In this document: positions 1 through 64,000 of the stretch, piece after piece
Position numbering within the stretch: position 1 is the first letter of the stretch
How the letters are laid out: each line of letters starts with the position of its first letter
DNA from: Pseudomonas aeruginosa PAO1
Lineage (GTDB): Bacteria > Pseudomonadota > Gammaproteobacteria > Pseudomonadales > Pseudomonadaceae
Length of the DNA stretch: 64,000 nt
NCBI RefSeq assembly: GCF_000006765.1
Contig: NC_002516.2
Reading direction: 5' to 3' (one strand)
Position numbers and translations under genes: made by a program
The notes under the pieces: generated by a model
What the model was told of the DNA's origin: nothing
The model's database searches: none
The model's input: the letters and a program-made list of their open reading frames with translations, nothing else

Positions 1-1279
1 CGGGCTGTCCATCCTGCTGGGTCGTGCGCTGAACCAGGACACCTGGATCATCGCCCGCCATCCTGGCCTGAAGGATCTCGCCGAGCAGTGGACCGCCCTC
101 TACGAAGAACAGGGCAGCTACGCGGCCCAGGGCTTGCTGGAGCAACGCCGTCGCGACTACGGGATTTCCATCCAGGTGCTCGATGAAAGCGGCCAGCGCC
201 TGGTCGACGGCACCTACCTGCCGCGCCCCCACCACCGCCCGCCGCGCACCAGCGACCGCAACCTGCCGCGCTTCCCCTGGCGCCAGCTGAGCCAGGAATA
301 CGTCAGCCCGCAGAGCAACCATACCTATCTGTTCATCTACCGCATCCCGCACCCGGAGCTGGAGGCCTGGCACCGCGGCAGCCTGCTCTGGCCGCTCAGC
401 GCGCTGGGCATCGCACTGGTGGTGCTGACCCTGTTCAGCCTGCTGCTGACGCTGTCCATCACCCGTCCGCTGAACCGTCTGCGGCGCGCCGTGCACGACC
501 TCGGCCAGACCGCCTACCAGAAGGACAGCCTGGCCCGCCTGGCGCGGCGCGGCGATGAACTGGGCACCCTGGCGCGCGATTTCAACCGCATGGGCGAACG
601 CCTGCAAAGCCTGATCGGCAGCCAGCGTCAGTTGCTCCGCGACGTATCCCACGAACTGCGCTCGCCGCTGGCGCGCCTGCGCATCGCCCTGGCCCTGGCC
701 GAACGCGCCGAACCGGAAGCGCGGGCGCAGATGTGGCCGCGCCTGGAACAGGAATGCGACCGCCTGGAAGCGCTGATCGGCGAGATCCTCGCCCTCGCCC
801 GGCTCGACGCCGAACCCGGCGCGAGCCAACGGATCGCCCTGCTACCGCTGCTCCAGCGGCTACGCGAAGACGCCCTGCTGCTGGCTCCGGAACAGGATAT
901 CCGCCTGGAGGTGGCGCCTGACCTGAGCATCGACGGCTGGCCGGACATGTTCGAACGCGCGGTGGACAACCTGCTGCGCAACGCCGTGCGCTTCAACCCC
1001 GTCGGCCAACCCCTGGAGGTGCGTGCCAGCAGCGCCGGCGACTACCTGCGCCTGAGCGTCCGCGACCATGGGCCAGGCATCGCCGCCGAACTGCAGGAGC
1101 AGTTGGGCGAGCCGTTCTTCCGCGCACCCAACCAGAGCAGCCCGGGACACGGCCTGGGCCTGGCCATCGCCCGCCGCGCCATCGAGCGCCACGGCGGGCA
1201 CCTGCGCCTGGGCAACCATCCCGACGGCGGCTTCATCGCCACCCTCAGCCTGCCGCTACGGCGCAAGGCGACCGAATGA
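1..1279 (+). CDS. cpxS: HAMP-domain sensor histidine kinase (Cpx-type), 5' end outside window
   Basis: Frame open from position 2; TM helix, HAMP, H-box RDVSHELRSPL, N-box DNLLRNA, G1 DHGPG, G2 GHGLGLAI. Symbol from recalled synteny. Confidence 0.85.
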   Translation, partial: GLSILLGRALNQDTWIIARHPGLKDLAEQWTALYEEQGSYAAQGLLEQRRRDYGISIQVLDESGQRLVDGTYLPRPHHRPPRTSDRNLPRFPWRQLSQEYVSPQSNHTYLFIYRIPHPELEAWHRGSLLWPLSALGIALVVLTLFSLLLTLSITRPLNRLRRAVHDLGQTAYQKDSLARLARRGDELGTLARDFNRMGERLQSLIGSQRQLLRDVSHELRSPLARLRIALALAERAEPEARAQMWPRLEQECDRLEALIGEILALARLDAEPGASQRIALLPLLQRLREDALLLAPEQDIRLEVAPDLSIDGWPDMFERAVDNLLRNAVRFNPVGQPLEVRASSAGDYLRLSVRDHGPGIAAELQEQLGEPFFRAPNQSSPGHGLGLAIARRAIERHGGHLRLGNHPDGGFIATLSLPLRRKATE

Positions 1280-1318
1280 CGCCGCGCCCAGATGAACAAT
1301 TCCCCAGGAGCATCCGGC

Positions 1319-1798
1319 ATGACTCTTCCCGCTTCGTTGTTCCTCGATGAACGCCCGCTCGCCCAGGCCATCGCGCCGCCGCCGGAACCTCCCGGCGACG
1401 AACCGCAATCGCTGGTCCTGGCGGTCGAGCTGGGACAGGTCGCCCAGCAACTGCGGCATCGCTGGGCGCGCCTCGACCTGAACCTGCCGGAACGCGGCAC
1501 CTGGCCGCTGGAAAGCTGGCGCCCGGCCTTGCACGAGGCGCTCTACGGCCTGCTCGGCGGCGCCGCGCAGGCCCGCCCGTGGCAGCGCATCACACTGAAT
1601 CCGGCGCTGGACGCACGCCACGGCCGGCTGCGCCTGGACATCCTCGGCCAGGCGGAAGAAGGCCGGCGCTGGCTGCCGGCGGCCGTGGAAGCCGCCCGAC
1701 GACTGGCCGGCTGGCAGGGCGGACGACTGCTCTGGCACGCCCAGGGCGCGTATTGGTGCGTACGCCTGCTGTTGCCGCTCAGCCCGGCCAGGCGCTGA
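1319..1798 (+). CDS. Hypothetical protein, degenerate HATPase_c-like fold
   Basis: AGGAG RBS upstream of ATG 1319; segments align by eye with the adjacent kinase catalytic domain but lack the N/G1/G2 residues. Confidence 0.7.
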   Translation: MTLPASLFLDERPLAQAIAPPPEPPGDEPQSLVLAVELGQVAQQLRHRWARLDLNLPERGTWPLESWRPALHEALYGLLGGAAQARPWQRITLNPALDARHGRLRLDILGQAEEGRRWLPAAVEAARRLAGWQGGRLLWHAQGAYWCVRLLLPLSPARR

Positions 1799-2339
1799 CG
1801 AAGGCCGTCGGGTCGAGTTCCGCCGGCGTGCGCAACTCGCCCATCGGCGTACCCAGGTAGACGAAGCCGATGATCCGCTCCTGCTCGCCGAGCCCCAGGC
1901 CGGCGTGCACCACCGGATCGGTGGCCATCTCGCCGGTCCGCCACATCGCCCCCAGTCCCTGGGCATAGGCGCCCAGCACCAGGCCGTGGGCGGCGCAGCC
2001 GGCAGCCAGCAGTTGCTCAGCGTGCGGCACCTTCGGGTGGTCCTGCAGGCAAGCGACCGCCACGACCAGCAGCGGTGCGCGCAGCGGCATGTTGCGGGCC
2101 TTGGCCAGCGCTTCCTCGGCGGCGTCCGGCTGGCGGCTCGCCAGGGCGCGGGCGTAGAGGTCGCCCAGGGCCCGGCGGCCTTCGCCCTCTACCAGGATGA
2201 AGCGCCAGGGCCGCAGTTGCCCGTGGTCCGGGGCACGCAAGGCGACCCGGAACAGCCGGTCGAGCTGCTCCGGCGAGGGCGCGGGATCGCTCAGGCGGGC
2301 GTGGGAAACGCGAGTGAGCAAGGCGTCGAGAGCCTCCAT
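1779..2339 (-). CDS. Nitroreductase family protein (YdjA-like)
   Basis: RAPDHGQLRPWRF, RAPL, WRTG motifs. Confidence 0.9.
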   Translation of the reverse strand: MEALDALLTRVSHARLSDPAPSPEQLDRLFRVALRAPDHGQLRPWRFILVEGEGRRALGDLYARALASRQPDAAEEALAKARNMPLRAPLLVVAVACLQDHPKVPHAEQLLAAGCAAHGLVLGAYAQGLGAMWRTGEMATDPVVHAGLGLGEQERIIGFVYLGTPMGELRTPAELDPTAFVSAWPG

Positions 2340-2403
2340 GGGCGAACTCCTGTCAGAAACGAAATCGCCATTGTAGACGCAATCACCAGGCTCACGCCCG
2401 CTC

Positions 2404-2775
2404 TCAGGCGACCCGTCCCGGCGCCAGGTGCGGCTGCAGCGGCGGGGTCAGCGGCGGCAGGCCGTAGGCGGCGCGCGCGGCATCGCAGGCCGGGTTGGGC
2501 TGGCCGTTGGCCCAGGCCGCCTCGAACTCGCGGCAGGTACTCGAGCGCTGCTCGTAGACGGTGCAGCGAACGCCGCAACCGACCTCGCCGAGCAGCCCGA
2601 CGCAGCGTGCCGGCTTGTTCTCGGTACCGCTCATGGCAACCATCTGCGGGCTGATGCGGACGGTCAGTTCGTCGGGTACGACGCCGCCTGCGGAACGGCA
2701 CTCGCCCCAATAGAAAGACACACGAAAATGCGCACAGCAGGCGCCGCAGGTAAGACACGGATTGTCAGTGGACAT
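2404..2775 (-). CDS. YkgJ-family cysteine-cluster protein
   Basis: CLTCGACC...C...C...[11 protein letters not shown] cysteine pattern. Confidence 0.85.
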
Positions 2776-2932
2776 GGTTGGCAGAACACCAGAGAAACCG
2801 GCGAGCGCCGGCGGGCGAAGCGAGATTCTAGCGATTTCGCGGCAGCTGTGAAGAGGGGTGCAGCGGCAGATTTACTCTCCGCGGACGGCTGGTAGAATGG
2901 CCGGTCCGCCACAGCCCAGAGCCCCACGATCC

Positions 2933-4387
2933 ATGGCCTTGCCGACCCTACGTATCCTCGGTTTCATCATCGGCATCTTCCTGATCACTCTGGCCGCCAG
3001 CATGCTGGTCCCGATCCTGACCATGCTCGCCTTCGACCGTACCGAAGGCATCCAGGCATTCATCTGGTCCAGCGTCGCCACCTTCGTCACCGGCCTCGGC
3101 CTGGTCCTGCCGGGACGTCCCGAGCATGTCCACCTGCGCCCGCGGGACATGTACATGCTCACCGTATCGAGCTGGGTGCTGGTATGCATCTTCGCCGCCC
3201 TGCCGTTCGTCCTGCAGCAGCACATCAGCTACACCGATGCCTTCTTCGAAAGCATGTCGGGAATCACCGCCACCGGCTCCACCGTGCTCAGCGGGCTGGA
3301 CGACATGTCCCCGGGCATCCTCATCTGGCGCTCTCTGCTGCACTGGCTGGGCGGCATCGGCTTCATCGCCATGGCCGTGGCGATCCTGCCGATGCTGCGG
3401 ATCGGCGGCATGCGCCTGTTCCAGACCGAATCCTCGGACCGCTCGGAAAAGGTCCTGCCACGCTCGCACATGGTCGCCAAGTACATCGTCGCCACCTATG
3501 TCGGCATCACCCTGCTCGGCAGCCTGGCCTTCTGGGGCGCGGGCATGAGCCCGTTCGACGCGGTCAACCACGCCATGTCGGCGATTTCCACCGGCGGTTT
3601 CTCCACCTCCGACCAATCCCTGGCCAAGTGGAAGCAGCCAGCGGTTCACTGGACCGCGGTAGTGGTGATGATCCTCGGCAGCCTGCCGTTCGCGCTCTAC
3701 GTCGCCACCCTGCGCGGACACCGCAAGGCGCTGATCAAGGACCAGCAGGTCCGCGGCCTGCTCGGCCTGCTGCTGGTGACCTGGCTGCTGATGGGCACCT
3801 GGTACGCGGTAACCTCCAAGCTGCCCTGGATGGATGCTTTCCGCATCGTCGCAGTGAACGTCACCTCGGTGGTCACCACCACCGGCTTCGCCCTCGGCGA
3901 CTACAGCATGTGGGGGCACTTCTCGATCATGCTGTTCTTCTACCTCGGCTTCATCGGCGGTTGCTCCGGTTCTACCGCCGGCGGTATCAAGATCTTCCGC
4001 TTCCAGGTCGCCTATACCCTGCTCAAGGCCAACCTCTACCAGTTGATCCATCCGCGCGCAGTGCTCAAGCAGAACTACAACGGCCATCGCCTGGACGAGG
4101 AAATCGTCCGCTCGATCCTGACCTTCTCGTTCTTCTTCGCGATCGTCGTCTGCCTGCTCGCCCTCGGCCTGTCGCTGATCGGCCTGGACTGGATGACCGC
4201 CCTCACCGGCGCCGCCAGTACCGTGGCCGGCGTAGGCCCGGGGATGGGGCCCATCATCGGCCCCTCGGGCAACTTCGCCAGCCTGCCGGACGCCGCCAAG
4301 TGGCTGCTGGCCGCCGGCATGCTGCTCGGTCGCCTGGAGATCATCACCGTGCTGGTCCTGCTGACCCCGGCGTTCTGGCGCCACTGA
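2933..4387 (+). CDS. trkH: Trk potassium uptake membrane protein
   Basis: FESMSGITATGST, STGGFS, TTTGF, GGCSGSTAGGIK and GPG pore motifs; start set at MALPTLR. Confidence 0.95.
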   Translation: MALPTLRILGFIIGIFLITLAASMLVPILTMLAFDRTEGIQAFIWSSVATFVTGLGLVLPGRPEHVHLRPRDMYMLTVSSWVLVCIFAALPFVLQQHISYTDAFFESMSGITATGSTVLSGLDDMSPGILIWRSLLHWLGGIGFIAMAVAILPMLRIGGMRLFQTESSDRSEKVLPRSHMVAKYIVATYVGITLLGSLAFWGAGMSPFDAVNHAMSAISTGGFSTSDQSLAKWKQPAVHWTAVVVMILGSLPFALYVATLRGHRKALIKDQQVRGLLGLLLVTWLLMGTWYAVTSKLPWMDAFRIVAVNVTSVVTTTGFALGDYSMWGHFSIMLFFYLGFIGGCSGSTAGGIKIFRFQVAYTLLKANLYQLIHPRAVLKQNYNGHRLDEEIVRSILTFSFFFAIVVCLLALGLSLIGLDWMTALTGAASTVAGVGPGMGPIIGPSGNFASLPDAAKWLLAAGMLLGRLEIITVLVLLTPAFWRH

Positions 4388-4453
4388 GCGCTCACGGGCC
4401 TGTCTGCAATGGCTCTACTCAGGGACTGAAAAGCCGGTGTAAGCTTCTGCACC

Positions 4454-5599
4454 ATGACGACACAGCCGCAACCCGGCCACGTGAGCCTGGATAGCTCCAC
4501 CCAGCCCGCCCGCGTCAGAGCCATAGGTGATTGGACGCTCGCCCACTACACGGCTCTGGAGCGCGAGGTGACGCGCCTGCGCAGCGAAGTGGCGGCCAAC
4601 GTCAGCTTCGACCTGAGCCAACTGGGCGCCCTGGATACCGCCGGCGCCGCCCTGCTCGCCGAATTGCTCGGCGCCGAGCGCCTGGCCGACCTCGCCGAGC
4701 TGGAGCCCGGCCTGCCGCGCGAGCGCCAGGCCCTGCTGAAGACCGTCGGCCACGCCCTGCACGACTTCTGCGAGCCGGAGAAACCCAAGCCGCCAACCAC
4801 CGCCATCGAACTGCTGGCTCGCATCGGTTGTGCCATGGAGACCTTCTGGCTGCACCTCAAGGCACTCCTCGGCTTCATCGGCCTGACCCTGGAGACCCTG
4901 TTCCGCAGCCTGGTCCGCCCGGCCAGTTGGCGGGTCACGCCGCTGGTGGCGAACATCGAGAAGAGCGGCCTGGACGCGGTGCCGATCATCGCCCTGCTGA
5001 CCTTCCTGGTCGGCGCGGTGATCGCCTTTCTCGGCGCCACGGTGCTGGCCAACTTCGGCGCGACCATCTACACGGTCAACCTGGTGGTGTTCTCCTTCCT
5101 CCGCGAGTTCGCCGTGCTGCTCACCGCGATCCTCATGGCCGGCCGCACCGCCAGCGCCTTCACCGCGCAGATCGGCTCGATGAAGGCCAACGAGGAGATC
5201 GACGCGATCCGCGCCCTCGGCCTCAACCCCATCGAGCTGCTGGTGCTGCCGCGGGTGCTGGCGCTGCTGGTATCGCTACCGATGCTGACCTTCGTCGGCA
5301 TGCTCTGCGGCATCGTCGGCGGCATGACCGTCTGCGCCTGGACCCTGGACATCCCGCCGGCGATGTTCCTGTCGATCATGGAGGACGGAATCGGCGTACA
5401 GCATTTCCTGGTCGGTATCAGCAAGGCCCCGCTGTTCGCCTTCCTGATCGCCGTGATCGGCTGCCTGGAAGGCTTCAAGGTCAGCGGCAGCGCCCAGTCG
5501 GTGGGCGAGCACACCACCACCAGCGTGGTCCACTCGATCTTCGTGGTGATCCTGCTCGACGCCCTCGCCGCGCTGCTCTTCATGGAGATGGGCTGGTGA
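4454..5599 (+). CDS. MlaE/YrbE-family ABC permease with N-terminal STAS-like domain
   Basis: LDTAGAALL STAS-like segment; REFAVLLTAILMAGRTASAFTAQIGSMKANEEIDA MlaE signature. Confidence 0.9.
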   Translation: MTTQPQPGHVSLDSSTQPARVRAIGDWTLAHYTALEREVTRLRSEVAANVSFDLSQLGALDTAGAALLAELLGAERLADLAELEPGLPRERQALLKTVGHALHDFCEPEKPKPPTTAIELLARIGCAMETFWLHLKALLGFIGLTLETLFRSLVRPASWRVTPLVANIEKSGLDAVPIIALLTFLVGAVIAFLGATVLANFGATIYTVNLVVFSFLREFAVLLTAILMAGRTASAFTAQIGSMKANEEIDAIRALGLNPIELLVLPRVLALLVSLPMLTFVGMLCGIVGGMTVCAWTLDIPPAMFLSIMEDGIGVQHFLVGISKAPLFAFLIAVIGCLEGFKVSGSAQSVGEHTTTSVVHSIFVVILLDALAALLFMEMGW

Positions 5600-6390
5600 A
5601 CCAGGACAACCCGCAGGCGATCATCCAGGTCCGCGACCTGTGCAACCGTTTCGGCGCCCAGGCGGTCCACGAGCACCTCGACCTCGACGTCCGTCGCGGC
5701 GAGATCCTCGGCGTGGTCGGCGGCTCCGGCACCGGCAAGTCGGTGCTGCTGCGCAGCATCGTCGGCCTGCGCCGGCCGACCTCCGGCAGCGTGCGGGTGT
5801 TCGGCGAAGACCTGCTGCAACTGCCAGAGGAGCGCCGCTCCCTGGTCGAACGGCGCTTCGGCGTGCTGTTCCAGCAGGGCGCGCTGTTTTCCTCGCTTAC
5901 CGTGGTGGAGAACGTCGCCCTGCCGCTGATCGAAAACGCCGGCCTGCCGCGCGCCGACGCCGAGCACCTGGCCCAGGTCAAGCTGGCCCTGGCCGGGCTA
6001 CCGGCCAACGCCGGCGACAAGTATCCGGCCTCGCTTTCCGGCGGCATGATCAAGCGCGCCGCCCTGGCCCGCGCCCTGGCGCTGGACCCGGACATCCTGT
6101 TCCTCGACGAGCCCACCGCCGGCCTCGACCCGATCGGCGCGGCGGCCTTCGACAACCTGATCCGTACCCTGCGCGACGCCCTCGGCCTGACCGTGTTCCT
6201 GGTCACCCATGACCTGGACACCCTGTACACCATCTGCGACCGGGTCGCCGTGCTGTCGCAGAAGAAGGTCCTGGTAGTCGATACCCTGGAACGGGTCGCC
6301 GCCACCGACGACGCCTGGGTCCGCGAATACTTCCACGGGCCGCGCGGGCGCGCCGCCCACCAAGCCGCCGCCGTGCCGGAGAATCACTGA
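5596..6390 (+). CDS. MlaF-like ABC ATPase
   Basis: GTG start overlaps previous stop; GGSGTGKS, LSGGM, FLDEPTAGLD. Confidence 0.9.
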   Translation: MNQDNPQAIIQVRDLCNRFGAQAVHEHLDLDVRRGEILGVVGGSGTGKSVLLRSIVGLRRPTSGSVRVFGEDLLQLPEERRSLVERRFGVLFQQGALFSSLTVVENVALPLIENAGLPRADAEHLAQVKLALAGLPANAGDKYPASLSGGMIKRAALARALALDPDILFLDEPTAGLDPIGAAAFDNLIRTLRDALGLTVFLVTHDLDTLYTICDRVAVLSQKKVLVVDTLERVAATDDAWVREYFHGPRGRAAHQAAAVPENH

Positions 6391-6391
6391 G

Positions 6392-7330
6392 ATGGAAACC
6401 CGAGCCCACCATGTGTTGATCGGCCTGTTCAGCGTGATCGTGATCGGCGCCGCCCTGCTCTTCGGCCTGTGGCTGGCCAAGTCCGGCTCGGAGGGCAAGT
6501 TCAACTACTACGACATCGTCTTCAACGAAGCGGTCAGTGGCCTTTCCCAGGGCAGCTCGGTGCAGTACAGCGGGATCAAGGTCGGCGACGTGGCCTTCCT
6601 CCGCCTCGATCCGAAGGACCCGCGCAAGGTCTGGGCACGCATCCGCGTGGTGGCCAGCGCGCCGATCAAGCAGGACACCACCGCCAAGCTGGCGCTCACC
6701 GGGATCACCGGCACCTCGATCATCCAGCTCAGCAGCGGCACGCCCGCCAGCCCGATGCTGGAGGGCAAGGACGGGAAGATCCCGGTGATCGTCGCCACGC
6801 CCTCGCCGCTGACCCAGTTACTGAGCAACGGCGAAGACCTGATGGGCAACATCAACCAGCTCATCGCGCGCTTCAGCAACCTGCTCTCCGAGGAAAACAC
6901 AGCGCGCATCAGCCGCACCCTCGACCATCTCGACCAGGCCACCGGCGCGCTCTCCGCCGAGCGCGAGAACGTCAGCGCGGTGATGCAGCAGTTGGCCCAG
7001 GCGAGCAGGCAGGCCAACGCCGCCCTGGCCCAGGCCAGCGAGTTGATGCGCAGCGCCAACGGCCTGCTCAACGAGCAAGGCAAGGGGATGCTGGAAAACG
7101 CCAACAAGACCATGGCTTCGCTGGAGCGCACCAGCGCCACCCTCGACCAGTTGATCAGCGAGAATCGCCACTCGCTGGACGGCGGCATCCAGGGACTCGC
7201 CGAGCTGGGCCCGGCGGTCAGCGAACTGCGCGATACCCTGGCGGCACTGCGCGGAATCAGCCGGCGCCTGGAAGAGAACCCGGCGAACTACCTGCTGGGC
7301 CGGGAAAAAACCAAGGAGTTCACCCCATGA
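6392..7330 (+). CDS. MCE/MlaD-domain protein with helical C-terminus
   Basis: N-terminal TM; VSGLSQGSSVQYSGIKVGDV MCE motif; heptad-rich tail. Confidence 0.9.
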   Translation: METRAHHVLIGLFSVIVIGAALLFGLWLAKSGSEGKFNYYDIVFNEAVSGLSQGSSVQYSGIKVGDVAFLRLDPKDPRKVWARIRVVASAPIKQDTTAKLALTGITGTSIIQLSSGTPASPMLEGKDGKIPVIVATPSPLTQLLSNGEDLMGNINQLIARFSNLLSEENTARISRTLDHLDQATGALSAERENVSAVMQQLAQASRQANAALAQASELMRSANGLLNEQGKGMLENANKTMASLERTSATLDQLISENRHSLDGGIQGLAELGPAVSELRDTLAALRGISRRLEENPANYLLGREKTKEFTP

Positions 7331-7971
7331 GGCTCGCCCTTCGCCCGCTGCGTCGCCTGTCCCTGGCCGCCGGCCTGGCCGCGCTCGCCACCCTCGGCGC
7401 CTGCTCGATCCTGCCGGAGGCGCAGGTCCTCCAGGTCTACCTGCTACCGGTGCACAACCCTCCGGCCAGCGCCGCCGCGCGGCCGGTCGACTGGTCGCTG
7501 CGGATCGCCCGGCCGCGTACCAGCCTGGTGCTGGAGAGCCCGCGCATCGCGGTGCGCCCGCACGGCGACGAAATCAGCGTGTACCAGGGCGCGCGCTGGA
7601 GCGATCCGGCGCCGTCGCTGCTGCGCGATCGTCTGATGCAGGCGTTCCAGGCCGACGGCCGGGTCCGCGGCCTGAGCAGCGACGACAGCAACCTGCAGGC
7701 CGATTTCGAACTGGGCGGCGACCTTCGCGCCTTCCAGACCGAGTACCCGAACGGCCAGGCCAGCGCGCTGATCCGCTACGACGCGCGCCTGGTGCGTACC
7801 GACGACAAGCGCGTGGTCGCCAGCCGGCGTTTCGAGGTCAGCCAGCCGGTGGATGGCAAGAAGGTCGCGGCGGTGGTCAGCGCCTTCGGCAAGGCCGGCG
7901 ATACGCTGTCGGCCCAGGTTCTCGACTGGACCCTACGCCAGGCCTCGGCGCAACCCGCCGTGCAGCCCTGA
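7327..7971 (+). CDS. ABC-transport auxiliary outer-membrane lipoprotein (PqiC-like)
   Basis: ATGA overlap; lipobox LGAC; ARWSDPAPSLL motif. Confidence 0.85.
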   Translation: MRLALRPLRRLSLAAGLAALATLGACSILPEAQVLQVYLLPVHNPPASAAARPVDWSLRIARPRTSLVLESPRIAVRPHGDEISVYQGARWSDPAPSLLRDRLMQAFQADGRVRGLSSDDSNLQADFELGGDLRAFQTEYPNGQASALIRYDARLVRTDDKRVVASRRFEVSQPVDGKKVAAVVSAFGKAGDTLSAQVLDWTLRQASAQPAVQP

Positions 7972-7993
7972 AGCGTCCCGCCTGGCCTGGCGA

Positions 7994-9007
7994 CTAGCCC
8001 GGGCGCTCCTGGCGGCGCGCCCGGTATTCGTTGGGCGTGCAGCCGAACCAGCGGCGGAATGCCCGGAAGAAATTGCTCGGATCGGCGAAACCCAGCAGGT
8101 AGGCGACTTCCAGCAAGGTCAGGCCGGGCTGCTGGAGATACTGTTCGGCCATATCCCGGCGCGTGTCGTCGAGCAGTTGCTGGTAGCTGGTGCCTTCTTC
8201 CTGGAGGCGCCGTTGCAAGGTGCGCTGCGACAGGTGCAGCGCCTGGGCCACCCGTTCGCGCTTGGGTTCTCCCTGCGGCAGCAGCCGGCACAAGGTCTGC
8301 CGGGTCAGATGGGTAATGCGGCTGGTACTGAAACGCGCCAGGTATTCGCCGGCGAAGCGATCGTGCAACTGGGCCAGCGCCTCGTTGGCCGAGGGTAGCG
8401 GCGTCTCGAGGTCGACGCGGGAAAACACCAGCGCGAACTCCTCGGCGTGAAAGCGCAGCGGCGCGCGGAACAGCTCGACATAGGGTGCCAGCGGCTCGCG
8501 GGGCGCGCCGGGCAGTTCCACCGCCAGCGGGTCCAGCGACCGGCCGGTGATCCAGCGGACCATGTCCACCAGGTAGGCCAGCGAGCATTCGGCACTCTGC
8601 GGTGGCGCCGGCAGGCGATCGCCATGCACCGTGACGCCGATTCGATAGCCCTGCGGCGTGCGGCGGAAAGTCAGGTCGGACGCTTCCGCGATGATCCGCT
8701 GGTAGCGCTCCAGGCGCGCGAAGCCTTCCGCCAGGTTGCGGCTCGACATCAGCGCATAGCCGACGACGTGGAAAGCCGGGCGCCGGACCCGGGCGATGTT
8801 CAGGGCGATCGCCGGGTTGCCGCTGAGCGCCACCGCACGCTGCCACAGACGGCTCATGGCGTCCTGCGGGAAGCGCGCGTCGGGGTCCTGCAAGGCCTGG
8901 TAGTCGAGGCCCAGCTCGGCGAACAGCTGGCGTCCGTCTAGGCCTTCCAGCTCCAGGGCGAGGACGATGCCCTGGACCCAGCTGGACAAGGTTGTACGTT
9001 CCGGCAT
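7994..9007 (-). CDS. AraC-family regulator (long ligand-domain type)
   Basis: LHLSQRTLQRRL and LGFADPSNFFRAFRRWFGCTP HTH motifs. Confidence 0.9.
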   Translation of the reverse strand: MPERTTLSSWVQGIVLALELEGLDGRQLFAELGLDYQALQDPDARFPQDAMSRLWQRAVALSGNPAIALNIARVRRPAFHVVGYALMSSRNLAEGFARLERYQRIIAEASDLTFRRTPQGYRIGVTVHGDRLPAPPQSAECSLAYLVDMVRWITGRSLDPLAVELPGAPREPLAPYVELFRAPLRFHAEEFALVFSRVDLETPLPSANEALAQLHDRFAGEYLARFSTSRITHLTRQTLCRLLPQGEPKRERVAQALHLSQRTLQRRLQEEGTSYQQLLDDTRRDMAEQYLQQPGLTLLEVAYLLGFADPSNFFRAFRRWFGCTPNEYRARRQERPG

Positions 9008-9149
9008 CGGTCTCTTCTTGTTCTGGCGGGAGGCACGCCGACCGTCGTCCGGCCTGGCGGCCCAAGGATACTAAACTGGCCCTGTATGTCATCCGCGACA
9101 TCGTGCGGCCCGCACTACACTGCGCGGACACAACGAGAGGAGGCATTCC

Positions 9150-9467
9150 ATGAGCAGCCCTGATGACGAGCGTTTCCACAGTTTCGCCGAGTTCTACCCC
9201 TACTACCTGCAGGAACACAGCAACGCGGTGTGCCGCCGCCTGCACTACGTCGGCAGCCTGCTGGTGCTGGCGGTGCTCTTCCACGCCGTGGCCAGCCAGC
9301 AGTGGCTATGGCTGCTGGCGCTGCCGCTGGTGGGCTACGGCTTCGCCTGGGTCGGCCACTTCGTCTTCGAGAAGAACCGCCCGGCCACCTTCAAGTACCC
9401 GCTGTGGTCGTTCATGGGCGACTGGGTGATGCTCAAGGACGCTTTCACCGGCCGCATCCGCTTCTGA
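9150..9467 (+). CDS. Mpo1-like (DUF962) membrane protein
   Basis: YLQEH...RRLHYVG and WVGHFVFEKNRPA motifs; AGAGGAGG RBS. Confidence 0.85.
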   Translation: MSSPDDERFHSFAEFYPYYLQEHSNAVCRRLHYVGSLLVLAVLFHAVASQQWLWLLALPLVGYGFAWVGHFVFEKNRPATFKYPLWSFMGDWVMLKDAFTGRIRF

Positions 9468-9683
9468 CCCATCCGCGCGGCTGGCCCCCGGGCCGGTCGC
9501 TCCCCCGGGACGACCGTCGGTCCCGGATCGGCGCGCTTTCCTGAACTATCGATCAGCTGTCACTGGCCGCCGCGCAAACGCTTGGTTAAGATTCCGCCAG
9601 CAACCTGGCCACCCGCCATTCCCCAGGCGGAAAGCTCACGAGGCCGAGCCGGGACGAAAATACACAGGGATCCTCTCCAGCGC

Positions 9684-11075
9684 ATGAAGCCTACCCTCCC
9701 CGACCGCTCGCCGACGAGCCGGTCCGTCGCGTCCATGCGTGAATACTATTCGCGCGTGCTGGCCTATATCGCCTGTGGCGCCAGCATCGCGGCGGGAACC
9801 TACACCCAGTATTTCAGCTACGGCATCCTCTGGATGGTGCCCTATGCGCTGCTCTACCCGCACCTGGCGTACCACCTCGGCCAGCGCTTCCGCCAGCACG
9901 ACCCGCGCAAGGTGACCCGCGCCCTGCTCGCGGTCGACGCCGTGCACTGTGGCCTGGGCATGGCGCTGCTCGGCTTCTCCGTGGTGCCCAGCCTGATGTT
10001 CCTGCTGGTGCTGAGCTTCACCGCACTGGTCATCGGCGGCCTGCGCCTGCTCGGCATGGCCTTGCTGGTATCGGCCAGCAGCGCCCTGCTGGTCGCCGTG
10101 CTCGTCGCCCCGCCGCTGCTGGGCAATACCCCGGTCGAGGTGGCCGCGGTCAGCATCCTGTTCTGCGGACTGTACATCTGCATCACCGCCTTCTTCGGCC
10201 ACCAGCAGGGCCTGCGCCTGGCCCAGGTGCGCCAGGAGATCGCCCGCGAGCAGGAAAAGGCCGCGCGGCTCGCGCGCAACCTGGCCAAGTACCTGTCGCC
10301 GCAGGTCTGGGAAATGATCTTCAGCGGCAAGAAGAGCGTGCGCCTGGAAACCCAGCGCAAGAAGCTCACCGTGTTCTTCTCCGACATCCGCGGCTTCACC
10401 GAGCTATCCGAGGAACTGGAAGCCGAGGCCCTGACCGACCTGCTCAACAACTACCTCAACGAAATGTCGAAGATCGCCCTCAAGTACGGCGGCACCATCG
10501 ACAAGTTCGTCGGCGACTGCGTCATGGTGTTCTTCGGCGACCCCAGCACCCAGGGCGCGAAGAAGGACGCGGTGGCTGCGGTATCGATGGGCATCGCCAT
10601 GCGCAAGCACATGAAGGTGCTGCGCCAGCAGTGGCGGGCCCAGGGCATCACCAAGCCGCTGGAAATCCGCATGGGCATCAACACCGGCTATTGCACGGTG
10701 GGCAACTTCGGCGCCGACACGCGCATGGACTACACCATCATCGGCCGCGAGGTGAACCTCGCCAGCCGCCTGGAAAGCGCCTCGGAAGCCGGCGAAATCC
10801 TCATTTCCCACGAGACCTACTCGCTGATCAAGGACGTGATCATGTGCCGCGACAAGGGCCAGATCGCGGTCAAGGGCTTCAGCCGCCCGGTGCAGATCTA
10901 CCAGGTGGTGGACTCGCGCCGCGACCTCGGCGCCGCGCCCAGCTACGTCGAGCACGAATTGCCCGGCTTCTCCATGTACCTGGACACCAACAACATCCAG
11001 AACTACGACAAGGAACGGGTCATCCAGGCCCTGCAACAGGCCGCCGAACGCCTGCGCGACAAGGTCATCCTCTAA
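9684..11075 (+). CDS. cyaB: Class III membrane adenylate cyclase
   Basis: MASE2-like TM region; FFSDIRGFT, IDKFVGD, DYTIIGREVNLASRLE; 463 aa from ATG 9684. Confidence 0.95.
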   Translation: MKPTLPDRSPTSRSVASMREYYSRVLAYIACGASIAAGTYTQYFSYGILWMVPYALLYPHLAYHLGQRFRQHDPRKVTRALLAVDAVHCGLGMALLGFSVVPSLMFLLVLSFTALVIGGLRLLGMALLVSASSALLVAVLVAPPLLGNTPVEVAAVSILFCGLYICITAFFGHQQGLRLAQVRQEIAREQEKAARLARNLAKYLSPQVWEMIFSGKKSVRLETQRKKLTVFFSDIRGFTELSEELEAEALTDLLNNYLNEMSKIALKYGGTIDKFVGDCVMVFFGDPSTQGAKKDAVAAVSMGIAMRKHMKVLRQQWRAQGITKPLEIRMGINTGYCTVGNFGADTRMDYTIIGREVNLASRLESASEAGEILISHETYSLIKDVIMCRDKGQIAVKGFSRPVQIYQVVDSRRDLGAAPSYVEHELPGFSMYLDTNNIQNYDKERVIQALQQAAERLRDKVIL

Positions 11076-12120
11076 GTTCGTCGAACGCCGCCGGCAGTTC
11101 GTCGCGCCATTCCGGCGCAGTCCGTGGGCCGCTCGCCTGCAGCGCCAGGAACTCCTCCGCCGAAACCCGCCAGGACTGCTCCCGCGCCCAGCGCCCGCAG
11201 GCCTGGCGATCCAGCGCCAGCGCCTGGCGGCAGGCTTCGCCAAGATCCTCGTGCATGACCCCGGTCACGCCCTGCTGCAATACATCCAGCGGCCCCGGCA
11301 CGGCGAAGGCCGCCACCGGCACGCCACAGGCCAGGGCTTCGAGCATCACCAGGCCATAGGTATCGGTCAGCGAGGGGAACACCAGCACCGAGGCCGCCCG
11401 GTAGGCGTCGGCCAGCGCGCGGCCATGGCGGTAGCCGAGAAAACGCGCCTGTGGATAGCGCTGCTCCAGCGCCGCCCGCTGCGGGCCGTCGCCCACCAGC
11501 CATTTTTCGCCCGGCAGTTCGAGATCGAGGAACGCCTCCAGGTTCTTTTCCGTCGCCAGCCGCCCGACATACAGGAACACCGGCGGCCGCTCTTTCGCCG
11601 GAGGTGTCTCGGCGGGATGGAACAGTTCGGTATCGACGCCCTTGCGCCACAGCCGCAGGTGCTGGAAGCGCCAGGCGCAGAACTCGTCGCGCAGGCGCGG
11701 GGTGCTCACCAGCACCGCCCGGCTCGGCCGATGGAAGGTGCGCAGGAAGGCATAGCCCCAGGACAACGGCAGCCACGGACAGCGGTCACGCAGGTATTCG
11801 GGAAAGCGCGTATGGATCGCCGAGGTGAAGTCCAGGCCGCGCTTGCCCAGCCAGCGCCGCGCGGCCCAGCCGAGCGGCCCCTCGGTGGCCAGGTGCACGG
11901 CATCCGGGGCGAAGGCCTCGATCAACCCGCCGAGGCGCCAGAGGTTCCAGGCCAGGGGGATTTCCGGATAGCTGGGACAGGGCAGGCAGCGGAAGTCGGC
12001 GGGCGACAGCACCCGTACCTGGTGGCCCAGCAGTTCCAGCTCGCGCTGCAGGGCCAGCAGGCTGGTGACGACTCCGTTGACTTGCGGTAACCAGGCGTCG
12101 CTGACGATCAATAGCCTCAT
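11065..12120 (-). CDS. agt1: GT4 glycosyltransferase (glycolipid synthase of phosphate-starvation lipid remodelling)
   Basis: DAWLPQVNGV, YVGRLATEKNL, DTYGLVMLEALACG; ATGA-coupled to plcP; overlaps cyaB 3' end by 11 bp. Confidence 0.85.
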   Translation of the reverse strand: MRLLIVSDAWLPQVNGVVTSLLALQRELELLGHQVRVLSPADFRCLPCPSYPEIPLAWNLWRLGGLIEAFAPDAVHLATEGPLGWAARRWLGKRGLDFTSAIHTRFPEYLRDRCPWLPLSWGYAFLRTFHRPSRAVLVSTPRLRDEFCAWRFQHLRLWRKGVDTELFHPAETPPAKERPPVFLYVGRLATEKNLEAFLDLELPGEKWLVGDGPQRAALEQRYPQARFLGYRHGRALADAYRAASVLVFPSLTDTYGLVMLEALACGVPVAAFAVPGPLDVLQQGVTGVMHEDLGEACRQALALDRQACGRWAREQSWRVSAEEFLALQASGPRTAPEWRDELPAAFDELRG

Positions 12121-12929
12121 GCCGCCGGCTCGACCGCCGCGGCCTGCGCCGCCAGCCGCGCCTGCTCCTCGGCCAGGCGGTAGAGCTGGATGCTGCCGTC
12201 CCAGTGTTCGATCAGCGCCGTGCAGGACTCCACCCAGTCGCCGCAGTTGAGGTAATCGACGCCCTCGATGCGGCGGATCTCGGCATGGTGGATGTGCCCG
12301 CAGACCACCCCGTCGAGCCCGCGCTTGTGGCACTCGTGGGCGATGGCTTCCTCGAAGTCGCTGATGAAGTTCACCGCGGTCTTGACCTTGTGCTTGAGGT
12401 ACGCCGACAGCGACCAGTAGCCGTAGCCCCAGCGCCGCCGCCAGTGGTTCAGCCAACGGTTGAGGAGCAGGGTGAACTCGTAGGCGGAATCGCCGAGGAA
12501 CGCCAGCCAGCGGTGGTAGCGGGTGATCACGTCGAACTGGTCGCCGTGTATCACCAGCAGCTTGCGGCCGTCGGCGGTACTGTGCACCGCCTCGTCGACC
12601 AGGCGGATGTTGCCGAGGATCAGGCTCGAATAGCGGCGCAGGAATTCGTCATGGTTGCCAGTGACGTAGATCACCTCGGTGCCGCGCTTGCTCAGGGTGA
12701 GCAGGCGGCGGATCACGTTGGTGTGCGCCTGCGGCCAGTAGATGCCGCCGCGCAGCTTCCAGCCGTCGATGATGTCGCCCACCAGGTAGATGCGATCGGC
12801 GTGGTAGCGCTTGAGGAACGCCGCCAGGTGTTCGGCCTGGCAATCCCGCGTCCCCAGGTGGACATCCGAGATCCACAGGGTCCGGACCCGCTGCTTGCGG
12901 TTCGAGGTGAAGCGTTGCGCGGTGCTCAT
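12117..12929 (-). CDS. plcP: PlcP/LpxH2-type metallophosphoesterase (phospholipase C)
   Basis: SDVHLG, GDIID, GNHD, HGD, CGHIH motifs; paired with a GT4 gene and Pho boxes. Confidence 0.85.
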   Translation of the reverse strand: MSTAQRFTSNRKQRVRTLWISDVHLGTRDCQAEHLAAFLKRYHADRIYLVGDIIDGWKLRGGIYWPQAHTNVIRRLLTLSKRGTEVIYVTGNHDEFLRRYSSLILGNIRLVDEAVHSTADGRKLLVIHGDQFDVITRYHRWLAFLGDSAYEFTLLLNRWLNHWRRRWGYGYWSLSAYLKHKVKTAVNFISDFEEAIAHECHKRGLDGVVCGHIHHAEIRRIEGVDYLNCGDWVESCTALIEHWDGSIQLYRLAEEQARLAAQAAAVEPAA

Positions 12930-12972
12930 CGGCGGGTCTCCGACGGTGTTTTTCCGATCTTGGCCGGCGCCG

Positions 12973-13012
12973 GTGAAACGACTGTGACAGGCCGGCGACC
13001 GTTGCGTGACAG
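12973..13012 (-). promoter_or_regulatory. Tandem PhoB boxes (four half-sites at 11-bp period)
   Basis: Minus strand CTGTCAC-GCAA-CGGTCGC-CGGC-CTGTCAC-AGTC-GTTTCAC against half-site consensus CTGTCAT. Confidence 0.8.
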
Positions 13013-13075
13013 GGCCCGGCTGTCTGTCGCCGGCGCCAGCGGGTAGACTGGGCGCCTGCCTCCGGGAGCTTCGCC

Positions 13076-13840
13076 ATGGGTTCGATCCTTTCCCTGCGCC
13101 ACTACAGCCACGACCAGATCGTCCACAGCCATGACCATGCCCAATTGGTCCTGGGCCTCAGCGGCTGCCTCGACTTCGAGGTCGAGGGGCGCGGCAGCCG
13201 CGTGTTGCGGCAGACCTTCGCGGTGGTTCCGGCGCAAGCCCGGCATGCCTGCTCGAGTCCCTCCGGCAGCCGCTGCCTGGTCCTCGACCTGCCCTGCGAC
13301 GGCAGCCTGCTGCTGGGCCTGGGCGAACACGCCGAAGCCGGCAGGCGGCTGTTCGAGCGACCGCAGGCGCTGTCGCTGACGCCCGCCCAGGGCCAACTGG
13401 TGAACTGGCTGGCCAGCGGCCCGATCAACGACCCGGTGATCGCCCACCAGGGCGCCGGCCTGCTCCTCGCCAGCCTGGCCAGCGAGCGCCAGCCGCCGCG
13501 CCAGCAGCCCCGCCTGCCACTGGCCAGCCTCGACGCCTACCTCGACCGCCATGCCGCCCATCCGCTACAGGTAGCCGACCTGGCGCGGCTGGCCGGTCTT
13601 TCGGTGGCGCGCTTCCACAGCCTGTTCCTCGCCGAGACCGGACAGACGCCCATGGACTACGCGCGCAGCCGACGCCTGCACCAGGCCCACGAACTGTTGC
13701 TGGAGAGCAGCCTGGCGGTGGGCGAGATCGCCGCCCGGGTCGGCTACGCCTCGCAGAGCGCCTTCACCGCAGCGCTGGTCCGCGAGTTCGGCGTCACCCC
13801 GCGACAACTGCGTCGCGAGTCCCGCGACAAAACCGGCTAG
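13076..13840 (+). CDS. AraC-family regulator (cupin sensor)
   Basis: HSHDHAQLV cupin segment; VGYASQSAFTAALVREFGVTP HTH. Confidence 0.9.
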   Translation: MGSILSLRHYSHDQIVHSHDHAQLVLGLSGCLDFEVEGRGSRVLRQTFAVVPAQARHACSSPSGSRCLVLDLPCDGSLLLGLGEHAEAGRRLFERPQALSLTPAQGQLVNWLASGPINDPVIAHQGAGLLLASLASERQPPRQQPRLPLASLDAYLDRHAAHPLQVADLARLAGLSVARFHSLFLAETGQTPMDYARSRRLHQAHELLLESSLAVGEIAARVGYASQSAFTAALVREFGVTPRQLRRESRDKTG

Positions 13841-13904
13841 CCGCACGACAGACAAATCCGTCACGACTCCTTACTCTCTGCCCATCGACAGAACAGGAGT
13901 CAGC

Positions 13905-14240
13905 ATGGACATCATCGAATGGCAGGATTTCGAACGCGTCGAACTGCGCGTCGGCACCATCCTCAGCGCCGCTCCCAACCCCAAGGCACGCAAACCCGCC
14001 TATGTCCTCGAGGTCGACCTCGGACCGCTCGGCCTGCGCACCTCCAGCGCGCAACTGACCGCACACTACCAGGCCGAGCAACTGGTCGGACGCCAGGTCC
14101 TCTGCGTCTGCAACTTCGCTCCGAAGCAGATCGCCGGGGTGCGCTCGGAGGTCCTGGTCACCGGGGTCTACGATAGCGAGGACAAGGTGGTCCTGGCCGG
14201 CTTCGACAAGCCCCTGCCCAACGGTGCGCGCCTGGCCTGA
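13905..14240 (+). CDS. csaA: CsaA/Trbp111 OB-fold chaperone, tRNA-binding
   Basis: ELRVGTI, SSAQLT, CNFAPKQIAG..SEVL motifs. Confidence 0.9.
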   Translation: MDIIEWQDFERVELRVGTILSAAPNPKARKPAYVLEVDLGPLGLRTSSAQLTAHYQAEQLVGRQVLCVCNFAPKQIAGVRSEVLVTGVYDSEDKVVLAGFDKPLPNGARLA

Positions 14241-14249
14241 AGGATCCCC

Positions 14250-15149
14250 ATGAATCGACGTTCCGCCCTCGCCGCCCTGCACGGCGGCGCCCTCCTCTTC
14301 GGCCTGACCGGGGTGTTCGGCAAGCTGGCCAGCGCCTCCCCCGGGGTGATCGTGTTCGGTCGTGCGCTGTTCGCGGTGCTCGCCCTCGGCCTCTTCGCCC
14401 GCCTCGCGGGCCAGGCCTGGCGCGCCCTGGGACCCGCGCAATGGCTGCGCCTGGCGCTCTGCGGCCTGCTCCTGGCCGGCCACTGGGTGAGTTTCTTCAT
14501 CGCCGTGAAGACCGCCGGCGTGGCCATCGCCACCCTCGGCTTCGCCAGCTTCCCGGCCTTCACGGTAATCCTCGAAGGGCTGCTCTTCCGCGAGCGCATT
14601 CATCTCGCGGAAGGACTGCTGGTGGTCCTGGTCAGCCTTGGCCTGGTGCTGGTCACGCCGAACTTCGACCTCGCCAGCGGCGCCACCCTCGGCCTGCTCT
14701 GGGCGATCCTTTCCGGCCTGCTGTTCGCCCTGCTGTCGCTGGCCAACCGTAGCAACAGCGGGCAGGTCGGCCCGGTGCAGGCAGCGCTCTGGCAGAACCT
14801 GGTAGTCGCCCTGTGCCTGCTGCCATTCGCGGTCAGCGAACTACCGGCGCTACCCGCTCTCGACTGGCTCTGGCTGGCCCTGCTGGGCGTCTTCTGCACC
14901 GGCCTGGCGCACAGCCTGTTCGTGGCCAGCCTGGCGGTGGTCAAGGCCCGCACCGCGGCACTGGTATTCGCCCTGGAGCCGGTCTACGGGATCGCCTTCG
15001 CCTGGCTGCTGTTCCATGAGACGCCGGGGCCGCGGATGTTCCTCGGCGGTGCCCTGATCATCCTCGCCATCGTGCTGTCGGCGCGCCTCGGTGCACGGGG
15101 CAGGAAAACCGCAGTCGGCGACGAACGAGGCGATCCCGAGCGCGCCTGA
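14250..15149 (+). CDS. EamA/DMT transporter
   Basis: About 10 TM helices in two repeats; ALEPVYGI motif. Confidence 0.85.
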   Translation: MNRRSALAALHGGALLFGLTGVFGKLASASPGVIVFGRALFAVLALGLFARLAGQAWRALGPAQWLRLALCGLLLAGHWVSFFIAVKTAGVAIATLGFASFPAFTVILEGLLFRERIHLAEGLLVVLVSLGLVLVTPNFDLASGATLGLLWAILSGLLFALLSLANRSNSGQVGPVQAALWQNLVVALCLLPFAVSELPALPALDWLWLALLGVFCTGLAHSLFVASLAVVKARTAALVFALEPVYGIAFAWLLFHETPGPRMFLGGALIILAIVLSARLGARGRKTAVGDERGDPERA

Positions 15150-15197
15150 ATCCGCCCCGGCCGTCACACCGGCAACCATCGAAAGTCCGCAGTGAAT

Positions 15198-15242
15198 AAA
15201 AAAACCCGGTCGAACACGCGGGGGGAAGGGGTTCGACCGGGT
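15198..15242 (-). terminator. Intrinsic terminator of azoR3 with 15-nt C-rich loop
   Basis: 12-bp stem ACCCGGTCGAAC/GTTCGACCGGGT followed by T7 on the minus strand. Confidence 0.75.
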
Positions 15243-15253
15243 GCTGCGTCCAA

Positions 15254-15895
15254 TCACCGGAGCGTTGGCAGAGGGACGCAAAGGGAGGTGTCGGTTTCCA
15301 GCGCCTGCCGCATCCGCTCACGGGCTCGCGCCAGGCCTTTCTCACGGAATTCCGGGCCCATGTTCATGCCCTCCGCGTGGATGAAGGTGACGTCGTGGAT
15401 GCCGACGAAGCCCAGCACCTGGCGCAGATAGGGTTCCTGGTGATCGAGACCACCGCCGGCGTAGATCCCGCCGCGGGCGGTGAGAACGAAGGCGCGCTTG
15501 CCCTGTAGCAGGCCTTCCGGCCCCTGCTCGGCGTAACGGAAGGTCAGGCCGGCGCGCAGCACATGGTCGAACCAGCTCTTCAGGCTGCTGGGAATGGCGA
15601 AGTTGTACATCGGTGCCGCCAGCACCAGCACGTCCGCCATCCGCAACTCCTCGGTCAGGCGATTGGAACGCTCGAGGGCGCGCCTTTCCGCAGCGCTATG
15701 GCCATCACAGGGGGTGGTCCAGGCTCCCAGCAATAATTCATCGAGGTGCGGCAGCGGCTCGCGCGCCAGGTCGCGAACCTGGAAGCGATCAGCGGGATGC
15801 GCGATTTTCCAGTGGGAGATGAATTCCGCCGTCAGCAGGCGGGAAACCGAGCCCCGTTGGCGGGCACTGCTCTCGATAACCAGGACACGGGACAT
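15254..15895 (-). CDS. azoR3: FMN-dependent NADH-azoreductase
   Basis: IESSAR, PMYNFAIPSSLKSWFD, ARGG motifs; 213 aa from MSRVLV. Confidence 0.9.
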   Translation of the reverse strand: MSRVLVIESSARQRGSVSRLLTAEFISHWKIAHPADRFQVRDLAREPLPHLDELLLGAWTTPCDGHSAAERRALERSNRLTEELRMADVLVLAAPMYNFAIPSSLKSWFDHVLRAGLTFRYAEQGPEGLLQGKRAFVLTARGGIYAGGGLDHQEPYLRQVLGFVGIHDVTFIHAEGMNMGPEFREKGLARARERMRQALETDTSLCVPLPTLR

Positions 15896-15985
15896 GACTC
15901 GACCTCCACCCACTGCGCTACAACGATGGAGGTGAGGGTAGAGAATGATTAATCGATTAAAAAGTTGAAAAAACCGCTGTTAAAT

Positions 15986-16000
15986 ATCGACCAGGTTGAT
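15986..16000 (-). promoter_or_regulatory. LysR-type operator (ATC-N9-GAT)
   Basis: Minus strand ATCAACCTGGTCGAT in the AT-rich region upstream of azoR3. Confidence 0.5.
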
Positions 16001-16041
16001 TTATAAACAGGCACCACCTAGTCTTTCGGTGAGAGAACGCT

Positions 16042-16359
16042 CTATTTCGCGATCTTGCAGGTCAGCTTGATCCGCAACTTGATGATGTCGCGGCCGAATT
16101 GCGCGGTGAAGTTGCTGTTCTGCCCGGGCTGGATCACGCCCTTGCGCACTTTCGGGGTCTCCGGGCCGTTGCGGAACACCGCCGTGCACTCTGCCGCCTG
16201 GCCTCCCAGGTTGGTGAGAAGGATCGCGCCCATGTCGCGCCCGATGTCCTGGGTGCTGTAGGAGACCTCGGTGCCGTTGAGTTGCGGGTCGACCTCGATC
16301 GGATAGGCGAAAGCGGACAGGGGCAGCAGCGATAGTGCGAAACAGCAAAGCCTTTTCAT
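16042..16359 (-). CDS. Small exported protein of unknown function
   Basis: Signal peptide MKRLCCFALSLLPLSAFA; two Cys; beta-rich. Confidence 0.8.
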   Translation of the reverse strand: MKRLCCFALSLLPLSAFAYPIEVDPQLNGTEVSYSTQDIGRDMGAILLTNLGGQAAECTAVFRNGPETPKVRKGVIQPGQNSNFTAQFGRDIIKLRIKLTCKIAK

Positions 16360-16558
16360 GGCCGGACTCCCGGTAGCGACAGATGGAAAAATGGCAACAC
16401 CCTGAAAACCACGGCATCCCGTACGTCAAGAGAATGGACAGCTACCCCGTACAGGACGCCGACGACACGATAAGCGAAGTCGCCCCTCCGGCGCACTCGT
16501 CATCGCCTGCCGGCCGCGGAAACGCCGGCGAGGCATCCCTGCATTCGAGGAGGCGGAA

Positions 16559-17488
16559 ATGAAAGCGCCACGCGTAACCCTGGACCAATGGCGGACCCTG
16601 CAGGCGGTGGTCGACCACGGCGGCTTCGCCCAGGCCGCGGAAGCCCTGCACCGCTCGCAATCGTCGATCAGCTATACCGTGGCGCGCATGCAGGAACAGC
16701 TCGGCGTGCCGCTGCTGCGCATCGACGGACGCAAGGCGGTGCTGACCGAGGCCGGCGAAGTATTGCTGCGCCGTTCGCGGCAACTGGTCAAGCAGGCCGG
16801 GCAACTGGAGGAGCTGGCGCACCACATGGAACAGGGCTGGGAACCCGAGGTGCGCCTGGTGGTGGACGCCGCCTACCCCACCGCGCGGATCGTCCGCTCG
16901 CTGTCCGCCTTCATGCCGCAGAGCCGCGGCTGTCGCGTGCTGCTGCGCGAGGAAGTGCTCTCCGGCGTCGAGGAAGCGCTGATCCAGGGCGCCGCCGACC
17001 TGGCGATCAGCGGCCTGATCATTCCCGGCCACCTCGGCGCCGACCTCAGCGTGGTCGAGTTCGTCGCCGTGGCCCACCCCGACCATCCGCTGCACCGCCT
17101 GCAACGCGAACTGACCCACCAGGACCTGGAAACCCAGATGCAGGTGGTGATCCGCGACAGCGGCCGGCTACAGCCGCGCGACCACGGCTGGCTGGGCGCC
17201 GAACAGCGCTGGACGGTGGGCAGCCTGGCTACCGCGGCGACCTTCGTCGGCAACGGCCTGGGCTTCGCCTGGCTGCCGCGACACATCATCGAGCGCGAAC
17301 TGCAGAGTGGCCAGCTCAAGCCGCTGCCGCTGAGCCAGGGCGGCGTGCGGCAGAGCCGCTTCTACCTCTACACCAACAAGGAAAAGCCGCTCGGCCCGGC
17401 CAGCCAGATCCTCATGGAAATGCTCAAGTCGTTCGCCAACGTACCGCTCAACGCGCCCTTCGCGGCGCCCGAACCGGCCGCCGAGTGA
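16559..17488 (+). CDS. LysR-family regulator (YhaJ-like)
   Basis: TLDQWRTLQAVVDHGGFAQAAEALHRSQSSISY HTH; QGWE motif. Confidence 0.9.
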   Translation: MKAPRVTLDQWRTLQAVVDHGGFAQAAEALHRSQSSISYTVARMQEQLGVPLLRIDGRKAVLTEAGEVLLRRSRQLVKQAGQLEELAHHMEQGWEPEVRLVVDAAYPTARIVRSLSAFMPQSRGCRVLLREEVLSGVEEALIQGAADLAISGLIIPGHLGADLSVVEFVAVAHPDHPLHRLQRELTHQDLETQMQVVIRDSGRLQPRDHGWLGAEQRWTVGSLATAATFVGNGLGFAWLPRHIIERELQSGQLKPLPLSQGGVRQSRFYLYTNKEKPLGPASQILMEMLKSFANVPLNAPFAAPEPAAE

Positions 17489-17494
17489 ACGCAG

Positions 17495-18322
17495 ATGCCT
17501 GACTTCCAGCACCGCGACTGCACCCTCGTCTACGACGACCACCCCGGTCCCACCGAGCGCGCGCCGGTCCTGCTGCTGCACGGTCTCGGTTCGAGCGCCC
17601 GCGACTGGGAATACCAGTTGCCGGCCCTGCTGGGCCGCTACCGCCTGCTGGTCCCGGACCTGCGCGGCCACGGCCGCTCCGGCAAGCCGCGCGGCGGCTA
17701 CAGCATGGCCGGCTTCGCCGAGGACTGCGCGGCGCTGCTCGACCGGCTCGGCTGCGGCCCGGTACACCTGGTCGGCATCAGCATGGGCGGGATGATCGGC
17801 TTCCAGTTGGCCTGCGACCGACCCGACCTGCTGCGCAGCCTGACCATCGTCAACAGCACTCCGGAAGTCATCCCGCGCAAGCCTCGCGAACATCTGGAGG
17901 TGGCCAAGCGCAAGCTCCTCTCGCGCCTGCTCAGCCTGCGGACCATCGGCCGCGCCCTCGGCCGGCTGTTGTTTCCCAAGGCGGAACAGGCCGGGCTGCG
18001 AGAGAAGATCGAGGCGCGCTGGGCGGAGAACGACAAGCGCGCCTACCTGGCCAGCCTCGACGCGATCATCGGCTGGGGCGTGCAGGAACGATTGGCCGAG
18101 ATCGCCTGTCCGACCCTGGTGATCAGCGCGGATCGCGACTACACGCCGGTATCGCTGAAGCAGGCCTATTGCGAGCGGATCGCCGACGCCCGCCTGGTGG
18201 TGGTGGAGGACTCCCGCCACGCCACGCCGATGGACCAACCCGAGATTTTCAACACCACCCTGCTCGGCTTCCTCGCCGATATCGATAAAACCAAGGAACA
18301 ACCATGCTCAAACGTCTCCTGA
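17495..18322 (+). CDS. Alpha/beta hydrolase
   Basis: LHGLG oxyanion segment, GISMGG nucleophile, D and H (SRHATP). Confidence 0.9.
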
Positions 18323-18867
18323 TCGCCGCCTGCACCCTGCTCTTCGCCGGTTCCCTGCTGGCCGCCACGCCTGCCGCCAAGCCGCACGTCCTGATCGCCA
18401 CCAGCCTCGGCGAGATCGAGGTAGAACTCGATCCGGCCAAGGCGCCGATCAGCGTGAAGAACTTCCTCGAGTACGTCGACAGCGGCTACTACGACGGCAC
18501 CCTGTTCCACCGCGTGATCCCGGGCTTCATGGTGCAGACCGGCGGCTTCAGCGCCGGCATGCAGGAGAAGAAGACCCGTGCACCGATCAAGAACGAGGCC
18601 GACAACGGCCTGCTCAACGAGCGCGGCACCCTCGCCATGGCCCGTACCGGAGTGGTCGATTCGGCCACCAGCCAGTTCTTCATCAACCTGACCGACAACG
18701 ACTTCCTCAACCATGGTGCCCGCGACTTCGGCTATGCCGTGTTCGGCAAGGTGGTGCGTGGCATGGGCGTGGTCGACCAGATCGCCAAGGTTCCCACCAC
18801 CCGCCGCAACGGCTTCGCCGACGTGCCGAGCGACGACGTGGTGATCCTGTCCGCCAAACGCCTCTGA
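18304..18867 (+). CDS. ppiA: Periplasmic cyclophilin PPIase
   Basis: Signal peptide; [31 protein letters not shown]. Confidence 0.95.
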
Positions 18868-18929
18868 GTCCAGCCGCAGGGGCTTGATCCGGCGGGCCCA
18901 GGACGGGCCCGCTCCAGAAGAGAGCCATC

Positions 18930-20762
<1,833 letters not shown>

Positions 20763-20846
20763 AGCCTCGGCACCGGGCGGCGGCTCGCGCCGCCCGGCTT
20801 GGGTGACCTTGTCAAAGGCTCTGCAACGGGCCTTTGCGCGGCAATC

Positions 20847-20870
20847 ATCACCGCCGTCGATCTCGACTAA
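20847..20870 (+). promoter_or_regulatory. MexT-type nod box
   Basis: ATCA-N5-GTCGAT-N4-ACTAA against the known MexT motif ATCA-N5-GTCGAT-N4-ACYAT; upstream of the DUF2790 gene. Confidence 0.7.
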
Positions 20871-21043
20871 CACGCGCTTCGATTTTTTCCGCCAGCGAAA
20901 CGGTGTTCTTATCGAACCCGTGCCCCGGCTCGATCCCGACGCCTGCCGCATCGTCCCCGTCCACCTGGCGTCGGCCACGGACGACCAAGGATGCCAGTGC
21001 TCGGTACCGGGGGTTTCGCCCCATCGCTACGGAGAATCACAGA

Positions 21044-21310
21044 ATGAAACTTGCCTCTGTCGTGTCCGCCGTCATCACCAGCCTCGCCCCCATGGCCTTC
21101 GCCCAGGACGTGGACAAGGACCCGGGCCGCGGCCTGCCGGTCGAGGAATACCACTACGGCATGCAACTGGACGTGAAGAATGTCCTGCACCGTACCGACA
21201 ATTCGACCAGGACCGGCGTAGTGCCGGTGACCGTGGTCTACGAGGACCATAGCGGCGAGCTGCACAAGATCCGCTTCCTCGAATGGGGCGGCAGCACCAG
21301 CAACGGCTGA
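21044..21310 (+). CDS. DUF2790 small exported protein
   Basis: Signal peptide; YHYGMQLDVKNV and GVVPV..YEDHSG motifs. Confidence 0.85.
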   Translation: MKLASVVSAVITSLAPMAFAQDVDKDPGRGLPVEEYHYGMQLDVKNVLHRTDNSTRTGVVPVTVVYEDHSGELHKIRFLEWGGSTSNG

Positions 21311-21342
21311 GCGGACGCCACGCCCTATCGTTCCGGCCCCCT

Positions 21343-22467
21343 TCAGGCCTGGCGGTAGGGCAACAGGCCGTGGGCCTCCTCGGCGTAGGCGCGCACACCC
21401 GCCCGCTCCTGTTCGAGGAACTGCGCCACGGCATCGCGCAGACCGGGATGCGCCAGGTAGTGCCAGGAGCGCGTCAGCACCGGCTCGAAACCGCGGATCA
21501 GCTTGTGTTCGCCCTGGGCGCCGGCGTCGAAGCGCGCCAGGCCGGCGCCGATGGCGAATTCCAGGCCCTGGTAGAAGCAGGTCTCGAAGTGCAGCCGGTC
21601 GAACTCGGCCAGGCATCCCCAGTAGCGCCCGTACAGGGTATCTCCAGCGACCAGGCTGAACGCCATCGCCACCGGCTTGCCACGCTGGTGGGCGAAGACC
21701 ACGCGGATCGCCTCCGGCATGCGCTCGGCCAGCAGGCCGAAGAACTCGCGGCTCAGGTAGGGATCGCGGTCGCGCACCAGGTAGGTGTTGGCGTAGCAGA
21801 GATAGACGAAATCCCACTCCAGTTCGGACAACTGGCCGCCTTCCCGCCATTCGAACTCGATGCCCTGTCCGCCGACCTGTTCGCGCTCCTTGCGCAGTTG
21901 CTTGCGCTTGCGCGAACTGAGGGCCTCGAGGAAGTCCTGGAAGTCCCGATAGCCGCGGTTGTGCCAGTGGTACTGGCAACCCAGGCGTTCGAGCCAACCG
22001 TCACGCGCGGCAAGCAAGGTGTCCGCCCGGGCGTCGGTGAAATTCACATGGATGCTCGACAGACCGCTCGCCTCGGCCTCCTCGCCAAGGGACGCGAGCA
22101 GCCCCTGCAACCCTTCGTCCTCGCCCAGCAGGCGCGCACCGGCGACCGGGGTGAAGGGCACCCCTACCAGCAGCTTCGGGTAGTAGCGGATACCGGCCCG
22201 CTGGCAGGCGTCGGCCCAGCTCCAGTCGAACACGTATTCGCCGTACGAGTGCGCCTTCACATAGGCCGGCAGCGCCGCGCACAGCCGCCCTTGCGGATCG
22301 CGCAGCACGCGATGAGCCGGGCGCCAGCCGGTAGCGGGCGTCACGCTGTGGCTGTCTTCCAGCGCGGACAGGAAAGCATGACGCAGGAATGGCTGGGCGG
22401 GAGGCAGCAAGGCGTCCCACTCGGCGGCGTCGATATCGGCAAGGGTGGCAAGCGTCTGGATCGGCAT
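21343..22467 (-). CDS. FemAB-like GNAT protein (PF04339 type)
   Basis: HSYGEYVFDWSWA, LYGRYWG, LHFETCFYQ, GAQGEHK motifs. Confidence 0.9.
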   Translation of the reverse strand: MPIQTLATLADIDAAEWDALLPPAQPFLRHAFLSALEDSHSVTPATGWRPAHRVLRDPQGRLCAALPAYVKAHSYGEYVFDWSWADACQRAGIRYYPKLLVGVPFTPVAGARLLGEDEGLQGLLASLGEEAEASGLSSIHVNFTDARADTLLAARDGWLERLGCQYHWHNRGYRDFQDFLEALSSRKRKQLRKEREQVGGQGIEFEWREGGQLSELEWDFVYLCYANTYLVRDRDPYLSREFFGLLAERMPEAIRVVFAHQRGKPVAMAFSLVAGDTLYGRYWGCLAEFDRLHFETCFYQGLEFAIGAGLARFDAGAQGEHKLIRGFEPVLTRSWHYLAHPGLRDAVAQFLEQERAGVRAYAEEAHGLLPYRQA

Positions 22468-22581
22468 GCGCGCCAGTCTGGCGCGAGACGCAAGGCAAGT
22501 GAAGCCGGTCGATGGAAAAAAGCGCCCGGCGGACCCGCGATGAAACCGCCCTTCTCCAAGCGAAGGCTTCAATCCATCCTA

Positions 22582-22697
22582 CGTAGAGCGCATAACGCCA
22601 ACGGCGTTATCCGCCGATACCCCGCCGCAACGGCGGAGCGAAAGCTGGGAACCCTCCGCGTAGGGCGCATAACGCCGGAGGCGTTATCCGCCGATAC
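22582..22697 (+). repeat. Two direct REP-type palindromic elements
   Basis: 39-nt copies CGTAG(A/G)GCGCATAACGCC-N-GGCGTTATCCGCCGATAC at 22582-22620 and 22659-22697; GTAG tetranucleotide plus hairpin. Confidence 0.85.
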
Positions 22698-22725
22698 CTG
22701 CCGCGACGGCATTCCCGATCGGGCC

Positions 22726-22884
22726 CTAGATCATGCCCAGCAGCAACAGGACCAACAGCACCACCAGCAATGCGCCGATGATCCCCGAGGGCCCGTAGCC
22801 CCAGTTGCGCGAATGAGGAAAGACCGGCAGGCCGCCGATCAGCAGCAGGATCAGGATGATCAGAAGAATCGTACCGAGACTCAT
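22726..22884 (-). CDS. DUF3309 small membrane protein
   Basis: GGLPVFPHSRNWGYGPSG signature. Confidence 0.85.
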   Translation of the reverse strand: MSLGTILLIILILLLIGGLPVFPHSRNWGYGPSGIIGALLVVLLVLLLLGMI

Positions 22885-22992
22885 GGGCGTCGCTCCTGTT
22901 CGGCTCATGGGGCAAAGGGCGGGAGATTCCGCCCTTGTAGTTCTCGACCCCCGCCGAGCAACGAAGATTCAATAAATCCGCGACCTCCAGCC

Positions 22993-23619
22993 TCAGTGGA
23001 TGACCTTGGGCGCCGGCCCCTTGAGCAGACGCATGAACATCAGCGCCACCGCCTGGGCGTCGCCGAGGGCGGTGTGGCGACCGCTGACCGGCACATCCAG
23101 GGCCCGCGCCAGGGTGTCGAAGCGCAGGTCGATGTGTGCGTCGGGAAAATGCCGGCTGACCTTCCGGTGGTACAGCGACGAAATCTCGATGGAGGGGTTG
23201 TGCAACTGTCGGTCGAGGAGCTGGCGCAGGTGCCGGTTCAGCACGGCGACATCGAACGACAGATAGTAGCCCAGCAGCGGTCGGTCGCCGATGAACGCCA
23301 GCACCTGGCGCAGGGCCTGCTCCAGCTGCAACTGTCCCTCCAGGTCGGCGCGGCGCAGCTTGTGGATGCGGATCGACTCCGCATCCAGGCTCGGCGGCGG
23401 CTCGACGTAGAGTTCCAGGCGCTCGCCCATGACCAGTTTGCCGCGCCGCACCAGCACCGCGCCGATGCTGAGGATGTCGGCACGACGCGGGTCGAGGCTG
23501 GTGGTCTCGAGATCGAGGGAGATCACTTCTTCCGCCTCGACCGCCTCGTGCATCCACCAGTACAGCCGGCGGCGCCAGCCCGGCCAGCGGCTGTCGGGCA
23601 ACTTGACCATGGTGTTCAT
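22993..23619 (-). CDS. DEDDh 3'-5' exonuclease (DnaQ-like)
   Basis: DLETTSLD, YYLSFD, HTALGD; ATG overlaps the upstream stop (ATGA). Confidence 0.9.
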   Translation of the reverse strand: MNTMVKLPDSRWPGWRRRLYWWMHEAVEAEEVISLDLETTSLDPRRADILSIGAVLVRRGKLVMGERLELYVEPPPSLDAESIRIHKLRRADLEGQLQLEQALRQVLAFIGDRPLLGYYLSFDVAVLNRHLRQLLDRQLHNPSIEISSLYHRKVSRHFPDAHIDLRFDTLARALDVPVSGRHTALGDAQAVALMFMRLLKGPAPKVIH

Positions 23620-25415
23620 CGGGTCTCCAGGTGGAATTGACGGGCCACGCTCTGCTTGAACTTCTTCACCACATGCAGGCCGTAGCGCAGCATGTCGCGA
23701 TCGTGGCGGCTCATGCCGCTGACGTCCAGGCCCTGCTGGCGACCGTCGCGTTGGCCGGCCAACTGGCGGGTCAGGCGCAGTTGCAGGAACAGCTCGAAAG
23801 ACTCGCTCAGGTCGTCCGCCAGGCGTGCTTCGAGGACCTTGTGTCGCTTCAGCGCCTCGATCCGTGCCAGGGTCCCGCGGGTCTCCAGGCCTTCGCGCAG
23901 GGCCAGGGTGCGGATGCCGTGGACGATGGGGAAGATCCCGCCGCGCTTGAGATCGAGGCGGGCGTCCTGGGTTTTCAGCTGGCCGAGGAAGGTCAGCGGC
24001 GTATCGAATTGCAGGGCCGCCGCCGCGATATCCGCCAGCCAGCGCTCGCCGCCGTCGGCGAAACCGCGCAGTTGCCAACGCAACGGCTCGAACAGCTGCA
24101 GGTTGCCGGCCACCGGCCAGGCATCGGCCAGGATCGACAGGCGCAACAGCTGCTCCGGCTTGCCCTCCAGCAGCGTCCCGCGCAGCTCCGCCTGCCAGGC
24201 CGCCAGCGGCTTGCACCATTCCGGCCGACTGGCCATCACCCCTCCGGGACAGGGCGGATAACCGAACTCCAGCAAGGCCGCGCTGAAGCGCTGCATCATC
24301 GCCAGGGCCTGTTCCTGCGGCAGATCGTCGGCCAGGACCAGGGCATTGTCCTGGTCGGTCTTCAGCAACTGCTCGCCGCGTCCTTCGCTGCCCATCACCA
24401 GCAAGCAGCAGCGCCCGCGCAGGGTTGGCGGCAGCAACAATTCGAAAAGCCGTTCGAGCAATTGCTCGTTGAGCGCGCTGACCAGCTGCATGATGAAGCG
24501 CAGGCGGATACCGTTGCCGGCCAGGGTAGCGATCAGGGTGTCCAGGGTTTCCGCGCAGCGGCGCAGGTCGCCGAGGTCGTCGGCGCGGGCGATGCGCAGC
24601 GCCAGGACGTGGGAATGGGTGGAGAACAGGCTGAGCACCTGGGTCAGGTGCAACAGGCCGATCACCTGACCGTCCTCCGTGACCGCGACCCGCTCGATAC
24701 GCTGGCGCGTCATGAGGATCATCGCGTCGAACAGGAAATCGCCCAGTTCGACGCTGGCCAGCGGACCATGGGCCAACGGCCCGATCGCCTCCAGCTCGCT
24801 GCGCCCGTCGCGGAAGTGCGCGCTCATGAGGTCGGTGCGGGTGACGATGCCGAGCTCGGGCCCGTCCCTCTCCAGCCGCACCAGCAGGGCATCGGCGCCG
24901 TGGCTCAATTGCAGGCGCGCGGCGTCGCCGAGGGACAGCGAGGCCTCCACCTCCAGCGCCGGCAGCAAGTGCTCGCGGGCGATGCGGGTAAGGATGAACT
25001 CGGCAAGGTTCTGCCCGTCGCGCTGGGCCAACTGGCGCTTGGCCGCCAGGTCGGCCTGGAAGAACCGGGCGAAACCCGGGTTCTCCCCGCACAACTGGTG
25101 GAAGCAACTGGCCGGCAGTTCGTAGACGATGCTTTCCTCGATCGCCAGGTAGCGATGCTTGCTGCTGCCGGAAAACAGCCCGCGGACGTCGAACAGGTCG
25201 TCCGCGGCGTACTGGGCGAACACTCGCCCGTCGTCGCCGCGCTCCTCGACCACGCCCTTGAGCAGGACGAACAGCCCGGGGACCGCCGAACCGGCCTCCA
25301 GCAAGGTTTCCCCCGGCGCGTAGTAGCCTACGCTGAGGGCCTGCTTGAGGGTCTCGCGCTGATGGGGACGCAACTGGTCGAAGGGCGGCGAGGCGAAGTT
25401 GAAACTGTCAGGCAT
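23616..25415 (-). CDS. cNMP-binding / CBS / DUF294 nucleotidyltransferase protein
   Basis: N-terminal cNMP-like domain, CBS pair, MGSEGRGEQLLKTDQDN NTase motif, DLKRGGIFPIVHGIR helical domain. Confidence 0.88.
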   Translation of the reverse strand: MPDSFNFASPPFDQLRPHQRETLKQALSVGYYAPGETLLEAGSAVPGLFVLLKGVVEERGDDGRVFAQYAADDLFDVRGLFSGSSKHRYLAIEESIVYELPASCFHQLCGENPGFARFFQADLAAKRQLAQRDGQNLAEFILTRIAREHLLPALEVEASLSLGDAARLQLSHGADALLVRLERDGPELGIVTRTDLMSAHFRDGRSELEAIGPLAHGPLASVELGDFLFDAMILMTRQRIERVAVTEDGQVIGLLHLTQVLSLFSTHSHVLALRIARADDLGDLRRCAETLDTLIATLAGNGIRLRFIMQLVSALNEQLLERLFELLLPPTLRGRCCLLVMGSEGRGEQLLKTDQDNALVLADDLPQEQALAMMQRFSAALLEFGYPPCPGGVMASRPEWCKPLAAWQAELRGTLLEGKPEQLLRLSILADAWPVAGNLQLFEPLRWQLRGFADGGERWLADIAAAALQFDTPLTFLGQLKTQDARLDLKRGGIFPIVHGIRTLALREGLETRGTLARIEALKRHKVLEARLADDLSESFELFLQLRLTRQLAGQRDGRQQGLDVSGMSRHDRDMLRYGLHVVKKFKQSVARQFHLETR

Positions 25416-25442
25416 GGCTCATCTCGCTGTAACCGGGACGCT

Positions 25443-25481
25443 GAAACGAAAGGCGGCGGACCGGAAATCCGGCCGCCGCCT
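25443..25481 (-). terminator. Hairpin with broken U-tract between actP and the DUF294 gene
   Basis: GGCGGCGG-A-CCGG/CCGG-CCGCCGCC stem followed by TTTCGTTTC on the minus strand. Confidence 0.55.
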
Positions 25482-25504
25482 CGGGCTACGTCTTCACGTA
25501 GCGC

Positions 25505-27160
25505 TTAGTGGGCCACCGCGCCAGAGGCGCCCAGGCCGGTCTGGGAACGGATGAACTGCGGGAAGAAGCGCGCCCGCTCCTCGTCGGCCGCCGCCGACTT
25601 GTCGGTGATGGAGAAGAACCAGATACCGACGAAGGCGACGATCATCGAGAACAGCGCCGGGTACTCGTACGGGTAGATGGCTTTCTCGTGGCCGAGGATC
25701 TGCACCCAGATGGTCGGGCCGAGGACCATCAGGCCCACCGCGGTGATCAGGCCCATCCAGCCGCCGATCATGGCGCCGCGGGTGGTCAGCTTCTTCCAGT
25801 ACATGGAGAGCAGCAGCACCGGGAAGTTGCAGCTGGCGGCGATGGAGAAGGCCAGGCCGACCATGAAGGCGATGTTCTGCTTCTCGAAGAGGATGCCGAG
25901 CACGATGGCGACCACGCCCAGGGCCACGGTGGTCATCTTCGAGACCCGCAGCTCGTCCTTCTCGTTGGCCTTGCCGCCCTTGAACACGCTGGCGTACAGG
26001 TCATGGGAGACGGCCGAGGCCCCGGCCAGGGTCAGCCCGGCGACCACCGCGAGGATGGTGGCGAAGGCCACCGCCGAGATGAAGCCGAGGAACAGGCTGC
26101 CGCCCACCGCGTCGGCCAGGTGCACCGCCGCCATGTTGTTGCCGCCGATCAGGGCGCCGGTGGCGTCCTTGAAGTCCGGGTTGGTGCTGACCAGCAGGAT
26201 CGCGCCGAAACCGATGATGAAGGTCAGGATGTAGAAGTAGCCGATGAAACCGGTGGCGTAGAACACGCTCTTGCGCGCTTCCTTGGCGTCGCTGACGGTG
26301 AAGAAGCGCATCAGGATGTGCGGCAGCCCGGCGGTGCCGAACATCAGCGCGAAGCCCAGGGAGAATGCCGAGATCGGATCCTTGACCAGGCCGCCCGGAC
26401 TCATGATCGCCTCGCCCTTCGGATGCACCTTGATGGCTTCGGAGAACAGCGTGCTGACGTCGAAGTTGACGTGCTTGAGCACCATGATCGCCATGAACGA
26501 GGCGCCGGAGAGCAACAGCACGGCCTTGATGATCTGCACCCAGGTGGTCGCCAGCATGCCGCCGAACAGCACGTAGAGCACCATCAGGATGCCCACCAGG
26601 ACCACCGCGACATGGTAGTTGAGGCCGAACAGCAGCTCGATCAGCTTGCCGGCGCCGACCATCTGCGCGATCAGGTAGAACGCCACCACCACCAGCGAGC
26701 CGCAGGCCGACAGGGTGCGGATCTGCTTCTGCTTGAGGCGGTAGGAGGCGACGTCGGCGAAGGTGTACTTGCCCAGGTTGCGCAGGCGCTCGGCGATGAG
26801 GAAGAGGATGATCGGCCAGCCGACCAGGAAGCCGATCGAGTAGATCAGGCCGTCGTAGCCGGAAGTGAAGACCAGCGCCGAAATACCCAGGAAGGATGCC
26901 GCCGACATGTAGTCGCCGGCGATCGCCAGGCCATTCTGGAAGCCGGTGATGCGGCCGCCTGCGGCATAGTAGTCGGCCGCCGAGCGGTTGCGCTTGGATG
27001 CCCAGTAGGTGATGCAGAGGGTCGCGCCGACGAAGGCGACGAACATGACGATGGCCGAGACGTTCAGCGGCTGGCGCTGCACGTCGCCGGTCAGCGCGTC
27101 GGCCCAGAGGGCCGGAGCGAAGGCCGCAAGGCCGAGCGCGGCAAGGAGACGAGCGATCAT
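25505..27160 (-). CDS. actP: Cation/acetate symporter (SSS family)
   Basis: [16 protein letters not shown] and [16 protein letters not shown] signatures. Confidence 0.95.
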
Positions 27161-27468
27161 TGCTGCGCCTCCTTGAGGATTTCCTGGTTCAGGCTGTCGA
27201 ACTCGCCGTTGGCGCGACGCACGTACAGGCCGGTCAGGATGAACGCGGCAAGGATCAGTCCGACACCCATCGGGATGCCCCAGGTCACGGACGAATCGGG
27301 ACTGATACGCGCGCCCAGCAGCTGCGGCTGGAAAGCGATCAGCAGGATGAATATCACGTAGAGGCCAAGCATGATCGAAGAAAGTATCCAGGCGAAACGC
27401 TCTCGCTTGGCCACCAACTCCTTGAAGCGCGGATTGGTATCAATCCGCTGGTAGATGCTGTCGTTCAT
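27157..27468 (-). CDS. DUF485 (YjcH-like) membrane protein
   Basis: Two TM helices; [10 protein letters not shown]; ATGA-coupled to actP. Confidence 0.9.
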
Positions 27469-27543
27469 TGTTTTTATCCTCACAGCGGGGTGACGCGGAA
27501 TGTCGTCGATATCCACTGTAGGACGCTGGTGCAAGCGCTCCAG

Positions 27544-27557
27544 ACGACTTTAGTCGT
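27544..27557. promoter_or_regulatory. Palindromic operator, candidate CrbR/ErdR site
   Basis: ACGAC-TTTA-GTCGT perfect inverted repeat 76 bp upstream of the operon start; regulator identity is inferred. Confidence 0.5.
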
Positions 27558-27630
27558 AGCGTTTCGCCAGCCGCTCTAGACCGGTATTCCCGGGCCTTCC
27601 GGCAGATTCCGGAGCCAGCCTTCGGCAAGG

Positions 27631-27666
27631 AAAAACGCCGTGCCCGGTTGCCCGGGCACGGCGTTC
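27631..27666 (-). terminator. Intrinsic terminator of betX
   Basis: 14-bp stem AACGCCGTGCCCGG/CCGGGCACGGCGTT with T-tract on the minus strand. Confidence 0.85.
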
Positions 27667-27685
27667 CCCGATCGAACCAGCCGTG

Positions 27686-28543
27686 CTACTGCACCCAGTC
27701 CTTGACCCGTCCCGGGTTGGCCGCCACCCACTGCTTCGCCGCATCCTCGGGTTTGGCGCCCTCCTGGATCGCCAGCATCACCTGGCCGACCTCGTTGCCA
27801 TCCTTCCAGCCGAACTTCTTCAGGAACTCCCAGACCGGCTTGGCCTTGGCCTCCAGCGCCGGGTTGGCGACGGTGTCGACATGCTCGGTATCGCCATAGA
27901 CCTTCTTCGGATCGTCGAGGAACTTCAGCTTCCACTTGGCGAACATCCAGTGCGGAATCCAGCCGGTCACCACCACCGGCTTCTTCTCGTTCTCGGCACG
28001 GGTCAGCTCGGCGATCATGCCGCTGCCGGAACTGGCCACCAGCTTGTAGTCGAGGCCATATTGCTTGATCGCCTCGTCGGTCTTGATCATCACCCCGGCG
28101 CCGGCATCGATACCCACCACGCGGCCGCCGAAAGCGTCCTTCTGCGCCTGGAGGTCGGCGATGCTGTTGGCGCTCACGTATTCGGGGACGATCAGGCCGA
28201 TGCGTGCGTCCGGGTAGTTGATGGCAAGGTTGACCACCTTATCCTTCATCTTCTCGTAGTAGGCGCCGTGGGTGCCCGGCAGCCAGGCCGAGAGCATGGC
28301 ATCGAGCTTGCCGCGCGCCACGCCCTGCCACATGATCCCCGCCGCCACCGGCATCAGCTTCACCTCGTAGCCGAGCTTCTCGCGGATCACCTCGGCGGCC
28401 ACATGGGTGGTCGCCACGCTGTCCGACCAGCCGTCCACGTAACCGATGGTGATCACCGGCTTGTCCGCCGCGGCCGCCATCCCCACAGCCGCCGACATTG
28501 CCAGGCCCGCACTCCAGCACAACAGTCGTCGCATCATTCGCAT
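27686..28543 (-). CDS. betX: Glycine betaine ABC substrate-binding protein
   Basis: OpuAC-type: WSDSVATT, AWLPGTH, GIDAGAG, GWIPHWMF. Confidence 0.88.
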   Translation of the reverse strand: MRMMRRLLCWSAGLAMSAAVGMAAAADKPVITIGYVDGWSDSVATTHVAAEVIREKLGYEVKLMPVAAGIMWQGVARGKLDAMLSAWLPGTHGAYYEKMKDKVVNLAINYPDARIGLIVPEYVSANSIADLQAQKDAFGGRVVGIDAGAGVMIKTDEAIKQYGLDYKLVASSGSGMIAELTRAENEKKPVVVTGWIPHWMFAKWKLKFLDDPKKVYGDTEHVDTVANPALEAKAKPVWEFLKKFGWKDGNEVGQVMLAIQEGAKPEDAAKQWVAANPGRVKDWVQ

Positions 28544-28836
28544 CAGACGTACCCCTTGTTCTATGCCGACGGGGACGCTCCCCGGCGGTCGCGGCACTCT
28601 GCGGTGCCGCCGTCCATCATCGGCGCGCCCGGACGGCGGACTGCTCTGAGAACGACACCCATCGCACCCGATAACGACATGCCTCGAACTGCGCTGCGGC
28701 ACGCTGCGGATGTGCTCCGAGACAGTGCGATCGAAGCGCTCTATGCACTCGATTGGACAGGCCGATTTCCGCTTGGCCGAGCGCCTGGATAGGCTTTCGC
28801 CAAAGAGGAATGATTCTCGATCAAAGGAGAGCAGCC

Positions 28837-29058
28837 ATGCTCAAGACCCTGACCTTCACCGTCATGCACTTCATCATCGCCTTCAGCGTGGCCTATGCGC
28901 TGACCGGCAGCATAGCGGTCGGCGGGCTGGTGGCGGCGGTCGAGCCGCTGTGCAACTCGGTCGGTTTCTACTTCCACGAGAAGATCTGGAAACGCTTCGA
29001 GAAAGACGGCGCGCCGCGCCCGGCTAGCGCCCATGGCTGGCTGCACCGCCACGCCTGA
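28837..29058 (+). CDS. DUF2061 small membrane protein
   Basis: KTLTF..MHF and FYFHEKIW motifs; AAGGAG RBS. Confidence 0.85.
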   Translation: MLKTLTFTVMHFIIAFSVAYALTGSIAVGGLVAAVEPLCNSVGFYFHEKIWKRFEKDGAPRPASAHGWLHRHA

Positions 29059-29200
29059 AGGGATATTCGCGAGGCACGGCAAGAGGCGGGAAAGACCGAT
29101 TGGAACGCTGGCTGCAATAACCCACTGCACTACTGAGGCTTGCAGTTGTCATAGCGGCAGTATATTCACTCAGTACTTTTCCCTCGAAGGGATTCCCCCG

Positions 29201-30562
29201 ATGCCCCACTTCCTCCGTTTCGCTGCCCTGCTCGGCGGCCTCGCCCTCGGTTGTGCCAATCTGGCGCAGGCCCGGGACGTGGACGCCGCGAGCTACGGCT
29301 ATCCACTGACCAACCCGTTCGAGGCGACCATCGCCACCACGCCGCCGGAACTGCGTCCCGAGCTTCCGCACAGCGAGGACATCGACCAGAAGGACTACAG
29401 CCTGAAATTGCGCCCGGAGCGCGAGTTCGCCCTGCCGGACAACTTCTGGCCGGTGAAGAAGCTGCGCTACCGCCTGGCCCGCCAGGATCATGCGGCGCCG
29501 CTGATCTTCATCATTGCCGGGACTGGCGCCCACTACGCCAGCAGCTTCCCGGAATACCTGAAGAAGCTCTTCTACCAGGCCGGCTACCACGTGGTGCAGT
29601 TGTCCTCGCCGACCAGTTGGGACTTCATGGCCAGCGCCTCGCGCTTCGCCACACCGGGCTTTTCCAGCGACGACGCCGATGACCTGTACCGGGTGATGCA
29701 GGCGGTGCGCGCGCAGCAGCGCGACCTGCCGGTGACCGACTATTACCTCACCGGCTATAGCCTGGGGGCGCTGAACGCCGCGTTCGTCAGCCACCTCGAC
29801 GAAAGCCGCCGGAGCTTCAACTTCAAGAAAGTGCTGCTGCTCAACCCACCGGTGAACCTCTACACCTCGGTGAGCAACCTCGACAAACTGGTGGAAACCC
29901 AGGTCAAGGGCATCACTGACTCGCGCACCTTCTACGAGGTGGTGCTGAGCAAGCTGACCCGCTACTTCCGGCAGAAAGGCTACGTCGACATCAACGACGC
30001 CATGCTCTACGACTTCCAGCAGTCGAAGCAACGCCTGAGCAACGAAGAAATGGCCATGCTGATCGGCACCTCGTTCCGCTTCTCCGCCGCCGACATCGCC
30101 TTCACCTCGGACCTGGTCAACCGTCGCGGCCTGATCACCCCGCCGAACTACCCGATCAACGAAGGCACCAGCCTGGAGCCCTTCTTCAAGCGCGCGCTAC
30201 AGTGCGACTTCGAGTGCTACATGACCGAGCAACTGATCCCGATGTGGCGAGCCCGTTACGACGGCGGCAGCCTGACCCAACTGGTCAACCAGGTCAGCCT
30301 CTACAAGCTGCAGGACTATCTGCACGACAGCCCGAAGATCGCCGTGATGCACAACGCCGACGACGTCATCCTCGGCCCGGGCGACCTCGGCTTCCTCCGC
30401 CGGACCTTCGGCGAACGCCTGACCGTCTATCCCTATGGCGGTCACTGCGGCAACCTCAACTACAAGGTCAACGCGCAGGACATGCTGGACTTCTTCGCCA
30501 CGCCCGCTGCCGGACAGACCCAGGTCGCCAGCGCGGCCCTCACCCAGCAGGCAGGAAACTGA
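29201..30562 (+). CDS. mlaY: Periplasmic alpha/beta-hydrolase phospholipase
   Basis: Signal peptide; GYSLG nucleophile, NADD, GGHCG; directly upstream of an MlaA paralog. Confidence 0.8.
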   Translation: MPHFLRFAALLGGLALGCANLAQARDVDAASYGYPLTNPFEATIATTPPELRPELPHSEDIDQKDYSLKLRPEREFALPDNFWPVKKLRYRLARQDHAAPLIFIIAGTGAHYASSFPEYLKKLFYQAGYHVVQLSSPTSWDFMASASRFATPGFSSDDADDLYRVMQAVRAQQRDLPVTDYYLTGYSLGALNAAFVSHLDESRRSFNFKKVLLLNPPVNLYTSVSNLDKLVETQVKGITDSRTFYEVVLSKLTRYFRQKGYVDINDAMLYDFQQSKQRLSNEEMAMLIGTSFRFSAADIAFTSDLVNRRGLITPPNYPINEGTSLEPFFKRALQCDFECYMTEQLIPMWRARYDGGSLTQLVNQVSLYKLQDYLHDSPKIAVMHNADDVILGPGDLGFLRRTFGERLTVYPYGGHCGNLNYKVNAQDMLDFFATPAAGQTQVASAALTQQAGN

Positions 30563-30565
30563 TCG

Positions 30566-31369
30566 ATGAGCCGAACCGCACACTGGATGTTCGCCCTTCT
30601 GCTGAGCGCTGCCGCCAGCGCCCAGGCCGACGAGGCCGCCGCGCCGGCCGAACTGCCGCCACGCCAGCTCGACGGCGACGGTTTCAGCCGTCCACTGGAC
30701 CAACTCAAGTTCAATCCCGGCCTGGATCAACGCGAATTCGAGCGCGCCACCCTCGACGCACTGAACATGTACGATCCCTGGGAATCCTGGAACCGCCGGG
30801 TCTACCACTTCAACTATCGCTTCGACGAGTGGGTGTTCCTGCCCGTGGTACGAGGCTACGAATACGTCACCCCGCACTTCGTCCGCAGCGGCGTGAGCAA
30901 TTTCTTCGACAACCTCGGCGACGTGCCCAATCTGCTGAACAACCTCGCCCAATTGAAGGGCAAGGCGGCGATGGAAACCACCGCGCGGCTGCTGTTCAAC
31001 ACCACCTTCGGTGTGCTCGGCCTGTGGGACCCTGCGACCAGGATGGGCCTGCACAAGCGCAGCGAGGATTTCGGCCAGACCCTCGGCTTCTACGGCGTGG
31101 GCAGCGGCCCCTACCTGGTGCTGCCGATCCTCGGCCCGTCCAACCTGCGCGACACCGGCGGACTGGTGGTGGACTACGTCGGCGAATACCAGGTGAACTA
31201 CCTCAACGTTCCCCAGGCCAGCGGCGACCACCCGGAGATCACCGCCCTGCGCGTGGTGGACAAGCGCTACAACACCAGCTTCCGCTACGGCCAGATGAAC
31301 TCGCCGTTCGAGTACGAGAAACTGCGCTACATCTATACCGAGGCGCGCAAGCTGCAGATCGCCGAGTGA
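30566..31369 (+). CDS. mlaZ: MlaA/VacJ paralog
   Basis: DPWESWNRRVYHFN, EDFGQTLG, GPYLVLPILGPSNLRD. Confidence 0.85.
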   Translation: MSRTAHWMFALLLSAAASAQADEAAAPAELPPRQLDGDGFSRPLDQLKFNPGLDQREFERATLDALNMYDPWESWNRRVYHFNYRFDEWVFLPVVRGYEYVTPHFVRSGVSNFFDNLGDVPNLLNNLAQLKGKAAMETTARLLFNTTFGVLGLWDPATRMGLHKRSEDFGQTLGFYGVGSGPYLVLPILGPSNLRDTGGLVVDYVGEYQVNYLNVPQASGDHPEITALRVVDKRYNTSFRYGQMNSPFEYEKLRYIYTEARKLQIAE

Positions 31370-31376
31370 GACGAAG

Positions 31377-31405
31377 AACCGCCGCCCTGTGCGGCGGTTT
31401 CTTTT
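31377..31405 (+). terminator. Intrinsic terminator
   Basis: AACCGCCGC/GCGGCGGTT stem followed by TCTTTT. Confidence 0.75.
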
Positions 31406-31508
31406 CCTCAGAACGATTCAATAAATCGATAGGAATCACATAAAACTCGCATCCATATATCGATCGTAGAGGACTATCATCGAGCCATACACGAACCAGG
31501 AGGTTCCC

Positions 31509-32366
31509 ATGACCCGCTACCGTGATGTCCTCGAACTGCATACCGGCCACCCCGCCTCCGATGGCGCCGGCGTCCGCCTGACCCGCGTGATCGGCGGCCC
31601 GTCCCCGGAACGCTTCGACCCGTTCCTGATGCTCGACCAGTTCGATACCCAGAACCCGGATGACTATGTCGCCGGTTTCCCTTCGCACCCGCACCGCGGC
31701 TTCGAGACCGTGACCTACATGCTCGAAGGGCGTATGCGCCACGAAGACCACCTCGGCAATCGCGGCCTGCTCAAGCCCGGCGGCGTACAGTGGATGACCG
31801 CCGCCCACGGCATCATCCACAGCGAGATGCCGGAACAGGTGGAAGGCGCGATGCGTGGCTTCCAGCTGTGGGTCAACCTGCCGGCGAAGAACAAGCTGGC
31901 CCCGGCCGGCTATCGCGATATCGAGCCGGAAGACGTGCCGCGCCTGGAAACCGCCGGAGGCGTGAAGGTCACGGTGATCGCCGGTCGCTTCGACGACGGC
32001 CAGGCGCAGCAGATCGGCGCCGTGGAAAGGCCGGACACCGAGCCGCACTACTACGACCTGCAACTGCCTGCCGGCGGCCGCATCGCCCCGCGCCTGCCGG
32101 ACGGCCATCGCGTGCTGCTGTACGTCTACGAAGGCAGCCTGACGGTGGAAGGCGAACGCCCGGTGGAAATCGCCACCAATCGCCTGGCTCGGCTGTCCGA
32201 AGAAGGGGAACTGAGCCTGCGCAGCGAAGCCGGCGCCCGGGTACTGGTTCTCGCCGGCAAGCCGTTGCACGAGCCGATCGTCCAGTACGGTCCGTTCGTG
32301 ATGAACAGCCGCGAGGAAATCGAGCAGGCGCTACGCGACTATCGCGACGGTGTCCTGGCCGTCTGA
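31509..32366 (+). CDS. Pirin-family protein
   Basis: HPHRGFETVTY, HEDH, QWMTAAHGIIHSE. Confidence 0.93.
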   Translation: MTRYRDVLELHTGHPASDGAGVRLTRVIGGPSPERFDPFLMLDQFDTQNPDDYVAGFPSHPHRGFETVTYMLEGRMRHEDHLGNRGLLKPGGVQWMTAAHGIIHSEMPEQVEGAMRGFQLWVNLPAKNKLAPAGYRDIEPEDVPRLETAGGVKVTVIAGRFDDGQAQQIGAVERPDTEPHYYDLQLPAGGRIAPRLPDGHRVLLYVYEGSLTVEGERPVEIATNRLARLSEEGELSLRSEAGARVLVLAGKPLHEPIVQYGPFVMNSREEIEQALRDYRDGVLAV

Positions 32367-32376
32367 GCCGTGCGCG

Positions 32377-32400
32377 AGCCGCCCTTCGGGGCGGTTTTTT
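32377..32400 (+). terminator. Intrinsic terminator
   Basis: AGCCGCCC-TTCG-GGGCGGTT followed by a T-run. Confidence 0.85.
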
Positions 32401-32429
32401 CCTTCCGCCTGTCCCGTCCTGAATAAGGT

Positions 32430-33599
32430 TTACCGCTCGATCCGCAGGAAGCGCTCCAGTTCCGTCCGCTTGCCCATCGCATCGTGGTAGCCCAGTTCGA
32501 TCAGTTCGCTGCAATAGCCGCGCTCGAACAACAGGTAGCTCAATACCCCCGCCCCGCTGGCGCGGGTCGCTCCGGGACCGCGCAGGAAAAGCCGCAGCAC
32601 CCGCGACAGCTCCCGGTAGTGCCGCGCGGCGATCTCGTCCAGCGGCCGGCTCGGCGACACCAGCAATACCTCCACCGGCTCCAGCCCACCCGCCTGGCGG
32701 CGCACCTCCGGCGCCACCAACTGGCCGATCTGGTTCATCCGCTGCAACTGCTCGATGTCGCCTTCCAGGCTGTCGATGAAGGTGCTGTTCAACAGGTGGG
32801 CGCCGATCTGCGCCAGGCTCGGCGGTCGGTCGGACGGCGGCAGGCCGGTCATGGCACTGTCGCCACCGGTGGCCGGGTTGCCGCTGACGCCGATCACCAG
32901 CACCCGCGTGGCGCCCAGGTGCAACGCCGGGCTGATGGGCGCCTGGGAACGCACCGCGCCGTCGCCGAAGTATTCGCGGTTGATCCGCACCGGCGGGAAC
33001 AGCAGCGGGATCGCCGCGCTGGCCAGCAGGTGCCGAAGCTCCAGGCGGGTGGGAATGCCCAGGCGCCGATGGCGTACCCAGGGATCGATGGTCGCGCGCC
33101 CCTGGTAGAAGGTCACCGCCTGCCCCGACTCGTAGCCGAACGCGGTCACCGCCACCGCGCGCAACTGGCGCTGGCGCACCGCCGCATGAATCCCGGAAAA
33201 ATCCAGCTCACGTGCCAGCAGCTCATGCAACGGCCGGTTGTCCAGCAACGCCACCGGCACCCGCCGCCCCAGGCCGAGCAGGCTATGGCCGAGGAAGCGC
33301 GAGGCCTGGCGGGTCACGCCCGGCCAGTCGCTGCGATAGACATGTTCGGTGCGGAATCCCTGCCAGACCGCGGTCAGGCGCTGGATCGCCTGGCGGAATT
33401 GCAGGGCGCCGCAAGCCAGGCCAACGGCGTTGATGGCGCCGGCGGAGGTACCGACGATGACCGGGAAAGGATTGCCGGCGCTGTCCGGCAGCAGGTCGGC
33501 GATGGCGGCCAGGACCCCGACCTGGTAGGCCGCGCGGGCGCCGCCCCCGGAAAGGATCAGGCCGGTGAGCGGCGGACGTGGGGCAAGGGGATCGGACAC
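32430..33599 (-). CDS. Patatin-like phospholipase
   Basis: SGGGARAAYQ, GTSAG, DGA motifs. Confidence 0.9.
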   Translation of the reverse strand: MSDPLAPRPPLTGLILSGGGARAAYQVGVLAAIADLLPDSAGNPFPVIVGTSAGAINAVGLACGALQFRQAIQRLTAVWQGFRTEHVYRSDWPGVTRQASRFLGHSLLGLGRRVPVALLDNRPLHELLARELDFSGIHAAVRQRQLRAVAVTAFGYESGQAVTFYQGRATIDPWVRHRRLGIPTRLELRHLLASAAIPLLFPPVRINREYFGDGAVRSQAPISPALHLGATRVLVIGVSGNPATGGDSAMTGLPPSDRPPSLAQIGAHLLNSTFIDSLEGDIEQLQRMNQIGQLVAPEVRRQAGGLEPVEVLLVSPSRPLDEIAARHYRELSRVLRLFLRGPGATRASGAGVLSYLLFERGYCSELIELGYHDAMGKRTELERFLRIER

Positions 33600-33666
33600 A
33601 GCGGGGCTTCCGTCATGAACTGCGGCGAGTATAGCCAGACCCCGCGCGCGTCCGGAATGCCCGTCC

Positions 33667-34605
33667 TCAGCGCTTGCGCCGTTTCGGATAGAGCTTGGCT
33701 TCGCCTGGCGGGCGGGTCTTGAAACGCCGGTGCGCCCACAGGTACTGCTCGGGCTGCTGGCGCACGCAGCGCTCGACCCACTGGTTGATCCGCAGGCAAT
33801 CGGCTTCCTCGCTCTCGCCGGGGAAGTCCTCCAGCGGCGGGTGGATGGTCAGGCGATAACCGCTGCCATCGGCCAGGCGGCTCTGGGTGAACGGCAACAC
33901 CCGCGCCCGGCCCAGGCGGGCGAACTTGGTGGTGGCGGTGACGGTGGCCGCCGGGATGCCGAACAGCGGCACGAACAGGCTCTGCTTGGCGCCGTAGTCC
34001 TGGTCCGGTGCGTACCAGATGGCGCGGCCGCCACGCAGCACCTTGAGCATCGAGCGCACGTCCTCGCGCTCGATGGCGGTGGCATCGAGGTTGTGCCGCT
34101 CGCGGCCACGGCGCTGGACGTAGTCGAACACCGGGTTGTCGTGCTCACGGTACATGCCGTCGATGGTGTGCACCTGGCCGAGCAGCGCCGCGCCGATCTC
34201 CAGGGTGGTGAAATGCAGGGCCATGAGGATCACCCCCTCGCCCTGCGCCTGGGCCTCGCGCAGATGCTCCAGGCCTTCTATATGGGCAAGACGGGCCAGG
34301 CGCGCCTTCGGCCACCACCAGCTCATGGCCATCTCGAAGAAGGCGATGCCGCTGGAGGCGAAGTTCTCCTTCAGCAGACGCTCGCGTTCGGCGGGCGACT
34401 TTTCCGGAAAGCACAGTTCGAGGTTGCGCGCGGCAATCTCGCGGCGCGAGCCGACCAAGCGGTACATCAGCGCCCCCAGGCCACGGCCGAGCATCAGCAG
34501 GACGGGATACGGCAACTGCACCACCAGCCAGAGCAGTCCCAGGCCGAACCAGAGCGGCCAGTAGCGGGGATGGAGGAAAGCGCTGGAGAAACGGGGGCGA
34601 TCCAT
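33667..34605 (-). CDS. htrB: Lipid A lauroyl acyltransferase (LpxL/HtrB)
   Basis: HFTTLE, PDQDYG, QYLWAHRRFKTRP. Confidence 0.92.
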   Translation of the reverse strand: MDRPRFSSAFLHPRYWPLWFGLGLLWLVVQLPYPVLLMLGRGLGALMYRLVGSRREIAARNLELCFPEKSPAERERLLKENFASSGIAFFEMAMSWWWPKARLARLAHIEGLEHLREAQAQGEGVILMALHFTTLEIGAALLGQVHTIDGMYREHDNPVFDYVQRRGRERHNLDATAIEREDVRSMLKVLRGGRAIWYAPDQDYGAKQSLFVPLFGIPAATVTATTKFARLGRARVLPFTQSRLADGSGYRLTIHPPLEDFPGESEEADCLRINQWVERCVRQQPEQYLWAHRRFKTRPPGEAKLYPKRRKR

Positions 34606-34764
34606 GGACGGTTCCGACGACGATCAAAGCCCGCCATTCTACCCTGCCCGCCGTCCCGGCGGGACGCCGCGTTGCCGATCGACGCCGCCCCGGCTATCTG
34701 CCACGCTTGCGGGCATCCGGCGTTCTCGTTATAAGTCCCTGCAATTCAACGACCGACAAGCCCC

Positions 34765-35556
34765 ATGAGCCAAGCCGACCTCCTCGATCAAGACCCCGTA
34801 TTCCAGCTCAAGGGCAGCATGCTCGCGGTGACCATCCTCGAACTGGCGCACAACGACCTGGCGAGGCTCGAACGGCAACTCGCCGACAAAGTGGCGCAAG
34901 CGCCCAACTTCTTCCGCGACACCCCCCTGGTCATGGCCCTCGACAAGCTGCCCGAAGGCGAAGGCCGCCTCGACCTGCCGGCGCTCCTCGAGGTCTGTCG
35001 CCGCCACGGCCTGCGCACCCTGGCGATCCGCGCCGGGCGCGAGGAGGACATCGCCGCCGCCCAGGCCCTGGACCTGCCGGTGCTACCGCCCTCGGGCGCC
35101 CGCGAACGACCGCTGGACATCAAGGACAGCGCCCCGCGCAAGCCTGCCGAAGAGCCCAGCCCGAGCGCCGGTGAAGCCAGGCCCGAGCCGGCCAAGGCGG
35201 AAGAGAAGCCCGCCGAGCCCGTCAGTCGCCCGACCAAGGTGGTGAAGACCCCGGTGCGCGGCGGCATGCAGATCTACGCCGCCGGCGGCGACCTGATCGT
35301 GCTGGCCGCGGTCAGTCCCGGCGCGGAACTTCTCGCCGACGGAAACATCCATGTGTACGGCCCGATGCGCGGACGCGCACTGGCCGGCGTGAAAGGCGAC
35401 GCCACGGCGCGAATCTTCTGCCAGCAGCTGGCCGCCGAACTGGTCTCCATCGCCGGTAACTACAAGGTCGCGGAGGACCTGCGACGCAGCCCGCAGTGGG
35501 GCAAGGCAGTGCACGTCAGCCTGTCGGGTGACGTGTTGAACATCACCCGCCTTTAA
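34765..35556 (+). CDS. minC: Septum site-determining protein MinC
   Basis: FQLKGS; VRGGMQIYA; [16 protein letters not shown]. Confidence 0.97.
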
Positions 35557-35617
35557 CGGATACTGCCGCCACTTTCAGGGACCAGAATTCTTACGTTTTT
35601 CATTGGGGTGAATCACC

Positions 35618-36433
35618 TTGGCCAAAATTCTCGTAGTCACTTCCGGTAAGGGTGGCGTCGGTAAAACCACCACCAGCGCAGCTATCGGCACCGGCCTGGC
35701 CTTGCGCGGTTTCAAGACCGTCATCGTCGACTTCGACGTCGGCCTGCGTAACCTCGACCTTATCATGGGCTGCGAACGCCGCGTGGTGTACGACTTCGTC
35801 AACGTCGTCAACGGCGAGGCCACCCTCACCCAGGCCCTGATCAAGGACAAGCGCCTCGAAAACCTGCATGTCCTGGCCGCCAGCCAGACCCGCGACAAGG
35901 ACGCCCTGACCAAGGAAGGCGTCGAGAAAGTCATGGCCGAACTGCGCAAGGATTTCGAATACATCATCTGCGACTCCCCGGCGGGCATCGAGAAAGGCGC
36001 CCACCTGGCCATGTACTTCGCCGACGAAGCGATCGTCGTGACCAACCCCGAGGTTTCCTCGGTACGCGACTCCGACCGCATGCTCGGCCTGCTGGCAAGC
36101 AAGTCGCAGCGCGCCGAGAAAGGCGAGGAGCCGATCAAGGAACACCTGCTGCTGACCCGCTACAACCCGGAGCGCGTCACCAAGGGCGAGATGCTCGGCG
36201 TCGACGACGTCGAGGAGATCCTCGCCATCCGCCTGCTCGGGGTGATCCCGGAATCCCAGGCCGTGCTCAAGGCGTCGAACCAGGGCGTGCCGGTGATCCT
36301 CGACGAGCAGAGCGACGCCGGCCAGGCGTACAGCGATGCGGTCGACCGCCTGCTCGGCAAGGAAATACCGCATCGATTCCTCGATGTGCAGAAGAAAGGA
36401 TTCCTGCAAAGACTGTTCGGAGGACGTGAATGA
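35618..36433 (+). CDS. minD: Septum site-determining ATPase MinD
   Basis: [20 protein letters not shown]; C-terminal amphipathic helix. Confidence 0.98.
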
Positions 36434-36684
36434 GCCTTTTAGACTTCTTTCGCAGTCGGAAATCGCAGAACAGCGCTTCCATCGCGAAAGAACGACTGCA
36501 GATCATCGTTGCCCACGAACGTGGCCAGCGCGCACAGCCGGATTATCTGCCCCAGTTGCAGAAAGACCTGCTGGAAGTGATCCGCAAGTACGTACCGATC
36601 GACCAGGAGCAGATCCAGGTGGAACTGGAGAACCAGGGCAACTGCTCGATCCTGGAACTCAACATCACCCTGCCGGATCGTTGA
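36430..36684 (+). CDS. minE: Cell division topological specificity factor MinE
   Basis: [17 protein letters not shown]. Confidence 0.98.
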
Positions 36685-36772
36685 TTCGCCCAGGGTCCAT
36701 ACTGCGGCGGCCATTGGCCGCCGCAGTCGTTTCACCGAGCCTGCCCGCCAGGCTCCCTGCCGCCTCCCGGCG

Positions 36773-37423
36773 ATGAGCCCGTTCGCTATGCCGCTGTCCC
36801 AGATCCGAATCGTTCACCAGGATGACGCCCTGCTGGTGGTCGACAAGCCCACCCTGCTGCTGTCGGTGCCCGGCCGCGCCGATGACAACAAGGACTGCCT
36901 GGTCACCCGCCTGCAGGAAAACGGCTATCCCGAGGCCCGCATCGTCCACCGCCTGGACTGGGAAACCTCCGGCCTGATGGTGCTCGCCCGCGACGCCGAC
37001 AGCCACCGCGAGCTGTCCCGCCAGTTCCACGACCGCGAGACCGAGAAAGCCTATACCGCCCTTTGCTGGGGCCTGCCGGAACTGGACAGCGGGCGCATCG
37101 AACTGCCGCTGCGCTACGACCCGCCGACCAAGCCGCGTCACGTGGTGGACTTCGAGCACGGCCGCCACGCCCTGACCTTCTGGCGTGTGATCGAGCGTCA
37201 TGAACGCTGGAGCAGGGTCGAGCTGACGCCGATCACCGGCCGTTCGCACCAGTTGCGCGTGCACATGCTCTCCATCGGCCATCCGCTGCTCGGCGACCGC
37301 CTCTACGCCAACCCCGAAGCCCTCGCCGCCCACGAACGCCTGTGCCTGCACGCCAGCCTGCTGTGCCTGACCCATCCGCAGAGCGGCGAACGCCTGCGCT
37401 TCGAGTCGCCGGCGCCGTTCTGA
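36773..37423 (+). CDS. rluA: RluA-family pseudouridine synthase
   Basis: VHRLDWETSG, TGRSHQLRVH; start could be 36788. Confidence 0.9.
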   Translation: MSPFAMPLSQIRIVHQDDALLVVDKPTLLLSVPGRADDNKDCLVTRLQENGYPEARIVHRLDWETSGLMVLARDADSHRELSRQFHDRETEKAYTALCWGLPELDSGRIELPLRYDPPTKPRHVVDFEHGRHALTFWRVIERHERWSRVELTPITGRSHQLRVHMLSIGHPLLGDRLYANPEALAAHERLCLHASLLCLTHPQSGERLRFESPAPF

Positions 37424-37591
37424 GCCTTCCCCGCCGCGTCCCGGCCCGCCGGGACGCCGCCCGCCGATTTCCGGTACCCCGTCTTGCCATACAACGACCA
37501 GCTTCCGCTTTTTCTGGCCGGCCCCGCCGCCAACGACCTGAACCCCGTCGGACAATACGATAGACTGCATGGATTGCCGTCCGGAGCCACT

Positions 37592-38881
37592 ATGCGCGCA
37601 GAACTCAACCAGGGCCTGATCGATTTCCTCAAGGCCTCGCCCACGCCTTTCCATGCCACCGCCAGCCTCGCCCGCCGCCTGGAAGCCGCCGGCTACCGCC
37701 GCCTCGACGAGCGCGACGCCTGGCACACCGAAACCGGCGGCCGCTACTACGTGACCCGTAACGACTCGTCGCTGATCGCCATCCGCCTGGGCCGTCGCTC
37801 GCCCCTGGAAAGCGGCTTCCGCCTGGTCGGCGCGCACACCGACAGCCCCTGCCTGCGGGTCAAGCCGAACCCGGAGATCGCTCGCAACGGCTTCCTCCAG
37901 CTCGGCGTCGAAGTCTATGGCGGCGCCCTCTTCGCCCCCTGGTTCGACCGTGACCTGTCACTGGCCGGGCGCGTCACCTTCCGCGCCAATGGCAAGCTGG
38001 AAAGCCGCCTGGTCGACTTCCGCAAGGCCATCGCGGTAATCCCCAACCTGGCCATCCATCTCAACCGCGCCGCCAACGAGGGTTGGCCGATCAACGCGCA
38101 GAACGAACTGCCGCCGATCATCGCCCAGCTGGCGCCGGGCGAGGCCGCCGACTTCCGCCTGCTGCTCGACGAACAGCTGCTGCGCGAGCACGGCATCACC
38201 GCCGACGTGGTACTGGACTACGAGCTGTCGTTCTACGACACCCAGTCCGCCGCGGTGGTAGGTCTCAACGACGAGTTCATCGCCGGGGCGCGCCTGGACA
38301 ACCTGCTGTCCTGCCACGCCGGCCTGGAAGCCCTGCTCAACGCCGAAGGCGACGAGAACTGCATCCTGGTCTGCACCGACCACGAGGAAGTCGGTTCCTG
38401 TTCGCATTGCGGCGCCGACGGTCCGTTCCTCGAACAGGTACTGCGCCGCCTGCTGCCGGAAGGCGACGCCTTCAGCCGGGCGATCCAGCGCTCGCTGCTG
38501 GTCTCGGCCGACAACGCCCATGGCGTACACCCGAACTACGCCGACAGGCACGACGCCAACCATGGCCCGGCGCTGAACGGCGGTCCGGTGATCAAGATCA
38601 ACAGCAACCAGCGCTATGCCACCAACAGCGAAACCGCCGGCTTCTTCCGCCACCTCTGCCAGGACAGCGAAGTGCCGGTGCAGAGCTTCGTGACCCGCAG
38701 CGACATGGGATGCGGCTCGACCATCGGCCCGATCACCGCCAGCCAGGTCGGCGTGCGCACCGTCGACATAGGCCTGCCGACCTTCGCCATGCACTCGATT
38801 CGCGAGCTGGCCGGTAGCCATGACCTGGCGCACCTGGTCAAGGTGCTCGGCGCCTTCTACGCCAGCAGCGAGCTGCCCTGA
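37592..38881 (+). CDS. apeB: M18 aspartyl aminopeptidase
   Basis: AHTDSP, RLDNL, DHEEVGS, DNAH, AMHSIRE. Confidence 0.92.
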
Positions 38882-38923
38882 GCGCCAGCCGCGCTCACGC
38901 CCCGGGCATTCGCCCGGGGCCAC

Positions 38924-39475
38924 TCAGGCGTGCGCAGCGTGCCATTCGCTGCGCAACAGCGTGTAGATCGCATGGTCGTGGGCACGCCCGGCGATGATCT
39001 CGTTGGCCCGGATCACTCCGTCGCGCCGGAAGCCCTGGCGCTCGGCGGCGCGCTGGCTGCGCAGGTTCTCGGTGGAACAGCGGATCACCAGGCGCTGCCG
39101 GTCGTAGCCAAGGAAACCCAGCTCGATCGTCTTCCCCAACGCCCTGGCCAGCAGCCCGCGCCCTTGCGCGGACGCCGCCAGCCAGTAGCCGATGCTGGCG
39201 CTGCGACTGTCCTCGGTGAAGTCGTGCAGGTCGATGACGCCGACCAGGCATCCGGATTCGACGATCCCGCAGCGGCAGCTCCTGCGCTCCGCCCACAACC
39301 GCTGGCCTTCGCCAATGAAACGGCGGGTATCGTCCACGCTCTGCGTCAGCGGCACCCACGGCATCCAGGGCGCCAGGTGCTCGCTGTTGGCACGTACCAG
39401 GCGGAACAGTTCCTCCGCGCGCGGCTGGTCGAGCAGCTCCAGGTGCAGATCGGACGAAATCGGCAGTATGAACAT
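38924..39475 (-). CDS. RimL/RimJ-type GNAT acetyltransferase
   Basis: IGYWLA..AQGRG; N.RSQRAAERQGF. Confidence 0.88.
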   Translation of the reverse strand: MFILPISSDLHLELLDQPRAEELFRLVRANSEHLAPWMPWVPLTQSVDDTRRFIGEGQRLWAERRSCRCGIVESGCLVGVIDLHDFTEDSRSASIGYWLAASAQGRGLLARALGKTIELGFLGYDRQRLVIRCSTENLRSQRAAERQGFRRDGVIRANEIIAGRAHDHAIYTLLRSEWHAAHA

Positions 39476-39540
39476 GCGAGGGCTCCTTTTCCCGGAGCCC
39501 CATCCTCGCAGAAGGTGCCGCAGGTCGTCGACGCGTGGCG

Positions 39541-40257
39541 TTACTGCGGTACCTCGACGCTGATATGGATGGCGTCGTGGCGCCAGAACTCCAGGTCGCA
39601 GTCGATCAGCCGACCACGCTGGTCGCGGTTGATCCGGCTGATGCGCAGGGCCGGGCTGCCCACCGCCACCTTCAGCGGCGCCGCAGCCTCGGCATGCAGT
39701 GCGGTGGGCACCATGTCGAAACGCACCCGCCCATAGTGGATGCCGTACTCGCTGGCATAGAGTTCGGTCAGCGAGCGGGTCAGGTCGTGGCCGAGGATTC
39801 CGGGGAAGTACTGCGCGTTCAGGTAGTGCTCGACATACAGCACCAGCCGCCCGTCCACCCGCCGCGCCCGGCGGATCTGGTAGACGCTGGACAGCGCCGG
39901 CAGCTCCAGCAGCTCGCAGACCGCCGCGCTCGCCGGCATCTGCCGGGCCGACAGAACCTCGGTCGCCGGCACCCGGCCCTGTTCGCTGACCATCGCATGG
40001 AAGTGACTGCGGACCAGCGGGTTGTAGGCCAGCCGCTCGGGGGAGACGAACCAGCCGCGGCGCTCCTCGCGATAGATCAGGCCCTGCGACTCCAGTTGGA
40101 TTAGCGCCTCGCGCAGGGTGATCCGGGTCGTCGCGAACAGCTCGCTGAGCTTGCGCTCGGCCGGCAGCTTGCCACCCGCCGGCAGCAGACCATGGCCGAT
40201 CTGCTCGCTGAGCGCCCGGCAGATCGCCGTTACGGTGGGTAGCGCTTCGTCACGCAT
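39541..40257 (-). CDS. GntR/HutC (UTRA) regulator, PhnR-like
   Basis: KLPAERKLSELFATTRITLREAL HTH plus a UTRA domain. Confidence 0.9.
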   Translation of the reverse strand: MRDEALPTVTAICRALSEQIGHGLLPAGGKLPAERKLSELFATTRITLREALIQLESQGLIYREERRGWFVSPERLAYNPLVRSHFHAMVSEQGRVPATEVLSARQMPASAAVCELLELPALSSVYQIRRARRVDGRLVLYVEHYLNAQYFPGILGHDLTRSLTELYASEYGIHYGRVRFDMVPTALHAEAAAPLKVAVGSPALRISRINRDQRGRLIDCDLEFWRHDAIHISVEVPQ

Positions 40258-40272
40258 CGACAGCTTCCTTAT

Positions 40273-40284
40273 TGGTCTAGTCCA
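40273..40284. promoter_or_regulatory. HutC/PhnF-type operator 1
   Basis: TGGTCTAGTCCA, 11/12 match to the palindrome TGGTCTAGACCA, 15 bp upstream of the regulator ATG. Confidence 0.65.
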
Positions 40285-40352
40285 GCCCCAACAAGGGGCA
40301 TTTCCGCCGGCCCGCCCTGTGCCTCCGGCTCGTCCGATGCTAGGAAACCCAG

Positions 40353-40370
40353 ATGACCGGGACGTGACAG
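40353..40370 (-). promoter_or_regulatory. Pho box facing the regulator gene
   Basis: Minus strand CTGTCAC-GTCC-CGGTCAT. Confidence 0.65.
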
Positions 40371-40479
40371 GTACAAGACAACGGTCTTCCCGGAGGCGCC
40401 CGGCGCCCATGGAATCGAGGGCTTAAGCATGGTCTACGCTTCTGCGGATGCAAGCCGCGGCGATGCCAGGCGCGGCTAG

Positions 40480-40497
40480 CTGACATGAAACCGTCAT
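40480..40497 (+). promoter_or_regulatory. Pho box facing the ABC operon
   Basis: CTGACAT-GAAA-CCGTCAT. Confidence 0.7.
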
Positions 40498-40527
40498 CCA
40501 GCGGCTCTAGATTGGCCTGGGTCTTGC

Positions 40528-40539
40528 TGATCTAGACCA
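40528..40539. promoter_or_regulatory. HutC/PhnF-type operator 2
   Basis: TGATCTAGACCA, 11/12 match to the same palindrome, 30 bp downstream of the Pho box. Confidence 0.65.
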
Positions 40540-40620
40540 CACCCGCGGCAGTCCCGCCCGAAGGAGCGTCGAGAACTCCCGAGGCTGCCCGACCGAACCT
40601 CTCGAACGAAGGAGCACCGA

Positions 40621-41679
40621 ATGAAACGCATGCTTGCTTCATTGCTGGGAACCGCCATCGCCCTCGGCAGCGGCCTGGCGTTGGCCGCCGAAGCGGACCT
40701 GCAGGCGCTGGAACAGGCCGCGCGCAAGGAAGGCCAGGTCAACAGCGTCGGCATGCCCGACAGCTGGGCGAACTGGAAGGACACCTGGAAGGACCTTGAG
40801 AGCAAGTATGGGCTCAAGCACATGGATACCGACATGAGTTCGGCCCAGGAGCTGGCCAAGTTCAAGGCCGAGAAGGACAACGCCAGCGCCGACATCGGCG
40901 ACGTCGGCGCCGCCTTCGGCCCCATCGCCGTGCAGCAGGGCGTCAGCCAGCCGTACAAGCCGAGCACCTGGGAACAGATCCCGGCCTGGGCCAAGGACCA
41001 GGACGGCCACTGGGCACTCGCCTACACCGGGACCATCGCCTTCATCGTCAACAAACAACTGGTGAAGGACGTACCGCACAGCTGGGCCGACCTGCTGCAG
41101 GGCAAGTACAAGGTCACCATCGGCGACGTCAGCGCTGCCGCCCAGGCGGTCAATGGGGTGCTCGCCGCGGCCATCGCCAACGGCGGCGACGAGAAGAACA
41201 TCAAGCCGGGCCTGGAGTTCTTCGGCAAGATCGCCAAGCAGGGCCGCCTGTCGCTGACCAACCCGGTGATCGCCACCCTGGAAAAGGGCGAGGTCGAAGT
41301 CGGCATCGTCTGGGACTTCAACGGCCTCAGCTACCGCCAGCAGATCGACCCGGAGCGCTTCGAGGTGCTGATCCCCTCGGACGGCTCGGTGATCTCCGGC
41401 TACACCACCATCATCAACAAGTACGCCAAGCACCCGAACGCCGCCAAGCTTGCCCGCGAGTACATCTTCAGCGACGCCGGACAGATCAACCTGGCCAAGG
41501 GCAACGCGCGACCGATCCGCGCCGAGAGCCTGACCCTGCCGGACGACGTGAAGGCCCAACTGCTACCCAACGAGCAGTACGCCAAGGCCCAGCCGATCAA
41601 GGACGCCAAGGCCTGGGAGGAAACCTCCAAGCGCCTGCCGCGGCAGTGGCAGGAAGCGGTGATCATCAACATGCAGTGA
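40621..41679 (+). CDS. ABC substrate-binding protein (AfuA/PhnS-like)
   Basis: Signal peptide; SVGMPDSWANW, DTDMSSAQE, GIVWDFN. Confidence 0.88.
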   Translation: MKRMLASLLGTAIALGSGLALAAEADLQALEQAARKEGQVNSVGMPDSWANWKDTWKDLESKYGLKHMDTDMSSAQELAKFKAEKDNASADIGDVGAAFGPIAVQQGVSQPYKPSTWEQIPAWAKDQDGHWALAYTGTIAFIVNKQLVKDVPHSWADLLQGKYKVTIGDVSAAAQAVNGVLAAAIANGGDEKNIKPGLEFFGKIAKQGRLSLTNPVIATLEKGEVEVGIVWDFNGLSYRQQIDPERFEVLIPSDGSVISGYTTIINKYAKHPNAAKLAREYIFSDAGQINLAKGNARPIRAESLTLPDDVKAQLLPNEQYAKAQPIKDAKAWEETSKRLPRQWQEAVIINMQ

Positions 41680-41733
41680 CGCGGAGCGCGGCCGCCCTCC
41701 CCGGCGGCCGCCCCGCATCGACGGATACCCCGA

Positions 41734-42543
41734 ATGCGCCACGACGTCATCCTCGTCCTGCTGGACGGCCTCAACCACAGCGTCGCCCGCGACTGCATGG
41801 GGCATCTCCAGGCCCTCTGCGGCGCCGGCCGCGGCCAGTCGTACCGCCTGGAATGCGAGTTGCCTTCGCTGTCCCGGCCGCTCTACGAATGCATCCTCAC
41901 CGGAGTGCCGCCAATCGATAGCGGCATCCTGCACAACGACGTGGTCCGCCTGAGCCAGGAACAGAGCCTGTTCCACTACGCCCGCGCGGCCGGCCTGAGT
42001 ACCGCGGCAGCGGCCTACCACTGGGTCAGCGAACTGTACAACCGCGCGCCGTTCGACCCGGCCCGCGACCGCCACACCGACGACAGCGCACTGCCGATCC
42101 AGCGCGGACACTTCTACTGGAGCGACCACTATCCGGACTCGCACCTGTTCGCCGACGCGGAAAGCCTGCGCCGCCGGCACGCACCGAACTTCATGCTGGT
42201 CCACTCGATGAACATCGACGACGCCGGGCACAGGCACGGCCTCGCCAGCCCCGCCTACCGCAACGCCGCGCGGCGCGCCGACGCACTGCTGTCGGAATAC
42301 CTGCACCAGTGGCTGGCGGCCGGCTACCAGGTGGCGATCACCGCCGATCACGGAATGAACGAGGACCGCAGCCACGGCGGCATCCTCGAGGAGGAGCGCG
42401 AGGTGCCGCTGTTCGTCTTCGGCGACGCCTTCAGCCGCGACGACCTGGCGCAACCGCTGCAGACCGACCTCTGCGGCACGCTCTGCGAAATCCTCGGCGC
42501 CGCCCACGACAAACCCGTCTGCCGGGAGCTGCTCGCCCCATGA
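41734..42543 (+). CDS. Alkaline phosphatase superfamily hydrolase (NPP/PhnA-like)
   Basis: LLDGL, PSLSRP nucleophile segment, DDAGH, TADHG metal ligands; no signal peptide. Confidence 0.85.
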   Translation: MRHDVILVLLDGLNHSVARDCMGHLQALCGAGRGQSYRLECELPSLSRPLYECILTGVPPIDSGILHNDVVRLSQEQSLFHYARAAGLSTAAAAYHWVSELYNRAPFDPARDRHTDDSALPIQRGHFYWSDHYPDSHLFADAESLRRRHAPNFMLVHSMNIDDAGHRHGLASPAYRNAARRADALLSEYLHQWLAAGYQVAITADHGMNEDRSHGGILEEEREVPLFVFGDAFSRDDLAQPLQTDLCGTLCEILGAAHDKPVCRELLAP

Positions 42544-43379
42544 AACGACTCTCCGGCAAATGGCTGGCGCTGCTGTTCCTGCTGCCCTTCGCGGCGTTCT
42601 TCGTGATTTTCCAGATAGCGCCGCTGGCCTGGGTCGCGCTGAACAGCCTGAAGGCCAGCGACGCCTGGAGCCTGGCCAACTACCTCGAGCTGTTCGGCTC
42701 GCCCTTCTACCGCCAGGCGATCCGCCACAGCCTGGAGATCGCCGGCTGGTCGAGCCTGCTCGGCCTGCTCATCGCGGTGCTCGGCAGCCATTCGCTGCGC
42801 CACGTCGACAGCCGCCTGCGCGACTTCGTCATGGCCTTCTCCAACATGACCAGCAACTTCGCCGGGGTACCGCTGGCGTTCGCCTTCATCATCCTGCTCG
42901 GCTTCAACGGCGCGCTGACCCTGTTGCTCAAGCAGGCCGGCTGGATCGACGACTTCAATCTCTACTCGAAGACCGGTCTGATAATCCTCTACACCTATTT
43001 CCAGATCCCCCTCGGGGTGATGCTGCTCTACCCGGCCTTCGACGCCCTGCGCGAGGACTGGCGCGAGTCCGCCGCGCTGCTCGGCGCCAACGGCTGGCAG
43101 TACTGGCGACACATCGGCATCCCGGTGCTGACCCCGGCGCTGCTGGGTACCTTCGTCATCCTCCTGGCCAACGCCCTCGGCGCCTACGCCACGGTGTACT
43201 CGCTGACCACCGGCAACTTCAACGTGATCCCGATCCGCATCGGCGCGCTGGTCGCCGGCGACGTGTTCCCCGACCCGAACATGGCCAGCGCCCTGGCCAT
43301 GGTGCTGGTCGGCCTGATGACCCTGATCACCCTGGTCCACCAATGGCTGCTGCGCAGGAGCTACCATGTCGCGCGCTGA
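42540..43379 (+). CDS. ABC permease
   Basis: TM helices; ESAALLGA EAA loop. Confidence 0.88.
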   Translation: MKRLSGKWLALLFLLPFAAFFVIFQIAPLAWVALNSLKASDAWSLANYLELFGSPFYRQAIRHSLEIAGWSSLLGLLIAVLGSHSLRHVDSRLRDFVMAFSNMTSNFAGVPLAFAFIILLGFNGALTLLLKQAGWIDDFNLYSKTGLIILYTYFQIPLGVMLLYPAFDALREDWRESAALLGANGWQYWRHIGIPVLTPALLGTFVILLANALGAYATVYSLTTGNFNVIPIRIGALVAGDVFPDPNMASALAMVLVGLMTLITLVHQWLLRRSYHVAR

Positions 43380-44163
43380 TCGACGTCCTGCCGCGCTCTA
43401 CCATCGCCTGGTGGTCTGCGCGCTGTTCCTGATCCTGGTCCTGCCGCTGGCGGCGACCCTGCTCTACTCGCTGGCCACCCAGTGGTCGGCGACCCTGCTG
43501 CCGGACGGCCTGACCCTGAAGTGGTACCTGACGCTGTGGAGCGACCAGCGCTTCCTGCTGGCCTTCGCCCGCTCGCTGCTGGTCTGCTTCGGCGCCCTGG
43601 CGTTCAGCGTGTTGCTGATCCTGCCGCTGATGTTCGTCATCCACTACCACTTCCCGCGCCTGGACGGCGTGATGAACGTGCTCATCCTGCTGCCCTTCGC
43701 GGTGCCGCCGATCGTCTCCTCGGTGGGCCTGCTGCAACTCTATGCCAGCGGGCCGCTGGAAATGATCGGCACGCCCTGGGTGCTGGTCGGCTGCTACTTC
43801 ACCATCGCCCTGCCGTTCATGTACCGGGCGATCACCAACAACCTGCAGGCGATCAACCTGCGCGACCTGATGGACGCCGCCCACCTGCTCGGCGCCAGCA
43901 CCTGGAAGGCGGCGCTGCTGGTCGTGCTGCCGAACCTGCGCAAGGGCGTGATGGTGGCCCTGCTGCTGTCGTTCTCCTTCCTCATCGGCGAATTTGTCTT
44001 CGCCAACCTGCTGGTCGGTACCCGCTACGAGACCCTGCAGGTGTTCCTCAACAACATGCGCAACAGCAGCGGCCACTACACCAGCGCAGTGGTGGTCTCC
44101 TACTTCGTGTTCGTCCTGGTCCTGACCTGGGCGGCCAATCGACTGAACAAGGACAAGGCCTGA
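43366..44163 (+). CDS. ABC permease
   Basis: TM helices; DAAHLLGAS loop. Confidence 0.88.
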   Translation: MSRADRRPAALYHRLVVCALFLILVLPLAATLLYSLATQWSATLLPDGLTLKWYLTLWSDQRFLLAFARSLLVCFGALAFSVLLILPLMFVIHYHFPRLDGVMNVLILLPFAVPPIVSSVGLLQLYASGPLEMIGTPWVLVGCYFTIALPFMYRAITNNLQAINLRDLMDAAHLLGASTWKAALLVVLPNLRKGVMVALLLSFSFLIGEFVFANLLVGTRYETLQVFLNNMRNSSGHYTSAVVVSYFVFVLVLTWAANRLNKDKA

Positions 44164-44165
44164 TC

Positions 44166-45161
44166 ATGTCGTTCGTCAGCGTCGAACAGCTCGACAAGAG
44201 CTACGGTGCCACCAGCATCTTCCGCGATATCGACTTCGCCGCCGCCCGCGGCGAGTTCGTCACCCTGCTCGGCCCCAGCGGCTGCGGCAAGTCCACCCTG
44301 CTGCGCTGCATCGCCGGGCTGACCGAGGTCGACAGCGGGCGCATCCTCATCGACGGCGAGGATGTGGTGCCTTTGCCGCCGCAGAAGCGCGGGATCGCCA
44401 TGGTGTTCCAGAGCTACGCGCTGTTCCCCAACATGACCGTGCAACAGAACGTCGCCTTCGGCCTGCGCATGCAGAAGGTGCCTGCGGCGGAACTGAAGCA
44501 GCGGGTCGCCGAAGCCATCGAACTGGTGGAACTGGGCGAGTACGCCGCACGCTACCCGCACCAACTCTCCGGCGGCCAGTGCCAGCGCGTGGCGCTGGCC
44601 CGCTCGCTGGTGACGCGCCCGCGCCTGCTGCTGCTCGACGAGCCGCTGTCGGCCCTCGACGCGCGCATCCGCAAGCACCTGCGCGAACAGATCCGCCGCA
44701 TCCAGCAGGAGCTGGGGCTGACCACGGTGTTCGTCACCCATGACCAGGAGGAAGCGCTGACCCTGTCCGACCGCATCGTCCTGATGAACGCCGGACGCAT
44801 CGTCCAGAGCGGCGACGCGGAGACCCTCTACACCGCGCCGGAAAACGCCTTCGCCGCCGGCTTCATCGGCAACTACAACCTGCTCGACGCCGAACAGGCC
44901 AGCCGCCTGCTCGGCCAGTCCTGCGCGCAACAGGTGGCGATCCGCCCGGAATCCCTGCGCCTGGGCAACGAACCGAGCGAAGGCGTGCCGGCGCTGGTAC
45001 GCTCGCACAGTCTGCTCGGCAACGTGATCCGTTACCGCGTCGAGGCCGCCGGGGTGGAACTCACCGTCGACGTCCTCAACCGCAGCGCAGACCGCCTGTA
45101 TCCGGCCGGCAGTCAGCTGACGCTGGTCATCGATCGCAACAGTATTCGAGAGGTAGCTTGA
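44166..45161 (+). CDS. ABC ATPase (PotA/PhnT-like, TOBE domain)
   Basis: GPSGCGKS, LSGGQCQR, LLDEPLSALD. Confidence 0.92.
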   Translation: MSFVSVEQLDKSYGATSIFRDIDFAAARGEFVTLLGPSGCGKSTLLRCIAGLTEVDSGRILIDGEDVVPLPPQKRGIAMVFQSYALFPNMTVQQNVAFGLRMQKVPAAELKQRVAEAIELVELGEYAARYPHQLSGGQCQRVALARSLVTRPRLLLLDEPLSALDARIRKHLREQIRRIQQELGLTTVFVTHDQEEALTLSDRIVLMNAGRIVQSGDAETLYTAPENAFAAGFIGNYNLLDAEQASRLLGQSCAQQVAIRPESLRLGNEPSEGVPALVRSHSLLGNVIRYRVEAAGVELTVDVLNRSADRLYPAGSQLTLVIDRNSIREVA

Positions 45162-45811
45162 TGAGCCTGGTGATCTTCGACCTGGACGAGACCATGATCC
45201 ACGGCGACTGCTCCAGCCTGTGGAGCCAGCGCATGGCGAGTCTCGGCTGGGTCGACGAATCCTTCGTCCGCCGCGACGCCGAACTGATGGAGCAGTACGC
45301 CGAAGGCAAGCTGTCCATGGACCTGTACATGGACTACACCCTGCAACCGCTGATCGGTCGCAGCGTCGAGGAAGTCGAGCGGGAAGTGGAGGCCTACGTC
45401 GAGGAGGTCATCGAGCCGCTGATCTACAGCGACGCCTGCGCCTGCCTGGCGCGCCACCGCAGCGCCAACGACCGGGTGCTGATCGTCTCCGCATCCGGGG
45501 TGCACCTGGTCAAGCCGATCGCGGCGCGGATCGGCGTCGACGAAGTCCTCGCCATCGATCTCGAAGTGCTCGACGGACACTACACCGGCCGCACCCTCGG
45601 CACCCTCACCTATCGCGAAGGCAAGGTATTGCGTCTGCTCGACCTGCTGGAAGGAGACGATCGCCAACTGGCCGACGCCTGGTTCTACTCGGATTCGCGC
45701 AACGACCTGCCGCTGCTGAAGCTGGTCGGCCATCCGAATACGGTCAATCCGGACCCGACCCTGCTCGCCTACGCCAAGGAAATGGGCTGGCCGGTCAACG
45801 CCTGGCGCTGA
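45161..45811 (+). CDS. HAD-IB phosphatase (SerB-like)
   Basis: FDLDET, VSAS, EGK, YSDSRND. Confidence 0.9.
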   Translation: MSLVIFDLDETMIHGDCSSLWSQRMASLGWVDESFVRRDAELMEQYAEGKLSMDLYMDYTLQPLIGRSVEEVEREVEAYVEEVIEPLIYSDACACLARHRSANDRVLIVSASGVHLVKPIAARIGVDEVLAIDLEVLDGHYTGRTLGTLTYREGKVLRLLDLLEGDDRQLADAWFYSDSRNDLPLLKLVGHPNTVNPDPTLLAYAKEMGWPVNAWR

Positions 45812-45871
45812 CAGGCTCGCTGCGAAAGCGCGAGCGGATCGCGCTTTCCATCGCGTCGCCGAAGCGGCCCT

Positions 45872-46834
45872 TCAGGCCAGCGACGGGTCCACCACCAGCA
45901 CGACCTTGCCCTGCACCTGGTTGCTCGCCAACGCCTCGAACGCCGCCTCGGCGTCGACGATCGGGAAGGTTCGCTCCAGCTGCGCGCGGAGTTTCCCGGC
46001 GGAGAACAATGGCCAGACCTTCAACCCCAGTTCGGCGATCAACTGCGCCTTGAACTCGGCATCACGGGTACGCAGGGTCGAGCCGGTCAACTGGATGCGT
46101 TTGCCTAGCAGTTGAGCCAGGTCCAGTTGCGCCTCGCGGCCGCCCATCAGGCCGATGATCACCCAGCGCCCGTCGCGCCGCAGCAACTCCAGGTTCAACC
46201 CGGCATAGCGGGCGCCGACCGGATCGAGGATCACGTCGAACGGGGCGAAATCGCGCAGCGATTCCAGGCTCTGCTTGCGCAGCACGCCGCCGGCGGCGCC
46301 CAGGGATTCGCAGTAGGCCAGGCGTTCGGCGGAACCGACGCTGACCCAGCAGGGGTTGCCGAACGCCTTGCACAATTGGATGCCGGCCGAACCGACGCCG
46401 CTGGCGCCGGCGTGCAGCAGCACTTTCTCGCCGGGCTGCAACGCCGCCAACTGGAACAGGTTCAGCCAGGCCGTGGCGTAGACCTCCGGAATCCCCGCCG
46501 CCTCCGCCAGGCTCAGCCCTGCCGGGACCGGCAGTACGTGGCGCGCGTCCACCACCACTTCCTCGGCCATGCCGCCGCCGGCGAGCAGCGCGCAGACCCG
46601 GTCGCCGACCTGCCAGGTGCAGCCCGCGCCCACCTCGCTGACCACACCCGCACACTCGAGCCCCAGCGCCGGGCTGGCGCCGGGTGGCGGCGGGTAGAGC
46701 CCGGCCTTCTGCAACAGGTCGGCGCGGTTGAGTCCGGCGGCCGCCACGCGGATGCGGATTTCGCCCTGACCGCAGGACGGGGCGGCGATTTCCGACCACT
46801 CGACACGACCTTCGATACCTTGCAATGCGTTCAC
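45872..46834 (-). CDS. NAD(P)H-quinone oxidoreductase (zeta-crystallin/PIG3 type)
   Basis: GLNRADLLQ, LHAGASGVGSAG. Confidence 0.9.
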   Translation of the reverse strand: MNALQGIEGRVEWSEIAAPSCGQGEIRIRVAAAGLNRADLLQKAGLYPPPPGASPALGLECAGVVSEVGAGCTWQVGDRVCALLAGGGMAEEVVVDARHVLPVPAGLSLAEAAGIPEVYATAWLNLFQLAALQPGEKVLLHAGASGVGSAGIQLCKAFGNPCWVSVGSAERLAYCESLGAAGGVLRKQSLESLRDFAPFDVILDPVGARYAGLNLELLRRDGRWVIIGLMGGREAQLDLAQLLGKRIQLTGSTLRTRDAEFKAQLIAELGLKVWPLFSAGKLRAQLERTFPIVDAEAAFEALASNQVQGKVVLVVDPSLA

Positions 46835-46963
46835 GCTGCCTCCATAGTGGGGTTGTCACGGCCCGATCACCCAGAGTCGGGCTTTTTGCATTGCGCCAAG
46901 GGAACCCGGCGCCGGCTAATAAGGCCTAATATGCGTCATTACTCCGCGATCAGTCGAATCAGC

Positions 46964-49060
46964 ATGAAGCGTTTTCTGCCCCGTACCGCCCTGTTGCTCC
47001 TCCTCGGCGCCAGTTCGCTGCCGCTGTTCGCCTCGACCGCCGTCTCCGTCGGCAGCGCCCAGAATTCCTGGGACAGCCTGCAGCCGGACCGCGAGCAGGT
47101 CATCGCCAGCCTCAACGTCGTGGAACTGCTCAAGCGGCACCACTACAACAAGCCGCCGCTGAACGATGAACGCTCGGCCAAGATCTACGACAGCTACCTG
47201 AAGATGCTCGATCCGGCGCGGATGTACTTCACCGCCGGCGACATCGCCGAGTTCGATCGCTGGCGCAACAGGTTCGACGACTTCCTCAAGAGCGGCGACC
47301 TCGATCCCGGCTTCGTCATCTACAAGCGCCACCTCGACCGCCTGAAAGGTCGGCTCGACTACGCCCTGGCGATGCTCGACAAGGGCGTCGACAAGATCGA
47401 CTTCAGCGTCGACGAGAGCCTGCTGATCGACCGCGAAAAGGCCCCCTGGGCGAAGGACACCGCAGAGCTCGACGACCTCTGGCGCAAGAAGGTGAAGGAC
47501 GAGGTCCTGCGCCTGAAGATCACCGGCAAGGACGACAAGGCGATCCAGGAACAGCTCACCAAGCGCTACAAGAACCAGCTGTCGCGCCTGAAGCAGACCC
47601 GCAGCGAAGACATCTTCCAGGCCTACATCAACGCCTTCGCCCAGTCCTACGATCCGCACACCCAGTACCTGTCGCCGGACAACGCGGAAAACTTCGACAT
47701 CAACATGAGCCTCTCGCTGGAAGGCATCGGCGCGGTGCTGCAGAGCGACAACGACTACGTCAAGGTCGTACGCCTGGTGCCGGCCGGCCCGGCGGCGAAG
47801 AGCAAGCAGATCGCCACCTCCGACAAGATCATCGGCGTCGCCCAGGGCAAGGGCGAAATGGTCGACGTAGTCGGCTGGCGCCTGGATGAAGTGGTCAAGC
47901 TGATCCGTGGGCCGAAAGGTTCCCAGGTACGCCTGGAAGTGATTCCGGCGAGCAACGCGCCGAACGACCAGACCAGCAAGATCGTCGCCATCACCCGCGA
48001 GGCGGTGAAGCTGGAGGACCAGGCGGCGAAGAAATCCATCATCAAGGTCGACCACGAAGGCCGCAGCTACAAGCTCGGCGTGATCGACCTGCCCGCCTTC
48101 TACCTGGACTTCAAGGCCTACCGCGCCGGCGACCCGAACTACAAGAGCACCACCCGCGACGTGAAGAAGCTGGTCGCCGAATTGCAGAAGGACAAGGTCG
48201 ACGGCATCGTCCTCGACCTGCGCAACAACGGCGGCGGCTCCCTGCAGGAGGCCACCGAGCTGACCGGCCTGTTCATCGACCAGGGCCCGACCGTACTGGT
48301 GCGCAACAGCGACGGCCGCGTCGACGTGCTCAACGACGACGAAGGCAAGGCCTTCTATACCGGCCCGCTGGCGGTACTGGTCAACCGTCTCTCGGCCTCC
48401 GCCTCGGAGATCTTCGCCGGCGCCATGCAGGACTACCACCGCGCGCTGATCCTCGGTGGACAGACCTTCGGCAAGGGCACCGTGCAGACCATCCAGCCGC
48501 TCAACCACGGCGAACTGAAGCTGACCCTGGCGAAGTTCTACCGTGTCTCCGGGCAGAGCACCCAGCACCAGGGCGTGATCCCGGACATCAGCTACCCGTC
48601 CATCGTCGACGACAAGGAAATCGGCGAAAGCGCCCTGCCCGACTCGATGCCCTGGGACACCATCCGCCCGGTGGTGAAGGACGAGGCCAACCCGTTCAAG
48701 CCGTTCCTCGCGCAACTCAAGGCCCAGCACGACGCGCGCACCGAGAACAACGCCGACTTCGTCTACGCCCGCGAGCGCCTGGCGCTGGCCCAGGAGCTGA
48801 TGAAGGAGAAGACCGTCAGCCTGAACGAGGCCAAGCGCCGCGCCCAGCAGACCAGCATCGAGAACCGCCAGTTGGCCATGGAGAACGCCCTGCGCAAGTC
48901 CAAGGGCCAGGAGCCGCTGAAGGAACTCAAGCGCGAGGACGAGAACGCCCTGCCGGAAGAGGACGACAAGACCAAGCCGCAGGACGACGCCTACCTCACC
49001 GAGTCCGGGCACATCCTGCTGGACTACCTGAACCTCAACTCGGCGGTGGCCAAGCACTGA
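46964..49060 (+). CDS. prc: Carboxy-terminal processing protease
   Basis: Signal peptide; PDZ; DLRNNGGG, SASASE, TFGKGTVQ; 698 aa. Confidence 0.95.
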   Translation: MKRFLPRTALLLLLGASSLPLFASTAVSVGSAQNSWDSLQPDREQVIASLNVVELLKRHHYNKPPLNDERSAKIYDSYLKMLDPARMYFTAGDIAEFDRWRNRFDDFLKSGDLDPGFVIYKRHLDRLKGRLDYALAMLDKGVDKIDFSVDESLLIDREKAPWAKDTAELDDLWRKKVKDEVLRLKITGKDDKAIQEQLTKRYKNQLSRLKQTRSEDIFQAYINAFAQSYDPHTQYLSPDNAENFDINMSLSLEGIGAVLQSDNDYVKVVRLVPAGPAAKSKQIATSDKIIGVAQGKGEMVDVVGWRLDEVVKLIRGPKGSQVRLEVIPASNAPNDQTSKIVAITREAVKLEDQAAKKSIIKVDHEGRSYKLGVIDLPAFYLDFKAYRAGDPNYKSTTRDVKKLVAELQKDKVDGIVLDLRNNGGGSLQEATELTGLFIDQGPTVLVRNSDGRVDVLNDDEGKAFYTGPLAVLVNRLSASASEIFAGAMQDYHRALILGGQTFGKGTVQTIQPLNHGELKLTLAKFYRVSGQSTQHQGVIPDISYPSIVDDKEIGESALPDSMPWDTIRPVVKDEANPFKPFLAQLKAQHDARTENNADFVYARERLALAQELMKEKTVSLNEAKRRAQQTSIENRQLAMENALRKSKGQEPLKELKREDENALPEEDDKTKPQDDAYLTESGHILLDYLNLNSAVAKH

Positions 49061-49071
49061 GTTCAGCGGGA

Positions 49072-49100
49072 GCGTCATAAAACAGTCATGGGACTGTCGT
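49072..49100 (+). promoter_or_regulatory. Pho box (three half-sites)
   Basis: GCGTCAT-AAAA-CAGTCAT-GGGA-CTGTCGT at 11-bp period. Confidence 0.7.
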
Positions 49101-49108
49101 GAAATACG

Positions 49109-49135
49109 GGGCCGGTTGCACAACCGGCCCTTTTT
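49109..49135 (+). terminator. Intrinsic terminator (probably of prc)
   Basis: GGGCCGGTT-GCAC-AACCGGCCC followed by TTTTT. Confidence 0.7.
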
Positions 49136-49155
49136 CATTGCGACGAGAGCGTTCC

Positions 49156-50904
49156 ATGACCGTCACCGAGCAGTTGAGCGCCCTGGACAGCATCCTGGCC
49201 CACGGCGACCTGCACTGCCTGTTCCAGCCCATCCTCTCGCTTTCCGAACGGCGCCTGGTCGGCTACGAAGCGCTGACCCGCGGTCCGTCCAACAGCCCGC
49301 TGCACTCGCCCCTGGCGCTGTTCGCCGTGGCCCGCCAATGCGGACGGCTGAGCGAACTGGAACTACTCTGCCGACAACGCGCCTTCAGCCGCTTCCGCGA
49401 CATCCAGGGCGACGCCATGCTGTTCCTCAACATCTCCCCGGAGTCCCTCCTCGAGGCCGGCCATCCGCCCGGCCGCACCCTGCAATTGCTGCAACAGCTG
49501 GGGATCTCGCCGAACCGGGTGGTGATCGAACTGACCGAACAGACCCCCATCGACGACTTCGACCTGCTCGACACCGCGCTGCACCACTATCGCTCCATGG
49601 GCTTCTCCATCGCCCTCGACGACCTCGGCGCTGGCTACTCCAGCCTGCGCCTGTGGTCGGAACTGCGTCCGGACTACGTGAAGATCGACCGCCACTTCGT
49701 CGACGGCATCCACCTGGACACCGTGAAACGCGAGTTCGTCGGCTCCATCCTGAAGATGGCGCGGGCCTCTCGCGCCCAGGTCATCGCCGAAGGCATCGAA
49801 CTGCCCGAGGAACTCGCGGTACTTAGCGAGATGGGGGTCGACCTGGTGCAAGGCTATCTGTTCGGCCGCCCGCAGGAACACCCGGCGAGCGACGTACAAC
49901 AGATGCTGCCCAGCGCTGACGCCCCCAGCCAGTCTTCCAGCGACGAGCACGGCGACCTGCGTGCGCTGCTGCTGGAACAGCGCGCGGTCGACGTTCGCAC
50001 CTCGACCCAGGAAGTGGTGGAAATCTTCCGCCGCCAGGCCAACCTGAACTCCCTGGCGATCCTCGACGAAGAAGGGCGTCCCATCGGCATCGTCCATCGC
50101 CACGCGCTCACCGACGCCTTGCTCCGGCCCTTCGCCTGCGACCTGTTCCTGCGCAAGCCGATCAGCCGCCTGATGAGCGACGATTTTCTCGCCGTGGAAC
50201 TCGGCCAGACCCTGCAGCAGGTCAGCCGCCTGCTGACCAGCCGCGCACGCCAGCGTATCGAGGAAGATTTCATCGTCACCCGCGGCGGGCACTATGCGGG
50301 CATGGGCCGGGTGATCGACGTGCTCAGGCTGATCACCGAGGAAAAGCTCCAGCAGGCGCGGCACGCCAATCCGCTCACCTTGCTTCCCGGCAACGTGCCG
50401 ATTCAGCAATGCCTCGAACGCCTGCTGCAACAAAGGCGCGAGGCGGTGATCTGCTACATCGACGTCGACAGCTTCAAACCCTTCAACGATCTCTACGGCT
50501 ACGCCCGCGGCGACGAGGTCCTGCTGTGCCTGGCACAGTGCCTGAGCGAACGGATCGACCCGGGCAGCGACTTCGTCGGCCACATCGGCGGCGACGACTT
50601 CATGCTGGTGCTCGGCCCCGAGGACTGGCGCACACGGATCGACCGGTTGCTGGAAACCTTCCAGAGCCAATGCCGGCGCTTCTACAGCCGCGAGCACCTG
50701 GAAGCCGGCTGTTTCGTTGCGCACAACCGCCATGGCCAGCGCGAGGAGTACCCGCTGCTGTCATTGTCCGTCGGCGTGGTGCACCTACCGGCCGAAGCCT
50801 GCCAGGGAATGGATGCCGCGCACCTGGCGACGCTGGCCTCCGAGGCCAAGCGCCAGGCCAAGGCGGTGCCAGGCTACAGCCTGCACCTGATCGAGGCCGC
50901 CTGA
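49156..50904 (+). CDS. EAL-CBS-GGDEF c-di-GMP protein (RapA-like)
   Basis: Intact EAL motifs (YEAL, LNIS, IELTE, DDLGAGYSS, KID, AEGIE, QGY); CBS; GGDDF variant; start placed downstream of the Pho box. Confidence 0.88.
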   Translation: MTVTEQLSALDSILAHGDLHCLFQPILSLSERRLVGYEALTRGPSNSPLHSPLALFAVARQCGRLSELELLCRQRAFSRFRDIQGDAMLFLNISPESLLEAGHPPGRTLQLLQQLGISPNRVVIELTEQTPIDDFDLLDTALHHYRSMGFSIALDDLGAGYSSLRLWSELRPDYVKIDRHFVDGIHLDTVKREFVGSILKMARASRAQVIAEGIELPEELAVLSEMGVDLVQGYLFGRPQEHPASDVQQMLPSADAPSQSSSDEHGDLRALLLEQRAVDVRTSTQEVVEIFRRQANLNSLAILDEEGRPIGIVHRHALTDALLRPFACDLFLRKPISRLMSDDFLAVELGQTLQQVSRLLTSRARQRIEEDFIVTRGGHYAGMGRVIDVLRLITEEKLQQARHANPLTLLPGNVPIQQCLERLLQQRREAVICYIDVDSFKPFNDLYGYARGDEVLLCLAQCLSERIDPGSDFVGHIGGDDFMLVLGPEDWRTRIDRLLETFQSQCRRFYSREHLEAGCFVAHNRHGQREEYPLLSLSVGVVHLPAEACQGMDAAHLATLASEAKRQAKAVPGYSLHLIEAA

Positions 50905-50917
50905 ACCGTTCGTTCAG

Positions 50918-51397
50918 CTAGAGACCGAGCGCGGACGCCCGTTGCGCATAGTGCTCGGCGCGCTCGCTGTCCGGCGCCAGGCCCGGGCCTCCATCGCGGT
51001 AGAGTTCCGCCAGCTTGCGCGCCGCCAGCGGGTGGCCCGCCTCTGCCGCTAGTGCCCAGTGGCGGCTGGCTGCCAGCGCGTCGGGCGCTTGCCGGCTGTC
51101 GCCCTTGAGCGCCTGCACGCCGAGCTGGTAGGCCGATTTCCCATCGCCCGCGCTGGCAGCCAGGCGCAGCAGGCGCAGGCCCTCCTCGCGTGCGCCGAAG
51201 CCCTGTCCACGGAACAGCAGCAGGTGACCGTAGAACGCCTGGGCGTCGCGGTGTCCGAGGTTGGCCATGCGCGAGAACTGCCCCTGCATCCACTGCCAGG
51301 CTCGCGGCTGCTTGACCAGCCAGGGCCAGCCCAGCAACTGCCGGGCCACGCCGTAACCGAGGCGGGCGCGCAGGCGCCAGATCCATTCAGAGTTCAT
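50918..51397 (-). CDS. Sel1-repeat protein
   Basis: A..GD.KSAYQLG and WALAAEAGHPLAARKLAELY repeats. Confidence 0.8.
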   Translation of the reverse strand: MNSEWIWRLRARLGYGVARQLLGWPWLVKQPRAWQWMQGQFSRMANLGHRDAQAFYGHLLLFRGQGFGAREEGLRLLRLAASAGDGKSAYQLGVQALKGDSRQAPDALAASRHWALAAEAGHPLAARKLAELYRDGGPGLAPDSERAEHYAQRASALGL

Positions 51398-51752
51398 CGG
51401 GATACTCGAATTCGAAGACACGGACCACTTCCGCCGCATGCCAGCCAGCCGCGGCCGGGCCGTCCGGCGGACCGGAAAAACGCCCGAGGCGCTCCACGCA
51501 CTCGAAGAAACCGGTGCGCGGCAAGCGGCTTGCGCCCTGGCTGATGACCAGCGAACTGCGCAACGGACGCCCCGAGCGCGCATCCAGCGATGCCAGGTGC
51601 TCGAGAGCCGCGGTGAGGGTGGTCATCGCCGGAGTCGGCAGTTGCAGGCGCTCGATCAGCGCCCGGTAGGTGAGCAGATGACGCTGGCGACGCGCATCCT
51701 CGATTTCCAGCAGCAGGCTATCCCAGTGTTTACGGCTGATCAGCACACTCAA
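51387..51752 (-). CDS. Hypothetical protein, winged-helix-like
   Basis: TTG/GTG start 3-9 nt after the XRE stop; LTYRAL...GRPLRSSLVI...GFF pattern; stop overlaps the Sel1 start. Confidence 0.7.
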   Translation of the reverse strand: MSVLISRKHWDSLLLEIEDARRQRHLLTYRALIERLQLPTPAMTTLTAALEHLASLDARSGRPLRSSLVISQGASRLPRTGFFECVERLGRFSGPPDGPAAAGWHAAEVVRVFEFEYPDEL

Positions 51753-51754
51753 GG

Positions 51755-52066
51755 TCAGGCCCCCGTCGCTTTGCCCAGCACACGCTCCAGGGCGAACAGG
51801 ATGGCCTCGCTGGCCTCGCGTTCGCCGCGTTCGATCATCGCCATGTAGGAAGGACTGATACCGACCTCCCGGGCCACCTGTTCCAGGCTCAGGCCGCGCG
51901 CCTCGCGGCGCTCCAGCAGACTCGCGGAAGGCGGCGCCGGCGCGGTCGTCTCCACCGCGACACTGGCGGCCGGGCGACCGGCGGCGGCCAGCAACGCCTG
52001 GTATTCGGCCCAGGGCAACACCGCGTATTCCGCCTCGCCGTCTCGCGTGATCACTTGGACATTCAT
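51755..52066 (-). CDS. XRE HTH protein with Phd/YefM-like N-terminus
   Basis: AAGGAG RBS; VITRDGEAEYAVLPWAEY; RGLSLEQVAREVGISPSYMAMIERG. Confidence 0.85.
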   Translation of the reverse strand: MNVQVITRDGEAEYAVLPWAEYQALLAAAGRPAASVAVETTAPAPPSASLLERREARGLSLEQVAREVGISPSYMAMIERGEREASEAILFALERVLGKATGA

Positions 52067-52169
52067 GTCGGTCTCCTTGCAAGCCGCCATCTTATCAGGC
52101 ACCGCGCCGCTGCGGACTGGCTATACTGCTGCCCTGGTCACACAGTCTGCCTGGTGGAGGAGCCCACGG

Positions 52170-52916
52170 GTGCGCCGGAGAAGTCTTGGTTTGTGCATCC
52201 TGCTGGGAGTCGGACAGGCCTTCGCCAGCGAGCTGCGCTGGGGCTTCAGCCCCGCCGACGGCATGCCCTATGTGGACATCGTCGATCACCAGCTGCAAGG
52301 CGGCTTCACCCGCCAGTTGGGGGAGCGGGTCGCGCAGCGGCTGGGATTGTCGCTGCGTTTCGTGGAAACGCCGAACCGAAGGATCGACGGCTTCATGGCC
52401 AGCGGACATATTCACGTGATCTGCAACTCCAACCCCGAATGGGATAGCAAACCCGAACGCTACCATTGGTCTCCTGCCCTCTTCGAAGAGCAGGACGTCC
52501 TCCTGCAGCGCGACGACCGTCCGGCGATCCGCGACTTCGCCGAGCTGCGCGGCAAGACCCTGGGTACAAGTCTAGGCTATGTCTACGCGGACGATCTCAT
52601 GCAGGCCTTCGCTGCCGGGGAAATTCGCCGCGAAGATACCCGCGACCTGGCCAGTCGCGTGCAGATGCTCAAGCGTTCGCGCCTGGACGCCGCGGTGGAC
52701 ATGCGCCGCCCGCTGCTCTACCTGACGCGCCAGCATCCCGAGCTGGGCCTGAGCGTCAGTCCGCTGGTACTGCAGAGCTATCGGATGCACTGCATCTATG
52801 GCGGACAACTGCCGGTCCCCGTCGAAAGTATGGACCGGGTGCTCGACGAGATGGTCAGGGACGGCAGCATCGGGCGCCTGCTGGAAAACAGCCTGCAAGC
52901 GCCTCAGGAACCCTGA
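52170..52916 (+). CDS. Stand-alone family-3-type substrate-binding protein
   Basis: GGAGG RBS before GTG 52170; signal peptide; LRGKTLGTSLGYVY. Confidence 0.8.
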   Translation: MRRRSLGLCILLGVGQAFASELRWGFSPADGMPYVDIVDHQLQGGFTRQLGERVAQRLGLSLRFVETPNRRIDGFMASGHIHVICNSNPEWDSKPERYHWSPALFEEQDVLLQRDDRPAIRDFAELRGKTLGTSLGYVYADDLMQAFAAGEIRREDTRDLASRVQMLKRSRLDAAVDMRRPLLYLTRQHPELGLSVSPLVLQSYRMHCIYGGQLPVPVESMDRVLDEMVRDGSIGRLLENSLQAPQEP

Positions 52917-53335
52917 ACGCGCTCCGCCCTGGGAGCCGGCAGCTCTCGCAGCGCCTGTTGCGTCTCGACGCCCTGGGCGTCGCGCCAGACCTTGAAGGCA
53001 TCCAGCTCGGCCTGCCAGCGACGCACTACCCAGGCCAGGACGGCGAGATCGTCGAGCAGGCCGACACCGAAGATGAAGTCGGGAACGATATCCACCGGCG
53101 AAAGGAAATAGGCCAGCGCCGCGATCACCGAGAGCAACGCCTGGCGGCTGAGTCCGCGGTATTCGCCGCGAACCCAGGCCACCAGCAGTTCCTGCAGCAG
53201 GCGCAGGTCGCTCTTCACCAGCTTCAGGCGCGAGCGCTTGCGTGCTACCGCAATCAACAAGGCGGGCACCCGGCCACGGGCCAGGAAACGTTCCGCGATC
53301 CCCAGGTAACGACTGAATCCTCGTGGTGCATCCAT
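52904..53335 (-). CDS. YkvA/DUF1232 membrane protein
   Basis: YFLSPVDIVPDFIFGVGLLDD signature. Confidence 0.9.
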   Translation of the reverse strand: MDAPRGFSRYLGIAERFLARGRVPALLIAVARKRSRLKLVKSDLRLLQELLVAWVRGEYRGLSRQALLSVIAALAYFLSPVDIVPDFIFGVGLLDDLAVLAWVVRRWQAELDAFKVWRDAQGVETQQALRELPAPRAERVQGS

Positions 53336-53377
53336 CCTTCCACCTCGCTCAAGCGCTTGCCGCCGAGGCTCTCCGGG

Positions 53378-53580
53378 TTATCCACGCATACTGTGGATAA
53401 CCTTGTGAACAGCCCCCCCTTCCGTCGGCGAGAAGCCCGTCGCTACAGGCTTTCCGACAGATCGGACACTTTTTAGACAATGCTCTAAAAGCATTGAAAA
53501 TCAAGGGTTTGACCTAGCGCAACGGACAACCCGAGGTCAATACCGTAGGTCGGGTCGACGTGCGACAAATGTGTGCATAA
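53378..53580. promoter_or_regulatory. DnaA-box cluster with Fis and IHF consensus sites (DARS/datA-like)
   Basis: TTATCCACG 53378-86, TGTGGATAA 53392-400, TGTGAACAG 53404-12, Fis-type GGACACTTTTTAGAC 53464-78, IHF AATCAAGGGTTTG 53499-511, TGTGCATAA 53572-80. Confidence 0.7.
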
Positions 53581-53654
53581 GGGTAACACCGGCCGTGCCC
53601 TCGACCTGTTTTCAGACCCTCGCGGCAGCGCCTGGGTTCAGCCGAATCCGCAAA

Positions 53655-53687
53655 TGAAAACGCCCCGTCATGGACGGGGCGTTTCAT
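53655..53687 (-). terminator. Intrinsic terminator of the FKBP gene
   Basis: AAACGCCCCGTC/GACGGGGCGTTT stem; TTTTCAT on the minus strand. Confidence 0.8.
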
Positions 53688-53704
53688 GCATCGCGGCGGA
53701 AAAA

Positions 53705-54466
53705 TTACTTCTTCGCGTCCGCCTTGGCTTCGGGCTGCGCTGCGGCACCGGCCTCGGGCTCCGCGTCCGGCTTGGACGGATCCTTGATGCCGAGCAGTTC
53801 CATGTCGAAGACCAGTACCGAGTTGGCCGGGATCGCCGGGCTCGGGCTCTGCGCGCCGTAGGCCAGCTCGCTGGGGATGTACAGCTTGATCTTCTCGCCG
53901 ACGTGCATCAGTTGCAGGGCTTCGACCCAACCCGGGATCACGCCGCTGACCGGCAGGTCGATCGGGCTGCCGCGCTCGATGGAGCTGTCGAAGACGGTGC
54001 CATCGGTCAGGCGGCCTTCGTAGTGGACGGTCACCACGTCGGTGGCCTTCGGTTGCGGGCCATCGGCCTTCTTCACGATTTCGTACTGGAGGCCGGAAGC
54101 GGTGGTGGTCACGCCGTCGCGCTTGCCGTTTTCCTCGAGGAATTTCTTGCCGGCCTTGGCGTTTTCGTCGCCGATGGCGGCCATCCGCTCCTCGGCACGT
54201 TTCTGCAGGAAGGCGAAGGCTTCGGTCAGCTCTTCATCGGTGAGCTGCTGCTTCTTCTTGCCGAGGGCGTCTTCGATGCCCTTGGCGACGGCTTTCGAAT
54301 CCAGGTCGTCCATGCCTTCCTGGGACAGGCTCTTGCCCATGTTCAGGCCGATACCATAGGAAGCTTTCTGCGCCGGGGTCTTCAACTCAACGTTGGTCTG
54401 CGAATCGCAGCCGGAGAGAACCAGACCGACCAGTGCGATCGCTGCTGCCAACCGATGTTGTTTCAT
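53705..54466 (-). CDS. fklB: FKBP-type PPIase lipoprotein (FkpA/Mip-like)
   Basis: Lipobox LSGC; ASYGIG, TASGLQY, VHYEGRL.DGTVFDSS, VIPGWVE. Confidence 0.88.
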   Translation of the reverse strand: MKQHRLAAAIALVGLVLSGCDSQTNVELKTPAQKASYGIGLNMGKSLSQEGMDDLDSKAVAKGIEDALGKKKQQLTDEELTEAFAFLQKRAEERMAAIGDENAKAGKKFLEENGKRDGVTTTASGLQYEIVKKADGPQPKATDVVTVHYEGRLTDGTVFDSSIERGSPIDLPVSGVIPGWVEALQLMHVGEKIKLYIPSELAYGAQSPSPAIPANSVLVFDMELLGIKDPSKPDAEPEAGAAAQPEAKADAKK

Positions 54467-54722
54467 GCTGAGTCCTTTAATCTGTTCGCCGCTCGGGCAT
54501 ATTCGATGAAGCCGCGAGCTTAGCAGGCTGTCGCGACCAGTGGCTATGGGCAATAGGAACAGGTGCGCGCGGATAAGTTCAAGGCCGAACTTTCCGAAAA
54601 ATGAAGGAGATAGCAGAACGAACGCGTGGAACGAGGACAGAAGAACAGTGGAAAGGAAGCGTCGAAAAAAGTCGAATTATGAAGCGGGAAGGAAGCGCAA
54701 GAGATACAGCTGAGGAAGGAAA

Positions 54723-54799
54723 TGGCGCAGCGGACGGGACTCGAACCCGCGACCCCCGGCGTGACAGGCCGGTATTCTAACCGACTGAACTACCGCTGC
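54723..54799 (-). tRNA. tRNA-Asp(GTC)
   Basis: GCAGCGGTAGTTCAGTCGGTTAGAATACCGGCCTGTCACGCCGG...GTTCGAG...CCA, 77 nt. Confidence 0.98.
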
Positions 54800-54815
54800 G
54801 CGTAACTTGCGAGAT

Positions 54816-54891
54816 TGGTGGGTGATGACGGGATCGAACCGCCGACCCTCTGCTTGTAAGGCAGATGCTCTCCCAGCTGAGCTAATCACCC
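54816..54891 (-). tRNA. tRNA-Val(TAC)
   Basis: GGGTGATTAGCTCAGCTGGGAGAGCATCTGCCTTACAAGCAGAGG...CCA, 76 nt. Confidence 0.98.
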
Positions 54892-54912
54892 TTCACTCTC
54901 GAAGTGGGGCGC

Positions 54913-54941
54913 ATTCTACGGAGCGATTTGGCCCCTGGCAA
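54913..54941 (-). promoter_or_regulatory. Sigma70 stable-RNA promoter
   Basis: TTGCCA-17 bp-TAGAAT with GC-rich discriminator GCGCCCC and an A/T-rich upstream element. Confidence 0.85.
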
Positions 54942-55055
54942 GCCCCTCGATGAAAAAAATTTTCTGCCGTTCCAAGGAGTTAGCGACGGACCGGGGTTGG
55001 CCTGAGCCGCCAGCGGCGGAATAATGGGTCCTTTGTGCCCGGAGAGAACGACCCC

Positions 55056-55976
55056 ATGTGGTTCCGCAATCTGCTCGTCTACCGCCTCACCCAGGATCTG
55101 CAACTGGATGCCGATTCCCTCGAGAAAGCCCTCGGCGAAAAATCCGCCCGCCCCTGCGCCAGCCAGGAGCTGACCACCTACGGCTTCACCGCGCCGTTCG
55201 GCAAAGGCCCGGACGCACCGCTGGTACACGTCAGCCAGGACTTCTTCCTGATCTCGGCACGCAAGGAAGAGCGCATCCTGCCGGGCAGCGTCGTGCGTGA
55301 CGCACTGAAGGAAAAGGTCGACGAGATCGAAGCCCAGCAGATGCGCAAGGTCTACAAGAAGGAACGCGACCAGTTGAAGGACGAGATCGTCCAGACCCTG
55401 CTGCCGCGCGCCTTCATCCGCCGCTCCAGCACCTTCGCCGCGATCGCGCCGAGCCTCGGCCTGATCCTGGTCGACTCGGCCAGCGCGAAGAAGGCCGAAG
55501 ACCTGCTCTCGACGCTGCGCGAAGCGCTCGGCTCCCTGCCGGTACGCCCGCTGAGCGTGAAGGTCGCGCCGACCGCGACCCTCACCGACTGGGTCAAGAC
55601 CCAGGAAGCCGCCGGCGACTTCCACGTGCTCGACGAATGCGAGCTGCGCGACACCCACGAGGACGGCGGCGTGGTCCGTTGCAAGCGCCAGGACCTGACC
55701 AGCGAGGAAATCCAGCTGCATCTCACCGCCGGCAAGCTGGTCACCCAGTTGTCCCTGGCCTGGTCGGACAAGCTGTCCTTCGTCCTCGACGACAAGCTGG
55801 CGGTCAAGCGCCTGCGCTTCGAAGACCTGCTGCAGGAGCAGGCGGAAAAGGACGGCGGCGAAGACGCCCTCGGCCAGCTCGATGCCAGCTTCACCCTGAT
55901 GATGCTGACCTTCGCCGAATTCCTTCCGGCGCTCTTCGAGGCCCTCGGCGGCGAAGAAATCCCCCAGGGCGTCTGA
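55056..55976 (+). CDS. rdgC: Recombination-associated protein RdgC
   Basis: [11 protein letters not shown]; KILP-type ERILPGSVV; LLPRAF; 306 aa. Confidence 0.96.
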
Positions 55977-56062
55977 CGCCCCGCTCTCCCGGCGGCGCCC
56001 GCCGCTGGGAGAGTCGCGCCCGGCATGGCAGACTGGCGGCCGTCCAATAACAAGGAAAGCCC

Positions 56063-56998
56063 ATGCGTGCCCTGACCGCCCTGAGCCGCTTCGTCAGCGC
56101 CAGCTTCCCGTTCTGGGTCCTGCTGTTCGCCATCCTCGCCTTCTTCCGACCTGCCTGGTTCCTCCCGCTCACCGCAGCCATCGCGCCACTGCTCGGCCTG
56201 GTGATGTTCGGCATGGGCCTGACGCTCAAGGGCGAAGACTTCCGCGAGGTCGCCCGGCACCCCATACGGGTGCTGATCGGCGTGCTGGCCCAGTTCGTCA
56301 TCATGCCCGGCCTGGCCTGGTTGCTCTGCCGCCTGTTGCAGTTGCCGGCGGAGATCGCGGTGGGCGTGATCCTGGTCGGCTGCTGCCCCGGCGGCACCGC
56401 TTCCAACGTGATGACCTGGCTGTCCCGTGGCGATGTCGCCCTGTCGGTGGCGATCACCTCGGTGACCACCCTGCTCGCCCCGCTGGTCACGCCGGCGCTG
56501 GTCTGGCTGCTGGCTTCGGCCTGGCTGCCGGTGTCGTTCGCGGCAATGTTCCTGTCGATCCTCCAGGTGGTGCTGGTGCCCATCGCCCTCGGCCTGCTGG
56601 CACAGCGCCTGCTCGGCGAGCGCACCCGGCAGGTGGCGGAGGTGCTGCCGCTGGTCTCGGTATTCAGCATCGTGGTGATCATCGCCGCGGTGGTGGCCGC
56701 CAGCCAGGCGCGGATCGCCGAGTCCGGCCTGCTGATCATGGCCGTGGTGATGCTGCACAACGGCTTCGGCCTGTTGCTCGGCTATCTCACCGGCAAGCTG
56801 ACCGGCATGCCGCTGGCGCAGCGCAAGGCCCTGGCCATCGAAGTCGGCATGCAGAACTCGGGGCTCGGCGCGGCGCTGGCCAACGCCCATTTCTCGCCCC
56901 TGGCAGCGGTGCCCAGCGCGCTGTTCAGCGTCTGGCACAATCTCTCCGGTTCGCTGCTGGCCGCCCTGTTCCGGCGCCTGGATGATACGCCGCGTTGA
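56063..56998 (+). CDS. Bile acid:sodium symporter family transporter (PanS-like)
   Basis: [22 protein letters not shown]. Confidence 0.9.
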
Positions 56999-57058
56999 AC
57001 TGGGTCCCGGTCGGGAAGCCTTGTCCCGACCGATGAACCATGCAAAATACCGCACGCA

Positions 57059-57112
57059 GTGAGGACGACCTCACCACCCGCCTCCGGCCGGTGATCGAAT
57101 GGGGACGGCCCC
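57059..57112 (+). ncRNA. Guanidine-II (mini-ykkC) riboswitch
   Basis: Two hairpins with ACGR loops: GTGAGG-ACGA-CCTCAC and GGGG-ACGG-CCCC, upstream of an SMR gene. Confidence 0.9.
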
Positions 57113-57137
57113 GCCACCCGTTGCCCTGGAGATCGCC

Positions 57138-57452
57138 ATGTCCTGGATCATCCTGTTTTTCGCCGGCCTGTTCGAAGTGGGCTGGGCCGTTGGTCTGAAA
57201 TACACCGAGGGCTTCAGCAAGCCGCTTCCCACGGTCCTCACGGCGCTCGCCATGCTGGTCAGCCTGGGCCTGCTCGGCCTGGCCATGAAGCACCTGCCGC
57301 TGGGCACCGCCTATGCCGTCTGGACCGGGGTCGGCGCGGTCGGCACGGTAATCGCCGGGATCGTCCTGTTCGGCGAATCCATGGCATTGCTGCGCCTGGC
57401 CAGCGTCGCGCTGATCGTCTGCGGACTGGTCGGCCTCAAGCTGAGCCATTAG
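57138..57452 (+). CDS. gdx: SMR guanidinium exporter Gdx (SugE)
   Basis: [31 protein letters not shown]; riboswitch upstream. Confidence 0.92.
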
Positions 57453-57666
57453 ACATCCATCGAATATGCTCCGAGGGGTATCGCTTTCCGCAGTTTTATC
57501 GCGTACTCTGCGACCACTGTGCTTGCTTGGGTCACAGTGAATCGTGACCTGGTGTGGTAGATCTCGGTCCGCTCATCGCCTCGGCTCCTCGTACTCTTTG
57601 CAACTCAGTACCTACCGGCTCGGATATTCCCGTCGCCGCAATCAACTTTGTTTCAGGAGTTACACC

Positions 57667-57876
57667 ATGTCGAATCGTCAGAACGGCACCGTAAAATGGT
57701 TCAACGACGCCAAAGGCTTCGGCTTCATCACCCCGGAAAGCGGTAACGACCTGTTCGTTCACTTCCGTTCCATCCAGGGCACCGGCTTCAAGAGCCTGCA
57801 GGAAGGCCAGAAGGTTTCCTTCGTGGTCGTCAACGGCCAGAAAGGCCTGCAAGCCGACGAAGTACAAGTTGTCTAA
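57667..57876 (+). CDS. capB: Cold-shock protein
   Basis: [24 protein letters not shown]; long 5' leader. Confidence 0.92.
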
Positions 57877-57889
57877 CTTGTAGTTCGCC

Positions 57890-57920
57890 AAAAAAAGCCC
57901 CGGCATCGCCGGGGCTTTTT
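57890..57920. terminator. Bidirectional intrinsic terminator
   Basis: A7-GCCCCGGC-ATC-GCCGGGGC-T5 between convergent genes. Confidence 0.9.
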
Positions 57921-57936
57921 CGTTTCTGCGGATCGA

Positions 57937-59811
57937 TCAGCGAGCTTCGCCGCGCAAGCTCGTCACCCGCGCCTGCAGGTCGAGGCGCTCCACCGCCCCC
58001 GGCGCCACCGATTCGCCGGCCACCAGGCTTACCCGCGACCACAGGCGGCGGAAGAAGCCCTTGTTCGGGTCGCGGCTGAAGAAGCTGCCCCACAGGCCCT
58101 GCAGCGCCATGGGGATCACCGGAACCGGGGTTTCCTCGATGATCCGCTCGATCCCGGCGCGGAACTCATTCATCTCGCCGTCGGCGGTCAGCTTGCCCTC
58201 AGGGAAGATGCACACCAGCTCCCCGTCCCTCAGGTAGTCGGCGATGCGCTGGAAGGCTCGTTCGTAGATCCCTTCGTCCTCGTGGCGCGCCGCTATGGGC
58301 ACCGCGCCGGCGGTGCGGAAGACGAAGTTGAGCACCGGCAGTGAGAAGATCCTGTAGTACATGACGAAGCGCACCGGCCGCCGGATCGAGCCGGCGATCA
58401 GCAGCGCGTCCACGTACGAGACGTGGTTGCACACCAGCACCGCCGCTCCCTCGTCCGGGATCGCCTCCAGGTTCACATGCCGGACCCGGTACATGGTGTG
58501 GCTGAGCAGCCAGACCAGGAAGCGCATGGTGAATTCCGGGACGATCTTGAAGATGTACACGTTCACCGCGACGTTCATCAGCGACAGGGCGAGGAACAGC
58601 TGCGGGATCGACAGCTTGGCGACGCTGAGGAAGAGGATCGAGACCAGCGCAGCGGCGACCATGAACAGGGCGTTGAGGATGTTGTTGGCGGCGATCACCC
58701 GGGCCCGCTTGTCCTCGTCGGTGCGTGCCTGGATCAGGGCGTACAGCGGTACGATATAGAAGCCGCCGAAAATGCCGATGAACAGGATGTCGGCCAGCAC
58801 CGCCCAGGTCTCATGGTGGCGCAGCACCGCCAGCCAGTCGTAGGGCGCCTCGCCTGGGGGAATGCCGCCGGCGTGCCACCAGAGGAGGATGCCGAAGACG
58901 GTCAGGCCGATCGAGCCGAACGGCACCAGGCCGATCTCCACCTTGCGACCGGAAAGCTTCTCGCACAGCATCGAGCCCAGCGCGATGCCCACCGAGAACA
59001 CGGTGAGGATCAGGGTTACCACGCTTTCGTCGCCGTGCAGCCATTCCTTGGCGAAGGTCGGGATCTGCGTCAGGTAGACCGCGCCGAGGAACCAGAACCA
59101 GGAGTTGCCCACCAGCGAGCGCGAGACCGCCGGGCGCTGGCCGAGCCCCAGGCGGAGGATGCTCCAGGACTGGGCGAAGATGTTCCAGTCGAGCTTCAAC
59201 CCCGGCAGCGCCGCCGCCGCTCGCGGAATGCCGCGGCTGGCCAGGTAGCCGCAGGCGGCCACCAGCACCACCGCGGTGGCCACCGCCGCCGCGTAATGCG
59301 CATGGGACATCAGCACGCCGGCGCCGATGGTGCCGGCCAGGATCGCCAGGAAGGTGCCCATCTCCACCAGCGCGTTGCCGCCGACCAGTTCGTCCTCGTG
59401 CAGGTGCTGGGGCAGGATCGAATACTTCACCGGGCCAAATAGCGCCGAGTGAGTGCCCATGGCGAACAGCGCGACGAACATCAGCGGCAGGCTGCCGAAG
59501 ACGAAGCCGGCAGCGCCGACCAGCATGATGCCTACCTCGGCCAGCTTCAGCGCGCGCATCAGCGCGTCCTTGTTGTACTTCTCGCCGAACTGTCCGCCCA
59601 GTGCCGAGAACAGGAAGAACGGCAGGATGAACAGCAGTGCGCAGAGGTTGACCAGCAGGCTGCGGTCGCCGCTGACGCTGAGGTGATAGAGGATGGCGAG
59701 GATCAGCGACTGCTTGAAGATGTTGTCGTTGAAGGCGCCGAGCAGCTGGGTGATGAAGAACGGCAGGAAACGCCGCTTGCCCAGCAGGGCGAATTGCGAA
59801 TGTTGGGTCAT
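57937..59811 (-). CDS. LplT-like MFS fused to a lysophospholipid acyltransferase
   Basis: LGAFNDNIFK, FGPVKYSILP; C-terminal NHVSYVD and FPEG. Confidence 0.9.
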   Translation of the reverse strand: MTQHSQFALLGKRRFLPFFITQLLGAFNDNIFKQSLILAILYHLSVSGDRSLLVNLCALLFILPFFLFSALGGQFGEKYNKDALMRALKLAEVGIMLVGAAGFVFGSLPLMFVALFAMGTHSALFGPVKYSILPQHLHEDELVGGNALVEMGTFLAILAGTIGAGVLMSHAHYAAAVATAVVLVAACGYLASRGIPRAAAALPGLKLDWNIFAQSWSILRLGLGQRPAVSRSLVGNSWFWFLGAVYLTQIPTFAKEWLHGDESVVTLILTVFSVGIALGSMLCEKLSGRKVEIGLVPFGSIGLTVFGILLWWHAGGIPPGEAPYDWLAVLRHHETWAVLADILFIGIFGGFYIVPLYALIQARTDEDKRARVIAANNILNALFMVAAALVSILFLSVAKLSIPQLFLALSLMNVAVNVYIFKIVPEFTMRFLVWLLSHTMYRVRHVNLEAIPDEGAAVLVCNHVSYVDALLIAGSIRRPVRFVMYYRIFSLPVLNFVFRTAGAVPIAARHEDEGIYERAFQRIADYLRDGELVCIFPEGKLTADGEMNEFRAGIERIIEETPVPVIPMALQGLWGSFFSRDPNKGFFRRLWSRVSLVAGESVAPGAVERLDLQARVTSLRGEAR

Positions 59812-59985
59812 CGTCCTTGTTACCTTGCGTGGCCGCCGAAAGGAAGCCCGTCATCGATTGGACTGCATGGACCGCGGATCAGGCCACAGCGTTCCGATGG
59901 AAATTCCGCGCCCATCATAGAACAGGCGTCCGCGTTACCGCAGGACGCCTGTCGTCGGACGATGCGCCAAGTCGCATCCGAATAT

Positions 59986-62151
59986 TCAGAAACCGACGCT
60001 GGCCTGCATGAACAGCGTTCGCGGCTGACCCACGTAGATTCCCGAATTGTTGTCGCTGGAGCGGGTGAAATACTGCTTGTCGAACAGGTTCTTCACCCCG
60101 AGTCCGAGCTTCAGGTTCGACGCCTGCGGGCCGAAGTCGTAGCCGACGCGGGCATTCCAGGTCACGTAGCCGGGAATGTCGCCGTACTGGCCGTCGGCGC
60201 TGGGCTCGGTGATGTAGTTGTGGGTGAAGTTGCCCTGGCTGTCGGTGCTCAGCCCTGGCGCGCGCTGCATGGACTGGGCGAAGGCGTCGAGGTTGTAGGT
60301 CCAGCGGTCGACCTCGTAGCGCACCCCGGCGGTGGCCACCTGGCGCGAGTAGAGCGGCAGGTCGCGCCCCTTGAAGGAGGGAATGTCGCCTTCGTAGGTG
60401 GCGCGGGTATAGGTGAGGCTGCCGTAGACCGACAGGCCGTCCAGGCGCGGATCGAGAGCGGCGAAGTCATAGTGGCCGGAAGTCTCGATGCCCTGGTGCT
60501 TGGTGGCGCCGAGGTTGGTCCAGCCGACGTCGTTGCTGACGTACTGCAGCTCGTCGTCGAAGTCGATGTAGAACAGCGTGATCTCGCCGCCCCAGCTGCC
60601 GTTGTCGTAGCGCGTGCCCAGTTCGTAGGTCTTGGCCTTCTCCGGCTCCAGGCCGGCGGCGGTATCGTTGCCGCTGCCGCCCTGGCCGAGCTGGAAGTAC
60701 TGCAGGCTGCCGAACGATTCGGAGTAGTTGGCGAACAGCTTCCACTCGTCGCTCAAGTGATACATCAGGCTCAGCGCCGGCAGCGGTTCGTTGTAGTCCT
60801 TGCTGCGCTTCTTCTCCTGCACCGGCTTGCCGTTCAGGCCGAGCACCGGGCGGTCGCGCCAGTCGCTGTCGATCTTCTCGAAGCGGATGCCGGGGGTGAT
60901 GGTCCAGTTGCCGACATCGATCTTGTCGTCGATGTAGAAGGCGCTGGCCTCGGTACCGCCGGTACGGTCCTGGTAGGTATGGCCGTCCGAGCCGGGACGC
61001 ACGGTCGGCACATTGTCGACCAGGGCCAGCTGGCTGGCGCGCTCGTTCATCGCTTCCTTCAGGTAGCGGTAGCCGATGCCGACCTCCTGGGTGGTCGGGC
61101 CGGCGAAGAAGATCCGCGAGACCCGCGGCTCCACCGCGAACACATGGTAGTCGCGCGGGTACGAGGTGATGGTCCTGAGGTTGCGCGCGGCGATGCTGCT
61201 GCCGCGGAAACTGTCGCTGTAGTAGGTGAGCACCTCGAACTGGGTGAGGTCGTCGACCTGGCGGGTGTACTTCAGCGAGAAGTCCTTGCGCCGACCACGG
61301 AAATTGTCCCAGTCGCGTACCGACTGGAAGGGATCGTCGTCGTACTGCGCCTGGGTCAGGCCGCCCGGCATATCGGCGTAGGCGTCGTAGTAGTGGAAGT
61401 TGGCCGCCAACTGGTCGCTGTCGGTGAGCTGCCAATGGGTCTTGAGCAGCACGTCGTCGATATCGTTGTCGTTGTTGCCGTCGCGGTAGTCGGCGCCCTT
61501 CACCCCGGAATACAGCAGCGCCACGCCCAGGCCGTTGTCGGCGGTCCCGCCGAGGAACGCCTGGTTGAGCTTCTTCCAGCCGCCGTGGCCGGCATGCTCG
61601 ATGGTGGTGCCGATTTCGCCGGAGAACTTCTCCGGAATCGCCCGGGTCACGAAGTTGATCACCCCGCCGACGTTCTGCGGGCCGTAGCGCACCGAGCCGG
61701 CGCCGCGCACGACGTCGATGCTCTCCAGGTTGCCGATGGACAGCGGCATCATCGACAGCTGCGGCTGGCCGTAGGGCGCCACCGCCGCCGGCACGCCGTC
61801 GATCATCACCGTCGAGCGCGGCGACAGGCGTGAAGTCAGGCCACGCACCCCGACGTTCAGGGAGATGTCGCTGCCGCCGGTACCGTTGTTGTCCTGCACT
61901 TGCACGCCGGGCACCTTGCGCAGCACGTCGCGGACGTTCTGCGCACCGCTCTCGAGCATTTCCCGACGACGCACCACGCTGCGCGCACCGGGATGGTTCT
62001 GCACCACCGCCTGGTCGGCTTCGCCCAGCCAGTCGCCGACCACGGTGACCGTGCCCAGCTCCTTGGCTTCCTCTTCGGCCTGCGCCGCCTGCATGGACAC
62101 ACCCAGCGCGATGGCGACGGCCAGGCGCGACAACGAACTCACGGACGACAT
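59986..62151 (-). CDS. TonB-dependent receptor (FecA-like, no N-terminal signalling domain)
   Basis: Signal peptide; LRKVPGV, GVRGL, RGAGSVRYGPQNVGGVIN plug; terminal F. Confidence 0.92.
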   Translation of the reverse strand: MSSVSSLSRLAVAIALGVSMQAAQAEEEAKELGTVTVVGDWLGEADQAVVQNHPGARSVVRRREMLESGAQNVRDVLRKVPGVQVQDNNGTGGSDISLNVGVRGLTSRLSPRSTVMIDGVPAAVAPYGQPQLSMMPLSIGNLESIDVVRGAGSVRYGPQNVGGVINFVTRAIPEKFSGEIGTTIEHAGHGGWKKLNQAFLGGTADNGLGVALLYSGVKGADYRDGNNDNDIDDVLLKTHWQLTDSDQLAANFHYYDAYADMPGGLTQAQYDDDPFQSVRDWDNFRGRRKDFSLKYTRQVDDLTQFEVLTYYSDSFRGSSIAARNLRTITSYPRDYHVFAVEPRVSRIFFAGPTTQEVGIGYRYLKEAMNERASQLALVDNVPTVRPGSDGHTYQDRTGGTEASAFYIDDKIDVGNWTITPGIRFEKIDSDWRDRPVLGLNGKPVQEKKRSKDYNEPLPALSLMYHLSDEWKLFANYSESFGSLQYFQLGQGGSGNDTAAGLEPEKAKTYELGTRYDNGSWGGEITLFYIDFDDELQYVSNDVGWTNLGATKHQGIETSGHYDFAALDPRLDGLSVYGSLTYTRATYEGDIPSFKGRDLPLYSRQVATAGVRYEVDRWTYNLDAFAQSMQRAPGLSTDSQGNFTHNYITEPSADGQYGDIPGYVTWNARVGYDFGPQASNLKLGLGVKNLFDKQYFTRSSDNNSGIYVGQPRTLFMQASVGF

Positions 62152-62213
62152 CGAGGCTCCCCCAGGGACGCAGGAAAAAGTGGGGCGCAAAATTACGGCA
62201 AATCGTAAAGAAC

Positions 62214-62232
62214 GTAAATACAAATGATTTGC
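62214..62232. promoter_or_regulatory. Probable Fur box
   Basis: GTAAATACAAATGATTTGC (11/19 to the classic consensus) in an AT-rich patch upstream of the TBDR. Confidence 0.5.
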
Positions 62233-62247
62233 AAATGTGAGCTTGAC

Positions 62248-63102
62248 TTATTCGTAGATCGTCAAGGATGAGCGCGCGCAGGCCGAGCGGTATTCACCCG
62301 GTGCCACGCCGTAGGCCTGCTTGAACTGGCGACCGAGGTGGCTCTGGTCGGCGAAGCCCAGCTCCAGGGCCACCTCCAGCGGCGCCCGGCCGCTCTTGAG
62401 CAGTGCCCTGGCCTGCTCCAGGCGGCGCTGCCTGAGCCAGGCGTGGGGCGGCATGCCGGTGGCGCGACGGAAGACCCGGGCAAAATGGAACGGGGACAGA
62501 TTGACCGCCGCCGCCAGTTCCTCCAGCGAAGGCGGATCGAGCAACCGCGCCGCCAGCAGTTCGCGGGCACGGGCCACCGCCAACGGCTCCTGCCCGGCCT
62601 TCGGCGCTTCTGGCAGGCGGGCGTGGCGACGGAACAGGGCGAGCACCGTCTCACGCCAGCGGGTCTGGGTTTCCAGGCTGTCGGCATGCTCGGCCAGCAG
62701 GCGGTGCAAGTGGACGAAGGCGCGTGCCAGGGGCTGGTCGTGGATCACGCTGTCGGCGAAGCGCGGCACGCCGCCATGATGGATTTCCAGCTCGTCGAGA
62801 ATCCCGTCGATCTGTTCCATTTCCGGGTAGTAGCCGCGATAGAGCCAACCGGCATCATGGGCCTTGGAGCCGGTGTGCACTTCGTCGGGGTTGATCAGCA
62901 CCATGCTGCCCAGCGGGGCCAGGTGCTCGCCGCCACGATGGCGGAAGCGCTGCGCGCCCTGCTCGATGATGACCAGGGCGAAGCTGCTGTGCACGTGCGG
63001 CGCGAAGCGCTGCTCCACATAGCGCGCGTGCAGCAGTTCGACGCCGCCCAGTTCGGCGGCGCGCCAGAAATGCGTGTGTTCTCCGCTCGTCTCGTCCGGC
63101 AC
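62248..63102 (-). CDS. AraC-family regulator
   Basis: FAPHVHSSF; LGFADQSHLGRQFKQAYGVAPG; GTG start with GAGGAG RBS. Confidence 0.9.
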   Translation of the reverse strand: MPDETSGEHTHFWRAAELGGVELLHARYVEQRFAPHVHSSFALVIIEQGAQRFRHRGGEHLAPLGSMVLINPDEVHTGSKAHDAGWLYRGYYPEMEQIDGILDELEIHHGGVPRFADSVIHDQPLARAFVHLHRLLAEHADSLETQTRWRETVLALFRRHARLPEAPKAGQEPLAVARARELLAARLLDPPSLEELAAAVNLSPFHFARVFRRATGMPPHAWLRQRRLEQARALLKSGRAPLEVALELGFADQSHLGRQFKQAYGVAPGEYRSACARSSLTIYE

Positions 63103-63168
63103 TGCCGTCTCCTCGTTCGCCCGTCCGGACGGGCCGCCCAGCATACCGCAGGAGCGACGGAACCGGCT

Positions 63169-63738
63169 TCAGCCGGTGAAGCTGGCTTCCAGCGCCGCCT
63201 TGACCTGCGGCCATTCGTGGTCGGTGATGCTGTAGACGAAGGTGTCGTCTAGCCGCCCGCCGGCCAGCCGCCGGTGGTTGCGCAGCACGCCCTCGCGCTG
63301 CGCGCCGAGCTTGTCGATGGCGCCCTGGGCGCGCAGGTTGCTCGCCGCCGTGCTGAGCTGCACGCGGACCATGCGCAGGTTGTCGAAGGCATGCTTGAGC
63401 ATCAGGTACTTGATCATGCGGTTCAGGCCGCTGCCGTGCTGGGCCTGGTCGAGCCAGGTCCAGCCGATCTCGCAGGCCGGCAAGGCGGGAAGGAACTCGG
63501 CGAAGCGCGTGGTCCCGACCAGTTGCACACCGAGGCGGACGGCGAGCGGCAACGCCCTGCCCTCGCGCTGCTCGGCGAGGCTCTGGCGGTACCAGTCCGG
63601 CCGCGTCGGTCCGTCCATGTACTGCAGCGCCTCGCGGTTGGCTTCGGCGAGGCTCACCAGCTCGGGAATGTCCGCTTCCACCAGCGGCTCGAGACGCAAG
63701 GCTCCGCGCTGCAGGGTGATCGGTAGCGGCTTGAACAT
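63169..63738 (-). CDS. RimJ/RimL-type GNAT protein
   Basis: EIGWTWL, N.RAQGAIDKLGA.REG; AGGAGG RBS before ATG 63738. Confidence 0.88.
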   Translation of the reverse strand: MFKPLPITLQRGALRLEPLVEADIPELVSLAEANREALQYMDGPTRPDWYRQSLAEQREGRALPLAVRLGVQLVGTTRFAEFLPALPACEIGWTWLDQAQHGSGLNRMIKYLMLKHAFDNLRMVRVQLSTAASNLRAQGAIDKLGAQREGVLRNHRRLAGGRLDDTFVYSITDHEWPQVKAALEASFTG

Positions 63739-64000
63739 GGGCGCCCTCCTCGACATCGACGCAAAACTCCGCTCCCATCAGAGCGTAGCGGCCGCGTTTA
63801 GTGCCGCAGCCGAAACCGGCTACGATGAACGGACAGCCGGCCGCCGGGGCCGTCCGCGCTCACGCAGCCCGGCACGCTACCAACTCCGCGCGTCCGGCTC
63901 AAGCATGCGTGCGACCTTGGTCGCAGGCGGCCTGACGCGCGGGCCGACAAGTGCGAAACTGGCGCGAAAGCAAGACCCCCGCCTCACGCCAGCTTCACGC

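Follow-up and report, generated by a model that had tools for sequence, protein, structure and literature searches.

The gene pair PA3233-PA3232 of Pseudomonas aeruginosa, which codes for a sensor-nucleotidyltransferase (NT) and a stand-alone DEDDh 3'-5' exonuclease (EXO), is accompanied by acetate-uptake genes in bacteria of more than one phylum. We propose, tentatively, that the two proteins act as an energy-gated writer of protein (oligo)nucleotidylation and its exonucleolytic eraser. The window, which is the whole 64,000-nucleotide stretch of P. aeruginosa PAO1 DNA analysed here, carries the pair within the yjcH-actP-PA3233-PA3232 operon (PA3235-PA3232). This locus has already been described and is not new: NT shares 99% identity with a P. 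aeruginosa protein cluster of 1135 sequences, the identical gene order is present on a complete P. aeruginosa chromosome, and nothing in the window differs from PA3232-PA3235 or from its counterparts PP_0353-PP_0354 of P. putida KT2440 and Pflu5625 of P. fluorescens SBW25, where the NT/EXO orthologues are PP_0354/PP_0353 and Pflu5625. Our analysis adds the broad NT-EXO linkage, the fold of NT, the reading of its cNMP cassette, a CrbR-type motif and a hairpin between actP and NT.

The operon and the conserved NT-EXO pair

All four genes lie on the minus strand. The first, yjcH (27157-27468), codes for a 103-aa DUF485 small membrane protein, the small partner of ActP (PF04341, E 1.3e-32), and actP (25505-27160) for a 551-aa cation/acetate symporter of the SSS family (PF00474, E 3e-132; NF006903, 999 bits with a cut-off of 750; TIGR02711, 1071 bits). 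The actP ATG (27160-27158) overlaps the yjcH TGA (27159-27157) as ATGA, and NT (23616-25415, 599 aa, four Pfam domains) and EXO (22993-23619; PF00929, E 1.1e-20) share a similar ATGA junction, 'gacccgATGAacacc', by which their translation may be coupled. The minus-strand coordinates thus confirm both overlaps described in the first-pass annotation of this DNA. No such overlap joins actP to NT; between them lies an 89-nt gap in which a strong hairpin precedes UUUCGUUU.

In 79 of 80 genome loci, corresponding to 26/27 genera, the gene immediately after NT on the same strand is EXO, and the single locus without this order is cut by a contig end. The same arrangement was present in 56 of the 70 evaluable distant metagenome loci, with EXO elsewhere in the cluster in 3 more, and look-ups from the exonuclease side found NT immediately upstream in 3/3 cases, one of them a named Nitrospirota MAG. 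The recurrence of this order in both sets of loci is far above chance. The start/stop overlap seen in the window is shared by about 16 of the 79 other genome loci, and some NT paralogues occur without an exonuclease.

The neighbourhood of the pair is also conserved. Within 10 kb, a sodium:solute symporter (SSS) was found in 22/27 genera, a small transporter subunit in 20/27, a CrbS-like kinase in 19/27 and acetyl-CoA synthetase (Acs) in 13/27, with at least one of these four in 25/27. The pair lies beside SSS transporters and their small subunits, Acs and CrbS-like kinases in both Gammaproteobacteria and Nitrospirota, and the usual order in metagenomes is NT>EXO>DUF485 or DUF4212>SSS>Acs. Co-occurrence with SSS transporters and acs had been put forward as a check on the proposed link to acetate, and the outcome is strongly positive at the genus level and extends into Nitrospirota. 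The genome and metagenome neighbourhoods held no conserved candidate receptor gene beyond the pathway proteins. In the literature that we found, the NT-EXO pair has not been compared broadly across genomes.

Domains, residues and folds of NT and EXO

NT begins with a cNMP-binding-like domain (residues 31-111; 25083-25325; PF00027, E 1.9e-10) and a CBS pair, or Bateman module (residues ~150-263; 24627-24968), which was recognised by PF00571 in two stretches and by PDB sequence matches to CBS proteins. These are followed by a DUF294 pol-beta-type nucleotidyltransferase core (residues 290-420; 24156-24548; PF03445, E 1.4e-43) and a helical DUF294_C 'substrate-binding' domain (residues 458-594; 23634-24044; PF10335, E 3.1e-39). 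The catalytic motif MGSEGRGEQLLKTDQDN covers residues 341-357, with G342-S343...D354-x-D356 encoded at 24345-24392, so that the 599-aa protein does have the cNMP-like/CBS/NTase composition and the intact GS..DxD motif first attributed to it. In an alignment of 35 NT sequences, 38-81% identical to the window protein, G342, S343, D354 and D356 were invariant in 35/35, and D431 is likely to be the third catalytic carboxylate. DUF294_C contains the invariant block D488-x-K490-x-G-G-I-F495-P496 and has been grouped with the C-terminal domains of GlnD/GlnE in the KNTase_C/HEPN clan (PMC3710099).

An AlphaFold2 model of NT (mean pLDDT 82.8) was compared with solved structures using Foldseek. The core and C-terminal domain were closest, among the matches listed, to GlnE and DrrA, with GlnE 1v4a (E 1.5e-7), GlnE 3k7d and DrrA 6yx5_B (TM-score 0.69 on the target) matching the catalytic half; these are matches of a predicted structure at only 13-17% identity. 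The GlnE and DrrA structures are those of protein AMPylases or de-AMPylases. cGAS, CD-NTase, OAS and PAP were absent from the 50 Foldseek matches listed, no PADLOC defence or CD-NTase model matched NT, and the GlnE and GlnD Pfam models gave no sequence match to its core even at E <= 10. The modelled fold suggests that NT probably attaches nucleotides to proteins. Its N-terminal part matched sensor domains of the CRP/FNR type, that of DNR (2z69) among them. The phosphate-binding cassette is non-canonical when aligned to the PKA-R and PKG cassettes, having F75-D76-V77 in place of FGE and no conserved Arg; F75 and D76 are invariant in the NT family alignment and R88 is variable. Classical binding of cAMP by this CRP/FNR-like ligand domain is unlikely.

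EXO is a 208-aa protein with its own NCBIfam equivalog family (NF006601, 256 bits with a cut-off of 189). Its DEDDh residues D36, E38, D123, H182 and D187 are all present, in agreement with the initial description, and each is kept in at least 95% of family members (n=116). In its AlphaFold2 model (mean pLDDT 89.3), as in its motifs, EXO looks like an ordinary DnaQ-type nuclease. The best Foldseek matches were a CRISPR-associated DnaQ domain (8h18), PolC exonuclease, Pol III epsilon, Cap18, Orn and RNase T, the nearest folds being DNA-proofreading and CRISPR-associated domains. EXO probably counteracts NT, and we know of no DEDDh enzyme that acts as a de-AMPylase or de-NMPylase.

Regulation and genetics of the operon

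The operon is part of the regulon of the acetate two-component system CrbS/CrbR, which is the same as MxtR/ErdR, and nucleotidylation of proteins has already been suggested for it (PMC5715377; bioRxiv 10.64898/2026.09.07.749794). PP_0354/PP_0353 and Pflu5625 are published targets of this system, ErdR binds the PP_0354 promoter (PMC8402216), and the PA3232-PA3235 proteins were co-induced about 16-fold on propionate (PMC9765439). Upstream of yjcH, we found a CrbR/ErdR-type 'ACTU' inverted repeat, TACGACTAAAGTCGTCT (27542-27558, minus strand), centred ~82 nt before the ATG, which agrees with the published P. fluorescens sites (PMC5715377) at 14/17 positions for PFLU1813 (TAATACTAAGGTCGTCT) and 13/17 for PFLU0447. 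Its placement fits the published -52 to -36 position, relative to a start site that precedes the ORF by 36 nt. By itself, the 10-nt ACTU core shows no enrichment across the window (50 occurrences against 52 expected), and weight is for that reason placed on the extended match and its position; the actP-NT spacer contained no ACTU-like core. An A-rich motif, AAAAACAA (27468-27475, minus strand), abuts the yjcH start codon and has the AAnAAnAA form of the Crc/Hfq-type motif defined, and found at the actP and acs leaders, in PMC5715377; a role for Crc/Hfq at yjcH may be proposed from this resemblance.

The actP-NT spacer folds into a structure resembling an intrinsic-terminator-like attenuator (25444-25502, minus strand). 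A 7-bp hairpin (25502-25485) comes first, then a second, G+C-rich one of 12-13 bp (25480-25452) and the T-tract TTTCGTTT (25451-25444); the folding energy of -47.8 kcal/mol (z = -5.45) was reached by none of 200 shuffled sequences. In four other Pseudomonas loci, and in Thalassolituus and Uliginosibacterium, this position likewise has a hairpin and T-run, of different sequence.

Previous work in P. putida on pyruvate showed that loss of PP_0353 (EXO), actP-I or yjcH impairs growth, whereas loss of PP_0354 (NT) is silent (PMC9927547; bioRxiv 10.64898/2026.09.07.749794). An exonuclease-null strain that resembles the actP and yjcH nulls, next to a silent NT-null, is what one would expect were an inhibitory product of NT removed by EXO, and these results fit a mutually opposing enzyme pair. 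They fit equally any model in which EXO destroys the product of NT, not only a mark on a protein. On propionate both deletions lowered growth instead of having opposite effects, and at 20 mM acetate neither altered it (bioRxiv 10.64898/2026.09.07.749794). The first-pass annotation had counted a missing acetate phenotype against its proposal and, formally, the phenotype is missing at 20 mM; however, the cells can do without ActP at this concentration, and the result is thus no refutation of a role for the pair. The published work on PA3232-PA3235 and its orthologues that we found deals with regulation and mild growth phenotypes and holds no enzymology of NT or EXO; no NTase activity, substrate, modified protein or exonuclease de-nucleotidylation is reported there for any family member. 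The earlier remark that the pair lacks biochemical characterisation thus stands, but the operon was already published, its regulon known and its deletion mutants made.

Possible mechanism and related systems

The proposed writer and eraser would operate as follows. CrbR would activate the promoter upstream of yjcH as part of a short-chain-carboxylate regulon, and a leaky terminator after actP would keep NT and EXO less abundant than the transporter. PA3233, as a GlnE/DrrA-like protein nucleotidyltransferase, would have its activity set by two domains, the CRP/FNR-like ligand domain and the N-terminal Bateman module, whose most likely input is adenine nucleotides or energy charge. It would place one or a few NMPs on a monocarboxylate uptake or activation protein, with ActP/YjcH, the DUF4212-SSS equivalent or Acs as candidates, and the target would be inhibited. 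PA3232 would cut the usual DEDDh phosphodiester, releasing 5'-NMP from a 3'-end or from protein-O-NMP, and the mark would be trimmed or removed. We infer from the data above the protein substrate, the inhibitory sign, the eraser role and the ligand. The original idea of a ligand-gated NTase reversed by the exonuclease is partly supported, by the conserved catalytic residues, the GlnE/DrrA fold, the co-occurrence with SSS transporters and acs, and genetics that fit opposing enzymes, but not by the cNMP domain, which lacks canonical cyclic-nucleotide contacts.

The same genetics suit equally well the build-up of a harmful or inhibitory free product, and it is conceivable, though unlikely, that NT makes a small nucleotide or short oligonucleotide according to energy status, with EXO as its dedicated degrader. 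Such a product could be a second messenger, whether linear or cyclic, or an NpnN-type compound, handled as Orn handles pGpG, and could act on the SSS transporter, CrbS or Acs. Every known DEDDh substrate is a nucleic acid or oligonucleotide, the structural neighbours of EXO include Orn, RNase T and the CBASS-associated Cap18, messenger synthases belong to the pol-beta superfamily and the tight NT-EXO pairing would suit this explanation. However, the nearest solved folds of the NT catalytic region are GlnE and DrrA, with no cGAS, CD-NTase, OAS or PAP among the 50 matches listed, the C-terminal domain of NT is of the GlnD/GlnE type, the defence and CD-NTase models did not match it, and the neighbourhoods offer no receptor other than the pathway proteins.

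We consider it improbable that NT extends the 3'-end of a specific acetate-regulon mRNA, sRNA or tRNA that EXO trims, in a regulated form of the cycle known from CCA-adding enzyme/RNase T or poly(A) polymerase/exoribonuclease. EXO does fall in the RNase_T family of Pfam and is similar to RNase T and Orn, and at tRNA CCA ends a pol-beta NTase is the established writer and a DEDDh nuclease the eraser; mRNA degradation has also been speculated on by the authors of PMC9927547. Pfam, though, recognised no RNA-binding domain in either protein, NT lacks the head-neck-body architecture of PAP and CCA enzymes and has protein AMPylases as structural neighbours, and no conserved non-coding RNA gene was noticed beside the pair in the gene neighbourhoods viewed. 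Least credible of all, and very improbable, is that EXO is a DnaQ paralogue with general housekeeping or repair duties on DNA/RNA, linked to an unrelated sensor by nothing more than a common transcript. Its generic DnaQ-like fold and motifs and the non-identical deletion phenotypes would allow this, but not readily the same-order, same-strand adjacency in 26/27 genera and Nitrospirota, the start/stop overlaps, the separate equivalog family or the control of both genes by CrbR/ErdR.

The proposed protein writer and eraser can be compared with several known systems. GlnE, the best structural match, and GlnD share with NT a pol-beta core with G-[SG]...D-x-D and a helical C-terminal domain of the same clan, and each unites writer and remover activities in one metabolite-controlled enzyme. 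NT lacks a sequence-level match to their Pfam models and has CBS and CRP-like sensors in place of ACT domains or PII/glutamine, and its putative remover is a separate DEDDh nuclease, whereas GlnE uses a second NTase domain and GlnD an HD domain. In Legionella, DrrA(SidM) and SidD, which AMPylate and de-AMPylate Rab1, are encoded by separate genes like NT and EXO, and DrrA, with its GlnE-like fold, gave the second-best catalytic match (6yx5_B). The eraser of that system has a PP2C-like phosphatase fold. DrrA is an effector that is secreted and targets a host GTPase, whereas NT-EXO is a predicted cytoplasmic housekeeping regulator with a DEDDh partner.

In the type VII toxin-antitoxin MntA/HepT, a pol-beta NTase working, like NT, with a HEPN/KNTase_C-clan domain adds several AMPs serially to a protein tyrosine (PMC7641770, PMC13000451); such an oligo-AMP chain has a free 3'-end, the canonical DEDDh substrate, and would suit a 3'-5' exonuclease. 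MntA is a minimal NTase of mobile toxin-antitoxin contexts, without sensor domains or a dedicated nuclease partner, while NT carries a fused, non-catalytic HEPN-like domain and is found in a carbon-metabolism context. The CCA-adding enzyme/RNase T pair also opposes a pol-beta NTase to a DEDDh nuclease at a 3'-end, and Orn, a structural neighbour of EXO as is RNase T, is a DEDDh enzyme dedicated to degrading the small nucleotide pGpG. Unlike NT-EXO, these lack operon pairing, sensor domains and a link to acetate genes, and the fold matches listed for NT included no CCA or poly(A) enzyme of class I or class II.

The regulatory logic proposed for NT-EXO is also that of AcuA/AcuB/AcuC, encoded beside acsA in Bacillus, which combines a writer, an eraser and a CBS adenine-nucleotide sensor. 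The sensor is AcuB, which detects AMP or Ap4A and governs the enzyme that erases Acs acetylation (PMC13121692, PMC13039410). That mark is lysine acetylation, the one presumed here is nucleotidylation, and the families are unrelated save for the CBS module, so that the relation is one of analogy, not homology. If the proposal is correct, NT-EXO would be an NMP-based counterpart of this Firmicutes acetylation switch on Acs.

The PA3235-PA3232 operon and its control

On the minus strand, the window carries yjcH (DUF485, 103 aa, 27157-27468), actP (551 aa, 25505-27160), a gene for a 599-aa sensor-nucleotidyltransferase, here NT (23616-25415; cNMP_binding, two CBS, DUF294 and DUF294_C domains), and a gene for a 208-aa RNase_T/DnaQ-type exonuclease, here EXO (22993-23619). 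The first-pass annotation had described four genes joined by two ATGA overlaps, with an intact nucleotidyltransferase motif and a complete DEDDh exonuclease, and this gene-level observation is confirmed: both overlaps are present in the sequence, the quoted motif MGSEGRGEQLLKTDQDN corresponds to NT residues 341-357, and D36, E38, D123, H182 and D187 of EXO are all in place. NT shares 99% identity with a P. aeruginosa cluster that holds 1135 sequences, and the exact protein is found on thousands of contigs; one of these is a complete 6.26-Mb P. aeruginosa chromosome, on which the genes are arranged as in the window (OpuAC, DUF485, SSF, NT, RNase_T, DUF3309, FemAB-like). The four genes are therefore PA3235-PA3232. 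Very long ORFs of 600-785 aa at 21283-23640 (+), 23631-25508 (+), 25508-27361 (+) and 22993-25107 (-) are antisense or out of frame, as is typical of DNA with ~67% G+C such as this 64-kb window, and were rejected as genes. A gene for a 52-aa DUF3309 membrane peptide (22726-22884, minus strand) starts ~110 nt past the EXO stop; the gap holds a weak hairpin (22934-17) followed by only three T, and DUF3309 may or may not share the transcript.

Earlier publications cover the locus, the way it is regulated and the suggestion that proteins are nucleotidylated, so that the annotation had rediscovered a known open problem. Sepulveda and Lupas placed the P. fluorescens NT orthologue, Pflu5625, in the regulon of the CrbS/CrbR (MxtR/ErdR) acetate two-component system and, in PAO1, as part of the actP unit, and found no phenotype for a Pflu5625 deletion (PMC5715377); the same paper cites a 1999 prediction of protein nucleotidylation. 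In P. putida, the promoter of PP_0354 (NT) is bound by ErdR and acetate induces the gene (Henriquez and colleagues, PMC8402216), and the same group showed that neither PP_0354 nor PP_0353 (EXO) matters on 20 mM acetate and that the PP_0353 mutant, likewise the actP-I mutant, grows poorly on pyruvate (PMC9927547). ActP itself counts only when substrate is scarce. According to a 2026 preprint, a yjcH mutant has the same pyruvate defect, propionate growth is slowed in both the PP_0353 and the PP_0354 mutants, and the P. putida NT-EXO operon is among the most MxtR/ErdR-dependent genes. In PAO1, the PA3232-PA3235 proteins increase ~16-fold on propionate, EXO and NT being co-induced with ActP (PMC9765439). 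For control of expression by the two-component system and by acetate or propionate, the published sources are PMC5715377, PMC8402216, PMC9765439 and the 2026 preprint. The annotation's other statement, that no biochemical characterisation was known, stands, since none was found for the DUF294 nucleotidyltransferase family in the literature searched; the locus itself is no discovery.

A 17-mer, TACGACTAAAGTCGTCT (27558-27542), matches published CrbR sites of the inverted-repeat ACTU motif at 13-14 of 17 positions and is centred ~82 nt upstream of the yjcH ATG, which is the published, promoter-proximal geometry. The bare 10-nt ACTU core, [GT]AC-N4-GTC, occurs in the window at chance frequency with no enrichment, and therefore only the extended match and its position count. 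The A-rich AAAAACAA adjoins the yjcH start codon, and a Crc-type motif like it has been described for the actP and acs leaders (PMC5715377). A consensus promoter scan gave no sigma70-like site.

Between actP and NT lies an 89-nt spacer with two hairpins and no ACTU-like core. A perfect 7-bp hairpin, GCTACGT-GAAG-ACGTAGC (25502-25485, minus strand), stands directly after the actP stop, the second hairpin is followed by UUUCGUUU, and the terminator-like arrangement of hairpin and T-run spans 25444-25502 (minus strand) with a fold energy of -47.8 kcal/mol (z = -5.45, RNA folding); the terminator scan had missed it because of a one-base bulge, and folding recovered it. Four other Pseudomonas loci, Thalassolituus and Uliginosibacterium (L001-L004, L056 and L073 among the homologous loci of our scans) likewise have a hairpin with T-run just before NT, its position being conserved across genera while the sequences differ. 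The structure may be a leaky terminator that holds NT and EXO to lower amounts than the transporter, and a lower level would suit catalytic regulators better than stoichiometric subunits. At the window edge, a partial histidine kinase (2-1279, plus strand) covers the HisKA/HATPase region only; its match to the CrbS profile (92 bits) is generic and gives no evidence for crbS/mxtR inside the window.

Conserved linkage of the NT-EXO pair

Scanning one genome per species with the NT alignment as query gave 80 loci, and in 79 of them EXO lies directly downstream of NT on the same strand, the exception being cut by a contig end. Since this sample is heavy in Vibrio, the loci were collapsed to 27 genera. 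EXO is adjacent to NT in 26/27 genera, and within 10 kb of NT a sodium:solute symporter (SSS) gene is found in 22/27, a DUF485 or DUF4212 small subunit in 20/27, a CrbS-like SLC5-PAS-kinase in 19/27 and an acetyl-CoA synthetase (Acs) gene in 13/27. At least one of these four lies within the same distance in 25/27 genera, and the two remaining genera are represented by contigs of just 4 kb and 8.7 kb. The co-occurrence with SSS transporters and acs that the first-pass annotation had proposed as a check is therefore borne out. As each genome has a handful of SSS genes, chance adjacency should be of the order of a few per cent, and thus the association of the pair with SSS genes is real and ancient; it extends over two distinct SSS subfamilies, and each of them has a small subunit of its own.

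Typical gene orders differ by lineage: crbS< MFS< NT> EXO> acs> in Vibrionaceae; crbS< DUF4212> SSS> NT> EXO> in Oceanospirillales and Halomonadaceae; and DUF485> actP> NT> EXO> in Pseudomonas, Thalassolituus and Uliginosibacterium. Start and stop codons of NT and EXO overlap in the window and in about 16 of the 79 other genome loci. No NT-EXO fusion protein was seen among the homologue lengths listed, and long 'EXO' ORFs in metagenome loci, considered as fusions, proved to be ORF-extension artefacts. Two neighbours recur beside these clusters: an MFS_1_like transporter gene, oriented divergently to NT and separating it from crbS, in 49 Vibrionaceae loci (L005-L053; e.g. L081 8546-9712, minus strand), and a Crp-family regulator gene a few genes downstream of NT-EXO in Halomonadaceae and Oceanospirillum (L080 13632-14516, minus strand; L069, L075, L078).

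A scan of metagenome contigs, using an alignment led by a divergent NT family member, gave a further 80 loci with 37-49% identity to the lead sequence and G+C contents from 35% to 70%. EXO follows NT immediately in 56 of the 70 evaluable loci and lies elsewhere in the cluster in 3 more, the recurrent order is NT> EXO> (DUF485 or DUF4212)> SSS> Acs>, and an SSS or Acs gene is present in 26/34 loci of at least 9 kb. Named homologues of one metagenome EXO are named as Nitrospirota, and all three loci approached from the EXO side, one of them a named Nitrospirota MAG, carry NT, EXO, DUF4212, SSF and Acs. An SLC5-PAS histidine kinase and a sigma54 response regulator lie upstream of NT in L164, and sigma54 response regulators lie upstream in L166. 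Campylobacterota encode NT too.

Clusters of the Nitrospirota type often hold two DUF294 NT paralogues, one with EXO and one without (L166 1120-3015 and 5095-6996; L165 13049-14681; L086, L092, L103, L112, L128, L148), and the copy without EXO usually stands beside a sigma54-dependent response regulator. Among the 14 evaluable metagenome loci lacking an adjacent EXO, 8 have none anywhere in the contig. Downstream of the EXO-less NT copies we found no alternative eraser or hydrolase; the genes there encode an RNA methyltransferase, DUF2887, an MFS transporter, a pseudouridine synthase and a sigma54 regulator.

Domains and predicted folds of the two enzymes

NT matches Pfam well above gathering scores for DUF294 (PF03445, 148.5 bits against a cut-off of 21) and DUF294_C (PF10335, 134.5 bits against 22.5), and its N-terminal half carries cNMP_binding (PF00027, 41 bits) and a CBS pair (PF00571, 45.8 bits). 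The same four domains occur in its homologues, a COG2905-type architecture. The G-S-x10-D-x-D metal/nucleotide motif is present, with G342, S343, D354 and D356 invariant in NT alignments; the third carboxylate is likely D431. DUF294_C contains an invariant block, D488-x-K490-x-G-G-I-F-P, whose D-x-K-x-G-G-I core we take to resemble the D/N-x-K-x-G-x-G-G-[IL] block of GlnD/GlnE, a lead only. The DUF294 core is represented by 3330 sequences at 50% identity (E <= 0.001) among 1.84 billion proteins; representatives of 300-480 aa, considered as shorter architectures, are mostly fragments of ~600-aa proteins, and length alone is therefore no guide to alternative DUF294 architectures.

For the predicted NT model (mean pLDDT 82.8), Foldseek ranked the GlnE N-terminal domain (1v4a) first for the catalytic half, DrrA (6yx5_B) seventh with a TM-score of 0.69 on target and the GlnE adenylylation domain (3k7d_B) sixteenth; the other top matches were CRP/FNR/PKA-type domains on the N-terminus. 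In the same half, Pfam at E <= 10 gave only DUF294 and DUF294_C, with no GlnE (PF03710), GlnD_UR_UTase (PF08335) or other nucleotidyltransferase family, which makes this a fold similarity and not family membership. PDB sequence and profile searches returned CBS and CRP-type domains only and nothing for the catalytic half, and the link to GlnE and DrrA therefore depends on the predicted fold. In that model, the core and helical C-domain of NT are similar in three dimensions to GlnE/GlnD-type protein nucleotidyltransferases. No CD-NTase/cGAS-type fold appeared among the best 50 Foldseek matches of NT, and a defence-system reading was rejected after NT matched no defence or CD-NTase model in PADLOC and EXO only generic DEDDh ones.

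In the cNMP-like domain (25083-25325, minus strand; NT residues 31-111), an invariant F75-D76-V77 replaces F-G-E in the alignment to PKA-R and PKG, the arginine position of the cassette is variable, and H87, Y89 and A91 are invariant. NT accordingly lacks the canonical CNB phosphate-binding cassette F-G-E ... R-[ST]-A and, judging by these residues, the ligand of the domain is probably neither cAMP nor cGMP, a situation known from several CRP/FNR-family sensors. The CBS pair shows nothing unusual.

EXO retains Exo I (D-x-E), Exo II (D) and Exo III (H-x4-D) and matches PF00929 (75.2 bits) and its own NCBIfam equivalog, NF006601 (256 bits, cut-off 189). Its predicted model (pLDDT 89.3) is a plain DnaQ fold with a TM-score of 0.85 on target to 8h18; structurally it lies closest to a CRISPR-associated DnaQ domain, PolC exonuclease, Pol III epsilon, the exonuclease domain of DinG and Cap18, with Orn and RNase T next. 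Residues 1-30 show little conservation and are modelled with low confidence.

A candidate nucleotidylation switch on monocarboxylate entry

By sequence, NT and EXO both keep their catalytic residues intact everywhere; they are nearly always encoded together in the same order, and they are co-regulated with genes for monocarboxylate uptake and activation. In P. putida, loss of EXO mimics loss of ActP or YjcH on pyruvate, whereas loss of NT is silent, which fits NT making an inhibitory product that EXO removes. The best explanation we can offer, and a tentative one, is an energy-gated nucleotidylation switch on the entry step of acetate, propionate and pyruvate, with EXO as the remover. The predicted fold and the precedents of GlnE/GlnD and MntA, which oligo-adenylylates a protein (PMC7641770), favour a protein as the acceptor of NT. 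In GlnE as in GlnD, writing and removing activities are united in one enzyme. On a protein, an oligo-NMP chain would present a free 3'-end and the type of bond that DEDDh enzymes hydrolyse; a single Tyr-O-AMP would likewise be a phosphodiester of this kind, though with another leaving group. The Bateman module points to adenine nucleotides as regulators of NT; AcuB, a CBS protein of Firmicutes that senses AMP or Ap4A, controls the deacetylase by which Acs is reactivated (PMC13121692, PMC13039410). The need for a brake is known, since excess Acs activity depletes ATP (PMC11910552).

The same P. putida genetics would fit a free nucleotide product made by NT and degraded by EXO, the other outcome that the first-pass annotation had put forward; with fold and precedents pointing to a protein acceptor, we consider this unlikely. 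A pair in which NT tails RNA and EXO trims it could also be imagined, and is less well supported and rather improbable. Mere co-transcription of NT and EXO, set beside the breadth of their pairing, is very unlikely indeed, and what probability remains belongs to something else. None of these models cleanly explains the propionate phenotype, which the NT and EXO mutants have and mutants of actP or yjcH lack; a second target, for instance Acs, or a requirement for cycling may lie behind it. The wider proposal, that the DUF294 family (~3,300 clusters at 50% identity) and its dedicated DEDDh partner form a new, widespread and reversible protein (oligo)nucleotidylation switch, with a 3'-5' exonuclease fold as eraser, which gates uptake or activation of monocarboxylates (acetate, propionate, pyruvate) by energy charge in Proteobacteria, Nitrospirota and probably Campylobacterota, is possible and somewhat doubtful.

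We found no published equivalent for the breadth and strictness of the NT-EXO pairing, the association of the pair, in more than one phylum, with Acs and two families of symporters, the predicted resemblance of the NT fold to GlnE and DrrA, the degenerate cyclic-nucleotide cassette, the conserved attenuator, or the reading of existing mutant data as writer/eraser epistasis. Were the nucleotidylation mechanism true, it would extend the GlnE/GlnD type by an eraser without precedent, the first DEDDh nuclease to remove a protein modification; nucleotidylation would become a third control chemistry of acetate activation beside transcription and lysine acetylation, and the attachment of the pair to symporter and Acs genes across phyla would be explained. 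The use of acetate and propionate by Pseudomonas and Vibrio, also in infection, is under MxtR/ErdR control. Acetate activation that runs out of balance drains the cell of ATP, so that such a switch would be of interest for the engineering of production strains fed on acetate as well. The locus itself is unsurprising; a long-standing family without an assigned function becomes a directly testable case, in which the comparative data and the published single-mutant phenotypes narrow the question to epistasis and in-vitro transfer.

Follow-up and report, generated by a model that had tools for sequence, protein, structure and literature searches.

To our knowledge, nearly everything that has been established about how chromosomal DNA controls the ATP/ADP cycle of DnaA, through the elements DARS1, DARS2 and datA, comes from E. 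coli. In the sequence of E. coli MG1655, from which both DARS elements were taken for comparison, the core of DARS1 reads TTATCCACT-attcc-TGTGGATAA-cca-TGTGTATTA and that of DARS2 reads TTATTCACC-ttttc-TGTGGATAG-agt-TGTGAAGAA; in the DARS core, boxes I and II are opposed across a 5-bp gap, and box III is co-oriented with box II after a gap of 3 bp. A DARS is expected, moreover, to drive ADP off ADP-DnaA in vitro, to do so regardless of the flanking genes, to raise the initiation mass when deleted and to bring about over-initiation in extra copies. ADP leaves the DnaA protomers that occupy boxes I and II (Sugiyama 2019, PMC6868365). DARS1 is independent of IHF and Fis (PMC11724364). DARS2, which IHF and Fis activate, has an arm on the box III side where sites for both proteins are joined by another DnaA box approximately 160-185 bp away (PMC4245941); in the literature searched, its published homologues come from Vibrio, Shewanella and Aeromonas only (Kasho 2014). 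Later accounts (Kasho et al. 2023, PMC10380432; Sugiyama 2019, PMC6868365) credit Fujimitsu 2009 with predicting DARS-like sequences, their box spacing conserved, in many species of proteobacteria. Since these accounts already state a wide proteobacterial occurrence, a DARS-like core outside enterics is not new in itself.

A candidate for an element of this type lies in the window, that is, the whole stretch of 64 kb of Pseudomonas aeruginosa DNA that was analysed, where a gap of 369 bp between ykvA (PA3261) and fklB/fkbA (PA3262) is the site of all the motifs considered here (Table 1). An earlier note, made from the sequence of the window, had proposed a DARS2/datA-like element in this gap, composed of a DnaA-box triplet, a Fis-like site, an IHF site and a distal DnaA box; all of these motifs are present where it had placed them, and the gene coordinates agree with the ykvA-fklB gap as their setting. 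The 143-aa product of the reading frame assigned to ykvA has 99% identity to a P. aeruginosa 'YkvA family protein'.

Table 1. The module, its parts and the features that bound it. Positions are those of the window; (.) marks features given without a strand, and offsets are counted from the start of box III.
Feature	Position (strand)	Description	Remarks
Whole module	53378..53580 (.)	203 bp, non-coding	triplet core + Fis-like site + IHF site + distal DnaA box
DnaA box I TTATCCACG	53378..53386 (+)	head-to-head with box II, 5-bp gap 'catac'	1 mismatch
DnaA box II TGTGGATAA	53392..53400 (-)	- strand reading is a perfect TTATCCACA	followed by N3 'cct'
DnaA box III TGTGAACAG	53404..53412 (-)	- strand reading CTGTTCACA, 2 mismatches	co-oriented with box II, 3-bp gap
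Block CGATCTGT (- strand reading)	53457..53464 (-)	conserved	abuts the Fis-like 15-mer
Fis-like 15-mer GGACACTTTTTAGAC	53464..53478 (.)		offset -66..-52
IHF consensus AATCAAGGGTTTG (pattern WATCAANNNNTTR)	53499..53511 (+)	exact match	offset -99..-87
Distal DnaA box TGTGCATAA	53572..53580 (-)	co-oriented with boxes II and III; - strand reading is a perfect TTATGCACA	offset -168..-160
ykvA (DUF1232, PF06803; PA3261)	52904..53335 (-)		ATG 42 bp from box I
fklB/fkbA (PA3262)	53705..54466 (-)	periplasmic FKBP-type isomerase (PMC8113782)	upstream neighbour, outside the element
fklB terminator hairpin	53661..53690 (-)		outer limit of the gap

Several other features of the window surround this gap. 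Between fklB and rdgC, tRNA-Asp(GTC) and tRNA-Val(TAC) are found (54723-54891 on the minus strand and 55035-55976 on the plus strand), a match to the Guanidine-II (mini-ykkC) riboswitch stands at 57057-57113 (+) with 34 bits (gathering score 32), and the Rfam family Bcj11 (Burkholderia RNA 11) is matched in Pseudomonas at 59038-59162 (-) with 62 bits (gathering score 49). On the other side, ykvA is followed in other Pseudomonas (loci L083-L086) by an XRE-type HTH gene and a small gene; the counterpart region in P. aeruginosa is 51755-52102 (-), and a convergent ORF of 289 aa (52047-52916, +) lies between ykvA and the HTH gene in this species.

The Pseudomonas triplet has the geometry of the DARS core. 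Comparison with DARS1 and DARS2, which the earlier note had recommended, gives identical orientations and the same 5/3 spacing, and the DARS1 core that it had given, TTATCCACT-N5-TGTGGATAA-N3-TGTGTATTA, matches the MG1655 sequence. In DARS1, DARS2 and the Pseudomonas module alike, it is the last base of box I that deviates from the consensus, and box III is degenerate. The module shares with DARS1 a perfect box II, imperfect boxes I and III and a location upstream of a gene, and differs from it in genomic address, DARS1 being located in the bioD-uvrB gap. With DARS2 it shares the arm on the box III side, where the IHF site matches the consensus exactly in P. aeruginosa and points the same way, with respect to the core, as the DARS2 IHF-like site. 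However, the order and spacing of DARS2 (core, IBS1-2, FBS2-3, box V) are not those of the Pseudomonas module: in DARS2, the core is followed by IHF-like sites at -87 and -71, by a match to the Fis consensus at -125 and by an oppositely oriented box V at -185, whereas in Pseudomonas it is followed by Fis at -66, IHF at -99 and a distal box at -168 that is co-oriented with boxes II and III. The mutH context of DARS2 (the ygdT/rppH-mutH gap) is likewise absent, as the Pseudomonas flanks are ykvA and fklB. Because the order of Fis and IHF is swapped, what is known about the activation of DARS2 may not transfer to this module. The DARS2/datA-like character that had been attributed to it stands as regards the DARS core geometry and the IHF and Fis-like sites on the box III side, but not as regards the order, which is swapped with respect to DARS2, or the arrangement around IHF, which is mirrored with respect to datA. 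In MG1655 itself, a third DARS-like triplet, TTATCCCAG-ctttc-TGTGGATAA-cat-GGTGTAAGA, is located inside ygdT (1455-1489 of locus L002), approximately 300 bp from the DARS2 core and close to the third 'DARS2' DnaA ChIP-seq peak, at 2969501 (Stringer et al. 2024, PMC11317965).

Among the three boxes of the core, it is box I that sets the DARS elements apart. DARS1, DARS2 and the Pseudomonas module have a head-to-head box at this position with one mismatch each, and no opposed box is found at polA, purH, nrdA, datA, oriC R4 or mioC of E. coli, which have 4-7 mismatches there. What discriminates is thus the opposed box I, which the non-DARS E. coli sites that were checked do not have. On the other hand, nearly all DnaA-bound sites in E. 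coli consist of two boxes in the same orientation with 2-3 bp between them (Stringer et al. 2024, PMC11317965) and, therefore, the pair formed by boxes III and II is generic. The DnaA regulon operators of E. coli (nrdA, polA, purH, mioC and dnaA) resemble the module in having a co-oriented double box beside a gene start (PMC11317965), but those that were checked, at polA, purH, nrdA and mioC, have neither an opposed third box nor a fixed arm with IHF, Fis and distal-box sites.

Only two perfect TTATNCACA boxes occur in the 64 kb of the window, both of them inside the module, and three of the ten DnaA-box sites with at most one mismatch sit within its 203 bp. The IHF consensus is matched once, 0.17 matches being expected. 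The Fis consensus is matched 121 times against 158 expected; it carries no information alone and becomes meaningful only because it stands at one fixed offset in relatives. A relaxed pattern of the triplet has a single match in the window and likewise one match each in 76 of the 80 related loci, and no second copy of the triplet was found with this pattern on either strand in 508 kb of related loci.

Alignment of the YkvA protein led to 80 ykvA loci in GTDB species genomes, belonging to Pseudomonas, Stutzerimonas, Phytopseudomonas, Metapseudomonas and Azotobacter, from which the anatomy, the conservation and the geometry of the module can be read directly. The triplet is kept in 78 of them, with invariant gaps of 3 and 5 bases and variable bases within these gaps; among 81 unique sequences, the major-allele frequency is 0.59 in the N5 spacer and 0.70 in the N3 spacer. 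In the same set of sequences, box II reaches a mean of 1.00, being perfect in 77 of the 78 triplet-bearing loci, and box I 0.95, with eight of its nine positions at least 96% conserved and its last base as the only variable position (major allele 0.62). Box III is weak, with 2-4 mismatches and a major-allele frequency of 0.85, and its terminal ACA is invariant. The IHF 13-mer has no or one mismatch in 77 of 82 loci, the specified positions being conserved and the N4 positions free, and its distance to box III is 85-86 bp in 79 of 81 loci. The distal box is perfect in 79 of 82 loci, where variation (G/T/A) is confined to the N position of the consensus, and is separated from the IHF site by 58-61 bp in 78 of 81 loci. 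The spacer between these two sites has no sequence conservation (major-allele frequency 0.43); thus, its length but not its sequence is selected, which points to a folded nucleoprotein complex. At -66, the Fis consensus is exact in 40 of 81 Pseudomonadaceae sequences and has at most one mismatch in 68. Conservation of the boxes and of their spacing across Pseudomonas, a check that had been proposed together with the element, was found in near-exact form, and both are under strong selection. Two further stretches of the arm recur: the block CGATCTGT is near-invariant in Pseudomonadaceae, other taxa reading CCAA or CAAT at the same bases, and a GC-rich inverted repeat, GCCC...GGGC, followed by TTTG, lies at 53433-53452 and is found at the same offset (-45 to -15) in loci L003-L086.

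Within Pseudomonadaceae, the element is always located directly upstream of ykvA in the triplet-bearing loci. The core is 41-44 bp from the ykvA ATG in most loci and 28-86 bp overall; P. syringae-type loci, which were reached via FklB homologues, also carry the triplet, with a core-ATG distance of 76 bp. Gene fklB adjoins in only 60 of the 80 loci, and the element is still present in 20 Stutzerimonas-type loci that have no fklB neighbour. The element thus travels with ykvA, and fklB was rejected as its anchor. In P. luteola and P. asuensis, ykvA is intact, the gap is short and the element is absent at the locus; it would therefore be dispensable in this group or have moved elsewhere. A record titled 'Enterobacterales bacterium' (L015) has a locus like that of the P. 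nitroreducens group, with the same element and an fklB 85% identical, and is probably a mislabelled or contaminated bin.

The same layout is found beyond Pseudomonas. Metagenome contigs were scanned with a pattern of the core only, CACA-N3-TTATCCACA-N6-GTGGATAA, from which the flanks were left out; at least 120 stretches matched, and 80 loci were examined among the matches listed. Among the matches listed, the loci span 33-73% GC, two are linked to ykvA, about five are DARS1 of the E. coli type, and the rest lie beside unrelated genes. Recurrent neighbourhoods are hemW upstream with citrate synthase (gltA) or an M48 peptidase downstream (at least 12 loci), xseA with exbB (at least 9), priA (at least 7) and uvrB/bioD (at least 6); the closest named relatives of one of the hemW genes are uncultured Gammaproteobacteria/Woeseiaceae. 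Relative to the nearest genes, as judged from crude ORF calls, the element has no constant polarity, and the layout is independent of any one neighbouring gene.

For the comparison of offsets, all loci were anchored on the start of box III. Among the matches listed, a co-oriented DnaA box is found at -165 to -199 in 53 of 71 metagenomic loci, an IHF consensus with at most one mismatch at -97 to -100 in 32 of 71, and a Fis consensus at -66 that is exact in 17 of 70 and has at most one mismatch in 34 of 70, against a background of about 0.25 matches per offset elsewhere for this consensus. Some of the Fis sites at -66 are near-perfect palindromes of the Fis type, such as GGTCAATTTTTGACC. The offsets in P. 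aeruginosa (Fis at -66, IHF at -99, distal box at -168) coincide with these family-wide offsets. In L152, a metagenomic relative linked to uvrB, the IHF consensus at -99 is perfect and the Fis-like site at -66 has one mismatch; DARS1 of E. coli has merely degenerate sequence at the family positions, TAACCAGTTAAAA at -99 and TTATCCCCA at -197. Among the matches listed (L094-L173), the distal box falls into classes near -166, -178, -190 and -197, approximately 11 bp or about one helical turn apart, and IHF stays at -98/-99.

A DARS-type function has to be weighed against other roles that the same sites could play. A datA-like sink, which would lower the initiation potential by assembly of ATP-DnaA and ATP hydrolysis or by plain titration, seems improbable. 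Minimal datA does have the same kinds of parts, namely a double DnaA box and one IHF site, with another box approximately 150 bp away (PMC11724364), the function of datA is IHF-dependent, and the perfect boxes of the module would titrate DnaA in any case. Nevertheless, the double box and the single box of datA stand on opposite sides of the IHF site with respect to the Pseudomonas module, and their distances to it are 49 and 92 bp in datA compared with 86 and 60 bp in the module. Moreover, datA, which acts on DnaA in the opposite sense, is without a head-to-head box (4 mismatches), whereas box I of the module is conserved at 8/9 positions. The datA-like reading was thus rejected on its arrangement. 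Hardly any credence can be given to a remnant or secondary origin, or to a chance cluster of sites, taken jointly, as nothing speaks for them except that DnaA boxes are there. The origin-like reading was discarded since there are only four boxes and no AT-rich tract, the GC content never falling below 46% over 100 bp, which leaves no AT-rich unwinding region; chance is refuted by a clustering and a conservation that far exceed it.

The gap could also be a promoter region and nothing else, in which DnaA, IHF and Fis would couple the transcription of ykvA to replication and growth with no effect on the nucleotide bound to DnaA. This seems unlikely, although just 42 bp separate box I from the ATG of ykvA, with the double box at 42-69 bp, all 78 triplet-bearing loci have the element linked to ykvA, including those in which fklB is not adjacent, and boxes III and II resemble the double boxes, 2-3 bp apart, of the E. 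coli DnaA regulon (PMC11317965). A similar alternative in the earlier note, that of a DnaA operator for ykvA only, has against it the same layout of approximately 205 bp at other addresses and the presence of ykvA without the element in the P. luteola group. Indeed, the four sites recur with the same spacing beside unrelated genes in other taxa and in no constant polarity to them, the checked non-DARS sites of E. coli are all without a head-to-head box, the core-ATG distance is looser than the internal spacing, and P. luteola and P. asuensis have the gene but not the element. In addition, a consensus scan of the gap gave no sigma-70-like promoter on the ykvA strand, and hexamers picked by eye there are unconvincing. 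A second role as ykvA operator, next to the proposed one in nucleotide exchange, is likely. It is very improbable that the conserved entity is transcribed, either as a leader RNA whose GC-rich hairpin would form between the Fis-like site and the core or as a short antisense transcript from the plus strand. A weak promoter-like TAGACA-16-GAAAAT at 53474-53501 (+), overlapping the IHF site, a small hairpin at 53453-53466 and the recurrence of the inverted repeat GCCC...GGGC 15-45 bp before the core would suit such an RNA, as would the more stable folding of the ykvA-sense strand than of the antisense strand in 60 of 74 sequences, an asymmetry that base composition could cause. However, the conserved positions are exactly those of the protein-site consensuses, the remainder being free. 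A small RNA or riboswitch in the gap was rejected, as no Rfam family matches there at gathering thresholds; a conserved RNA hairpin before the core was rejected as well, for single-sequence folds are suggestive but RNAalifold gives no consensus structure and the folding z-score against shuffles is only -0.8.

Judging from its architecture alone, the module is somewhat more probably a DARS-type DnaA nucleotide-exchange element than anything else. From this architecture we infer all of the binding events and the nucleotide exchange described below. DnaA on the perfect box II would recruit further DnaA to the head-to-head box I and the head-to-tail box III, and the opposed pair on boxes I and II would release ADP from ADP-DnaA so that ATP could rebind, as in DARS1 and DARS2 of E. 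coli. IHF, bound 86 bp from box III, would bend the DNA and bring DnaA on the distal box back towards the core, with the distal box approximately 71 bp from the bend centre on one arm and box III approximately 97 bp from it on the other. Fis, on the core arm and 51 bp from box III, would tie this activity to the growth phase. The occupied core would probably affect the transcription of ykvA too, because of the short distance between box I and the ATG of this gene, and DARS1 also sits in a promoter region, that of uvrB; ykvA is, thus, probably also gated by the element. Against a DARS-type element speaks the Fis site, as no more than about half of the sequences from Pseudomonadaceae match its consensus exactly, and the fixed place upstream of ykvA in this family is what a purely transcriptional role would predict.

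In the literature searched, no link of DARS to Pseudomonas, ykvA, fklB or PA3261 was found. The statement of the earlier note that no description was known to it holds for the ykvA address, for which no paper was found, but not for DARS-like sequences as such, since a review reports these in many proteobacteria (PMC10380432). As far as the literature searched goes, the novel aspects would be the fixed four-site architecture with a putative Fis site between IHF and the core, the spread of this candidate element over different genomic addresses and its address at ykvA in Pseudomonadaceae.

The module allows a direct test of DARS-type reactivation outside enterics, as it consists of a fragment of 203 bp with six mutable sites in genetically tractable hosts (P. 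putida KT2440 and P. aeruginosa PAO1). Moreover, spacing that is fixed across free sequence sets geometric limits for a looped complex of DnaA, IHF and Fis, and the swapped order of IHF and Fis represents a natural experiment on this complex. The module also flags a class of conserved intergenic elements that current genome annotation ignores. The widespread layout may be described as a co-oriented DnaA box, approximately 60-90 bp in steps of approximately 11 bp, IHF, 20 bp, Fis, 51 bp and the III/II/I triplet. It is possible, though somewhat less likely than not, that this module of approximately 205 bp, with the P. aeruginosa element as a typical member, is a general, perhaps ancestral form of DARS in Gammaproteobacteria, located at varied addresses; DARS1 of E. 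coli would then have arisen from it by decay and DARS2 by rearrangement. If this general form is real, the recycling of DnaA-ADP by chromosomal DNA, timed by IHF and Fis, would be general in Gammaproteobacteria and not an enterobacterial speciality.
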